From NCBI RefSeq assembly GCF_902652985.1, contig NC_047023.1:27094001-27158000 (forward strand): a DNA stretch of 64,000 nt. The letters are read 5' to 3'. The position numbers and the translations under genes are program-made. This document shows positions 1-64,000 of this stretch, in pieces (positions within the stretch are counted from its first letter, which is position 1; each line of letters opens with the position of its first letter). The notes under the pieces are model-generated. The model was not told the origin of the DNA and did no database searches. It saw only the letters and a program-made list of their open reading frames with translations. This DNA comes from Pecten maximus. Taxonomy: Eukaryota.

Positions 1-456
1 AGTGTTTATCATCCGTTCAAGGGTTTTGCATATGCAGCTTGTTAGAGAGATTGGACGATAATTATTTGGTTCAGTGGTGTCCTTACCAGGTTTTGGAATT
101 GGAATAATTGTAGATTCCTTCCAAGAATCTGGGATCTTTCCTGATTCGTAGACTTGATTAAAAATATAAAGGAGACAACGTAAAGATGATTCCGGTAGAT
201 GTTTTAGGAATTGGTACGGAATTTCATCTGGCCCAGCTGCTGAATCTTGTGATTTGTTTAAGGATTCAAGCAACTCTGGGAGATTGAATGGTTTATTGTA
301 ACTTTCTGTGTTGGAGGATTTAAAATTAAGACGTTTCTTTTCTTTCTCTTTTTTATATCGTTGGAATTTTTGGGAGTGGTTTTTGGCCGATGAGTTTTGG
401 GCTATATTTTTGGCGAATGCATTTGCAATTTCTGATTTAGAAGAGAAAATTTGACT
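1..456 (-). mobile_element. 5'-truncated I-group (Nimb-like) LINE, ORF2 fragment (linker to start of RT); continues beyond the left window edge
   Basis: The reverse complement translates without stops: SQIFSSKSEIANAFAKNIAQ...DSAAGPDEIPYQFLKHL...SWKESTIIPIPKPGKDTTEPNNYRPISLTSCICKTLERMINT. It is colinear with no indels to 61390-61845 of the full-length element (about 60 differences in 456 nt by hand count, mostly third positions). Confidence 0.95.
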
Positions 457-2737
457 GGTTTGGTACTGAGGTGATCATTGTTTTACAATACTGTAGATAG
501 ACTGGTTTGGTACTGAGGTGACCATTGGTTTACAATACTGTATATAGACTGGTTTGGTACTGAGGTGACCATTGTTTTACAATACTGTAGATATACTGGT
601 TTGGTACTGAGGTGATCATTTTGTCTTACAATACTGTAGATAGACTGGTTTGGTACTGAGGTGACCATTGTTTTACAATACTGTAGATAGACTGGTTTGG
701 TCCTGAGGTGATCATTGTCTTACAATACTGTAGATAGACTGGTTTGGTACCGAAATGATCATTGTTTTACAATACTGTAAATAGACTGGTTTGGTACTGA
801 GATGATCATTGTCTTACAATACTGTAGATATACTGGTTTGGTACTGAGATGATCATTGTCTTACAATACTGTAGATAGACTGGTTTGGTACTGAGGTGAC
901 CATTGTTTTACAATACTGTAGATAGACTGGTTTGGTACTGAGGTGATCATTGTTTTACAATACTGTAGATAGACTGGTTTGGTACTGAGGTGACCATTGT
1001 TTTACAATACTGTAGATAGACTGGTTTGGTACTGAGGTGATCATTGTTTTACAATACTGTAGATAGACTGGTTTGGTACTGAGGTGATCATTGTTTTACA
1101 ATACTGTAGATAGACTGGTTTGGTACTGAGGTGATCATTAGTTTTACAATACTGTAAATAGACTGGTTTGGTACTGAGGTGACCATTGTTTTACAATACT
1201 GTAAATAGACTGGTTTGGTACTGAGGTGACCATTGTTTTACAATACTGTTAATAGACTGGTTTGGTACTCAGGTGATCATTGTTTTACAATACTGTAGAT
1301 AGACTGGTTTGGTACTGAGGTGATCATTGTTTTACAATATTGTAGATAGACTGGTTTGGTACTGAGGTGATCATTGTTTTACAATATTGTAGATAGACTG
1401 GTTTGGTACTGAGATGATCATTGTTTTACAATATTGTATATAGACCGGTTTGGTACTGAGGTGACCATTGTTTTACATTACTGTAGATAGACTGGTTTGG
1501 TACTGAGGTGATCATTGTTTTACAATATTGTAGATAGACTGGTTTGGTACTGAGGTGATCATTGTTTTACAATACTGTTAATAGACTGGTTTGGTACTGA
1601 GGTGATCATTGTTTTACAATACTGTTAATAGACTGGTTTGGTACTGAGGTGATCATTGTTTTACAATACTGTTAATAGACTGGTTTGGTACTGAGATGAT
1701 CATTGTTTTACAATACTGTAGATAGACTGGTTTGGTACTGAGGTGATCATTGGTTTACAATACTGTAGATAGACTGGTTTGGTACTGAGGTGATCATTGT
1801 TTTACAATACTGTTAATAGACTGGTTTGGTACTGAGGTGATCATTGTTTTACAATACTGTAGATAGACTGGTTTGGTACTGAGGTGATCATTGTTTTACA
1901 ATACTGTTAATAGACTGGTTTGGTACTGAGGTGACCATTGTTTTACAATACTGTAGATAGACTGGTTTGGTACTGAGGTGACCATTGTTTTACAATACTG
2001 TAGATAGACTGGTTTGGTACTGAGGTGATCATTGTTTTACAATACTGTTAATAGACTGGTTGGGTACTGAGGTGATCATTGTTTTACAATACTGTTAATA
2101 GACTGGTTGGGTACTGAGGTGACCATTGTTTTACAATACTGTTAATAGACTGGTTTGGTACTGAGGTGACCATTGTTTTACAATATTGTAGATAGACTGG
2201 TTTGGTATTGAGGTGATCATTGTTTTACAATATTGTACATAGACTGGTTTGGTTCTGAGGTGACCATTGTTTTACAATACTGTAGATAGACTGGTTTGGT
2301 ACTGAGGTGATCATTGGTTTACAATATTGTACATAGACTGGTTTGGTACTGAGGTGATCATTGGTTTACAATACTGTAGATAGACTGGTTTGGTACTGAG
2401 GTGATCATTGTTTTACAATACTGTTAATAGACTGGTTGGTGTGACCATTGTTTTACAATACTGTACATAGACTGGTTTGGTACTGGGGTGACCATTGTTT
2501 TACAATATTGTAGATAGACTGGTTTGGTACTGAGGTGATCATTGGTTTACAATACTGTATATAGACTGGTTTGGTACTGAGGTGACCATTGTTTTACAAT
2601 ACTGTTAATAGACTGGTTTGGTACTGAGGTGACCATTGTTTTACAATACTGTAGATAGACTGGTTTGGTACTGGGGTGACCATTGTTTTACAATACTGTA
2701 GATATACTGGTTTGGTACTGAGGTGATCATTGGTTTA
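453..2737. repeat. Minisatellite A, 47-bp unit, ~48 copies
   Basis: Tandem unit GACTGGTTTGGTACTGAGGTGATCATTGTTTTACAATACTGTAGATA with few variants (gatc/gacc, gtagat/gttaat). Confidence 0.97.
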
Positions 2738-3167
2738 TCTTAAAGTATGCACGAAACATATTTTGTAAATGAGGTGACTATTTTTTACGTCTGTATTTTC
2801 CCCTCTTTTTCGGAAATTTGAGCATTACCGTTATGCTTCAGATGAATCAACATTTCGATCGATTCCATGTCAATGTCATCAAGCAGACGAAGGATTTTCA
2901 TTTTGCTCCTCAACGACTAATCAACGCATAACAAGATATCATCGGGGCCAATAAATGATGTGTTAAATAGGTGAAAAAAGAAATACCTCAAATTAGCAAG
3001 AATGTATATTTATGTAACAATCAATATCACGCAGTAGTGCATTGCGGGTAATACGTATTTCGTTTTATAGAAAGTTTCATGATTATAACAGTAACGCCGT
3101 ATAGTTTGGTTATTACTGAAATTGATAGATCAATGATACTACGTGACGAAATCAGATTTGACAGTCA

Positions 3168-3512
3168 TGTAATATGGGGACGGGTGGTAAGAAAACAACA
3201 GCTAAGTATATATTTGTACGGATGATAAGGAAACAACAGTCAAGGTTATATGGGAACGAGTGTTGTGGAAACAACAGGTAAAGTTATATGGAGATTGGGG
3301 GTAGTGAAACAACAGCCAAGGTTATATGGGAACGAGTGTTGTGGAAACAACAGGTAAAGTTATATGGAGATCGGGGATAGAGAAACAACAGTCAAGGTTA
3401 TATGGGAACGAGTGTTGTGGAAACAACAGGTAAAGTTATATGGAGATCGGGGATAGAGAAACAACAGTCAAGGTTATATGGGAACGAGTGGTACGGAAAC
3501 AACAGCCAAGTT
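3168..3512. repeat. Short tandem repeat, ~39-bp monomer / ~78-bp dimer
   Basis: Alternating GAAACAACAGTCAAGGTTATATGGGAACGAGTGTTGTG and GAAACAACAGGTAAAGTTATATGGAGATCGGGGATAGA units. Confidence 0.85.
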
Positions 3513-5971
3513 AACTAGATGCGGTAAAATTATAGTTGTGTGATCAATGTTAAGTTGTAGATGTAAGGTTTTAAAATAAGGTGATATGGAACCTATGACT
3601 TCTATTGTAAAAATATGCTATAAACACTATTATTGTTTGTAACACTGAATTATCACATCATACTAGAATGAACCCCACCCGAACACATTCTACTTATGGA
3701 GTACGAACAAGACGAGACTGTCTTCTTACCTTCAATCACAATGCAGTAAGTAACAGTCTTATATACTTTGCTGTTTCTCCACCAGAGGACAGAACCCAGC
3801 GTTAAACCTTACACAAGCGTTTTCGTTTTCCGATGAAGGTCGCGATATGGAGTGCAGAATAAAAACATCATGTTGTGCGAACTCCTAAAAATTAAATGCA
3901 TAATCTGATAACATAAGTCGTTAGTCGATTTTTTATGAAGTTATAAAACATTTTCATAACCATATAATGAGGTGATACAAGTTTGTATAAGCGAAATGTC
4001 ATATTCGCTGACGTGTTCGAAACATCTTTATCTGTATAGCGTTCGGTCTAGCACATTTAGTTCATGTGTCGGAAGAGTTTTATAACTGCTTGCATGAAAT
4101 CCTTTACTGCGGTAATAACCAGTAACTTTGGAATAATTGAGTATATATACACTAGCGAAACCTACTTACGGATACGCCCCAAATCCTGACATGTATCTGT
4201 GGCACCTAATGTGTCCCACCATGCTTTACAATTTTAATAGTCAAATAAAAGAATCCTCTCAAACCGGAAAGCATTCGCGCATCCGAAGCCAGCTGTCTTA
4301 ATTTAAATGATGTCAAAGGTATCGTGCGTCAAATTGATATTAGCAGCTCAATTAAATCTCCAGTTACATCGCAACACTCTTCGACATTTTAAAGGGTAAT
4401 TGCTACACATGTCGTTTTATCTATTGCATTGATAATTGACTACTACTGAATTTTCGTAAGGTGTATATCTACAGCTCCCAATGCGCACCTATCTCGGTAC
4501 TTAAAACGTTCAACACGTCTGTTCTGCACAGAAAATTGCAAATGACGTTTAAACGGACAATGGCGCAGTCGAAATTCGCATTCAGTGCAAGAATACAAAC
4601 TGGCAAATGAAAAGGCAAATTAAACCGAATGTTAAAAGGCAAATAAAACCGGACGTTACGAAACAGGACCACACGAGTTGCGTTTCAGGACGTATTGCGT
4701 TACTGTCTTCCGGTAATTTATAATTTTTGATTGTTTGAAGCCTATGTAGTTCGGATACGAATCTTCAGACTAAACTATTTGTAAACTGCTGCATAAGGAA
4801 TGACCGAGACGGTAACCTCATTCATGTTATGACATTTCGGGGTGATGGCAATAATAAGGTGGTATATTAAAGAAAGGAACACCGTGAAAACCCTTCTCTT
4901 CTTCCATAGATACGCATATGACAGAAGTTGTTGTCAAAACAATGACACATTCGCACTTATTCATACTTTTAAACGCTTTCTGCTATTAAAGATAAAGGAT
5001 TGTAAAAGGACAAATAAAATAACATTTTAAAAGGTCTTGTGTAAAAGTATCATAAATCATTGTAATACTATGAATTATTAGAAATCCTGTTTTTCAGTGT
5101 AAAACCATAGTTGTGCCGTACTCTGGTGAAACTCAAGTAAAGTCGTAAATTTATTTAAACAAGCTAGCCTGTTACAGATAACTATGCAGCAAGCCTGAGT
5201 ATAGACACCCCAAGGGTCAGTTTATCGATTTGTATTGGTCATCGAGGTTAATACTGGTCAATTAACTCACACCATATCCACTTTAAGAGCCTTTGTCATA
5301 GATTGAGTTCAGACAATAATTAAGTAACGACCCTATGCTTGGGTCACCGTTGTCTTTCACTGAAGCCATGTTTGTTTGCTCCGAAGCTAACTATTGTTAA
5401 TACATGTCCCTTGGGGATGAAATGAAGATTTACGGTTGTTGCCACTGATTGCACTAGCAGGATTAAGCCCTGTTTAATTGTTATCATGGTTAATTGTTAA
5501 AGTGCTATTGTCAATATTCCAACTAGGAATGGAATGAGAGGGTTTGTTCTGAATATTTCTCTTACTAGAAATCAGAGAGGGCTCATTCAAAACGTTAAAT
5601 TTGCTGGGAAGAAGAGGGGCATATTTCTAAGCATCTTGAATAAGAAATCGGTCAGAGTTAATGCTGTACATCAACATGAAATCGTAAAAATTGTCTACAT
5701 TTCTGAAGATAAAAGCACTACTTTTGAAACTCCATCATGTGAATACGACATTTTAAAAATAATTTAATGATGCTTTTCACTTTTAGCTTCCTTTGCTTGG
5801 TGGTAATCTCACCTGATGAGCTTTGAGTCCCCCAAGTTCCACACAGTTTTATAATGTTTCCTTATTTGCTTATATACTATCAGCTGATTTAAAGCTGTCA
5901 TTCAACGTTGCAGAAGAAAATAGAAAATCACCGTAAATACTCGAAACATTGAGACGTCGTCGTCGAATGGT

Positions 5972-6090
5972 ACCAGTGCCTGACACCTCGGCGGCCGGGG
6001 TTCGATTTCCCGTTCTGACGTGAGCATGTAATGGGTCACCTGTCCGACAACGTGAGTTTTCCCCGGGTACTCCGGTTTCCTCACATAGTT
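5972..6090 (+). mobile_element. tRNA-derived SINE fragment with V-domain-like core
   Basis: B-box-like GGTTCGATTTCC at ~5999, followed by GTTTTCCCCGGGTACTCCGGTTTCCTC, the conserved V-SINE core motif. Confidence 0.7.
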
Positions 6091-6632
6091 AAAAAAAAAA
6101 AACACTTACGTTTCTATCAGGGTCTACGAAAGTGATTAATATATATGTTCCCACTATCTTTGCAAATAAGTATGTATGAATTCATCTCTATAATAAAATA
6201 ATAAAAATATAATGATGAGAAACACGCTAGAAGAATTTATCCCTCAGTTAAAACAGAAACGGGTGTGTATAGGAATATCCAATCTATTATAACGACTTCA
6301 CAGGATACATTTCGTGATTTATCAATTAGAAGGTAAGATATGTGATATCTATCTTTCACTATAGACTATATAATCCTTCCTACAGCTTACAGTCTAAAGC
6401 CTACCTGTAACCTCTGTTTTATACTCCGTACAGTAAGTTTGCCATTGGTTTACGTACCTTTAACAAATATAGGGTAATTTAAGGAAAGACATCAATCCCG
6501 CTGAAATCATATACCACACTAGGAAAGTGTAACGTCGCACTGGTTAAACGGACGAAAGCTGAAAGTAACAGGGTAAGATATAGACAATGGATGTCTCGGT
6601 CAGTGGAGGGATAAATGATGAAAAAACACACT

Positions 6633-7100
6633 TTCAAGACGGTTTCCATGATGCCATCCTGGATTTAAGGCCAACCCAAAACATAATAACACTTAGTCAG
6701 GACTATCTCAGGATATTTTGTGGTAAATTAAAGCTGAATCCAACAGAATTGTAGAAGTTTGAAATAGGTGTTGTTAAAAAAAAACATGTGATTGCGCAAT
6801 CATATTACACAAATGGCCTCCGTCGCTGCCATGTCAAAGTTTTACAAAGCCGAAGAATAACAACACTTTGTTGGCTTCCCTTTTTTACCATCCTAACCAA
6901 TTTCTATCTAACTGACACCTGAGAAGTTTGAAATATGTTTTTTTTTTTCAAGATGGCTGCCATGGCGGCCATCTTTGATTTCGGACCCACACGAAAAATA
7001 CCACTTATTCGGGGCTATCTCAGGATCATTCAAGGTAAGTTTCAGTTAAAACCCTAACAATGGAACACAAGAAGTTTTTAAATTTCAAAAAGTTTACGAA
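6633..7100 (+). repeat. Three decayed ~155-bp monomers of a Helentron/HINE-associated satellite-like repeat
   Basis: Recurring CAAGATGGCTGCCATGGCGGCCATCTT...AATAACAACACTT...TCAGGATCATT...GAAGTTTGAAAT at ~6635, ~6810 and ~6949. Confidence 0.6.
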
Positions 7101-8367
7101 AATATTTTACATACAAACTAACTTGTTAAATGCAAATGATGCTGTGAATCCGTATCTTATGGTAAGCTGAAAACGAAATGTATTATGGTATGATACAGAG
7201 TAAAAACACAGCTTGATATACATTTGTACAACAGAATTTGCGTATGCATAGGTTAATATCTTTTGCACGGAGGCAGCGATCTCATTCAACTCGTGAAATG
7301 ACTGCGGTACTGTCATTCGTTAACAGACAGCATCCCCATGGAGTTATTTCGTTTCAGAGTTGGAACTCTTGAAGTGGTGACGTATTAATGTGATTCAGAC
7401 GTCATTTTTTTAGATAATGAATACTTATGTTGCTTCCGTAGACCTCGATATCATATTTTAAGCAGTGAGAGAGTCCTTGAAATTATGGTGTTTTATTAGT
7501 CGGTTCCTATAAATATTGACAATGTTGTTTCCGAAGATAATAATGTAGTGGAACATTATTCATGACAGAGTATCTCTCAGTACATGTCTCTGTTAAATAA
7601 GACACAGCTAGTTTAATGCACAGGAACCAACATTCGGGGAAAACATCGTATGCGCGTAGAAAACTGTCGTAAATGTCAGGTTGTTAAATTTGAATTAATG
7701 TTTTTTTTATATATATATCTCACTAGCATTCCAAAGATGTAGTGTCGAGTCAAATTATGTTTTAAATCAATGTACTTAAGCATGTCTAGGTAGCTTTTGT
7801 ATATCTGACATGTGACATATATGTATATCTGAACCGTTCGTGTCCATGGTAACGACAATGTTTATGAGTTCTCAGTTATTTCGCAATATGTCACCATCAT
7901 GTTTTGTTGCTTGTATGGACTCAAACGGATTATCCAGATATCCATTATCTCATTATTGGTAGAGATGTAACATATTTGTAAGTAGTTTATACATAGCATA
8001 TGTTTATTTCTGAGACCCATTTAATAGCTCTATCCCAAAGACAGAATTACTCATGTTTTGATTTATGTTGTACATTAAGTTTTCCCGCAATCTTACCTTG
8101 AGTGAAGCACCATTTTTCTCTGTAGGCAAGACTAAATTTCCGGTGTAAACAAACTTTCGGAAAATCTAGAAATTTAAAATCCGGAACTATTTATTTATTT
8201 TAGTTTAAACAATTGTGAAGCCTGTATGTACTACTTCATAATGAATATCCCAAGTATAGTGTACATTTCTATTTCATTTTTATGCATATCATAAAACCGG
8301 AGTTACTTGTTTAACAAAAATATCACCCATGGCCAGACTGTCATTCTGTGGTCTACTACCATAATGA

Positions 8368-9915
8368 ATTACTTACTTATGGTAACGTATGGTGGATTTT
8401 CAATTCAGGTCCGATAAGGTCCTCTTCGTTGGACTCAATTGTTTCTTCGTCATACTTGTGACTGCCAAGTGATATCGAGAGTAATGTTAACCTTGTAGTT
8501 ATAGAACACTTCCTGTCCTTTCCAGAAATTATCCAGCTTGTTTTGGAAAGAGTTTATGGTTTTAGCACACACAACCTTTTCTGGCAGGCTGTTCCGTTGT
8601 GAGTCTGACGCTGAAACTACTCTTAATGTTTAGTCTGGGCCTCTGTGTGTAAATCTTTTTTGAGTGACGTCTTCCTTGTGCTCTTGGTACATTGTCGTTC
8701 CTTATTATGATGAAGTTTGCAGCCTCTTTGTTATACTTTCCGATGGTCATCTTGTATATCTCTATCATGTCTCCAAGGTGTCGTCGATATTTCATTGTTG
8801 TCAATTATAGCTTCTCTAGTCGTAACTTATATGGTAGGTCTCCTAGTCCTGGTATCTGCTTAGTTGCTGTTATTTGCACTACTTTTTTTTAGCTTCATCA
8901 TGTTGTTTTCTATTTGGGAATCAGACCGAGCTGGCATAATACAGATGTGTCCTTACCATGGTCTTGTAAAGAGGTATAGAATATTTCTCATCAAAATGCT
9001 GGAAGATTCTTCGAATTAGTCCACAGATTGAGTTTGCCATTTTCACTTTCTCCATTATATGATGGTCAAAATCCAACTGTTCATCTGTCGTGACCCCAAT
9101 GTCTTTCTCCTGCTGCACCTTTACCAGTTTTGTGTTATTAAGTGTGTACTCACCAACATTGTCCGAATCCTTTCCTACAGTCATCACTTTACATTTACAT
9201 TTTTCAGGATGGAACCTTAGTAACCATATGCCATTCCACTCCTCTAGTTTCCTCAAATCCTTTTGTAATGTTTCTCTATCATTTCTGTCTTTTATAATCT
9301 TATAGATCTTGGTGTCGTCTGCAAATAGGTACACACTTGGGTCCACGATGTCAGAGAGGTCGTTGTTGAAGATAAAGAATAATATCGGCTAGGAGTGAAG
9401 AGGTTGTTGGCTGTGAAGTGTGTTATGATGTGATCTCTTATAATTCTTTCCATTGTCTTACATACTACCGATGTTAGGCTGAGAAGCGTATAGCTGCTGC
9501 CAAGATATCTACTCCCGTTTTTAAGGATGGCTGTGAGTTTGGCTCTATTCAATTCCTCGGGGACTGTTCTCTTCTCTTACGATTTTCTTAATAGAAAGGT
9601 TAGTGGATAGTTCATCTCTCAATTCCTTCAACAGTTTCGGCTGCATATGATCTATACCTGGTGATTTATTTGGTTTTAATGCATTCAATACTTTGGAGAC
9701 GTGTAGGGTTTGCCATTCTACCTTTAGTGAGCGAGGTTTTAGTTCTGGAATGTTGTTTTCCTTGGTGAAACACTACTTAAGAAGTCCGCCAACATATTTG
9801 CTTTGTTCTCGTGTTTATGTGTTTTCTCGGACTTTGGGTGACTTGGGTCAGTGCAGAGGTTGTTCAATCCTTGTCGAGTTTTACTTTTGGAATTAATATA
9901 TTTCCAAATTTTGGA
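8368..9915 (-). pseudogene. Decayed CR1-clade LINE (ORF2 RT to 3' end), 5'-truncated, frameshifted, with internal deletion
   Basis: Minus-strand fragments include IWKYINSKSKTRQG, KSPGID, SLTSVVCKTMERIIRDHI, YLFADDTKIY, LLRFHPEKCK, EKDIGV, LYKTMVR, RRHLGDMIEIYK and FSVR, plus a (TAAG)n-like tail at ~8368-8381. Confidence 0.9.
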
Positions 9916-10002
9916 GAACAGACAAAGAACAAAATTAATATCCTCTCCATTCATTGTGCCTGCTTCATTTCCATGAATATAGGCTGTACGAGTTTTTACC
10001 TG

Positions 10003-10190
10003 CTTCAAGCATTTTATGATTCGTAAGGTGCGACTACATTTTAATGTCTTTCTCTTCTTTCTTTTAGTTGAGTTTTCAACCTTGTGATGAAAGTTGTGGG
10101 TTCTGTTCCCTGGCCGAGACAAAGTCTAATAACTTTGAACTTGCTTATCTCCTGATGTTTGCCATTTTGCACTGTAGTTGGCTGGAAGGC
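10003..10190 (+). mobile_element. Decayed 5' part of a Meta-type SINE-like family
   Basis: TCGTAAGGTGCGACTA head motif, a pyrimidine tract, then GGGTTCTGTTCCCTGGCCGAGAC. The same order is seen in copies at ~42330-42577, ~50335-50613 and ~54130. Confidence 0.5.
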
Positions 10191-11959
10191 CTTGTGTACT
10201 CGTTGCCAGTACAATGTAATTTGAATCGCATTAGCATGTCCTGGTGATGAATAGCGTGATTAAACTTTAAAGTTTGCGTCATTTCTTACCATTCGCAGGC
10301 ACTGCCCTTAAAATGCATTTGGTCAATTTCAGTTAAAACAATTACCAACCATACCGAATATTTTGTCTCTCAATCAAGAACTTAATTATGCACAAGATGA
10401 TGTTACCTTGATTGTTCATTGTCACAAATCTATATTACCCTGATCAGTTCAATATTTTTTTTGCATGATGCATATATGTATGCGCTTCAAATATTAATGA
10501 TGAAAATGTGTCAGGGCTATGGACAATCCGTTCGTTATGTTTGACGTGGGCACACATTTGTCTGGCGCTAATGAAAACCATGTAGCATTAAATTCGTTAA
10601 GATGTCATAACATATAACCACAGCACTGGGTTGCTATACCCCTGACCACGTTTGATGAAATAATAGAGTGAGAAAATCAGAAATAGACCAACTGTTTCAG
10701 GTGGAATCGCTACCTATAATTTAAGGGCTTCATTTTTATTGCATTTCAAGCTGTCCGCATATATGTTGATTAGTTGAATATGAAATATATGTGATAAATA
10801 AATGTGGAAAAACAACAGAACTATACACGTGATACTTAAGTCATTAAATGTAAATTTCATTATTCCAATTATTGTTAAGAATTTGCCGCCATTTGCAAGG
10901 TTGTATATACATAAAACTTTTTTTTTTTATAGAGAAATCTAGTGCTACAAAATTAGATTTGTTATCCGGAAAGAGCATGCAGTGTCTTCTCCGTGTTCCA
11001 GCTACAACATAGTCTGCTAGGATTTAAACCATTGACTTTTTCAAGACGTATACTTCCAGCTGACCTGTGCTGACATCATTATTGGGTTTTTCGATCTTTC
11101 GTCCTTGAGAACACGTTTTTGTAATAAGAGACTCGATTAAACCCCTACCTTGACATTTCGTGAATTATATATCCCCAAGCAGATTGTTGTTGGACAATTA
11201 GCTGATAGAGTGGTCCACTGGCATCAAAATGTAAACCTTGAGTCATCTAAGTTGAGCGCATAGTCTAAACGCAGATCGGCAAAAAAATACGTTTTTTATT
11301 ATCAAAATTTGAAACTAAGGGCCAGCTAGCTCGATATAAGGTCCGTACTACTCCATAACATAACACTGACTGTTCGGTCATTTGATATGTACATTGAATC
11401 CCACGGTCATTGTGATATGACACATATATTTGTCTTTATTTCATTGGTCAACGGACATCGCTTGATGACAATGACCTTTTGTCACCCGGGGTCGATAGAG
11501 TTTTGAAGTAGTTCTTACATACCTGTTATCCTTCGGAAAAACGAATGCTATTTAATGGTCTGAAGTCATTGATATGACATTTGTCATTGGTTGACTGAAC
11601 ACGATGTGGACCTCTGTATGGACGCATGCTTTATCTGGAGCATGTTATGTAAGAATGGTTTCATTTTATATCGATATGTTCTCAAATCATTTAATACAGT
11701 CAATAAAAAGAGGCAATCCTTGGAGCTGGCTTATCATGTCTTAACTAGTGTGTAAACTGCTTGTCAAATGCATCCATGTGTATGTTAACGACGTTTTGAT
11801 GGACCGCGATTTAGGCGTTATATTCTTAATTTCAACAATCTCTTGATTATTCCCACTGTAGCAATAACAAATGTCATTTCATAATCATATAAGACAAATA
11901 AGACGGGAGTGGAGACCCTAGTGTAAATCGTTCGAACAAATCTACCTAGACATGGTCTT

Positions 11960-12069
11960 TGTAGCGGCCAGACCGGGGTTCGAACCCGGGACCTCCGAAC
12001 ACTAGCCGGATGTTCTACCAATTGAGCTAACCTGGTCACCATTGGTCGACCCAGTCCAGTCCCGCTACA
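11960..12069 (-). mobile_element. 110-bp TG...CA element with 8-bp terminal inverted repeats enclosing a tRNA-Thr(AGT)-like sequence (Helenus-type TRIM solo LTR candidate)
   Basis: Ends are TGTAGCGG (11960) and CCGCTACA (12069). Minus-strand 12037-11965 folds as a cloverleaf with A box TAGCTCAATTGG, anticodon loop CTAGTGT and B box GGTTCGAACCC, with mismatches in the acceptor and D stems. Confidence 0.65.
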
Positions 12070-14951
12070 CATACAAATGAGGCTAGGACCAACTTTTCAC
12101 TGTTAGAGGTACACTCATAGAACTACAGCCCCATATTTCCAGTACACTATTTAGTACATGTTTATTAAATTCAGTTTGCCACATTGTTTGTATTGCTAAA
12201 CGATAAAACACTCCAAGGTCAAACAAATCATTGAAAGAATAACTTGGAAATACTTATTTAATTTCATTGGCCCAGACATGCTTACGTTTCGTGGGGATGG
12301 TATGCCCAGAGTACAGTCCCAAGATACGGTATTTTCCAACATCTCATCCGGACGTACACACTTAAAACTATTGTAAACATTCTTTTATAGGAAATATTCG
12401 GCAAACTGATTATTCTTTGGACCATAAACGCTAAACGCTATTATCGTTTCTACTCTATCCCTGTACTCCAGGTAGAAGGGAAGTTATCAACTTATCTGAT
12501 TTTTTAACCCTTTGGGAAACACTAACCGTTATTAAAATGTTTTATGATTTGTACCATCCTACGCAATGTACCTAATCCAACAACATCGTGACTACAAAGC
12601 AAATCCTCCTGTGCAAATAAATCTGGTGAAACTGGCAAAATGTAATTTACTTATTTAAAAAATGTATATCATAGGATAAGCGTTACGCTTTTTTATATTG
12701 CTATCGAACAACATAATTAAATGTATATGTTTTGAACCAGATTTACATCAATAAAATAACACGTTTTGATGTATAAATGTGAGCAGAGAAATCTACATGT
12801 ACCATTCACGGAACTGCAACCTTGAACTGACTAGCTTTGCTTTTTAAAACAAATTACTTTAAATGATGTCGTCTTCGTTTTGAACAACGCCAATAATTAC
12901 TACATGCGGAATCCATAAATCTGTAATCGGGTTTACACCTTTAACTCTCCAACCGTTGCTTGGTGTTAGAATCGAGTCAGTTTTATGGGTCGGCCTTCGC
13001 TTTACAGTAGATGTAATTGTCAACCGGATAACGGCAGCACTGGAATTTTCTAATAGTTGATGTTCTTTCTAGATTGTCTTCAGGTTCCACTTGTTTTGTT
13101 TTCTTATATGATCTTGTGCAGCATCGCTTTCAGTCATGATCAGTGTCACTATTGTACAAAGTATGGTATAAACGACAATACAGAATCCCAAAATAATAAC
13201 GATATCTCAATTCTACTTCTAAATCCATAAAATAAAGCCAAAGTATGAACAAAAAATGTAGATTTGCATTAATAACATTGAAAAAGAACAAGGATAAAAC
13301 AACCATGTCTTCCGATAGAAAAAGCGTCGTCTGCTTCATGGAAAACTCCCGTCATACCAAAATAGGTCAAATCCGGGTTAACTTACATTTTCAATATTAG
13401 AACCCTTTTTCTGACAACGGAACCGCTAGGCATATCAACACGCATATACATGTCTGTAGTCAAGTCACACAAGGAAGTATGACGTTCCTAAATAACATGT
13501 CGAACATAAGACCTCCCCGTGGTCTTTCGCGAACTGCCTCACTCAAAACCTTGTGCTATTCATTCCACCGACATATGTCTCGGATAATATAACTAGTCCT
13601 TGAAAGGTTAATCAACTGACAATGCCAACACCATAGCTAAGGACAATATGTGTGTTACTATCTCTTCATAGAAAATTCACAATTTGGGTATTAAAAGCAT
13701 AATAAATACCAAACAGCTTTATTATGCTAGTAACGTTTTGAGTAAAGATCGAGGTAAGCTATTAAAAGATACTAAAAATAGATGTGGAAAGTCTGTAGTG
13801 TCCTTGATTTCAGGTTCTACAGGCTATATCTGATCAACATGGTAAATAACATCTTTCGATATATAAGATAGCGTATCGTTAATATACCAATAGATGAATT
13901 TGAAAGATTTGTTAAGGACTCAGTTACCTGTTATGATAAACTCTTCGATATAATCAGCTTCGTATGAAAACAAAACAAAAATCAAGTAGGCAAACAGAGG
14001 GACACACTCATGGATCAATAATTATGGTTACAAAACCTGGCAAAGATTATGTCGACTGAAAATCCATTCTCACTATTTATTTCTTTAAAAGAAAGCAGTT
14101 CTCGTCACAATTACTTCATTAATCTCGTATTGAGATATTGTAGTGTAAACATTGGAAAAATATTATTAAAACATTTTGAAAGAAGAAAGGTTTTAGAGGA
14201 GGGTGTTAATTATCAATCAAAAGATCTTTGAAGTTTTCTAAAACTACATTCCATCAATTACACTAATGTAGTAAAAAGAATCCAAGTAACACTACAACCC
14301 TGATAATATTCCACTACGAATGGTTCTAAGAAGTTTGGATACAGATTTAGCTTAGTACAAGAAGTAAGGAGTTAATGAATTGTATCCGATCTAACAGTGA
14401 ATCGAATACAGCATACTTCCGATTCGATAAAAATCTTATATATCATTATATATATATATTTCATATGATTTTGAACATCAGATTCAAAATATCTCGTACA
14501 TTCTTGAATACTGGTGTCATTACTATGAGCAAATGGATTGGAAAAAACAAAGATACCTTCAATAAGTGAAACATTTTCCCGGCAATATCGCCTTGCTAAA
14601 TGGAAAGGACTGCAAATCGAAAGCGAATAGAATGTGGCAGGACTTATGTTAAAGGAAGGGTAATTTTCACAAGACAGGAAGCTGATAATTTTGAGTAAAC
14701 ACTTGAGAAAAAAACAATACCGCTATTTACTACGTGGAATAAATAACGGACCTGTCTAGTCTTTCTGGGACATTAGTCTGATTAGAAATTAATTCATAAT
14801 ATTTTGGCGTCAGCTCTGCCTGTTCATGGGCGTGGTATATATCCACTAGCCTTTTAAATACGACTACTTAACAGTCTTTTTGTCTACGTGATAGTAAAGT
14901 ATGTTCACACAGTTGATAGTTTTATAGCATATTCACACTTAGTGGCTCTAA

Positions 14952-15560
14952 TGTATAACCACATATAATGGTTTTAACATCTACTCAGTTATATCCACAT
15001 ATAATGGTTTTAACATCTACTCAGTTATATCCACATATAATGGTTTTAACATCTACTCAGTTATATCCGAATAAAATGGTTTTAACATCTACTCAGTTAT
15101 ATCCGAATAAAATGGTTTTAACATCTACTCAGTTATATCCACATATAATGGTTTTAACATCTACTCAGTTATATCCGAATAAAATGGTTTTAACATCTAC
15201 TCAGTTATATCCGAATAAAATGGTTTTAACATCTACTCAGTTATATCCACATATAATGGTTTTAACATCTACTCAGTTATATCCACATATTATGGTTTTA
15301 ACATGTACTCAGTTATATCCGAATAAAATGGTTTTAACATCTACTCAGTTATATCCACATATAATGGTTTTAACATCTACTCAGTTATATCCACATATAA
15401 TGGTTTTAACATCTACTCAGTTATATCCACATATAATGGTTTTAACATCTACTCAGTTATATCCACATATAATGGTTTTAACATTTACTCACAGTTATAT
15501 CCACATATAATGGTTTTAACATTACTCACAATAATAACCACATCAAATGGTTTCAACATT
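14952..15560. repeat. Minisatellite, 33-bp unit, ~17 copies
   Basis: Unit ATGGTTTTAACATCTACTCAGTTATATCCACATATA-type, with a CCGAATAAA variant. Confidence 0.95.
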
Positions 15561-15809
15561 TAGTCATATTTATACCGTGTTATATCTACCGAACAGCAAG
15601 GATCGTTTTGTTATAGTCACAGTCAAGTGTCTTTTTCTCGCGTGACAATTAATGGTTTTACTCTTTAGTAACAAGTAATGGTTTCCTGTATAGTCACAAT
15701 CAATGATTCTTATCTCTAGTATATCAATGGTTTAAACGTATAGTCACACTCATTGTTCTGGAAGATTTTCTCGAACAGTTTCCCTCTTTGTCACCCTCCT
15801 TGGTTTTAC

Positions 15810-17830
15810 TGTATAGTCACGATCAATGGTTCTAATATCTAGTCACGATCAATGGTTTTATTATATCGTCAATGTCAATGATTCTAGCCTCTAGTCACAA
15901 TCAATGGTTTTATTATATCGTCAATATTAATGATTCTAGCCTCTAGTCACAATCAATGGTTTTATTATATCGTCAATATTAATGATTCTACCCTCTAGTC
16001 ACAATCAATGGTTTTATTATATCGTCAATATCAATGATTCTAGCCTCTAGTCACAATCCATGGTTTTATTATATCGTCAATATCAATTATTCTAGCCTCT
16101 AGTCACAATCAATGGTTTTATTATATCGTCAATATCAATGATTCTAGCCTCTAGTCACAATCAATGGTTTTATTATATCGTCAATATCAATGATTCTAGC
16201 CTCTAGTCACAATCAATGGTTTTATTATATCGTCAATATCAATGATTCTACCCTTTAGACACAATCAATGGTTTTATTATATCGTCAATATCAATGATTC
16301 TAGCCTCTAGTCACAATCAATGGTTTTATTATATCGTCAATATCAATGATTCTAGCCTCTAGTCACAATCAATGGTTTTATTATATCGTCAATATCAATG
16401 ATTCTACCCTTTAGACACAATCAATGGTTTTATTATATCGTCAATATCAATGATTCTAGCCTCTAGTCACAATCAATGGTTTTATTATATCGTCAATAAC
16501 AATGATTCTACCCTCTAGACACAATCAATGGTTTTATTATATCGTCAATATCAATGATTCTAGCCTCTAGTCACAATCAATGGTTTTATTATATCGTCAA
16601 TATCAATGATTCTACCCTTTAGACACAATCAATGGTTTTATTATATCGTCAATATCAATGATTCTACCCTCTAGTCAAAATCAATGATTTTATTATATCG
16701 TCAATATCAATGATACTACCCTCTAGACACAATCAATGGTTTTATTATATCGTCAATATCAATGATTCTACCCTCTAGTCACAATCAATGATTTTATTAT
16801 ATCGTCAATAACAATGATTCTACCCTCTAGACACAATCAATGGTTTTATTATATCGTCAATATCAGTGATTCTACCCTCTAGACACAATCAATGGTTTTA
16901 TTATATCGTCAATATCAATGATTCTACCCTCTAGACACAATCAATGGTTTTATTATATCGTCAATATCAGTGATTCTACCCTCTAGACACAATCAATGGT
17001 TTTATTATATCGTCAATATCAGTGATTCTACCCTCTAGACACAATCAATGGTTTTACTGTATCGTCAATATCAATGATTCTAGCCTCTAGAAACAATCAA
17101 TGGTTTTATTATATCGTCAATATCAGTGATTCTACCCTCTAGTCACAATCAATGGTTTTACTGTATCGTCAATAACAATGATTCTACCCTCTAGACACAA
17201 TCAATGGTTTTATTGTATCGTCAATATCAATGATTCTACCCTCTAGTCACAATCAATGGTTTTACTGTATCGTCAATATCAATGATTCTACCCTCTAGTC
17301 ACAATCAATGGTTTTATTATATCGTCAATAACAATGATTCTACCCTCTAGTCACAATCAATGGTTTTACTGTATCGTCAATAACAATGATTCTACCCTCT
17401 AGTCACAATCAATGGTTTTACTGTATCGTCAATATCAATGATTCTACCCTCTAGTCACAATCAATGGTTTTATTATATCGTCAATAACAATTATTCTACC
17501 CTCTAGACACAATCAATGGTTTTATTATATCGTCAATATCAATGATTCTAGCCTCTAGTCACAATCAATGATTTTATTATATCGTCAATATCAATGATTT
17601 TAGCCTCTAGTCACAATCAATGGTTTTACTGTATCGTCAATAACAATGATTCTACCCTCTAGTCACAATCAATGGTTTTATTATATCGTCAATATCAATT
17701 ATTCTACCCTCTAGTCACAATCAATGGTTTTATTATATCGTCAATAACAATGATTCTAGCCTCTAGTCACAATCAATGGTTTTATTATATCGTCAATATC
17801 AATTATTCTACCCTCTAGTCACAATCAGGG
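15810..17830. repeat. Satellite, 52-bp unit (heterodimer of two 26-bp subunits), ~38 copies
   Basis: Unit TCTAGTCACAATCAATGGTTTTATTA + TATCGTCAATATCAATGATTCTAGCC. Confidence 0.95.
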
Positions 17831-18062
17831 ATTTTACTGTTTAGTCACAATCAATTGTTTTACTGTATATTCAAAAGTATTGGATTTACACAATAATGTC
17901 ACAATTAGTGGTTCTACTATATTGTCACAATTAATGGTTTTATTGTAAAGTTAAAATAAACAGATTTCCCCTGTAGTCACTAGAAAAGGTTTTACTCTTT
18001 ATTAACGCTCAACCGCTGTACTCTATAGCAGTTACACATAGTTTTACTGTTTTGTGGTCATA

Positions 18063-19655
18063 ATGAATGGTTTTACTGAATCGTCACAATTAATGGTTCT
18101 ACTGAATCGTCACAATTAATGGTTCTACTGAATCGTCACAATCAATGGTTCTACCGAATCGTCACAATCAATGGTTCTACTGAATCGTCACAATCAATGG
18201 TTCTACTGAATCGTCACAATCAATGGTTCTACTGAATCGTCACAATCAATGGTTTTACTGAATCGTCACAATTAATATTTTTACTCTATAGTCACAATCA
18301 ATGGTTTTACTGAATCGTCACAATCAATGGTTTTACTGAATCGTCACAATCAATGGTTTTACTGAATCGTCACAATTAATGGTTTTACTCTATAGTCACA
18401 ATCAATGTTTTTACTCTATAGTCACAATTAATGGTTCTACTGAATCGTCACAATTAATGGTTTTACTGAATCGTCACAATCAATGGTTCTACTGAATCGT
18501 CACAATCAATGGTTTTACTGAATCGTCACAATCAATGGTTTTACTGAATCGTCACAATCAATGGTTCTACTGAATCGTCACAATCAATGGTTTTCCTGAA
18601 TCGTCAAAATCAATGGTTCTACTGAATCGTCACAATCAAAGGTTTAACTGAATCGTCACAATTAATGGTTTTACTGAATCGTCACAATCAATGGTTCTAC
18701 TGAATCGTCACAATCAATGGTTCTACCGAATCGTCACAATCAATGTTTTTACTCTATAGTCACAATTAATGGTTCTACTGAATCGTCACAATCAATTGTT
18801 TTACTGAATCGTCACAATCAATGGTTTTACTGAATCGTCACAATTAATATTTTTACTCTATAGTCACAATCAATGGTTTTACTGAATCGTCACAATCAAT
18901 GGTTTTACTGAATCGTCACAATCAATGGTTTTACTGAATCGTCACAATTAATGGTTTTACTCTATAGTCACAATCAATGTTTTTACTCTATAGTCACAAT
19001 TAATGGTTTTACTGAATCGTCACAATCAATGGTTCTACTGAATCGTCACAATCAATGGTTCTACCGAATCGTCACAATCAATGGTTTTACCGAATCGTCA
19101 CAATCAATGGTTTTACTGAATCGTCACAATCAATGGTTTTACTGAATCGTCACAATTAATGGTTCTACTGAATCGTCACAATCAATGGTTCTACTGAATC
19201 GTCACAATCAATGGTTTTACTGAATCGTCACAATCAATGGTTCTACTGAATCGTCACAATCAATGGTTCTACTGAATCGTCACAATCAATGGTTCTACTG
19301 AATCGTCACAATCAATGGTTCTACTGAATCGTCACAATTAATGGTTTTACTGAATCGTCACAATCAATGGTTCTACTGAATCGTCACAATCAATGGTTCT
19401 ACTGTATAGTCACAATTAATGGTTCTACTGAATCGTCACAATCAATGGTTCTACTGAATCGTCACAATCAATGGTTCTACCGAATCGTCACAATCAATGG
19501 TTTTACCGAATCGTCACAATCAATGGTTTTACTGAATCGTCACAATCAATGGTTTTACTGAATCGTCACAATTAATGGTTCTACTGAATCGTCACAATCA
19601 ATGGTTTTACTGAATCGTCACAATTAATGGTTTTACTGTTAAGTCACAATCAATA
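18063..19655. repeat. Satellite, 26-bp unit, ~60 copies
   Basis: Unit TCGTCACAATCAATGGTT(T/C)TACTGAA; degenerate copies flank it at 17830-18060 and 19655-19810. Confidence 0.95.
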
Positions 19656-20825
19656 ATTTTACTATAGAGCTATAATTAACAGATGTCCTCTATATTAACA
19701 ATGAATCGCTTTACTCTGTATCTGTAACAAACAGTTCCTCTGTTTTTACAATTAATTCTTCTACTATATAGTCACAATTAATGTTTGTACTGTATATAGT
19801 CACAATATGTTTTTGTAGCATGAACCATGACTAAATATATCGTATTCTGATTTTACAAAATATAAATGTAATATGTGAACTCCTACTGGGCTGTTATCCG
19901 CCTAATTACGTTCCGCTGTAGGAGGAGTACAGACTAACACCATTCCGTTAGTGTTCAAGATAAGCTTTGTACATCGACATGGTAAAACATTCAGCATGCT
20001 TCTTTCGTTTCCGATAACCGACCCATCAGCCAATACAGATTGTCCGCATATTGAGTAGTGAATTCTCAGATTATAGGATCTATGTATGGATTACTGTAGC
20101 TACACAGAATTATGTCTATAGATAAGGAGGGAGTTGGCCGATTTGGATTTGGGAAGTTCTGCTGACACAAAATAGCTCCCAGTCTGTCCTATCTTTTATA
20201 TGGACTACGCTGTCAATATTTAACCGAAGGAATTATGGCAGCGATAAGGAACACCAATCGTAGCTTAGACTTGATATACATTAAAACTCTGATCTCGTGG
20301 CGTAGTATCTGTTTTACTGTGTAATACAAATTGACACAGGGATACATTATCACCTACAAACGACCGACTTGAAAACATTGATTTGACAGAAATTTAAAAT
20401 CTAATTATGCTTATTAGTGTCATTTAAATGTTTTCTGTTTCAATCAATTATAAATCCAAAGTTTAGAAATGTATCCGATGTAGCAGGTTTAAATGTCATT
20501 GCAGGAATTTCCATGAAAACGTTATTTTAAAGCATTCGCAAACTGTACGCATCCTCATAAAGGTTTGGATTGCTGTTGAAGTCGAGAAAATGGCTTAAAA
20601 TACGAAAGAAAGAATAAGATATGGTACAATGATAAAAATGAAATATGTGTTTGGAATTACGAGGAAGTTTATATCAGAGCGTAAATATAAATCAATAGTT
20701 GTTTGATCATGGCCATATTAACTCACAAAAAATTCTGGGGAAGTAATGTCACTATGTGTACTTTATGTTTATATAATTCATTGGAGTGCGTATTGTGACG
20801 AATTGGAGTCACAAAGCGATATTCA

Positions 20826-21097
20826 TTTGTTTGTTTTAGGGGTTCAACGTCCTCACAACAACCAGGATGAGCCCTTGAGCATAAAACATTTTCTTACCTT
20901 TTAGTAGCCTTCTATGATTCAACATGCAGCTGTATACAGCTGACCCTGTCTTGGGTTCTCCAATGTTCCATGAACAGAAGAGAAAAGGAAAAACACCCCC
21001 GACCCCCTAGGAGAGAGGGGAGGGATGAATAAGCAGTCACCTCTTACAACATGCAGCGAAATAGAGCAGGCATATTCTTTACCGCTCTAGCACGGGT
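20826..21097 (-). mobile_element. Short non-autonomous retroelement (SINE-like)
   Basis: Minus strand has a GCATGTTGTAAGAGGTGACT head motif (a second copy at ~20901-20930) and a 3' tail AGGACGTTGAACCCCTAAAACAAACAAA resembling the tails of other SINEs in the window. Confidence 0.5.
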
Positions 21098-22789
21098 CAT
21101 AACGATACCTTTTCACGTATAAGTAGATGTATTGGAATGGAATACTCAAAGACTATTACTTTGTTTATGGAGTAGAGGAGTGTGTGTATTTGTAAGGTTC
21201 ATAATACAAAATTTAGTCCTTCAATTATGCCGAGTCATGAATAAGATAATCATTTACATTCTATAGTGATCGGGTCTTTGGGGTAGCAGAATATTTGTGT
21301 GGTAAATCAAATTGTGTGTCTTAATTCATACACACTTACATCATTTATATATTTATAGTCATGTGTTACATCACCTAACACGGATACAATCACTACATTG
21401 ATACATTATTGGAAGTACCCAATTATATAACATCTTTGGATAACAAATCATTGGGTACTATAATAGGTTCTTCTATCTGCCCCGATGCATACAGGATTAC
21501 GCTTCTTTCATCGTCCCCTTCCAAAGGGACATATCTCATACACTTTGCTTACCTTGCCAATTGTGAAACCTTGTGTATAATTTATCATGCAAATACACCT
21601 GGTTCATTTCTTACCGCACGTATAGCATGTTAATAGCAAAGGTCATTGGTGTCCTTCCGTAATGTTGATAACATTTTGAGTTGCTATAACGTTATGTAAT
21701 TAATTCAATACCTTTCGTGATTTTCGATTTACTGATACGCAGTTCATGACCAGCAATGTTGATTTTAAGATTATCCATGAGATATGTTGCAAGTTACAAA
21801 TGTAAAGTACTTCCCATCTTAAAGATTCTTGTTTTTGGTATAAAATCCAGATATGTTTCCACCTTGGGTTTTTTAAAAACTTATCGATGCTAAGCCTTAT
21901 AAGACAGTATTTATTGCCTGGTCGTAATGTGTTTTTTATCAATAAACCAGGCATGACAGAAATATATCTGAATGGATAATCTCAGTGATATATCTAAATT
22001 TACACAAACCAACCCTTGTAACATACTGCCATTATATTTGAATAAAATATATTCTACCAATCTCGCTTGTTGTTTGTGTACCACAGTACATTACTAAATA
22101 CTCATTACATTCCAAACGGTTTGACTGAATACAGCTCTTGTATCGATTTCGGTTGCAGTATCGTTAGAGTAAGGTGCGAGATTCGCTAATTAAAACGACG
22201 TAGAAAAAGTAATTTCTTTCAATTAAGTGTATTCATTGGTGCATACTACAACTTGTATCTGCTTTCACATTGGTTTTCTGAAATGTCATTAGGAACAGAA
22301 CGCCTTAAGGATAACACTGCCAGTACAAATACAGAAGACATCTCAAAGACGACAACCATAATTGGATTTTACGCTTCGTCCTATCGGTTAATATTTCCAT
22401 TATAATTCATGTGAAATGAACCGTTCAGAATAAAATAAAATCATGTTGAAGTCAATTAGTACGCTAATATGAAAATGTACTGATAACGCTTACATTGTGC
22501 TGTATAAGTCTGTTAAAACTATCGTGAAGGAGAATTCCGACGGGTGTCTGTCATACAGAAGAGTGATAATTACGTTCCGTTGAATAAATAAATCATTTTA
22601 AATTTTATGGACGTCCATCGAATCCATCCGGTTTCGTGATTTGATAACATAGGACCCTTCTTCATTCCGAATGTACAGCTTTCTCAATATTTGACCGCAT
22701 TTATCAACCTAACCTCTGTCACACCCGTCTATATGCTTTCAGAACGGCAACGGATCACTTTCGTCTGTAACAGAAAACAACCGTGCTAT

Positions 22790-22996
22790 ATAACCCGAGA
22801 AACTGTCGTCTGCATATTGATGACGTGTTCAGTAACAAGCTCCGCCCACCTCTCGCTTTGCTTGACATGTGACGGTGTTTCCGGTAATAAGTTCTGCCCA
22901 TCTCGCCTGAATGGCTCACCCGAAAAATCCGATGCAGGTGTGTTTTAGTTCAGAAGAGGTAACGGACTAACACACATGACTAACACACAGGTAAGC
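22790..22996 (+). promoter_or_regulatory. Candidate Pol II promoter and non-coding first exon
   Basis: Locally CpG-richer patch with a CRE half-site TGACGT (22821), GC box CCGCCC (22842) and ETS-like TTTCCGGT (22878), followed by a strong donor CAG|GTAAGC at 22990/22991. Confidence 0.4.
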
Positions 22997-25900
22997 GAAG
23001 TCAAGGATATAATCGATTTATCCAGTTACTTTTACTAGGGTAAATAATGTCAAAGGTACACTAATCCGATAAATACGTGTACAATAAAATATACCCAATA
23101 TTTGTTTGATTTGTACTTAAACGTTAAACCCATCCAATGCGTGCGTCATACGTCTTGAACGAATTTCGTAGAAAATTCCCATAGCTAAGTTCAACTTAAC
23201 TTATGAATAATGATACCACACTACGCAGGATCATGCGATATGGCGTAAAAGGTAGTGAAATTCATTGAAATTGCAAATCAAACAAACAAAAATGAGACTT
23301 TAGATATGGTAGTAGCAAGGACACATAAATGGTAGTATCCAACAATCTTATGTAATGACAGATCCAATCAGAATTTTATATCCCTGGGGTCTTACTATAG
23401 TTTTTTTATACAGAGAAATCAATGTTTTGAGCATGACTTGCCCTTGGAAATAATAAGAACTTAGCTAGAATCATCAGTATGGCCTGGTGATTTGATGATA
23501 TGCACCGCACCCATAGGCCCTGACTGTCCACCAGAAGTTAATGGGTGGGGTCCGTATGTGTCACATTGACTGAACGTTCATTTATCTTCTTCAAGAGACC
23601 AGGATGTGGTAGTATTAAATACCCGTCACGCATGGAAGGGTCTTAAGTTGTTTTACCTATATTGTGAATTTCCTTAATCTGGATTTTTACGTTTCCCCCT
23701 TGGGTTTATCAAAGTTGGTACAAGGAAATCAAATTTTGAGGCATCATCTTCTAAATACCAAGATTGATTGGGAATAAAAAAAAAATATTGTTAAATGGGT
23801 CTAAATAAAATGGATTTTTGTTTAATTATAGTTAACTTCAGATGCGCTTACATGTCCACCATTCCTTATTCTGACCCAAAGTTACTTAAACAATAAACCA
23901 TACTTTATAATCTTAAATCTGCAAGTTAGATATTGGATAAGATAGTTTTATCTTTTGGTTTTGATTTATTTTTTTTTTTTTTTTTTTTTGCTCTTTGAAT
24001 TGCATCTTTTATTGACAAAAACGTGCTTCCAGTAACACTGTTTTGTCAGTCCGTTTTCGGGAATCGTACTTACAATGTATCTGTATAGATATATCAGACC
24101 TCGGGTGACTGTTTAAGCCCATGAACCTTTGTATTATCTATGACTTACCGGGAATACATGAAATATACATATACTTATGTATCTTTGTCCTGAAGCAGTT
24201 GTACACTTTACACAGTAAAAAGGTTATGATCCAAAAAAGCGTCATTGGGAAGCAAAGCAAACAATCACATAAGGCAAAGAATTTTGACTAACTTGTCAAC
24301 ACTGTATAAGAGTCCTATTTTCTCAATGTGTTTTCTGGAAGATTTATTTGTCATATTACAATAAGATGTATTTGCCCTTTTGCAGAGAACCCTTACTGAA
24401 CAATTAGGGTATTCGTGTGTTTTCAGCAATTTCAAAATAACATGCTTTCCTGGGGACGCAGAATGTAGCCATACATCTATTTTGTAGATTTAGTATTACG
24501 ATATACCAAAGCAAATTCCAGCGATTATTCCCTTTATTGCTCATATCAACAAATAATGATCTTCATGGTTCTTTTATTGTCTGAAGAAGTCTAGCTCACT
24601 AAGCAGTGCATAAGGCAGTGATCATCGCCAAACGCATCCACCAACCTAAAGGGGGAAAAGTTTGAACTATCGGGGATAATGTTATTTTTTGTCTGACTCG
24701 GTAAACAAATTAGAAAGATATATTTGGTATTAGAATGTTCATTAAGCCAAACTTATTGTTATGCATTATTATGTTTACCTAAATCAATCGTTTGAACCAT
24801 TATTTGGAGATATAAAACAAGTGCACATAGGGTAAGCATTTAAAATGTAAACTGCAAAATCCTAATACAGCACACAAAAAAAGAAAATTATACAAAAAAA
24901 ATGTATTATGATACTACAATACTACATGCCAACATCAGCAAAACTCACTTGGGTAAGTAGTAGAAAAGGAACCCACAAACGACATTTGAACAGGCAAGAC
25001 AATTATCAGAACAAATGATCGAACCTTGCAGCAAGCATTCAACATGGGCAGATGACAAGAAGGAATGGACTAGGTATAAAATAATCAGAAAAAGAAAATA
25101 ACACCACAGGAACCGAGTAGTACAACCAGAACTGTTCGGACAAAAATTAAATTGTTGAAGTCACACACAATTAAAAATGACAAGCAAATGTATTAAGAGT
25201 TTACAAGCCTAACGAAAACACTTGCCGAGCTTTGTATCTTAATGACGACAATTTGACGGGAGGTGCACGACATATTTATAAAATATCAAATCATATGCAA
25301 TTTAGATTATCAATACACGTGATAAATGTAGATTGAAATTGTGCATTTGGCAATTGTTTTAAAATAGATAAAATTTATAATTTTACACAAAAGTCATTTA
25401 ATCATATACTTCTTTTGTAGCGAACAGCATTGAATGTGTTCTGACCAGAATCAAACCAAATTCCGTTGGATATTGTACTGCCAATTTTTGTCTGCATGAG
25501 AAAGACGTCCCTTAGGAAACTTTTATGCAAATATCACATTGTCTTAAATACTTTCACCATGATATCAAATTTCACACAAATGGGATCGTCGCCATTTTCA
25601 TTTAAAACCTTTGATATGACTGGTTTGGTTTGGTATTGCCAGTTCTGCACCTTACCAGAAAAAAAAGCAAATAGATAGTCAGAAACCGTCCATGTGTCAC
25701 CAAATCATGACACTTAAATTCAACCAAAACTGCAGTATCAAGTACCTTGAACGTTACCCGCATTACGACATTGGTTAAAGTGGTAATCAAGTAATTTGGT
25801 CAGAATGTAAAAATACCGTACGCTTCGTGTGGAGTCAGTGCTCTGCAATTTATAATAATAGTCAGAACATTGGACGCCAGCACGAGTTCACGGAAACCAA

Positions 25901-27644
25901 TGGGAGCACTCGTCAGCGGTCAATCTGGGACATTCTTTCAATTGTTAACGCACCAGGATATCAGTATTGAATATTATTCTATTAAATGTAAAATTTCGGG
26001 ATGATATTTGTCGACGTAAATGAAAACTCGCACCAAATCAATTGATGTGCGCTCTGTCGGCACAAAGAGCTGTCTTGACTAGCAAAAGTCGCATAAAAGG
26101 ACCAATTCGACTGCCAACTTGCAGAATCAATTTAGAAATATAGCTCTGTCGACATTCGGCTAAGATCATTCTGGACTTCTATTGTCAAAAGGTCTGAGTG
26201 TATCGATTCCGCAAAAGAGCACGGTTATGACAACATGGTCATTGTTACCGACCATGAAGAAGAACACAGTATGCCCAAGCAGTTTGCAGTTTATCTGTAC
26301 TGTATGTATAATAAAACGCATATATTTACTAACGTAAACATACTAGGATAAATGGATATTTGGTTTTTGTTTTACGTCTATTGAAAATTCTCCACGTGGT
26401 CATATATCACGGAAAATACTATCCCCTTGAAACCAACCCTAGTCATAATATAATGATATACCCATGCATATATACTAGAGAAGTTGGTAATTCGATTTAC
26501 ATATCCGCTGTGGAAACTTGCAAGAGGACACGAGGCTCCATTATTACACATGCCAAACGTTTCCCTACACGGATGTAACCAAGTACCTTTGAATTTTTTG
26601 TGTATATATTGGGCATAAAATGCTGAAACGGAATATTTCTTCCATTCAAAATGATTCCCAGACCTACGCACATTAGGAATCGAATTTGCATTTATAAAAG
26701 TGTTGAATTGATCTACATGGTTTAGACACAAACTTGCCGAATTGGTCCATGCATGAAAATTTGATGGCAATGTAAAAACACTTACCTGACGAATATGACA
26801 CACCATAAAAAGTGAAATGATTCATAAATTATTCACTACTGACGCATATGGGAATCGGCATACGGAGGTACGAAAGTTAAAAGAAATAACAACAGGAACG
26901 TGCAAATGTCGCAGGAAATATAACACCATCCACTCCTAATTAGTTCCCTTGTGTTTCAATTTAAATGCAAGATAGAAGTGGCATTTAGCTAACCTGTTTT
27001 GGCTCTCACCTTTTTACGTTTAATTGAAGAGAATTTTTTTTTTTTTTCATTATTTTATATTATTAACGCCCAAATAAGCTCAGTTTTACAGTTAACATTG
27101 CGGAGGACGAATCTCGTTTACATATCTTTCGCTTATACCGAAACCTGTCTGCAATGATCGATTTATTTGATTACAAGGTTTTTAAATAGTGGTCATCGTT
27201 CAATATGGATGATTACTAGAGTTTAATGAATTGTCGATGAGTTTCTGAAATTGATGTCTCATTTTAAGAACGTGATATCATTGATATTTATTTCAACGCA
27301 TGTAAAGGTTAATACTAATAATAGTATGTAATATTCATCATCAAACAATGAAAGAGAAAATAGCAAACTATGGATGATGATATAACCACAATGATGATTT
27401 TTCGGACTATTTAAACAAGAGGTATCAAAGGTAATATTGTTTAAAGCAGAAATTATACAGTACATATATTACATAACACTATTTTGGTCTGGTAATGTTT
27501 TGATAGTATCACCGTGTAATAGAAAGGTCTAAATTCAGAAAGATGTAAACACTAAACACTGCAGTACCAGGAATGTGATACACGTCTAGTCCCATAATTT
27601 TAAACCAAAAGATTGGTCGGACTTCAAAGGTACATGGAAGGAAT

Positions 27645-27911
27645 TTGGTTTGGTTTGGTTAAGTATAGTTTAACGTCATATCCTCAGTTAAAGACATTTC
27701 AGAACGGCATCATCTGTGTCCGAGATGCATGATTGTGGTGAACGTATGTTTGTTGTCGGAGGCTACGGTATGTTCGCATTTGTCTCCTTGTAATAGCGCG
27801 GAAATATTCTGGCTCACTGAAGCATGCTGTCGACGACACCCAGCAAGACACCCACCAGGTCAACGGGCGACCCAGTCGTCCCCACCCCTAAACTGCTGAG
27901 CGTTCAGCAGG
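27645..27911 (-). mobile_element. Meta-type SINE copy (core and 3' tail)
   Basis: Reverse complement has CTGGGTGTCGTCGACAGCATGCTTCAGTGAG core and ...GACGTTAAAC...(AACCA)n tail; homologous to 31293-31542. Confidence 0.7.
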
Positions 27912-29961
27912 ATAAAAAACTTTCTTTTTTACATATATGTATATATAGATTCTGATATATCTCGACCAGAGATTAGAGGGGAGAACACTCAACTGAATTC
28001 CTATTTTAAACCTTTGGACAAAGTAATGCATATTTATATGAATAAATATGTGTGTATATCCATTTCTACCAGTTAGCAAGTACGTATACTTCAATATGAA
28101 ATATGCTTCTACGGAGAGTGGTGACATGCAACCAAGATGGTGCAAATGAATATATCGTGTTGAAACCAATAAACAATTTTCTGAGTGTTGGACTCAAGTC
28201 GGCTTTGTCTGTTAGTCCAGTCACAAGAGGATTCGTTTCCAAATATTTTGAAATAGTCATAAATTGGATCGCATTTGTACGGAAATTTTCTACTGTAATA
28301 AATGGCTTCAGGTTTGGACTTGGACAAGCGACGTGTTGTCGCGTAGGAAGTAATCTTCTAAAATGGAAATATGCCGTATAGGATTTCCGCACAACGTCTT
28401 CAAGTTCAAAATCTCGTATAACACGGAATACTAGCCTGGATGGCCGCTTCTGGTGGAATTTACGAGGCAAGGGTCACGGTACACAAAGTCGGTGCGATAG
28501 GGATATTTAGCAAAGCATGCATCCCCTTCTAAGTCCTTAGGTGACACAAATTGGTATATGATCGTGACGTTCTTATAACAAGTTAACGCCAACTCGATAG
28601 AACTATTAGTTAATCATAAACTCATTGTCAATAAGGGCTGGCAGTGGGTTTCCTGCACTTGTTTGTTATAAAACAATTAATGTATTCCTGTTTAATTTAT
28701 CAAGATTTGTATTTCGTGGTTTACGTGTTGAGAGCTAGTATATTGGATAAAGTTCGGCGAGCATCGCTTTACGGACAATACAATCCAAGTTGTAAATATG
28801 AGCTGGGTATTTAGCTTGTAATATTTATAATGACAACGGATAATGCCCAATTCAAACCCAAGCGAATTTACAGTACATCTATTGAAATGTATGTACATGT
28901 AACTGGTATATGTTTAAAGTCCTTTCTCTATTGAAGCAATATCATGCCATGTTGATGTTAGGAAAATTTAAGGGAAATTTCACACAAGTTTGGATTTCAT
29001 ATGATTTTGTTTTATAAACATTTGCCTTGTAGAAATTGTATGAAGATGTAGCTGGATCGGTTTATAAATGTTCGTGCGACCCCGTCTATGTCACAACATG
29101 TATGCGTTTTATTAGTCTGACAATGTGAAATAGCTGTGTACATTTTCAAATCGGCAATAACTCAAATGAAAGAGCCAATGCAATCGCGATCACATCACCA
29201 CAGTGTACACACTGGTAAATTTACCCAATGTTTTGCCTAAAATCTAGGATCTGGTGATCCCTCAGTTCCGGATACACCAAAACGCTAAATGTATGTAGTA
29301 TAATTTTATATTGGCCAGTAGGTACCTGATTTGCTTGTCCAAACTGACCACAGGAAAGATTTGTGTATGTTTACAATAGGATAAGTCGTTAGAAAGAGTT
29401 TTAACCTGAATTTCCACAAAAAGGAATCTTTCACTAAGGTTTTGAATATTAAATCAATCAAAATCTTGTGCGTAAGATATTAAACAATTCAATTAAAGCA
29501 TGCAAACATTATCGTTGTCAAAAACATGCATAAATATTTTATATGAAAAGGTCATACAATGTACATGTATATCATCAGTTGTAAGTCTAGTGGTTAATAT
29601 ACTAGACTATACATATATTCCTGACATATTACTTCATCGTTCGTTATGATATTTTAGCGTGGATATCTGATTACTTGATCTATACAGCGTTACAACAATA
29701 ACAAATGAACAATGTGTACACCCAACAGCCAGTCAAGATCCCCTCCATCCTCACGACTAATGGAATAACTGGTATATATTTTCAGTGCGCTTATCGTAGT
29801 GGAGCATAAAATTGAGAAAGCTTGCAGCGAAAGTTCCTTTGATTTTTCTTCTTTTTTTTAAAGTCACACAATACACGCATGCTACCGGTTTACTGTTTAA
29901 TGAATCCATGTTGTTTTCATAATATGTAAGCGACCACTTGAATATATAGTGTCTTGTTCCG

Positions 29962-30325
29962 CTAATTCAGATTCAATATTCAAGATTCATTTATTTCTCA
30001 TTCAACCTAATGGTACAGAGATGATACATTAACATTATATAATATACATATATTTTTGTGTTCAGAACAGAAAATATTGTTGTTGTTTTTTTAAATTATT
30101 TACAGAGGAGAACATATTTTGTCATTAAAACATTTGATAAACTACATTAATTTCTGTGTTTTCTTATACTTGAACAGTTCAAAACAGTAGAACATTTCAA
30201 AATATTTACTCTTTCACAGTCGTATTTATGAAGTAAATGTCTTCTTTGTATATTAAATTCTGGACATTTTAAAATAGAATTAACTTCATCACTAGTTTTA
30301 TTACATCTACATAATGTACATCCAA
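29962..30325 (-). mobile_element. 3' end of a decayed LINE (C-terminal zinc-finger region plus tail)
   Basis: Minus strand reads CTLCRCNKTSDEVNSILKCPEFNIQRRHLLHKY..RVNILK, resembling the C-x2-C...DEFH..L.C motif, then AATAAA and a (TGAAT)n-like tail. Confidence 0.55.
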
Positions 30326-31292
30326 TTACAATAATTCACGTAATACTTGATATGATTATAATCAACTGAGCATTTGATGGAAGGAGGTCCCTAAAAACGT
30401 CTGTGATTGCCGACTGTCACATTGACATTGTTCTGTCGTGGCGGTCGTAGGCATTCCATACATGTGTGAGTTCTTTATCAGACGTCCGTCAACCATACTT
30501 AGTGTTCACGAGAGAGCAATACCAGTAATGTGTGTACCGTGAAAATCCCCATTAACCTTTACCAAGATAAGATTATAAACCTGTCCTTAATTTTATCGCT
30601 GGTTCTTAGGTACACCAAGTTTATACTGAAACACTGAACATGTAGTTGAGTCTATACATCTTCTGTACCAAACACTTCTAATACCAGTATATCCGACTTC
30701 AAATATGGTTCTCTAGTAACAAGAATGGCAGGGTTATGATACAAGTTTGGTGAATCCATGATATATGGAATATTTAAATAATGTATTATCGTGGATCAAT
30801 ATGTTATATAAGCTATTTCAAGAAAGAGAGAGTGAGAGCTAGAAGGTGTTATTGTTGATCAGTACTTACAACGTCAGTGTCGATAGAATGGCTCACTCCA
30901 TTTTTTTCGACAAAATATTCGCCCATATTTAATAGAGGTAATTTGGCTAAGCGTTGCCTAAAGAAGAGACTAGATGGACTCCTTGAATTTACCTTAGTTT
31001 ATGCTTAAATTGTGCCACATATTTTTCACAATATTAATGCGAGCTTGGTGACCACCGGTACGATGCCTGGTAAAACAAATCACTTAAATCAAGCATGAAC
31101 ATAAAATCCTATATTCAATAGCAGATGTTTTAATGTATGACAATGTTATACCTGTATCATAGTTCATATAATGGTAGTTCGTGCGGAATATCATCCTGTT
31201 TTTCCCTGAAATCGAATATCCGATACCAAAACGAAACTTTTTGTTTTGTTTATTTATTACACGTTTTTGATCTCCGTCCTTTGTGTTATGCT

Positions 31293-31542
31293 AGGCCCGT
31301 TGTCATTACAAATGTATGATGTGACCAGATAGGTTGTCCTACTGGGTGTCTTCGTCGGTATGATTCAGTGAGGTAGCACTGAAGAGTCGGTGGCATCAGT
31401 TCCACGCCAAAGAGTCAAACACAAACGTACCTAAGCCTCAAAATTCACACACACACTCACCCAACGCATGCATCGCGTAGGTGATTAAATAACCATAGCT
31501 GTTGATAGGACGTTGATTATAACCTAACTTAAACAAACCAAA
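31293..31542 (+). mobile_element. Meta-type SINE copy (core and 3' tail)
   Basis: GCCCGTTGTCA...TGTGACC...CTGGGTGTCTTCGTCGGTATGATTCAGTGAGGTAGCACT core, then tail TAGCTGTTGATAGGACGTT...AAACAAACCAAA. Confidence 0.7.
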
Positions 31543-31710
31543 TCCCTTCTTTTTAAATGGTATTTCATTGAAGCTAAATATAATATGCTAATTTTGTAAT
31601 GTTGAATTGACTTTCGCTCTATTCTTTGCGTTGAATACATTATTCTACACTTTAAATTAATTGTTCATGTCATACTGAAGTAATATGCGGGCGTATGGCA
31701 CTATGAGTAT

Positions 31711-32722
31711 GGAATGAAGTGTAGTAAGGGGGCGATAACTCTGTTATCGTTCCTTACGGAACGTAATGTATACACGGCTACTTCGGCCTATTTTGCCGGA
31801 TATATGCGCGATTTGGGCGTCTTGAAAACGGCACCATACATTGTCATAAAACTTTCCACATTTGTAAAACTCGACGGGATCTAGGTGCTGACATGTCCGG
31901 TATATCTGGGGAAAATCTAGTTATGGAGATATTTTGGGTCAAACACGCCAAAATCGACACTTTGACTGCTGGTTTCTGTTTAACTTAGCCTGGAGATTTC
32001 AATCTTAAAGCTGACTAATTGAAACTCTGAATATAACAAGTAGAAATAATTCTGAAGAAAACAGTATCTTTATTTTTTCTATATCTTTCATAGAACCGCC
32101 ACAATAGGGTTTTGAAAAAGGGTCGTATTTTCACGAGGTCTCATAGAATGTTCTAGAATGTTCTAGAACAAATTCCAGAGGAGGGTCTATTCCGGATGTT
32201 ACGTCACGAGTGACGTCGCAAGTATGTGTGGAATGTAGTGTATTGAGGGACGGACCGTAATGTACATGCGTCTAATTCTGACTACTTTGCCGGAGCTTAC
32301 TGAACAACGGCTCATTACATTTTGATAAAATTTTCCACACTTGCAAAACGCGGTGTGATCTATGTCCTGGCATGTCCCGTATATCTGGAAAAGTTTTAGT
32401 CATACAGATATTTTGGGTACAAACACGCCAAAATCGACACTTTGACTGCTGGTTTCTGCACAACTCGGTCTTGAGAATTAACGCATAATGCCAACATACT
32501 TAAACTTCACACATCACAAGTACATATAATTCCAAAGAAAATGGTATCTTTAGTTTTTCTATATCTATCACAGAACGGCCACAATAGGGTTTTGAACATG
32601 GGTACTATGTACCGCGACCTCACATTCCGGAGAGTCTATTACGGACGTACGTCACGAGTGACGTTATCAAGTCTGTTCCGCTTGTCTTATTGAACTTGTA
32701 GCGCTCGGTGAGCTGCTTGTAT
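31711..32722 (+). mobile_element. Helentron/HINE-type non-autonomous element C with two internal ~490-bp tandem units
   Basis: 5' module GAATGAAGTGTAGTAAGGGGGCGATAACTC...TTATCGTTCCTTACGGAACGTAATG is shared with 34900. Duplicated internal blocks lie at 31790-32225 and 32283-32672, and a terminal hairpin AGCGCTCGGTGAGCTGCT at ~32700. Confidence 0.65.
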
Positions 32723-33730
32723 TTTCACTGTCACTGCCAGTATTTCTTAAAATGTTGCAATATCAGAGAAAACACGAAAGACACATTTCTCTACATTTTT
32801 TTTTAAAATTTTTTTTTACATATTTATCACAAACATCTCTATCCAAAAGACATAATTAATCGTGTTTCTACATATATGGTACATTAAGTTCTTTTTCCTG
32901 TCGTGTCCGTGATGCAACAGTTTCCGCTTAGGTCACACGGGTACGTATAATCGAAAGACAGTAAGCCAGACATTTTACACTGCACTGGGGAACCCCCGCC
33001 TGGGAAATTCCCGCCTTTTTACACCAGAATCCTACGTCATTCTATTTTCAGTAACAGTGTGTATTTGTGATCTTCTAAATCTCCACACACTACTCTTTAT
33101 CCTCGTATCATATATAAAGTACCCGTTTCATGTGTTACATGTATTTACTCGGGAAAACAGATACAAACCAAAGAAAGGCATTCTCCAAAGGGACTTGAAT
33201 CAGGTGAAACACAAGCCGATTGGCCGGTCGTGTTGCGCAAGTCGTTAACACACTTTTTGGTGTAGATTTGACCTTTACCCCTGACCCGGATGTATACAAT
33301 CGGTATTTGGTGACAGCTGTTGACAGATATCTCCTGATAATGTCAAATATGCGGTGTTGAAACTTTGATATTTTGTTTCTCAGTTGTTGGTCTTGACCAG
33401 GTGAAATAGAAAGTTGTAAATGCAATTTTGGGAATTTATTATGAATTTTAATATTACCATGAAACATATAGCGAAGCTAATTGTGAACTCGGTCCCAATA
33501 TATGATGTTATAACCAGAAGTGATTTTAAGGATTTTGTGTACACTTGTGGAATTCATATTTTTAGTATTAATACTCCACCGGTATTTTAAACTTACTAAT
33601 AGAAATACTTTATTAATTTTAATAATATAAAGAATGGCAGTATAAGCAACGTAATTCATTATTTTTTTATTATTATCGTGGTAATGAGATCTCAGGATTC
33701 CGATGGATAAATTGACGAAAGAATATTATA

Positions 33731-34877
33731 AAGAATGAAGTGTAGTAACGGAACGTATTAATTTTCGAAGTTTTTTGTGATTGTCCGATTGCAATGAAAT
33801 TTAAATTTGGTATATAGGTACATCATGGGACACTGGCTACTCTTGTAACCTCAATTTATTATTTTATTAACAATTCACCGAAAAGATCGCCATTTCCTAG
33901 CCTCTGATTGGTTCGAATTTACGTATTGTTTGATTTCAATGAAATATGTTAATAAAGTTTTTAACGTCATATAAAAAGGAAGGGTCATTTACATTCGGAT
34001 CATCCTCGAGTTGGCTATACCTTTCCTCGGACGCTAATGTTAGTAGCCCAGTAATCTACCCAGATCCTGGAGAATGCGGTTTCGCGTAATAATGACGGAG
34101 CAAAATAACTGGCAATTGAGTTCGCGCATGATTTAGGTAAAACATTTCTTTTAATCATTTTAAATAAAGTTACTGGTTCTAAAGTTCAAATTGGACATTC
34201 CACATGTTTAAAATTTGTTTATTGAAATATCTTTCATTATTTTAAGTTGTTGTACTGAGTACATTATAAGCAAACATGGCAGCGCCCATAGACTTTTCAA
34301 CGTGTTTTAACATCGCTTTATCTAAATTTGATAATGCAATTAGTTTAAAGACGAAACACAAAAAAACTTCATGTATTTAATGGAATTAGTTTGATGGTGA
34401 CACAACAAAAACAGCAAGAATTCAGCGTGTTTTCCTGAAACACAACCTTTTGTGGCGTGGCCGCCATTTTCATTACCAAATGAATTGTCACGTGACAAAA
34501 CGTTTCTTCAAATAACCATTCACGTCCGAGGTGTATTTTGAAAGAAAAAAAACGAGGGGTTCCGAACGGGTCATTTAAGGACGTGCCTGGTTTTGTTGAT
34601 GGAGGAAAGCTGGAGTACCCAGAGAAAAATCACCGACCTAGTCATAAAAAGGCATCTGCCCTATATGTGTTTCGAACTCGCAACCCAGAGATGAAGGGCT
34701 AGTGATAAAATGTCTGGGCCCCTTAGCCAATCGGCTACGGCGGCCCACAACACAAGGTCTTCTTATTGGTCGAAATTTTGATAGTGAGCGGTTTTGATGA
34801 AAACTGCTGAAACAGAGTTATCGCCCCTCACTGCACTTCATTTCATCTGTGACATCCTTCAGGTGTCACCCTCTAGT
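33731..34877 (+). mobile_element. Helentron/HINE-type element A (contains an inserted V-SINE)
   Basis: 5' AAGAATGAAGTGTAGT; 3' inverted sub-terminal repeat GAGTTATCGCCCCTCACTGCACTTCATT, hairpin GTGACA-TCCTTCAGG-TGTCAC and CTAGT terminus. Confidence 0.75.
34569..34746 (-). mobile_element. V-SINE copy
   Basis: Reverse complement matches 37951-38130: tRNA head with GTTCGAAAC, V core GGTACTCCAGCTTTCCTCCA, and GCACGTCCTTAAATGACC. Confidence 0.8.
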
Positions 34878-34899
34878 AGGAGGATTGCACAGCTTAAAT

Positions 34900-37800
34900 A
34901 AAGAATGAAGTGTAGTGAGGGGCGATAACTCATTAGAGTTATCGTTCCTTACGGAACGTAATGATAATACGAGCTAATTCGTCTATTTTGCCGGATATAA
35001 TAGCGATTTGAGGACAGAAAAATTGGTAAATACAATTCGGTTGATACTTTGAGCCATTGTAAAACTCGACTCTATCTAGGTCTGGGTGTATCTGGTATCC
35101 CCGTGGAAAATCGTTTTTGTGAGATATTTTGGGTCAAACATGCCAAAATCGACATTTTGACCAAGAGGTTCTGTTTAAATCGCCCTCAAAATTCAGAAAA
35201 AAATCCATATATATACACAATGCACATACAAAGAGATAAATGTTTCCTGAAGAAAAGTGTCTGTTGAGTTTTTCGATATCTTCAGCAGAACGATTACAAG
35301 ATTGTTTTGAAAATGGCCTATTTTTTCGACCTTCTCAGTATTTTTCCACTCGACTGGGGTATTTACCTATAAATAGGCTGCCAGTTTTGATGACGCCAGA
35401 CCGGCGTTTCCTTTCCGTTTAGCACGGTTGGAACAGATAGACCGGGTCGCCATACACAGTTATAAGCATTAAAATCATTACGACTCAACTGGTTTTATAT
35501 TTGTTTTACGCGAATCATCTTGATGATGTCTTTTAAAGCCTGCATTAACATCAACTGGTCCGTTAAAATTGACGTATGAAGTTTATATGTAATAGAAATT
35601 ATTAGCACACTTGGAATGGTCGGCTTGACCGCATATATAAAGGACGACTATAGAAATAAAGCCATCCTGAACTCATCGGGTATTATCTCTGAAATGATTC
35701 CCCGAGGAGGTCCGGATGGAACAACACCGGGGACTTCACGCCGCTTACTCGTTCAACTCCAGGCTTTAGCTGCAGTCTAAGTGAGTTGTATTACATTTTC
35801 CCGTCAGGACCAGGACTTTTTATTATTTTATCATATTAAATGTGATATTTGAGGTTATAGTTGTTCTACTATGACCATATTTGTTGCTTTCCAGGATCAG
35901 TATTCATCGTCAATCTAGACCAGCGTTCGATAACAAATCTAAACTCGTACTTAGTCGTAGCCGTAGTCGTAGGCTTCCGTTCCAGTACTGGCAGCAGGCC
36001 TAGTGTAAAAGCTACGTGTTCATTAACGTTTTAGAGACAGGCGACGTTTAAATATGTAATATTTAATTTCTTTATTGTTTGATTGTTTAATGAAATTACT
36101 GTGTCGTTAGTTGATGCTTTGATGTCTTGATCAGCTGATGTTTGTTTATGTTGAGGAGCCACGACGTTTCGAGAATCATATCTCATACATATTAGCTTAC
36201 AATGACACGAGCTTTCAAGGAACTACTATACATATACTTCAGTACACCCTAACAGTATACTGAACAATTCGTTTTCAGTAATAGATTTTTTTTCAATTTC
36301 TTAATGAAATATCTATATTCTAATGTTTTAAATTTTGAAGTCTCTGACCTGCACTTTATTGAGATGGTTCTTAGAACAGTGTCAAATTATGACATCTTTT
36401 GCATTAATATAAAATGAAATAAATTTCCAAATATATTTAAACCCTTCACTTTTATGCACCAAAGAAAACAACATGCAAAAAAACTGTTCTGACAATTTGA
36501 AGCTAAAATATTGTCAATTATTATGTCACATTAAGTAAAATTCAGTTGTTTTTGGTGTATAGAAAGATGTCATGCATTTTTTTATCTTTTGAAATTAAGT
36601 TAATTTCAACTTATTACAAAAAAAGCATAAGATGGGAAATTATTTAACAAAATCAAAGAGTTACCAGGTTTTAGCTGTAACAATTTTACAAAGTACATGT
36701 AGTTGACTTTGAAATTTCATGAATTAGTAAATTTTCAAGTATCTATAAGTTGCTTTATCATCACTTCCATAATTGACATATTCAACATATTTCAACCCTT
36801 TGCTTACATGTGCCAAAGAAACCATGTGCGAGAAACCTGTTCACACAAAATGTTACTAAAATTATGTCAACTATTATATCACATTATATATAGTTAATTA
36901 ACTAATTTAAGGTGTGAAACCATGTTGTATTTTTGTTTTATCTTTTTAATTTTTAATCAGTTATTAAAGAAATACCAATATTTTGTTATCACTATTTTGT
37001 AAGATAGTTTTTCTTCAAAATGTCATCTGCCCACAGGTAGCAATTGGTAAATTTTGAAATATCTTTGCTTTAATACCATACCAACATATTTCAACCTTTC
37101 ACTTACATATACCAAAGAAAGCAATGTGCAAGAAACCAATTCTGACCAATTTATACTAAAGTTTTTTGAACTATCATGTATTTATTGTGTCGCACATAAT
37201 TAAATTCAATGTTGGGGAACCATATTATGCATGTAGTTGGGGTTTTTTTTATCTTTTGAATTTAAAGTTTACTTATAAATCTAAAGGTATATTATAGAAA
37301 ATTATTCGATATATTCAAACAATGACCATGATTTTATGATAACAATTCTACAAAATAGTCTTCTTCATAATGTCATCTGCACACAGGTAAAATACAGTAA
37401 CACAGGGACTAGTGTACATGTAAATAGTGTATATGTTTCTTTTTTAGGCCAACACCACTATACATGTATGCAAATATTTACATTAGGAAGCTTAAGGGTG
37501 TTCTAAATTGTTGGCCAAAGTTTATTTCCCTCTATTTTGTACTGAAGAAACAAATTCAGAATTTTGAAACTTTACATGTAATCTGGTTTTAATTTCACAT
37601 TGTAGAACTATTCTCTTGATATCAAACTATTTTGATATTGGGATAACACCATTTTCTTTAATTTTCACATCTTTTACAATTGCAACTGTGACAAATAAGA
37701 ATTAATAAGTTTTAAACAGTTACTGTAAACGAGGCCTTAGACCGCAAGTAATTTCCCTCTGTTCTACTTTAAAAAAAACTTCATTAAAATGTTTTTGAGA

Positions 37801-39057
37801 CTTTACATAAAATATGGTTTTCATTTCATCTTGTATAACTATTCTCTCAATTTCAAGGCATTATAGATATTAAGAAACAAATTTTCCATAATTTTCCATT
37901 CTTTTGTATTATTGCCACTGTAAAAAAGTTTATTAATTACTTATTATTTAGGGGCCGAGTTGGCCGAGTGGTTAAGGTGTCGCGACACTTTATCACTAAC
38001 CCTACACCTCTGGGTTGCTAGTTCGAAAGGGGAAGTTATAATTAACTGATACTGACTGTAGGCTGGTAGTGTTTCTCCCGGTACTCCCGCTTTCCTCCAC
38101 CTCTAAACCTGGGACGTCCTTAAATGACCTTGGCTGTTAATAGGACGTTAAACCAAATACACCAAGTTTGTTAATATTATATTTATAGAAAAAGTATAGA
38201 AAAGTTTGAACAGTTATCCTGCAGAAGAAAAGGGAAGCTGACAATCAGGCCGGTATGGGCTGTTGTGGTTGTGTCTTTGGGCAAGACCCCTTTACCCTTA
38301 TTGATCTGGATGATTTTTACCTCAAATGATGCATGACATTTTTAAAACTTAGAATACTGCATGTGCATTTGTTCCTGAGCTGAACTTAGTTTGGTTTGTC
38401 TGCTGGTTTAATCACCACACATATGGTTCAGTCATGCAAGATCATTTTGAGACTTGGTCTCCTTGTAGTAGTTGATGACTACCTCATTGAACAACACACT
38501 AGAACCCTGACAACAGACAAAAGGCCCTGAACTTATGCTTGGATAGATGCCAATATTGATGTCTCATAATCAATTGAAGTGTCATATTCTAGAAAACTGT
38601 AGAATTTTGAGAACAGTTATTTTATAGGCGGTACCAGTAATATATTACTGTATCGGAGGTATATATTTGTATAAGAGGTGACTACCTCATTGAACAACAC
38701 ACCAGAGTCCCTGAACTTATGCTTGGATAGATGCGAATTGATGTCTCATAATCAATTAAAGTGTGATATTCCAAAAAACTGTAGAATGTGTGAGAATTAT
38801 TGCACTGGTAACCCCCATAACTTTCAATTTCCTCAGGCCAGTATGAATTTTTAAACTTAGATAAATGTCGCGTGTGTCAATTAAGTGCAAATGAGGAAAT
38901 TCAGTGGAAGTGAGGAAAATCGGTGCAAGTGAAGGTATTAATGCTAAAGGAAGGGGATTTATTTGTATTTATCTGTCTTTCATGCTCAAATAGAGTTATC
39001 GCCCCTCACTACACTTCATTCTTTCTGTGACACTCCTTTAGGTGTCACCCCACTAGT
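34900..39057 (+). mobile_element. 4.2-kb Helentron/HINE-type non-autonomous element B with cargo
   Basis: Perfect 32-bp asymmetric inverted repeats at 34900-34931 and 38993-39024, then hairpin GTGACAC-TCCTTTAG-GTGTCAC and CTAGT end (39053-39057). Internal duplications lie at ~36430/36784/37083, ~37560/37790 and ~38475/38680. Confidence 0.85.
37951..38165 (+). mobile_element. Near-complete V-SINE (tRNA head, V domain, LINE-type tail)
   Basis: A box TGGCCGAGTGG, B-box-like GTTCGAAA, core TTTCTCCCGGTACTCCCGCTTTCCTCCAC, tail CGTCCTTAAATGACCTTGGCTGTTAATAGGACGTTAAACCAAA. Confidence 0.85.
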
Positions 39058-41719
39058 ATGAGTGTTCATTCCCATAAAGGCAACTATATCCGTCCAAGTT
39101 AGTATCGTCATTATAAATCGTCTATACGCTTTCTTATACGTCTAAATTTAGATTGAATTGTAGAGGAGTGTATCTGCATTTCCATTTATGAAGATGCTTT
39201 AACCGACAGTAGAATGTCCATGCCCCATACCTCCATACTAACTGACACCACTCAATACATTGGAGTTTGGTATAAGGGTAGTATTCTTGTGGAACTATAT
39301 TCACTTTATATATGTTAAAAGAAATGTATTAATCATGTTTCAATGCCATGGAAACCTGCTTTAAAAAGTAAAGCAGTCTGTAAAAGTTTCAAAGCGAGTT
39401 TAAAGACTATCAAAATGTATGAGGCAATGTTACTGAATTCATTACGGCGGTATCTCTTCGTCGATACATGATTAAATTATTAAACCAGTAGCAAGTAACA
39501 TTATGACAACGAGATTCCGAGTGGCAGGATACTCACAATTGTAATTCAAACTTGGTTAACTGCTCTTGATTAAGTTTTTTAATGTAATTCTAAACCACAT
39601 TTATCAGATCTGCCATTGTACTTACGTGCTCCGTGGACAGTGATATCTCAACCCGAGTGTTAAAGTCTCGTGCTTCCTTGACAAAATCTTAACAAACAAC
39701 TATATCATGACGTCAAGGCGACAATTCAATCACGTCATGTAAACTTAAGAATCGTCCACTTCCTTTTGAGATCCCCTTGTTTCTACCCCAAAGGGTTGAA
39801 AGATTCTATCCATTCCTGGCAAACACGGGATTACCCTGTGGATTATGTAAGGAAGTATGCGTCCCATAAATGAAATAAAATATAGGTGAGAAAGTGATAT
39901 AATTCGGAATATTCAGGTACCTATAAACTTGGTAAATGTAGTAATCAAATAATGATATATATACATAATTTAACTTTTACTGACTGAGTTGTCGTTGGAA
40001 GGGGGTGTGTGTCCCACAATTCGTCGATAGGGAGATACAGAAGGCATATTCTTTTGAAATTCGATTTTATTTCAACATGTTTAACGTAAAGAATACCTGA
40101 AAAAGTCTTATTAGATTGTGATAAATCTACTGCGATGTTTGTACCTGAATGCTGATTAATTCGTTAATTTGTATCTAATATGTTATCTTCCAGTTACAAA
40201 AGTAGTGGGATGACGTCATATACTTGGTGATGAGTGCTCTATTCAACTTGGAACTGCGTGGATGATCAATTACATTCCAGTGTTTTGAAATTACTACTAT
40301 AATTCATACTGCACTTAAACAATTAGGACTCGTTATTTAATTTATCAGGCGTGTACCGAACCCTAGGATACCAATCAATGGATCTGACCAAAAGTAGGAC
40401 AAAGAGCTTTTGTAAATGCTATTCTTTTGCAGTAATGTGTATTCAATAATATTCGCGATATATTTCATTTCGCTACGTTGGTAGTTAAAAGTACATCGTG
40501 AAAACAAATACCAAAAATGTTACCGTTTTTCACGTAGTACGGTATTTCCTTTTAAAATGGCGAAAGAATATCTTAAAACTATCACTTAAAAGCCTGTGAA
40601 TCTGTTGCACTTAAATTGTTCGTTATGAATATCTTTGCATGCACATGTCGTTTAATTTGAAAACATTTAATCATAATACATTACAAAAATCAAATATGCG
40701 TGCGCAATATAATTGAGAGTCAGTTTGCGATGTCATTTTTAAGCATGTTTCAAAAACCAAATATGATTTAAACATGAAATTCAATACAGAAATAATGGGT
40801 ATTACAGAATCTATAAGTGCATTATAACGTCAAAATCAGACATGCAGATCTCAAAATATGATTATAGCGTGTCCTTTGTCATGTTCCTATATTTAATAAT
40901 CTGAGTACCTTACTTATCGGCTCCTTGCAATTGGCAGACATGTTGCTGGACTTCCTGGAGACAGGCAGTATCAGCAACTGCAGTAGCTACATGCCTGCAT
41001 ATGTCCGAAAATCACGAACTTCTTCTTACTGAACATTAACTACTGTATGTAAAGTCTATCCATCTATCTTCCTAGTGCATATCACAGGCGACTATAAATC
41101 ATTTAACATTGACTTTGTGGGCCTGCGCTGTCTGGAAGGCGGAAAGTTACGATAACCGATATCTGTTCGGGGTGTGTGGCGGATTGATGGTATTACTATG
41201 ATCATGCTACACCTATCACTTAAACGTGCATTTCAGATTTAGCAAGAGAAAATATTGAATAAATACACAAAGAAGAGAGTAAAGAAACTGGACAAGCATA
41301 CATATTGAATTAACAAGCTAAATCAACCAATCAATCAAAATATACATGATAAGTAAGTATCGATATACCACACATCAGCAAAAATATAAAAGAGCTTGAC
41401 TGATCTAAATCATAAAGGCCAAGCATTATCTAGGGTCATATTAAGCCTAAAAAAAGTGGGAAATTTATCAAAATAGAAAGCGAAATTGTAAGCAAACTTA
41501 CTTGAACAATGAAAAGTTCAAACATGATTGGTGATCTAGATTTACATGATGTAATACATATACATTTACTTTTAGGATAATTCAATAAGGTAGAAAGCAT
41601 CCACTTTTCCAAACATATTTTGTTTTGATTCTGTATTGTTGAACATCCTATCAAAAGTTGTAGTCATATAAACATTCTGCCTAATACAACAAAGCAGGAT
41701 AATACTACCTCTACCCAGC

Positions 41720-42577
41720 CATATTAAGCAGGAGCAGCAACTGCTATTTTAGAGATTGCTAGAGGGCCGAACCTAAAGTCTTTCTCACAGGGGTGAACGC
41801 TTCAAGCATATGCTAAAATTGGGGTGAGGCCTATAGGTATAAGGAAGAAGAAAATTGTTTAGAGAGAGGAGTAAATATAAGATACCATGAGCATTACAGA
41901 GCAAACCGCTGTTTTGTTTTATTTAATATCGAAATACCAGGCATACCATGTTGTGATGCTGAAACAATAAATTATATAGTATAGTGACATTCGTATAACC
42001 TTCTGCCTTTTGAATACCTTTGATATATTCCGTTAGATTATGTTACTGTATGTTTGTATTAATGATGATAATACAGCATGGTCGAAAATCAAAATTGAGT
42101 GTTTACGGTTTCAATTCTACAGAGAGGAATTTAAACAAATGTAGCACTATCACATGATGCAGCTACACTGCCGTCATTTTTCGAACCATGCGAGGTCATA
42201 CGGCTATTTCAAAATAGTGTCCGTGGATTCGCGTATATAGTGTCAGTAGACTGAAATGTTCTCCGAGAACACGGTGTCGGGATACCACGCCCGGTTTCAT
42301 TATAATGACAAAAGTCGAATCGGTATTACAACCAGCCTGAAAGGTGAATATCATAGAGTAATACGTACCGACTATATAGACTTAAATTTGTCACGACCAG
42401 GGAACAGATCATATAACATTCCTCAGATGGACAAACGCTTAGGTTAAGGCCAAACGTGGACAATGGATACATTAGGAAGCAAAAATGAGCATAGGAAGAA
42501 GAGAACATATCAATTAACGAATATAGTTGCTACTTACGAATCATGCAAGGGAGCAGCAGGTAGAATTATAACGCCCT
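41720..42577 (-). mobile_element. Two decayed 5' halves of the Meta-type SINE-like family (41720-41886 and 42330-42577)
   Basis: Shared AGCAGGAGCAGCAAC...CTCACAGGGGTGAACGCT...AGGAAGAAG blocks, also present at 48460-48550 (+) and 50335-50613 (-). Confidence 0.5.
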
Positions 42578-42769
42578 TCCTACTCTCATGTTTTGTATGC
42601 TAATAAATCTATAAGTAAACATTGCCGGGATTACGTTTTAATTGTAATTGATATATTGGCATTACTGTGTTTCTTGGTGAGTAATTTAATGAATGTATGA
42701 ACATTGATACATTCACGTTTGGTATGTAATTACATCAGCATTGCTTTGGTATGTCTTGATACTCGTCTA

Positions 42770-42920
42770 CCGCTTACATCATTCCACTTATTGACAGGTA
42801 TCTTCCCAGCGCCTATAATTAGTGTTATGTCGGAGGTCATTGTTTTGTATTACATTGTTATCAAGTATTTAAATCAAGGTTTCATGTTAATGTTAAAGAG
42901 TAGTTATGTCGGTGTATAAT
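42770..42920 (+). pseudogene. Highly decayed Penelope-like RT C-terminal fragment (tentative)
   Basis: FHLLTGIFPAPIISVMSEVIVLY...YLNQGFMLMLKSS resembles the NFPFL.G.IP..PAYGVY.SQL.RY...LL.QGY....L..SF motif of mollusc PLE RTs. Confidence 0.3.
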
Positions 42921-45900
42921 TTGGTGTTTCTATGTTTAGTATGTCCATGTTAAGTGGGTACCTAAATCATTTGTTTTAGCATTGAAAACCTAAGATAATG
43001 TCTTCATGTACTCCTTAGTAGGAAGAGTACGAAGTGTTCCAGGTTATTATTGTTGTTCAATCAGATCATGAATATCAATGCCTTTATGCTTATATCTCAA
43101 TAAAATCGGGACATCATTATACCTTTATGATTAAATACATCTTGTCGATGTTGTAAAAATGTTTCAGTTGCACAGACCTTGAACTGTGCTGATAACATAC
43201 ATTATCAAATAAGACAACTTGACCAGCTTTTTTGTGTCCTTGCCGGGTGTGATTCATGCCACTAATATATCATTGGAGAAACAGCATCCCTTTATAGGGT
43301 TGATATTAAATTATTAACACATTTAGTTAGAATCTCGTCGACAATAATATCGTAATGTATCGATGTATCGGTCATCAACGGTGAAACTATCACATTTTAT
43401 AGGTGGTGTTCTAACGCGCCGACTTCTCGCCCACATTCAATAGCTAATCCGTTTTAAGGAATATGATTATGTGTTAAATATATAATGCAGGTGATCGAAC
43501 GTTTACAAGCATTTAAAAAATATATGTCTACTTGTTAAGACATAATGACCTAGCATTGTGGTCCTATTAAGTCTTCAAAATGAATTTGCGTCTACTAAAT
43601 TTCCGTTAAATGTGTGTAGTATCATTCAAAAAACGTCCATTGTAATGTGGCATTATTTGTCTTTTTTTTAATTAAGTTTAAATCTATTTAAATTAATGTG
43701 TTTACAAGAGATTGAAGATAAAGTAGAATATAGCATGTTGACCGCAGTTCTGCTTAAAATGGATTTATTTAGCTGTCCGTAGTAATCAATTAAGCTTTAA
43801 TAGATGTCGTATTACTCTAAAACATATCGAACTAAATTCAGAGCCAATGTAAATGTTGGATCATTTTACAACGGAGGTAGAAATAAAGCAAACTTAGTTG
43901 CATGTAGCACCTAGCTTGATCTTTTCGGCAATGGAGATAAATCTCTCCTTTGCATGCGGCCTTTTGCCTCTTTAGAAAGACATTATGAAGGATTTCGATG
44001 GATAATATGTGCCTTGTCTTTCTAAAATTTATATCCCGGCACGTCAGTGTCAACCTCATGCCTGATCAAACCGCTGTAGCATTAATCTACTAAACACAAA
44101 TTTCCCTCAAAACGGTCCGGTCGAATCAAAACATATGATTAATGTAACATTTCGTTCGGAAAGCGAAAACTCTCGACGCCACAACTTTATAGGCCAACGT
44201 TCCATTGATGGATGTGTATGTCGTCTTTAAATACACGTACGCCTGCCTTTTGAAGCATCCGCCTGTGGTACTTTGGTGTCATTAAATTTGCAATGTTAGA
44301 CAAGGAAATCGAAGTTGGGCTTATCGGATTTTAAACTTCCATTGCTTTTCTTATCAGTTTTAGGCAAAATATCAAAAGACTTCATTGTTTTAGTTCACGT
44401 TAATTTTTGTATTTATTAAAGCGTTAACGGACATATACCATAATGCTGAGTGTTTAAATGAGATAGGGGAAACATGTTAACATGAATGAAAAAAAAGTAT
44501 TTTGAAAAAAAAAAAAATATATATATATATATCTTTATTTATTTGATTATTTATTTCGTAGTTTCATCTGGTAATGAATCATATATAAATATTTTAATGG
44601 GTGCAAATAAAACAGATTATGAAAAGAGGCAAAGTGCAAAGTAATGTATCCTTAGTCTACAAGGAATAAAGCAGCTTCAGTGTTCAGCCAAGGACACCAT
44701 AGCGAATATCGCATTGACATTTCCACAATCGATACCTCGAGCTGTAAACCTCGGATGGTCAATTCTAGGAATTACAAACGTGTAAGCGACAAGTCCGAGG
44801 TGTCAACAAAGAACTAAATTGTTTCCAGAAGCATAATGTCATTGTTACTAATGGAATTTACGGCCAAAATATTTATACATTTTTCACGACGGCGAAAGAA
44901 ACAATTTCACAACTATCACGGAAATATGTCAATTGAGTAGCATATAACTGACAATCAACTGGCTTTTATAGTTCTGAGAAGCTGAAATCCCCGATTTACG
45001 ACTCGATTCGCGAGGATCTGCGGCAGCAAATAACCACAGTGTCTTCCCACTTTAGATTTCTTTACAGAATCCGAGAGAGACGAAAAAACACCAAATCAGC
45101 CGGAATTTGTACTACCTTTTTGTGGCATTAAAAATTGATGTACGTGTACATTGAAATAATCGATCAGAGCAGGGGTTTGCGGAATTCGGAACCTATAACG
45201 TCTTTCCGAAACCACATTTTTAGTACTGACTTGATATTCCTAGAACTTCACCATTAAAACATATTATCCTGCAATTTACCGGCGTTTTTGTTTATGAAAT
45301 TACCATACTTAATATCGCTTTAATTCTTTATTTGTTATGCGTTATCATCGTTCATTTTTTAGATAGAACCATTCATTTTTATAACACATTTTAGTTCCCT
45401 TATTTTTGCTATTTATCGTTATTTACTTCATGTCACTTAGATCATAGTACAAGTATATGGTATACAGACATGAAATTTCAGTCATCTGATTCTATAAAAC
45501 AGTCCTTATCTTGATCTTATTTTATTGATGGTATGTTACACGGTGAATAACCTACTGAATCAGATCAAGCCGGTTGCATGTTATAGTGAGGTCATAATGA
45601 AAATGGAATCGTTGGTATTGATATCACAAAGCACTGTTGCCTACATTACATAATTTAAAGGATGGATCTCGAAACCATGACGATGTCAAAACTAGTTTTG
45701 CCCCTCTTTGATTGCCGTATCGGAAGACCACAACGATGCGAGGAAAAGCAATTCTAAATTGAAATTCCCGGCAGTTCCATCCGGTACAACGATATTCATA
45801 ATCTTGCATGCATATCCAGAATTTGTTTTCGGACTCGTCATCCGTATTTCACTATGATTTTGTTACATATTCTAGAGTTTGACCGATCTATTCAGAGAAA

Positions 45901-48900
45901 ACCGTAATCCCTTAAGTACACATTACATACAGACATCGACCCGGGACAGCATATTGTAATTTACCAAGTCAAGCCATGGTGTACAGTAGTATGCGGGAAA
46001 TCTGATTTTGTTTATTAAAGTGTACGGGTAATAACGTATTTGGTGATAAACAGTTTGCGTGCACCAGTATGGGTGAGAGATGAACATGTCAAATGTTTAA
46101 GATTTGTTCTTTGTTACAGATACAAATGTATGCAGTTTCCACAAAAATGAAACATCAGGGCATAATGACAAACTGGAAACAATAACGAAACAAAGAAAAA
46201 ATGTATTTTTAGAATACATTATTTATACATATATTGTATATATAGACATGTTGTGTCTCTCTATTGTAATGTAGACCAGAACACGATTAATTTGCTGCCC
46301 TCAATACAGCACTAAAGGTCAGCCTAGCCATACCGGTATGACGATCCCTTGCTTTCCTGTCTACTCCATGTTCCTGTGAGTTACCGCTCTTGTTTTAGTA
46401 ATGGTTCATACGCACACAAATCGCTTATTATTTCAACTTTATATGGGAAGAATACTTTTACACGTAGTATATGTATATATGGTGCCGTACGGGTATTTGC
46501 AATATGTCCATCATAAAATTCACTGTGGGCATGGTACACTTGTATGTTTATATTGATTCGTTTATACCAATACTACTTACGGTTATACATTACAGTGTAA
46601 GTAATATACACTCATTGATGACTGAGGAAGTGCGATTTTTCATAGAGTGACTATCGATCAACATTTATGTATGGCAGGTGTCGTCGATGAAGAAGACGCG
46701 TACCCTTCCGGAACACCTGGTTGTATTCTCCTTTTCAAGCGTCTGTATGAATATGTATTTTCCTGTTTTATCGATTTGGTGTAAAAATTATCGTTCCATT
46801 TTGATGTCGGTATATTCTTTTTTGATACATGTTTATTGTCCAATTGGTGATAAATTTAAATTGATGGAGATAATTATGTTAAGTTGTTTATACGTCATTC
46901 AACCATAATCACATTCGAAAAGTAGTTCAGGAGAAATTAACAGATCAAGTAAAAGAACAAAATGAAAAAATAAGCAGGAATGAAAAGGAAGGAAAAGGAA
47001 TTCAGATGATATTAACATTATATTTGATAATACTGATCATTAAGAGCGTTCTGTGTAGTTTCAAATTATATCTTATTAGACCTCAGTAGAGCAAGTGCAT
47101 GTGTGCACTTTACTGCATATTACAATTTTCTGATTAAATGGAACAAAGAGCAAATATTAGATTACCTGTATCCCTATTTAGATTTTAAGTAACGCATGGT
47201 TGCGATATAGATGGCATGCAAATGTAGCTCCTATATCAGGCTCCCCAATCCCATAATGCAGTGTGAGAGCTGACGTACTGATGTAAACAAAAATGGCGAA
47301 AACAACAACCGTCACAAAAAGAGAAAACGAACCTTACACAGATAGTATCCCAATATATCGTCAGATTGTGAGGAAGAAATGTAGAAGCCTGCATTTTACT
47401 TGATACCTTACGTGCGTTCAAGGGAACGAAATTCTACTTTCCGTATGCTATGCGTTGTCCAATAATGCTTTCTTTAAACAATGTTGTTGATGGGTTTTTT
47501 TCTTTCTTAATAAGAGCTTAATGAATGAAAATGAAGCTCTTAGTCAAAACTAAAATAGACAGTTGCCCTTTGATACAGCTGAAATAAAAATATAAGTTAC
47601 TTAAAATCCGGTTAACTGAATCTTGCCTGTGAGCGACATACAATGTTCACCCAGACTAGTGTTACATAGTAGCCTCGCTTTCGATATAATCGCGTCACTC
47701 TCTCAAATGTAGCCTGAAGACGGGGCTACATATATATATACTAAAGTATTTTCCTGGTCAAGCTGGACTCTAGAGATACCAATGAAATCAACGAAAATAG
47801 CATGGACATGATAATGATAGTAACGGAAAAGTTTAAAAACGTTACGTAACATTGGTTCAAAGTAAAAATAGATTTACACAAGTATGTTACATCTTGTATA
47901 AAATTGTTACATTTCGCCCAAGTTGCTTGTAAATACTGTACAGTGGGTGGCTGCAGATCCCGTCACAGACGACCAATTAGTGTATAGGTAAATATGATGA
48001 GGTACATGTAGCTTGTGGTCGTCAATTACAGACAGTGATGGTTGTAAGGAAATCCTCACATCACTTCGCAGTGAAATTTGTCTTTAAAACTTAAATGATC
48101 GTCACAAAAATTTGCGTAAAGCATATGCTTCTTTTTTGGTAACGCTATATTGTGCGCATGCGTGAAAATCTGTTTACATTCAATCCTATAATTAATCCAT
48201 CAAATTAAACAAAATTAGTTACCTTTCTTGTTTGCATTAGTATAATTAAGGGAGTTTACCTCATAATTTGCAGGCGAACACAAGTATGAACGTAATCAGA
48301 ATTACATTCCAACCCTTACTTTAATAGTTATCGAGCTAATCGAGTAAGAGAGCTAATCAATATTTCCCCGACATTGTATAATGTGTGCGATGACCACCTT
48401 TAATAAACGTTCCTGCTGCTCTTATTTCATTATTCAGAAGGACCATATTTTGTCCTCTTTCTTAACAAATTTCTTCTTCCTATTGTTTCCTTTAACAACG
48501 CCTCTCATTCGGCCTCTTGTTGAGCGTTTGCCCATGTGAGGAAGGCTTCAGACAGAAGTTTATAAGAAGGTATGTATAGAAGGTGTTGGTCTCTGACTCA
48601 GATAGATATTTAGTTTAGATAAACCTTGAAATTAACAAGAAAGAACAAAGTCTTTTTAATTAAAACCGTTTGCACATACGTAAACTGCAAGTGGTCGCGG
48701 CATATTAAATCACCATCCGGAGCATGACCTTGTGGGTAAATACAACAATAATGGTCAAACCATTGCTTACGTTTACATTTCTATCATGTGAAGTTTGTTT
48801 TATTGTTCGCTCTGAATAATAATCAATATATGCATGTCTAGCTATTTTTTCACCATCATAATAACATTAAACTATGCCTGTAACAGGAAATGATAAAATA

Positions 48901-50334
48901 AGAAAGCAAATTTCGGCTATCCAGTAATTTAGTTAAGTGGTAGAACACATTTGCACTGGAATCCTCGAACGCCACAGACAAGTGGAGAAAGGCACATTTA
49001 ACGCCTGGCCATAGACATGAAATAATGATGCCTTATATTCATATTACAGTGTGTCGTTTAATACATGTAAATATAGCTTATAGAGGATGTTTTACAATAC
49101 GAGATAGCCTTAAAAATTGCCTCAGACAAACAAAACAGTCTTAATCTACTCGTATATGCTTCGCTTTTTTATAACACTGCGCTTTATTAGCAAATAGAAG
49201 CAATAATTTTATGAGAAATATGTTTAATAGGTTTGATATAACATATGTACATTTGCTCTAAGGACAATTATCATAAAATACATTGTAAAGGTTCATTGAA
49301 GTCGTATAAATATAAAGAATATATGGCTAGTTTGTTACAATACAAGGTTTGTTTTATTGCGAGGCTTAGGGAACACGAGGTGACAAGGTTTTGCCAAGTC
49401 ATCTAGGCGTCCTGTGTCGAGCACCAAAATACCCTTGTATTGTTAAATACTAGTTATGTATTCTGTTTCTCCTGAAACAATTTTCTACAAGTTGACGACA
49501 TTCAAAACAAACAAATATTCGGATTGTTTACTTTTCCTGGATACGAATGACCCCGAGTGAAATATACTGCAACGTACGCAGGAAAATATCCACTGTATAT
49601 GGATTTACAACCACGAAACTATTAATGCGCAATTTCAAGTTAGGTCCAGACTTTTTGTGCAAATCAGTTCAATTGCGCTTAAACATGTATAGAAATATAA
49701 CAGGAAAACAAATTATTCCCGACAAAGTCCCATTTAATTTACTATATGTTTGAAACTGCAATCAACAAAACGATTTAATTAAACAGACATCTACTGTAGT
49801 TGGAAGTAGTCCCGTCAGGTGTGGAACACGTGAACCGTATTGGCGTATAAAGCAATCGTATTGACAGATAAAGCGTGCGTTTATCCGTCAGTAGTTATCG
49901 GTCAGTGTGTGGCAGTTGCAGGATAAATATATATCCATGCGTACGAAGTGAGGTCTCTTGAAAACATTTCACTAAAATGTCATGTCGTAGATCATCTGTC
50001 ATGACGTCTCTCCTAGTCCATTATTCATTATTCAATATATTACCCCTTATACACTCAAGCAATTTCATTTAGCATGTTTTCTTTTACACCTATCTTACAT
50101 GTATCTTATTCTTGAGATTCGAAGTAGGGACCAACATAATGTGTTAACCTGAAAAGGGGCCAACAATGGGGGTCCCGATAATCTACAAGAAGCGTTTTAC
50201 TCCCGTTTATTGTGCCTATAGAACGTACAAGAATACCAAATTAAGGCAGTCTATTGTTTCACACAATTAACACAACAATATCATTATGTGTATTAAAATT
50301 AGGTCCTGTAAAGAGGCATTGTACGGAAATATCT

Positions 50335-50613
50335 TCCCGGCCTGTCACATTATACTGGCTACCGGTGAATTAGTCGTCACAATCCAAAAATGCTGAGTGC
50401 TAAGGAGGAGTAGCAACCATGCATGTCTAGGCTTGGGGACAAAACAATAAAGCCTTCCTCACAGGTGTGAAAACTCAAATAAAGGCGAAATGTGAGGCAA
50501 TATCGACGGAAAGTTAGGAAGACGGAATTTGTTTAGAAAGAAGAGAACAAATAAAATCCAACAATAAGCCGTCTCTTGCGATCAATAGTGGAAGCAGCCA
50601 TAATTTTTATGCC
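50335..50613 (-). mobile_element. Decayed Meta-type SINE-like copy (5' half to core)
   Basis: Reverse complement contains CAGTATAATGTGAC, GCACTCAGCAT and GTGAGGAAGGCTTT blocks. Confidence 0.6.
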
Positions 50614-51744
50614 AACCTGCAGAGCAATGGCATGACATTCTTCCATTTCCATGTTACTGACACCTGGTAGAGGCCAGTTATGTTTTATTATGTTTTTCAT
50701 ATGAGTACTAAATGCTAATGTCAAGCTGGAAGCATAACGTGTTGTTGTTTTTGCAAGTATGCGATACATCGGTATATGAAACAAAACTTGACGTAAACAA
50801 TTCCGATTGTTTGTCATGTTGTAATATACCTTGCAATCACGATATTTTTCCGCAATGTTCGACTTTCGACAATGTCTTTGACTCGATAAATAATGAAATA
50901 TAAAAAATAAACAATGTCAATTTTGATTTCAGAAAAAATATTTCAAAACACTGTAAGGTTGCTTTTATTTACGAAAACAAAACAGGAATGAATCCTACCT
51001 CACTCCGTATAAACATACGGGAATAACTAATAGTATACATATAATCCATATCAATCTATCTACGGCGAGACATAACATCTACACAGATCAATACGAGTGT
51101 GTTTGTTCTCTGGCAGTAATGTCAGTTCACCTTTCTATATTCAACAAACCTTAAACAATTCAAGTCTATTAGTGAATAATCAATTATAGTATCCTGATAC
51201 CAAATGCATTTAAGAAGCATCACCTTGGTAAAGCTATAGCGGGTTATGGAGTGAACACCACAACATTACGTCTCCCAAGAGATACCACCGTGTCATGCGG
51301 CACATTAGTCAAGATGGAGAACTCTTCGATCTATCACAAGTCATAATTAGCATGATTGTAGTCATTTAATGTCGGCGGTTTATCGCGTGAAATGGCAGAA
51401 AGTTGACCGGGTCCGCATGGAATACAATTGTCATTTGTTTTTGTAATTGACTGATTCGCTGTCAAATAATTGACCAGCATGGCTTTAACATAGCAGAGAC
51501 CTCCTAGACACACCATGTTTTTGCCCGATGTATGTGTGTATATTAAATATACTAATTAAACATCCAATGCAACTTTATAATCATTGAAAAAAGTGTGTAC
51601 TCGACCGAGAACATATAAAAACATAAATATGAAGACGCATAATTCAAATACATATATCATTTTTTTTACATTTATTTCAAGATTTTTCTGTGTTGATGGA
51701 CCGTTACAATGTAGGAATATAGTGGTAATGATAATAATTGGCTT

Positions 51745-52016
51745 TATTTTTCACTCCTCCATCCCTGCAGGCAGGACGTAAGAATCTACGCCTGGTTTAC
51801 CCGTTATCAATATAATGTGACTGCAGAGCGTGTCTGCAGCCTTCGTGAAGAAGCAATATGAAGTCAGCATCGGTTCTTCACTATCACAAAGATACCTGAA
51901 TGTAGAGTAGCCTCCCAAAAGCACTCGTATTTAACACACTCTCATTTTGGATACAAGCTAAGGCCGTCCTAAAATGGCCATTGCTGTTGAAAGGACTTAA
52001 TAAACAAGATAAAACG
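51745..52016 (+). mobile_element. Decayed Meta-type SINE copy (core and tail)
   Basis: CCCGTTATCAATATAATGTGAC...CACTATCACAA...GCCTCCCAAAA...AGGCCGTCCTAAAATGGCCATTGCTGTTGAAAGGAC. Confidence 0.65.
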
Positions 52017-55000
52017 ATACAACAAAAAATGATCCATCAATTGTTGTGCGTGCCATTCATATGAGTAGACGTAGGATTAGACCTAAATTTGCATGGCGGG
52101 TGTCGGCGATAACGCTGAAGACGCTTATTCTTATGGACGTATAGCCTTATTCCGAATGCACAATCTCAGGTGTCTCCTTGGAAATCAATATTTTGTTCAG
52201 ATGTTTTATCGACTTTGCGTTCCTTTACATGTCTGTATTTTCTATATTTTTATGTAGCAACTGGATACATGTAAGTATGTAGTGTAGTGTAGTAGACTTC
52301 CAGAAGGGAATTATAGACTAGCACTTTTTACCTTAATCCGTCATTGCATCATTCTAATTCCATCTCTAGCATATATACGTTATCTTCAATAAATTTCCTG
52401 TATATCGATATCAACAAAATACACTTCTATTATTATGCGGACAAATATTTAATTATTTCATTCTTATTACATTTCGTGTTAGAATACCATTATAATGGCT
52501 ACGTGAGCAAGATTATGAATGTTGTCAATTATTTACATTGTTTAAAACAGGGAGAAAATTTGTAAACAAAATTGGTTCATCGAGACCTAAAATGTACAAA
52601 GTATCAATTTATATTATGCATGGAGACTTAATACATTAATAAGATTAGGTGATCTAGAAGGGACGTCACTACTGCTTGATCATGGACACCCACTATGTCA
52701 ATCTAGGATTTAAGAAAACAACAAAAATCTTATTAATGTACTACAGTCGTGTTTGATCAATGGCCCTGTTTTATATATACATTTGCCATCTTATTATAAG
52801 GTTAAACACTATTAGCAAACATCAGGATGTTGTTTTCCCCTAGACGTAGGGCATTTAGAATGGCAAACAGCGTAGACCTTATTTCAAATGAAATCATTTC
52901 TCTGTTGATTGTGAGGGGGTTAAAGGCACTTTGCTTCGTAACAGTAATATATGTATATGTCTTGTGTTGTTAACTCCTAGATTGTGATAATAGTATTACT
53001 CCTTGTGTCGATGCTATTAAGAACAGTCTAAATAATGGCACATAATTCATACTGCCACCAAAATCACCAGCAATGTTTGAGGGCAAATTCTGTATTATTA
53101 GGAATGACGGAAACAGGAAATGATGGCATTATTTAGTGAATTTCCCTGGTGTGATGATGGCTGGTTTGGTATATTCTTTCTGTTATATAAAAAGTAGTAA
53201 AATGAACCAACAGAAAACACTATTTAGACATACGATATTGTTTCATTTACTTTTGTTCAATAATTATATTATTTGTTAGAATACGTTAGAAATATAAATA
53301 TTGTTGTAGGTTTCAGTTAAACATGTTCGAAATCTATAAAGGTGAGTAGGTATCAGTTACATATGTTAGAAATACATAAAGATAGATAGGTATCGGTTAC
53401 ATGTGTTTGAAAAATATAGACAGTGAATAAAATTCGATTTCAAAAAAAAAACGAACAACTTTAAAACACATTTACATTGTATGTACCTTTTCTTCATACA
53501 TGGTTATTACCAATAACATAGCATTTGATTTGACTTTGAAAACAAAACACCGTGTTTTGTTTCAAATGAAACAGAGTGACTTGCTTTGCGGTCTGTGACC
53601 ACAAGTGTCGATACCAGTTATACATATAAGAGATCCCCAAGGTGCAATATCGATGTGTCTGCTTTGCTTTTATACAAGGATGAAGGTCTACTAAGGACGC
53701 GTCGAAATTACGCATGTCGATGAATCATAAGAAAACATATGCCTGATTCAGACGAAAAATGAAAGCCTTTTATTTTCACCACAAACAATTGATTAAACGG
53801 CTTATCGCCGATTTCCACAATATTCATTTTTTCACCTTATTAAGGATTCAAATTTGTTAAATATAATTGCTTTTCAAGAATATTAATTTACGCTCCATAC
53901 CTGCACAGGACTTAACAAAGAATGCGGTCGCTATAGTACTGACGATTTCTCTGAATCTTAGCTTAACATGATATAATGCAAAACTTTTCAAGTGCCAAAG
54001 GGTGTTCATTGAAGTTGTTTTAAAACATTATTTCAACCAATTTGAAAATATGTGAAGGAGTCGCATGCAAGTGTATAAATCCACCATTCCCAAATCCACA
54101 CGTGTCACTTCCTTGCTCTTGGACTTGTCATGCAGCGTCTGGATTCTGTTCCCTGACCGAAACTACCTCATGTATTTAACTATTCTCTACTTTGCTTTAC
54201 GTACAGTGTTATGTCTACGGTAAGGAAATATTATTATTTTGCCAATGTTGCTGGATGTGACGTCATTCTGCCATGTTCAAGTATGGTGTTTCAGTGTGAT
54301 TGCGAAATAAAAGCGTTGGCATTAGCCTCATCTTTTCGTCACTTACATACATTGGTCCCATCATCTATCGTTCATTTCAGCAAAGTTTTGCATTTAACAC
54401 ATTATGAAAAAACTTCTGGTGACAACATTTGATGAGACTTCATGCGAACTCAAGCCTCTTTTTCATAATACGCCTTCAGTCTGTAAACAGTAATCATAGG
54501 TTAACAAATTCTCGTAATGATTGAATAATTAGAATATTCAAAAAGGTTGTTCTTTTTTAATGAAAAATTACAGTGTTATCATAATTATGTTATCGCTTCG
54601 CAGGTATCCAAGCATTATTGCTTCTGTTTTAGCATGACTATTCCCAGGATTCGTTATCAGCACAGACCAATCTTATTGCTGATCTGATTACTTCACAGCA
54701 CCCAATGTCAAGTAGAGAAAATTCATCAACCTGTTGAACAATAAATAAATTTGGGTACTGGGTAAAATTAGTTTATGAACGAATAAAAATAGACAACAGG
54801 CGATTGCCGTCTACTGTCAGCAAATCAAACGTAACTTAATATAAAGCAATATATATATTTCCATCACATAATCATTACATACTTTTACATATATAAATAA
54901 TCTATATTCATTGATTTGAAAGTAATGATGCAACACGAGGCCTTCTTGGGAATATTTCAGCTTGTAGGCGACATTCAAATTTTCTTAAGGATATTGCCAA

Positions 55001-55021
55001 TATCAAGTTCACATTAATATG

Positions 55022-55315
55022 TTAATCAGACACTTTCGACCAAGTGACACATACAATATTCTGTAAAGTGAATATGATGTAACTCATACGCTTTCGATCA
55101 ATTGACATATATAACATATCGTAAAATGAGTTTCGAGTTAATCAGACACTTTCGACAAAGTGACACATGCAATATTCTGTAAAGTTAATATTACGTCATT
55201 CAGACGCTTTCGACCAAGTGATGCACACAGCATATCGTAAAGTGAATATTATGTAAATCAGATTCTTTCGACAAGTGACATTTACAATATGCCGTAAAGG
55301 GAATATTTCAGTTCA
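55022..55315. repeat. ~58-bp tandem repeat, 5 diverged copies
   Basis: Recurring TCAGACACTTTCGACCAAGTGACACATACAATATTCTGTAAAGTGAATAT. Confidence 0.8.
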
Positions 55316-55379
55316 ACTGATATTAAGACAGGAGCTATGTCGTGTGACTTTCATCCATAGCTGAATCTTCGACAAAGGC

Positions 55380-55804
55380 TCATATAGGTCGGGTGAAAAT
55401 CCCCAATAACGTGTCCATATACACGGACAATAATGTTTCTCAGTTTGAGAGATATCGACACATGCATATGACCGTTGTATATGAACTCGCAGTCATCTAA
55501 AAAGTCGTTGTTTGACTCGCCGAGTTGTCCAGATACGCAAAAGGATCCAAGGAGCCAGTATGTCGCCGGCATACGGAGAGGTCGTGTGGAGAACTTCCAC
55601 CTCTCACAGGCCATTAACCTGATAAAGACAGAGATTTATCATCTCTGTATACAGAAATTACGTTATTGTCAGATAAGACCACGACGAGATTCAATCGGAC
55701 ACCAGTTTACACTGTCTAACCTTGGAGGTTACGGTCTGCTTCCTCGGGGCCTTTATTCAACGAATTACATCATCAGAATCGCAGAGAAATTAGAGGATGG
55801 TTAA
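55380..55804 (+). pseudogene. Possible decayed Gypsy/Ty3 integrase C-terminal region
   Basis: SLFDSP...SQYVAGIRRGRVENFHLSQA...QKLRY resembles the STG.SP...YV..LR..L...A......QK..Y pattern; the match is weak. Confidence 0.3.
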
Positions 55805-56968
55805 AAAAATAGTTCGTACTGTCTTACTTTAGAGGAATAGAATTATTCTTCAAATAACAATTATTCGAACAGTTTAGATTGAAAATGTATTGAGACCCAA
55901 AACTACAACCAAATTATGAGTCTTGCAACACTGTGTCGATTATAATATTAAACGTACACAGTCTTGATCATCAAACCGTCCGTGACAATACAAGGAAACT
56001 ATATATATAAGTAGGTCGTATGACAAATATGACGAAGGATATATACCATTGTGGAAATGACAATAGTGGTATGATAGGACGGAAGATTATAAGGTATATG
56101 CACGGATAGGGAAGTCTCGGACACTGTTTACTCCCCTTACTTGGAAGTTATCGTGATAACATACTATCTGGTCTTCCTTCTTACACACCCAGTACTTATA
56201 TCCAATAGTCCCATTTATGCTCACTTTACCGTTGTCTTCTGCTGCTTCCTTGTGGTCCACTAGTAGAAGCTGACCTACAGTTGTGCTCGACCCGCATATG
56301 CAGCAAAGCTAGTATATGATAGTATCGCACCGCTTGATAAGGTAGTTACAAAAACAAAGATACAATTATATTTAGAAGGAGCGGTATAGGAAAGTCTGTT
56401 AGGAGCCTGCCCTCCCTTTGTAGACTGGCTACTAACATATAATACTGGTAGACAGTCCACTTTATGACAGATCATAAATTTTGGGCCAGTTTCCTGGCTG
56501 TTGCTTTAAACATCTAAAGGCCGATGCGCGCCCAGTGTGACTGACATTTTCCCGTGCTATCACGTGAGATCAGCTCCATGTCTGTTGCACACGGAAAAAC
56601 CAAATTTACTGTCCAGTCTATTAATGTGTTGTCTGCTTACATTCCACCAAACTGAGATAGCTGTCAAATTTGCAGACGTCTTTACCCAACGCTTTTATAC
56701 TGTACCTATAGCAAATCAAATCAGGATTCAACGGGTACGCGTTGTCTGTGTGATAAATATACTGTGTGAATTCCTTCAGAAATAGTTTAGACATAGACCG
56801 AAAAACGACAAACTAAGACAGCAACTTCCATCGCGTTAAAACGATTCTTGCAGGACACTCAAAGATGGAACTTGTTGGCGTGCTATATGTTTTTTAAATA
56901 TGCTTTGACGACTGATAATAGTATTTCTGTTGGAAACATAGACATCCCATACTTATCACAGTCATTTC

Positions 56969-58342
56969 CCATGGTATGTACTGTGGCGGTTGACCTATTA
57001 CCATTGATTACTATGGTGTATACATTACTGTGACGGTTGGCCTATTACCATTGAGTACTATGGTGTATACAGTACTGTGACGGTTGACCTATTACCATTG
57101 AGTACTATGGTGTATACAGTACTGTGACGGTTGACCTATTACCATTGAGTACTATGGTGTATACAGTACTGTGACGGTTTACCTACTACCATTGAGTGTC
57201 ATGGTGTATACAATACTGTGACGGTTGACCTATTACCATTGAGTACTATGATGTATACAGTACTGTGACGGTTGACCTATTGCCATTGAGTACTATGGTG
57301 TATACAGTACTGTGACGGTTGACCTATTACCGTTGAGTACTATGGTGCATACAGTACTGTGACGGTTGACCTATTACCATTGTTTACCATGGTGTATACA
57401 GTACTGTGACGGTTGACCTATTACCATTGAGTACTATGGTGTATACAGTACTGTGACGGTTGACCTATTACCATTGAGTGGTATGGTGTACACATTTCTA
57501 TAACGGTTGACCTATTGCCATTGAGTGATATGGTGTACACATTGCTATAACGGTTGACCTATTGTCATTGAGCACTATTGTTTATACAGTACTGTGACGG
57601 TTGACCTATTACCATTGAGTACTATGGTGTATACAGTACTGTGACGGTTGACCTATTACCATTGCGTACTATGGTGTATACAGTACTATGACGGTTGACC
57701 TATTACCATTGAGTACTATAGTGTATACATTACTGTGACGGTTGACCTATTACCATTGCGTACTATGGTGTATACAGTACTGTGACGGTTGACCTACTAC
57801 CATTGAGTACTATGGTGTATACAGTACTGTGACGGTTGACCTTTTACCATTGTTTACCATAGTGTATACAGTACTGTGATGGTTGACCTATTACCATTGA
57901 GTACTATGGTGTATACAGTACTGTGACGGTTGACCTATTACCATTGAGTACTATGGTGTATACAGTACTGTGACGGTTGACCTTTTACCATTGTTTACCA
58001 TGGTGTATACAGTACTGTGAAGGTTGACCTATTACCATTGAGTACTATGGTGTATACAGTACTGCGACGGTTGACCTATTACCATTGAGTACTATGGTGT
58101 ATACAGTACTGTGACGGTTGACCTATTACCATTGAGTGTCATGGTGTATACAGTACTGTGACGGTTGACCTATTACCATTGAGTGTCATGGTGTATACAG
58201 TACTGTGACGGTTGACCTATTACCATTGAGTACTATGGTGTATACAGTACTGTGACGGTTGACCTATTACCATTGTTTACCATGGTGTATACAGTACTGT
58301 GACGGTTGACCTATTACCGTTGACCTATTACCGTTGAGTCAT
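56969..58342. repeat. Minisatellite B, 47-bp unit, ~29 copies
   Basis: Unit TACTGTGACGGTTGACCTATTACCATTGAGTACTATGGTGTATACAG; the array ends at the LINE 5' junction with a 14-bp duplication GTTGACCTATTACC x2. Confidence 0.97.
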
Positions 58343-58461
58343 GGTCTCCAAGAAAGCTGGGTCCACGTCCTGAGACTGGGTGCACTGGTGCTCTGCCCAC
58401 ATCGATTGTTTCGGGGGTTATGATCGGTGTGCGTTGGGTATTTGTGTAGCAGAAGGCTTTC
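58343..58461 (+). ncRNA. HDV-like (delta-like) self-cleaving ribozyme at the LINE 5' end
   Basis: P1 GGTCTC(58343-48)/GAGACT(58372-77) with G1.U; P2 GAAAGCT(58352-58)/GGCTTTC(58455-61); P3 GGG/CCT; L3 TCCACGT; P1.1 CC/GG(58378-79); long P4 58381-58448; J4/2 G-C(58450)-AGAA. Confidence 0.8.
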
Positions 58462-58834
58462 ACAGCAGCTCCAATTTGAGCCAACCTGTTTGCCGTGGGT
58501 TGCATCTCGTAATCTGGGGAAAGATGATCCTGGTGGTTGAAACACACCACTTTGGCTTCGGACTCCAGAGAGACGAGAGATAGTACGGGCCCTGTATTAT
58601 CAATCGGCTGGTCACGCCGAGCCCGGGATATTTGATATCCAGAGGGCGGTGGCTTAGGGTCAATCGCGAGAGAATAACAATTTTCGCACAAAACAAAATC
58701 GTATTCTTTCTCGAGTATATTACTCTGTGTAACCCTGACACTTCGGCGCTGGAGAGCCGCGCCTCAAGCAGTGTCCCCTTGTTGGGCTCCGAGGAGGGTG
58801 GGGTCACGAGTAATGAATCACATAACTACTTAAC

Positions 58835-60274
58835 ATGTCTCAAATAAACCCAAAACAACAAAACCAAATCAAACCAAACCAAAATGATAACCTCACCAAC
58901 ACAACGTCCGAAACGACTTTCCCTCAGTATCTCCTTATATCAGCGAAGGAGACTGGGAAGAAAATATCATCGCTATCACCCATCATCATCCAAAAAACTA
59001 TTAAAGGATGCCTTGGTACTGCCAAATCCGTCAAGCCCTTGAGATCGGGAGACCTCCTTGTTGAGGTTTTCCGCAAGCAGCAGGCGGATAATCTCCTGAA
59101 ATTGTCGGAATTCTCTGGGATCAGTGTCCATGTTAGGGCCCATCAGTCTCTTAACTTCAGCAAGGGGGTAATCAGATGCCCTGCCTTGCAGAACGACACT
59201 GACGCAGAGATTCTGCAACATTTCAAATCGGAGAATATCCCGATCTCGGAGGTAAGGCGGATCAAAATAAAACGCCAAACAGTAAGCACCAATACTTTCG
59301 TCCTCACGTTCGCAGTGCCAAACCTTCCTCCATCGGTAATGATAGGTTACATGAGATGTAACGTCTCGCCCTACATACCGAATCCTCTACGATGTCGTAA
59401 CTGCCAGAGATACGGCCATCATGAGGACAGATGCAGGCGAAGGGAGGTTTGCGAACACTGCGGACGAGAGGGCCATAACGACACGGATAGCTGTGATACC
59501 ACCGGCAAACGATGTGTTAATTGCAAGGGCAACCATGCAGCCTCATCTCGAGACTGTCTTTCCTGGAAGAAGGAGAGGGAAGTTCTGCGGGTAAAGTATA
59601 CCCGCAACATTTCCTTCCCTGAGGCCAGGAGAGCGGTCGAGAGTAATGACCCTGCTGCGTTGTCCTATGCATCAATAACAAAATCCAAAACACAACAGCA
59701 TCAAATTACAGTCAGCGATGCGAAAGTACAAGCTTACTTTGATAAGCCAGCTTTCTGTGCGGAGGTACCACCTTTGATGGACGAAAGGAATGACAAGATT
59801 CTTTTCGGTTTGGCATCCCGTTTCAAGTCAGGAAGGGTAGCGTCTAAGACCACCTCAACATCAGTTAGACCTTCCCAGCCTGACGAAACGGCAGTTATCA
59901 AGACCAATATGCTAGCACCTCCAGCACATACACCCGCACGCCATATAACACAAACATCGAAGCCGAGGGTCACCCACCACAGACGGACTGTATCACAGCC
60001 GTCAGACCTTAATAAGATTGCTGGTAACACCAATAAACGACCAGCAACCACACCACCTCAAGACCAACGAAAACCGAAGGTAAAGCTACACAGAGTACCT
60101 TCCTTAAACAACACAAAGCCTAGCAAAGGCTCAAATGACCCTATCCATGGTCATAACAGGTACGACATTCTTGCGGACGACAGTGAGTTTGGTGACAGCA
60201 GCAATGCTGTCACCAGACAACCTACACCAAGTAGTCTTGTCAGTCCAAAGAGCGTCCATCACGAACCTGGATAG
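58835..60274 (+). CDS. LINE ORF1p, gag-like nucleic-acid-binding protein (479 aa)
   Basis: LRSGDLLVEV and YIPNPLRC motifs; three zinc knuckles CRNCQRYGHHEDRC, CEHCGREGHNDTDSC and CVNCKGNHAASSRDC; ISFPEARR; low-complexity C-terminus. Confidence 0.93.
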   Translation: MSQINPKQQNQIKPNQNDNLTNTTSETTFPQYLLISAKETGKKISSLSPIIIQKTIKGCLGTAKSVKPLRSGDLLVEVFRKQQADNLLKLSEFSGISVHVRAHQSLNFSKGVIRCPALQNDTDAEILQHFKSENIPISEVRRIKIKRQTVSTNTFVLTFAVPNLPPSVMIGYMRCNVSPYIPNPLRCRNCQRYGHHEDRCRRREVCEHCGREGHNDTDSCDTTGKRCVNCKGNHAASSRDCLSWKKEREVLRVKYTRNISFPEARRAVESNDPAALSYASITKSKTQQHQITVSDAKVQAYFDKPAFCAEVPPLMDERNDKILFGLASRFKSGRVASKTTSTSVRPSQPDETAVIKTNMLAPPAHTPARHITQTSKPRVTHHRRTVSQPSDLNKIAGNTNKRPATTPPQDQRKPKVKLHRVPSLNNTKPSKGSNDPIHGHNRYDILADDSEFGDSSNAVTRQPTPSSLVSPKSVHHEPG

Positions 60275-63200
60275 TGGACAGCAATACGAACAATTTTATC
60301 ATACAATGGAACATACGCGGACTAAGGGCAAATTTAGAAGAGTTTCAAAACTTATCTAAAGAATTTAGACCTGCCTTATTCTGCCTGCAGGAAGTCATGT
60401 TAAAAAACCCAATTACTTTCAGAAATTTCTCGCTCTACAATAGCATCGCAACGGTAGGAAACAGAGGTGGCGCAGCTGTAGCTGTCCATAAAATTATTCC
60501 TCACAGACTTATCACGTTAAACACAAATTTACAGGCTGTTGCTGTTTGTGCGACTTTACACAGACAAGTAACTGTCTGTTCAATTTATCTTCCTCCTAGT
60601 ATTGCTTTCACTAGTGAGCAACTTAATAACCTCGTCTCGCAACTCCCAGCACCATACATAATTCTCGGAGATTTTATTGGGCATAACAGTCTGTGGGGCT
60701 CCCCGAACACAGATGAGAGAGGAAGACGTATTGAGGAATTTATAGATAAAAACAACCTGTGTCTTGTTAACAATAATACCCCAACATATCTACATCCTGC
60801 TACAGGCTCTCGTACCCACATAGACCTATCATTATGCCATCCATCCATTTTACTCGATTATGACTGGAGGGTAAATGATGATCTATGTGGGAGTGACCAC
60901 TTCCCTATTTTTCTTCGGAATATTGGGACCCCTCTTGATAAACCACTTCCTCGATGGAATGTGCACAGGGCGGATTGGGGCCAATTTAAACACCTGTGTA
61001 ACGAGGAGCTTACTGTAGAAAAATTCACTAACCTGGATGACCCAATTAAAACATTCACTGAAACGATAACTTCTATTGCCACAAAAATGATACCAAAGTC
61101 CGTCCCAAAACCTACAAAGTTCCTTTTATCTGAAGAATCTTTTATCAATAGATCCGGCCGAAAGGCAGCTCTAAGACGATTCCTGACTTCCCCTACAACT
61201 GAAAATTACAATAATTTTAAAATTTGGAGGGCGAAGGCTCGGCGATCTATTAAGTCCGACAAAAAGAATAGCTGGAAGGAATACATTTCTAAAATATCTT
61301 CAAACACATCATCAAAAAAGATATGGGATCAGATACGAAAAATAAGTGGAAAACGAAAAACGGCTCCAGCATCCCATCTTATCAACAATAGCCAAATTTT
61401 CTCTTCTACATCTGAAATTGCAAATGCATTTGCTAAAAATATAGCCCATAACTCATCCGCCAAAAATCACTCCAAAAAATTCCAAACTTTCAAAAAAGAC
61501 AAAGAAAAGAAACGTCTTAACTTCAAATCATCCAACACAGAGAGTTACAACAAGCCTTTTGATCTCCAGGAGTTGCTTGAATCGCTAAAAAGATCGACCG
61601 ATTCAGCAGCTGGGCCAGATGAAATTCCGTATCAATTCCTGAAACATTTACCAGAATCATCATCACGATGTCTCTTATATATTTTTAATCAAGTATTCGC
61701 TTCCGGTAAGATCCCCGAGTCTTGGAAGGAATCTACAGTTATTCCAATTCCAAAACCTGGTAAGGACGCCAATGAACCAAATAATTATCGCCCTATCTCT
61801 CTAACAAGCTGCATCTGTAAAACACTTGAACGGATGATAAACAATGGACTAGTTTGGTTCCTTGAATCCAATAATATTTTGAGTCCACTCCAAAGCGGAT
61901 TCAGAAACCGCAGAGGAACAGTAGACCACCTGGTCAGATTAGAAACCTTTATTCGAGAAGCTTTCGCAAAGAAGGAACATCTTGTTGCTGTGTTCTTTGA
62001 TCTGGAGAAAGCATACGATACTACATGGCAATATGGTATTATGAAAGACTTGCATGAAATTGGTGTACGTGGGAATCTCCCTAAATTCATTTCAAACTAC
62101 ATATCTGACAGACATTTTAAGGTTCGCGTTGGCTCAACGTATTCTGAAACAGCTAAACAGGAAATGGGAGTCCCTCAGGGTGGGATCCTTTCCGTAACTC
62201 TTTTCGGTCTGAAAATCAACAGTATAACTAAATGTCTCGGTAAGTCAACTGAAGGGTCTCTATTTGTTGATGACTTCTTGATCTGCTATAGGTCGAAAAA
62301 CATGCACACGATAGAACGACAACTTCAACAATGTTTGGGCAAACTACAAACATGGGCAGATGAAAACGGCTTCAAATTTTCCAGATCAAAAACTGTCTGC
62401 ATGCACTTCTGCCAAAAACGAAAGCCACATAATAATACCGATCTAACATTAAATGGAAGCAAAATTCCAGTTGTAGAACAAACCAAATTCCTCGGACTAA
62501 TTTTCGATTCAAAACTCTCCTTTGTTCCACATATTAAACACCTAAAGGATAAGTGCTCAAAGGCAATGAATATTTTACGCGTACTATCCCACACCGACTG
62601 GGGTGCGGACCGTGAAATGCTCTTGCGCCTTTATAGGGCACTTATTCGATCAAAACTCGACTATGGGTCCATCGTTTATGGATCGGCACGGAATTCTTAC
62701 CTGCAAATGTTGGATCCTATCCATAATCAAGGATTACGTCTAGCACTTGGTGCTTTCCGAACAACACCAGTGCAGAGCCTGTATGTAGAGGCAAATGAAC
62801 CATCTTTAAATGACAGAAGGAAAAAACTTTCTCTTCAATATGCCGCCCAATTGAAATCCAACCCGAAAAATCCGGCTTTTGACCTTGTTGTCAATCCGCA
62901 ATACCAAAACATATTTACTCAAAACCAAAAACTCTTACCAACATTTGGCATTAGAATTTCGAATTTTCTTCATGAACTTAACATAAGCTTAGACAACATA
63001 GGCGAATACACCGTATCGGATGTACCGCCATGGCTTGTCGAAACACCTGATATTAACCTTACTCTACACGTGAGGGCAAAATCGAGTGCATTACCCGAAG
63101 AACACAAATCCTCCTTTCGGGAATGCATTAAAGATTTTCCCGATCACGTTCAGATCTACACTGATGGCTCAAAAGATGGAGTAAAGGTCTCCGCAGCATG

Positions 63201-63942
63201 CTATTCCGATCACCATTGCTCTTCAATCCGCTTACCAGATGGTGCCTCTATCTTCTCTGCGGAAGCATGTGCCATCGATTTGGCCCTCGACCATATCGAA
63301 GAACAACGCATTAGAAAGGCAATCATTTGTTCCGACTCTCTATCTGTCCTTCAGAATTTACAATCACGAGATCCAAAGAATATACTCATACAAAACCTTG
63401 TTTTACGAATATCTCGTATCTTAAAAATATGCAAAATAACACTATTTTGGATTCCGAGCCATGTCGGAATTAAAGGCAACGAACTTGTTGACCGCCAAGC
63501 AAAACTTGCTCTAAATCTGCAACAAACAAATATTAAAATACCATATACAGATTTCAAACCTATAATTAGTTCTGCCATTCAGAGTAAATGGCAGCAACGC
63601 TGGTCTCTCGAGAAGAGCAACAAACTTTTTAAAGTACAACCAAAACTTAAAACATCAAAACCAAGTCGGAAGGATCGTAGAGAGGAAATAGTCCTCTCTC
63701 GGCTCCGTACCGGGCACACATATCCTACTCATTCGTTCCTTTTGAAACGAGAGGATCCACCGATGTGTTATGCATGTGATGCTCAATTCACAGTGCAGCA
63801 TTTTTTAATAGAATGTTCCGATTTCAAGCACATTCGTGATAAATACTTTCGAGTCCCGGACATGAAAACCCTTTTCAGTTCCGTGGACTCGAAAACAATA
63901 TTTAGCTACTTGAAAGAAATCGATCTATTTTATAGACTTTGA
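60274..63942 (+). CDS. LINE ORF2p: APE endonuclease, reverse transcriptase, RNase H, CCHC (1222 aa, GTG start)
   Basis: APE: QWNIRG, CLQE, GDF, IDL, SDHFPI. RT: YRPISL, QSGFR, FFDLEKAYD, GVPQGGILS, LFVDD, KFLG. RNase H: IYTDGS, SAEACAI, SDSLS, WIPSHVGIKGNELVD. C-terminus: CYAC...H...C. Confidence 0.95.
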   Translation: MDSNTNNFIIQWNIRGLRANLEEFQNLSKEFRPALFCLQEVMLKNPITFRNFSLYNSIATVGNRGGAAVAVHKIIPHRLITLNTNLQAVAVCATLHRQVTVCSIYLPPSIAFTSEQLNNLVSQLPAPYIILGDFIGHNSLWGSPNTDERGRRIEEFIDKNNLCLVNNNTPTYLHPATGSRTHIDLSLCHPSILLDYDWRVNDDLCGSDHFPIFLRNIGTPLDKPLPRWNVHRADWGQFKHLCNEELTVEKFTNLDDPIKTFTETITSIATKMIPKSVPKPTKFLLSEESFINRSGRKAALRRFLTSPTTENYNNFKIWRAKARRSIKSDKKNSWKEYISKISSNTSSKKIWDQIRKISGKRKTAPASHLINNSQIFSSTSEIANAFAKNIAHNSSAKNHSKKFQTFKKDKEKKRLNFKSSNTESYNKPFDLQELLESLKRSTDSAAGPDEIPYQFLKHLPESSSRCLLYIFNQVFASGKIPESWKESTVIPIPKPGKDANEPNNYRPISLTSCICKTLERMINNGLVWFLESNNILSPLQSGFRNRRGTVDHLVRLETFIREAFAKKEHLVAVFFDLEKAYDTTWQYGIMKDLHEIGVRGNLPKFISNYISDRHFKVRVGSTYSETAKQEMGVPQGGILSVTLFGLKINSITKCLGKSTEGSLFVDDFLICYRSKNMHTIERQLQQCLGKLQTWADENGFKFSRSKTVCMHFCQKRKPHNNTDLTLNGSKIPVVEQTKFLGLIFDSKLSFVPHIKHLKDKCSKAMNILRVLSHTDWGADREMLLRLYRALIRSKLDYGSIVYGSARNSYLQMLDPIHNQGLRLALGAFRTTPVQSLYVEANEPSLNDRRKKLSLQYAAQLKSNPKNPAFDLVVNPQYQNIFTQNQKLLPTFGIRISNFLHELNISLDNIGEYTVSDVPPWLVETPDINLTLHVRAKSSALPEEHKSSFRECIKDFPDHVQIYTDGSKDGVKVSAACYSDHHCSSIRLPDGASIFSAEACAIDLALDHIEEQRIRKAIICSDSLSVLQNLQSRDPKNILIQNLVLRISRILKICKITLFWIPSHVGIKGNELVDRQAKLALNLQQTNIKIPYTDFKPIISSAIQSKWQQRWSLEKSNKLFKVQPKLKTSKPSRKDRREEIVLSRLRTGHTYPTHSFLLKREDPPMCYACDAQFTVQHFLIECSDFKHIRDKYFRVPDMKTLFSSVDSKTIFSYLKEIDLFYRL

Positions 63943-64000
63943 TGTCTTTTACGTTACTGTCTTTGACGTTCTATTTATAACAAAGTTCACATAATCTATT

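Follow-up and report, generated by a model that had tools for sequence, protein, structure and literature searches.

The window, the whole stretch of 64,000 nucleotides of the scallop genome that was analysed, ends within a long interspersed element (LINE) of 5873 bp. The LINE lies on the forward strand and begins at position 58343 with a 5' UTR of 492 bases. The first 119 nucleotides (58343–58461) form the candidate ribozyme considered here. The remainder of the 5' UTR (58462–58834) includes blocks that are kept in foreign LINE lineages and is about 66% identical between two subfamilies, A and B, of the scallop family. ORF1 (58835–60274) is open, encodes 479 amino acids and contains CCHC zinc knuckles at residues 187 and 206; a Pfam search with ORF1 returned no match. 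ORF2 (60274–63942) is also open and encodes 1222 amino acids, which include an AP endonuclease, a reverse transcriptase and an RNase H domain (Pfam PF14529, PF00078 and PF00075) and a C-terminal CCHC-like motif at residue 1165. The 3' UTR starts at 63943 and fills the window to position 64000; the LINE continues for about 208 bases beyond the window and ends in a (CAAA)n tail. A preliminary description, made from the letters of the window, had called the element an RNase H-bearing LINE of the I/Nimb type, and the Pfam domains of ORF2 and the CCHC knuckles of ORF1 bear out the RNase H and the I part of this label. Because of this combination of AP endonuclease, reverse transcriptase, RNase H and a CCHC-type ORF1, the LINE is assigned by domain content to the I superfamily, an assignment that does not tell Nimb and Ingi apart. 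Nimbus and Ingi elements have both been reported from molluscs (PMC11203168).

The LINE is flanked by a 47-bp satellite (56978–58342). TRF counts 28.6 copies from 56978 to 58323, and the array picks up again where the (CAAA)n tail ends, some 208 bases outside the window. The presence of satellite on both sides, together with an imperfect target duplication of about 19 bp, indicates that the LINE was inserted into the array. It is an intact-looking insertion inside the array, not an element that merely succeeds one. Between the 5' and the 3' copy of the target duplication there are two substitutions and a gap of 2 bases. In the window copy the junction between satellite and LINE is uncertain by 3 bases, since GGT is also satellite sequence. 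The satellite unit at the 5' junction is irregular (58305–58337), with a 14-bp piece, GTTGACCTATTACC, present 2.4 times directly before the LINE. Far from the LINE, a tRNA-like sequence on the reverse strand (11966–12036; 31.5 bits, just over threshold) is the only Rfam match in the window at the gathering threshold. Insertions of the LINE are dispersed in the genome, and the family is young and probably still active.

Predicted fold of the first 119 nucleotides

The preliminary description placed a complete HDV-like self-cleaving ribozyme at the 5' end of the LINE. All of the elements that it named (P1, J1/2, P2, P3, L3, P1.1, P4 and J4/2) were recovered at the same coordinates and in the canonical order. 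The 5' strand of P1, GGUCUC (58343–58348), pairs with GAGACU (58372–58377) to form 6 bp, of which the first is the wobble G58343.U58377. G58343 is the predicted +1, with the cut 5' of it. J1/2 (58349–58351) is CAA, for which older copies and subfamily B read CAU in the alignment. P2 consists of 7 bp, including one U.G, between GAAAGCU (58352–58358) and GGCUUUC (58455–58461), the latter being the end of the ribozyme as located by both the descriptor and the nested minimum free energy (MFE) fold. P3 (58359–58371) has the strands GGG (58359–58361) and CCU (58369–58371) and closes a 7-nt L3, UCCACGU (58362–58368), in which position 1 is U and positions 5–6 are C-G. The CC of L3 (58363–58364) pairs with the GG that directly follows the 3' strand of P1 (58378–58379, within 58372–58379) to form P1.1. 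P4 (58381–58448) is a long, stable hairpin of 68 nt whose distal part differs between subfamilies, and at its base two purines, G58380 and G58449, are in contact. J4/2 (58450–58454) is CAGAA, in which C58450 is the candidate catalytic cytosine. The CNRA context assigned to this cytosine was upheld in a J4/2 of 5 nt: all of 32 aligned copies and subfamily B have C58450, and the R and A-A are also invariant, while N is A in family A and U in family B; in a third lineage, C, J4/2 reads CCAAA or CAAAA. The 6-bp P1, entered as a caveat in the preliminary description, is confirmed, and 6 bp is normal in R2 ribozymes (PMC3774820).

Nested MFE folding yields P2 and P4, and the 5' domain folded alone yields exactly P1 and P3. 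Only P4 is thermodynamically outstanding (z about -5; -5.5 for a typical copy and -4.0 for subfamily B), and the z-scores of the whole motif and of the 5' domain are weak. The window copy departs from nearly all other copies at two positions. Its P3 reads CCU where the others read CCC, and it therefore has a G.U in this helix. At 58443 it has U, which gives a U.U in P4, and the A found at the equivalent position of the other copies closes P4 into 13 continuous pairs.

A check with an HDV descriptor had been proposed and was carried out with a strict version, which required G1.U, a P1 of 6–7 bp, J1/2 of 0–7 nt, P2 of 5–8 bp, P3 of 3 bp, L3 of 6–8 nt, two Watson-Crick pairs in P1.1, a closed P4, C-N-R-A and the 3' strand of P2. 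The sole match in the window, on either strand, is 58343–58461 on the forward strand. The same descriptor had no match on both strands of 438 kb of related LINE loci (876 kb) and matched 32 sites in 24 Mb of Markov-simulated sequence. This rate, about 1.3e-6 per base, corresponds to about 2400 expected matches on both strands of the 918-Mb genome. Since a few thousand chance matches are expected in a genome of this size, a descriptor match alone proves little. Matches to a relaxed descriptor were junk in AT-rich sequence and were rejected. The proposed comparison with covariance models was negative: no Rfam family, including those of HDV type (HDV ribozyme, CPEB3, drz-Agam and HDV-F-prausnitzii), matched the candidate at the gathering threshold or, with the 311-base region 58250–58560, at E<=10, and the candidate is outside every curated Rfam sequence family. 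Rfam also had no match over 20 related LINE loci, and a pattern scan of viral contigs had none. In the scallop genome, the P3/L3 core of the window's own type (the A-type), when N6 and GG come after it, has 49 matches; the reversed control has none. All the matches listed for the core carry the P1 3' strand of the family or differ from that strand at one or two bases.

HDV-like ribozymes are known from the 5' ends of several LINEs, namely R2, L1Tc/ingi, baggins and RTE (PMC6765202; PMC4035085), and have been shown for Dong and R4 as well (PMC3774820). The U and G of L3 in HDV-like ribozymes form a conserved reverse-wobble pair (bioRxiv 10.1101/2022.09.22.508989). The scallop motif shares with the CPEB3 ribozyme the nested double pseudoknot, the G1.U at the cut site, a 3-bp P3 and a 7-nt L3. 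As had been noted earlier, the scallop loop UCCACGU is one base from the CPEB3 loop U20 U21 C22 A23 C24 G25 U26 (bioRxiv 10.1101/2022.09.22.508989). This one-base departure restores the two-pair P1.1 of the HDV type. P1.1 of CPEB3 is one G-C pair plus U-U, whereas that of the scallop is two G-C pairs, as in HDV. Further differences are the 6-bp P1 of the scallop, its 68-nt P4 hairpin (short in CPEB3), its 5-nt J4/2 (4 nt in CPEB3) and its position at the 5' end of a LINE rather than in an intron; the Rfam CPEB3 model did not match it. With the genomic HDV ribozyme it has in common the order of helices, two G-C pairs in P1.1, G1.U, the wobbles of L3 U and G, and the purine-purine contact at the base of P4, which is G40/G74 in HDV and G58380/G58449 in the scallop. 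HDV differs in its 7-bp P1, its J1.1/4 junction, its 4-nt J4/2 and its role in rolling-circle replication.

Among retrotransposons, the ribozymes of R2 and of R4/Dong resemble the scallop motif in that the element RNA starts at its 5' end with an HDV-like fold, which frees it from a co-transcript (PMC3774820). They also have a P1 of 6–7 bp, a highly variable P4 and a core of L3, P3 and P1.1 that is kept within lineages; in R2 itself P1 typically has 6 or 7 bp and P4 varies (PMC3774820). R2, with its restriction-like endonuclease and single ORF, inserts specifically in rDNA and relies on Pol I for its transcription, whereas the scallop LINE has an AP endonuclease, two ORFs, an RNase H domain and dispersed insertions. 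A parallel in domain content is Pr77 of the trypanosomatid L1Tc/ingi elements. These are LINEs with AP endonuclease, reverse transcriptase and RNase H, the first ~77 nt of which are an HDV-like ribozyme, and the ribozyme was inherited across the L1Tc/ingi clade (PMC4035085; PMC3185411). Pr77 differs in its protist hosts and in doubling as a promoter, and no sequence similarity between it and the scallop ribozyme was detected. A literature search found no report of HDV-like ribozymes in the Nimb clade or in mollusc LINEs; it did not reach key papers and does not prove absence.

The 5' terminus and the sister lineages

A genome search with the first 498 bases of the LINE gave at least 42 near-identical matches, and the ribozyme alone gave 67 first-look candidates. 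Of these insertions, 24 that are independent, with mutually unrelated upstream flanks, start exactly at GGTCTCC, and one further such copy was found separately. The remaining copies of family A are 1–6 bases shorter or have a substitution in the first two bases. The common start of the 24 insertions indicates that 58343 is where the RNA template of the family has its 5' end, and this is the base predicted as +1 by the fold. The earlier placement of the cut between 58342 and 58343, at the true 5' terminus of the element, is thus supported by 24 independent copies, the window copy itself being ambiguous by 3 bases. The sequence upstream of the A, B and C insertions showed no TATA box at a constant distance. 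On contig C5 (19707866–19722194 of G000; loci L133 and L139), five tandem units of 3.4–3.6 kb each contain only bases 1–186 of the LINE. This stretch, the ribozyme plus a downstream hairpin, has identical flanks from unit to unit and is a solo 5' fragment that segmental tandem duplication has multiplied.

Subfamily B, a sister of about eight copies, was found by using the conserved downstream hairpin of the 5' UTR as an anchor. In family A numbering, A and B are 95% identical in the 5' part of the core (1–43) and 94% identical in the 3' part (102–119), and 59% identical in distal P4 (44–101); the rest of the UTR is at about 66%. Distal P4 of subfamily B has a different sequence and is still a long hairpin. 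The basal 13 bp of P4 differ between A and B at four places, and all four differences preserve pairing by exchange of wobble and Watson-Crick pairs. J4/2 is CUGAA in B and CAGAA in A, so that only the N of C-N-R-A differs. A core that is kept while distal P4 and the N of J4/2 are free to vary is, as read from these alignments, what selection on an HDV-like ribozyme would be expected to leave. The conserved 5' block runs past the ribozyme to about nt 186, and part of its conservation could reflect constraint at the level of DNA, as in a promoter.

Covariation among copies, which the preliminary description had proposed as a check, was found in part. P4 is supported by the comparison of A with B, but P1, P2 and P3 show no compensatory change in either subfamily. 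Within family A, 0 pairs are changed on both sides and the core is invariant; P1, P2, P3 and P1.1 lack compensatory evidence in A and B because these helices never vary there. A genome-wide search for the A-type core with a covaried P1 found just two decayed duplicate fragments, the changes of which are uncompensated.

Lineage C is a third sister lineage, with an ORF2 class of 1226 aa, and matches a metagenome contig (L034) with an ORF2 about 90% identical to that of the window. Its UTR is 64% identical to that of A, against 66% for B, and over the first ~150 bases no alignment with A is possible. These bases can be folded into P1 CUUCCGG/CCGGAAG, J1/2 GA, P2 GGAUUACU/AGUAAUCU, P3 ACC/GGU, L3 UUGCCGU, a long P4 and a J4/2 of CCAAA (CAAAA in older copies). 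The topology is the same as that of A and lies at the homologous position, with entirely different helices; the sequence directly 3' of P2 is homologous between the two lineages. At least 12 copies of lineage C, whose flanks are unrelated, have the first C of their own P1 as their first base. In this lineage the helices do vary: older copies have the compensatory P1 versions CCUUCGG/CCGAAGG and CCUCCGG/CCGGAGG, and changes in P2 keep pairing. Four pairs in the alignment are changed on both sides; 10 of 500 shuffles reached this count, and 1 of 500 reached the covariation score. The first pair of P1 is C-G, without the G1.U wobble, and P1.1 consists of one G-C pair and a U.U, as has been described for CPEB3. 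The A-type was not detected by a covariance model built on the C-type 5' domain. Given this result, and the lack of a covaried A-type P1 elsewhere in the genome, the relation between A and C rests on position and architecture.

Foreign LINEs and the downstream hairpin

A second descriptor was anchored on L3 (loop U-N3-C-G-N) and required all helices. In the 876 kb of foreign LINE loci it matched only L034 and L054 (308–413), on the sense strand and upstream of ORF1. L054 has an ORF2 about 54% identical to that of the window and a C-type P3 and L3. Its P1 is CCCGCAG/CUGCGGG, its P2 CCCCUG/UAGGGG and its J4/2 CUAAC, so that P1 and P2 are fully covaried relative to lineage C. A weaker version of the C-type core is present in L078, with about 35% identity to the window's ORF2. 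The recurrence of the architecture in L054 and, more weakly, in L078 suggests that it is old in this LINE group. A BLAST search of the ribozyme against the foreign LINE loci found no similarity in the first ~120 nt.

Other foreign candidates were rejected. L039 (165–310) has a plausible HDV-like arrangement with P2 CCUCCG/CGGAGG, P3 GUG/CAC, a 10-bp closing stem of P4 and J4/2 CUAA, with the conserved hairpin about 70 nt downstream of it. A G.U at +1 is missing and, as a further HDV-like ribozyme, the locus is indistinguishable from the background of the descriptor. L035 (1290–1383), L117 (1920–2016), L108 (40–116) and L052 (140–232) have a different fold, with no HDV topology and no Rfam match. 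In these four loci the place of the ribozyme is taken by a module consisting of an enclosing CCCC/GGGG helix, an H-type pseudoknot and a small hairpin.

The downstream hairpin of the 5' UTR (58481–58503, forward strand) lies about 20 nt downstream of the ribozyme and has 6 bp and an invariant 10-nt loop, GUUUGCCGUG. It is kept in 20 LINE lineages from several sources, with 25 compensatory cells in the alignment, a number that none of 500 shuffles reached. The hairpin is probably a signal of the LINE group for protein binding or packaging. P3 and L3 of lineage C (L166, 99–111; ACC-UUGCCGU-GGU) closely resemble the loop of this hairpin (58487–58497 in the window). The likeness could reflect a duplication or a motif that is bound by the same protein, and because of it lineage C is not safely read as purely catalytic.

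Origin of the 5' end and rival explanations

It is reasonable to conclude that 58343–58461, the first 119 nt of the LINE RNA, is quite probably a genuine HDV-like ribozyme that processes the 5' end, as the preliminary description had proposed. The features of the fold, the terminus of the family and the conservation between sister subfamilies agree on this reading, and catalysis is their prediction. In the proposed mechanism, transcripts begun upstream of the LINE, or at it, would fold co-transcriptionally, and C58450 in J4/2 would catalyse cleavage of the bond 5' of G58343. The product RNA would begin at G1 with a 5'-OH and would retain the whole ribozyme. Target-primed reverse transcription would then copy the trimmed RNA to its end, which would account for the start of full-length genomic copies at G1. 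The steps that we infer are cleavage and its chemistry, the source of transcription, and any role that the folded ribozyme may have in the translation of ORF1. The preliminary description went further and suggested that the element needs no promoter of its own and would cut itself out of read-through transcripts of the upstream satellite array; this is a conjecture, and satellite borders the insertion on both sides.

Alternatively, an internal promoter might start transcription at G58343, and the 5' fold might be a structured leader that does not cleave and resembles HDV in architecture only, serving for example as a protein binding site, a protector of the RNA end or a translation element. 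LINEs with an internal promoter likewise have a sharp 5' end (PMC3774820), so the terminus by itself fits both explanations. The extent of the conservation between A and B, to about nt 186 and across a separate conserved hairpin, is compatible with such a promoter, and so are the missing Rfam match and the lack of the G1.U wobble in lineage C. The resemblance of the C-type P3/L3 to the hairpin loop is a hint of a protein-binding motif. Against a leader of this kind stands a full core signature in register with the terminus, with G.U at +1, U...CG in L3, a 2-bp GC P1.1 and C-N-R-A directly before P2, for which the chance rate is about 1e-6 per base. In addition, the variation sits where HDV-like ribozymes tolerate it, in distal P4 and the N of J4/2. 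Nor would a promoter rule out cleavage, since the promoter and ribozyme of L1Tc share the same bases (PMC3383444). We therefore regard a promoter with a non-cleaving leader as unlikely. Accidental agreement of a GC-rich, hairpin-rich 5' UTR with the HDV descriptor seems very improbable. The ~2400 matches expected on both strands of the genome and the weak z-scores of the whole motif and 5' domain would allow it, but the match begins at the terminal base of the family, the core has kept ~95% identity while the adjoining UTR fell to 66%, and two more lineages have the same architecture in the same place with different sequences.

If the HDV-like ribozyme reading is correct, the scallop candidate extends the trimming of LINE transcripts to another LINE group and another animal phylum, an extension of a known principle rather than a new one. 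It would support the view that many LINEs without a recognised promoter depend on transcription from outside, followed by self-trimming. The most interesting aspect is the pairing of alternative cores in sister lineages. Two HDV-like cores may occupy the homologous 5' position, a canonical one in A and B and a variant in C that recurs in L054 and, more weakly, in L078, and it is possible, if doubtful, that both cleave. In that case the HDV-like ribozyme would be an old, exchangeable 5' module of a branch of RNase H-bearing LINEs, an ancestry in common with the L1Tc/ingi ribozyme would be possible, and a natural ribozyme with C at +1 would exist. This young bivalve family with intact ORFs provides three natural variants: the canonical core, its counterpart in which P4 is swapped, and a variant core with C at +1.

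Finally, full-length copies of the LINE group are also present in contigs filed as bacterial or archaeal (L113–L132), including Thiodiazotropha, Solemya gill symbionts, Sulfurovum and Chloroflexota MAGs. These copies are almost certainly host DNA, from a mollusc or other animal, that was mis-binned into symbiont assemblies.
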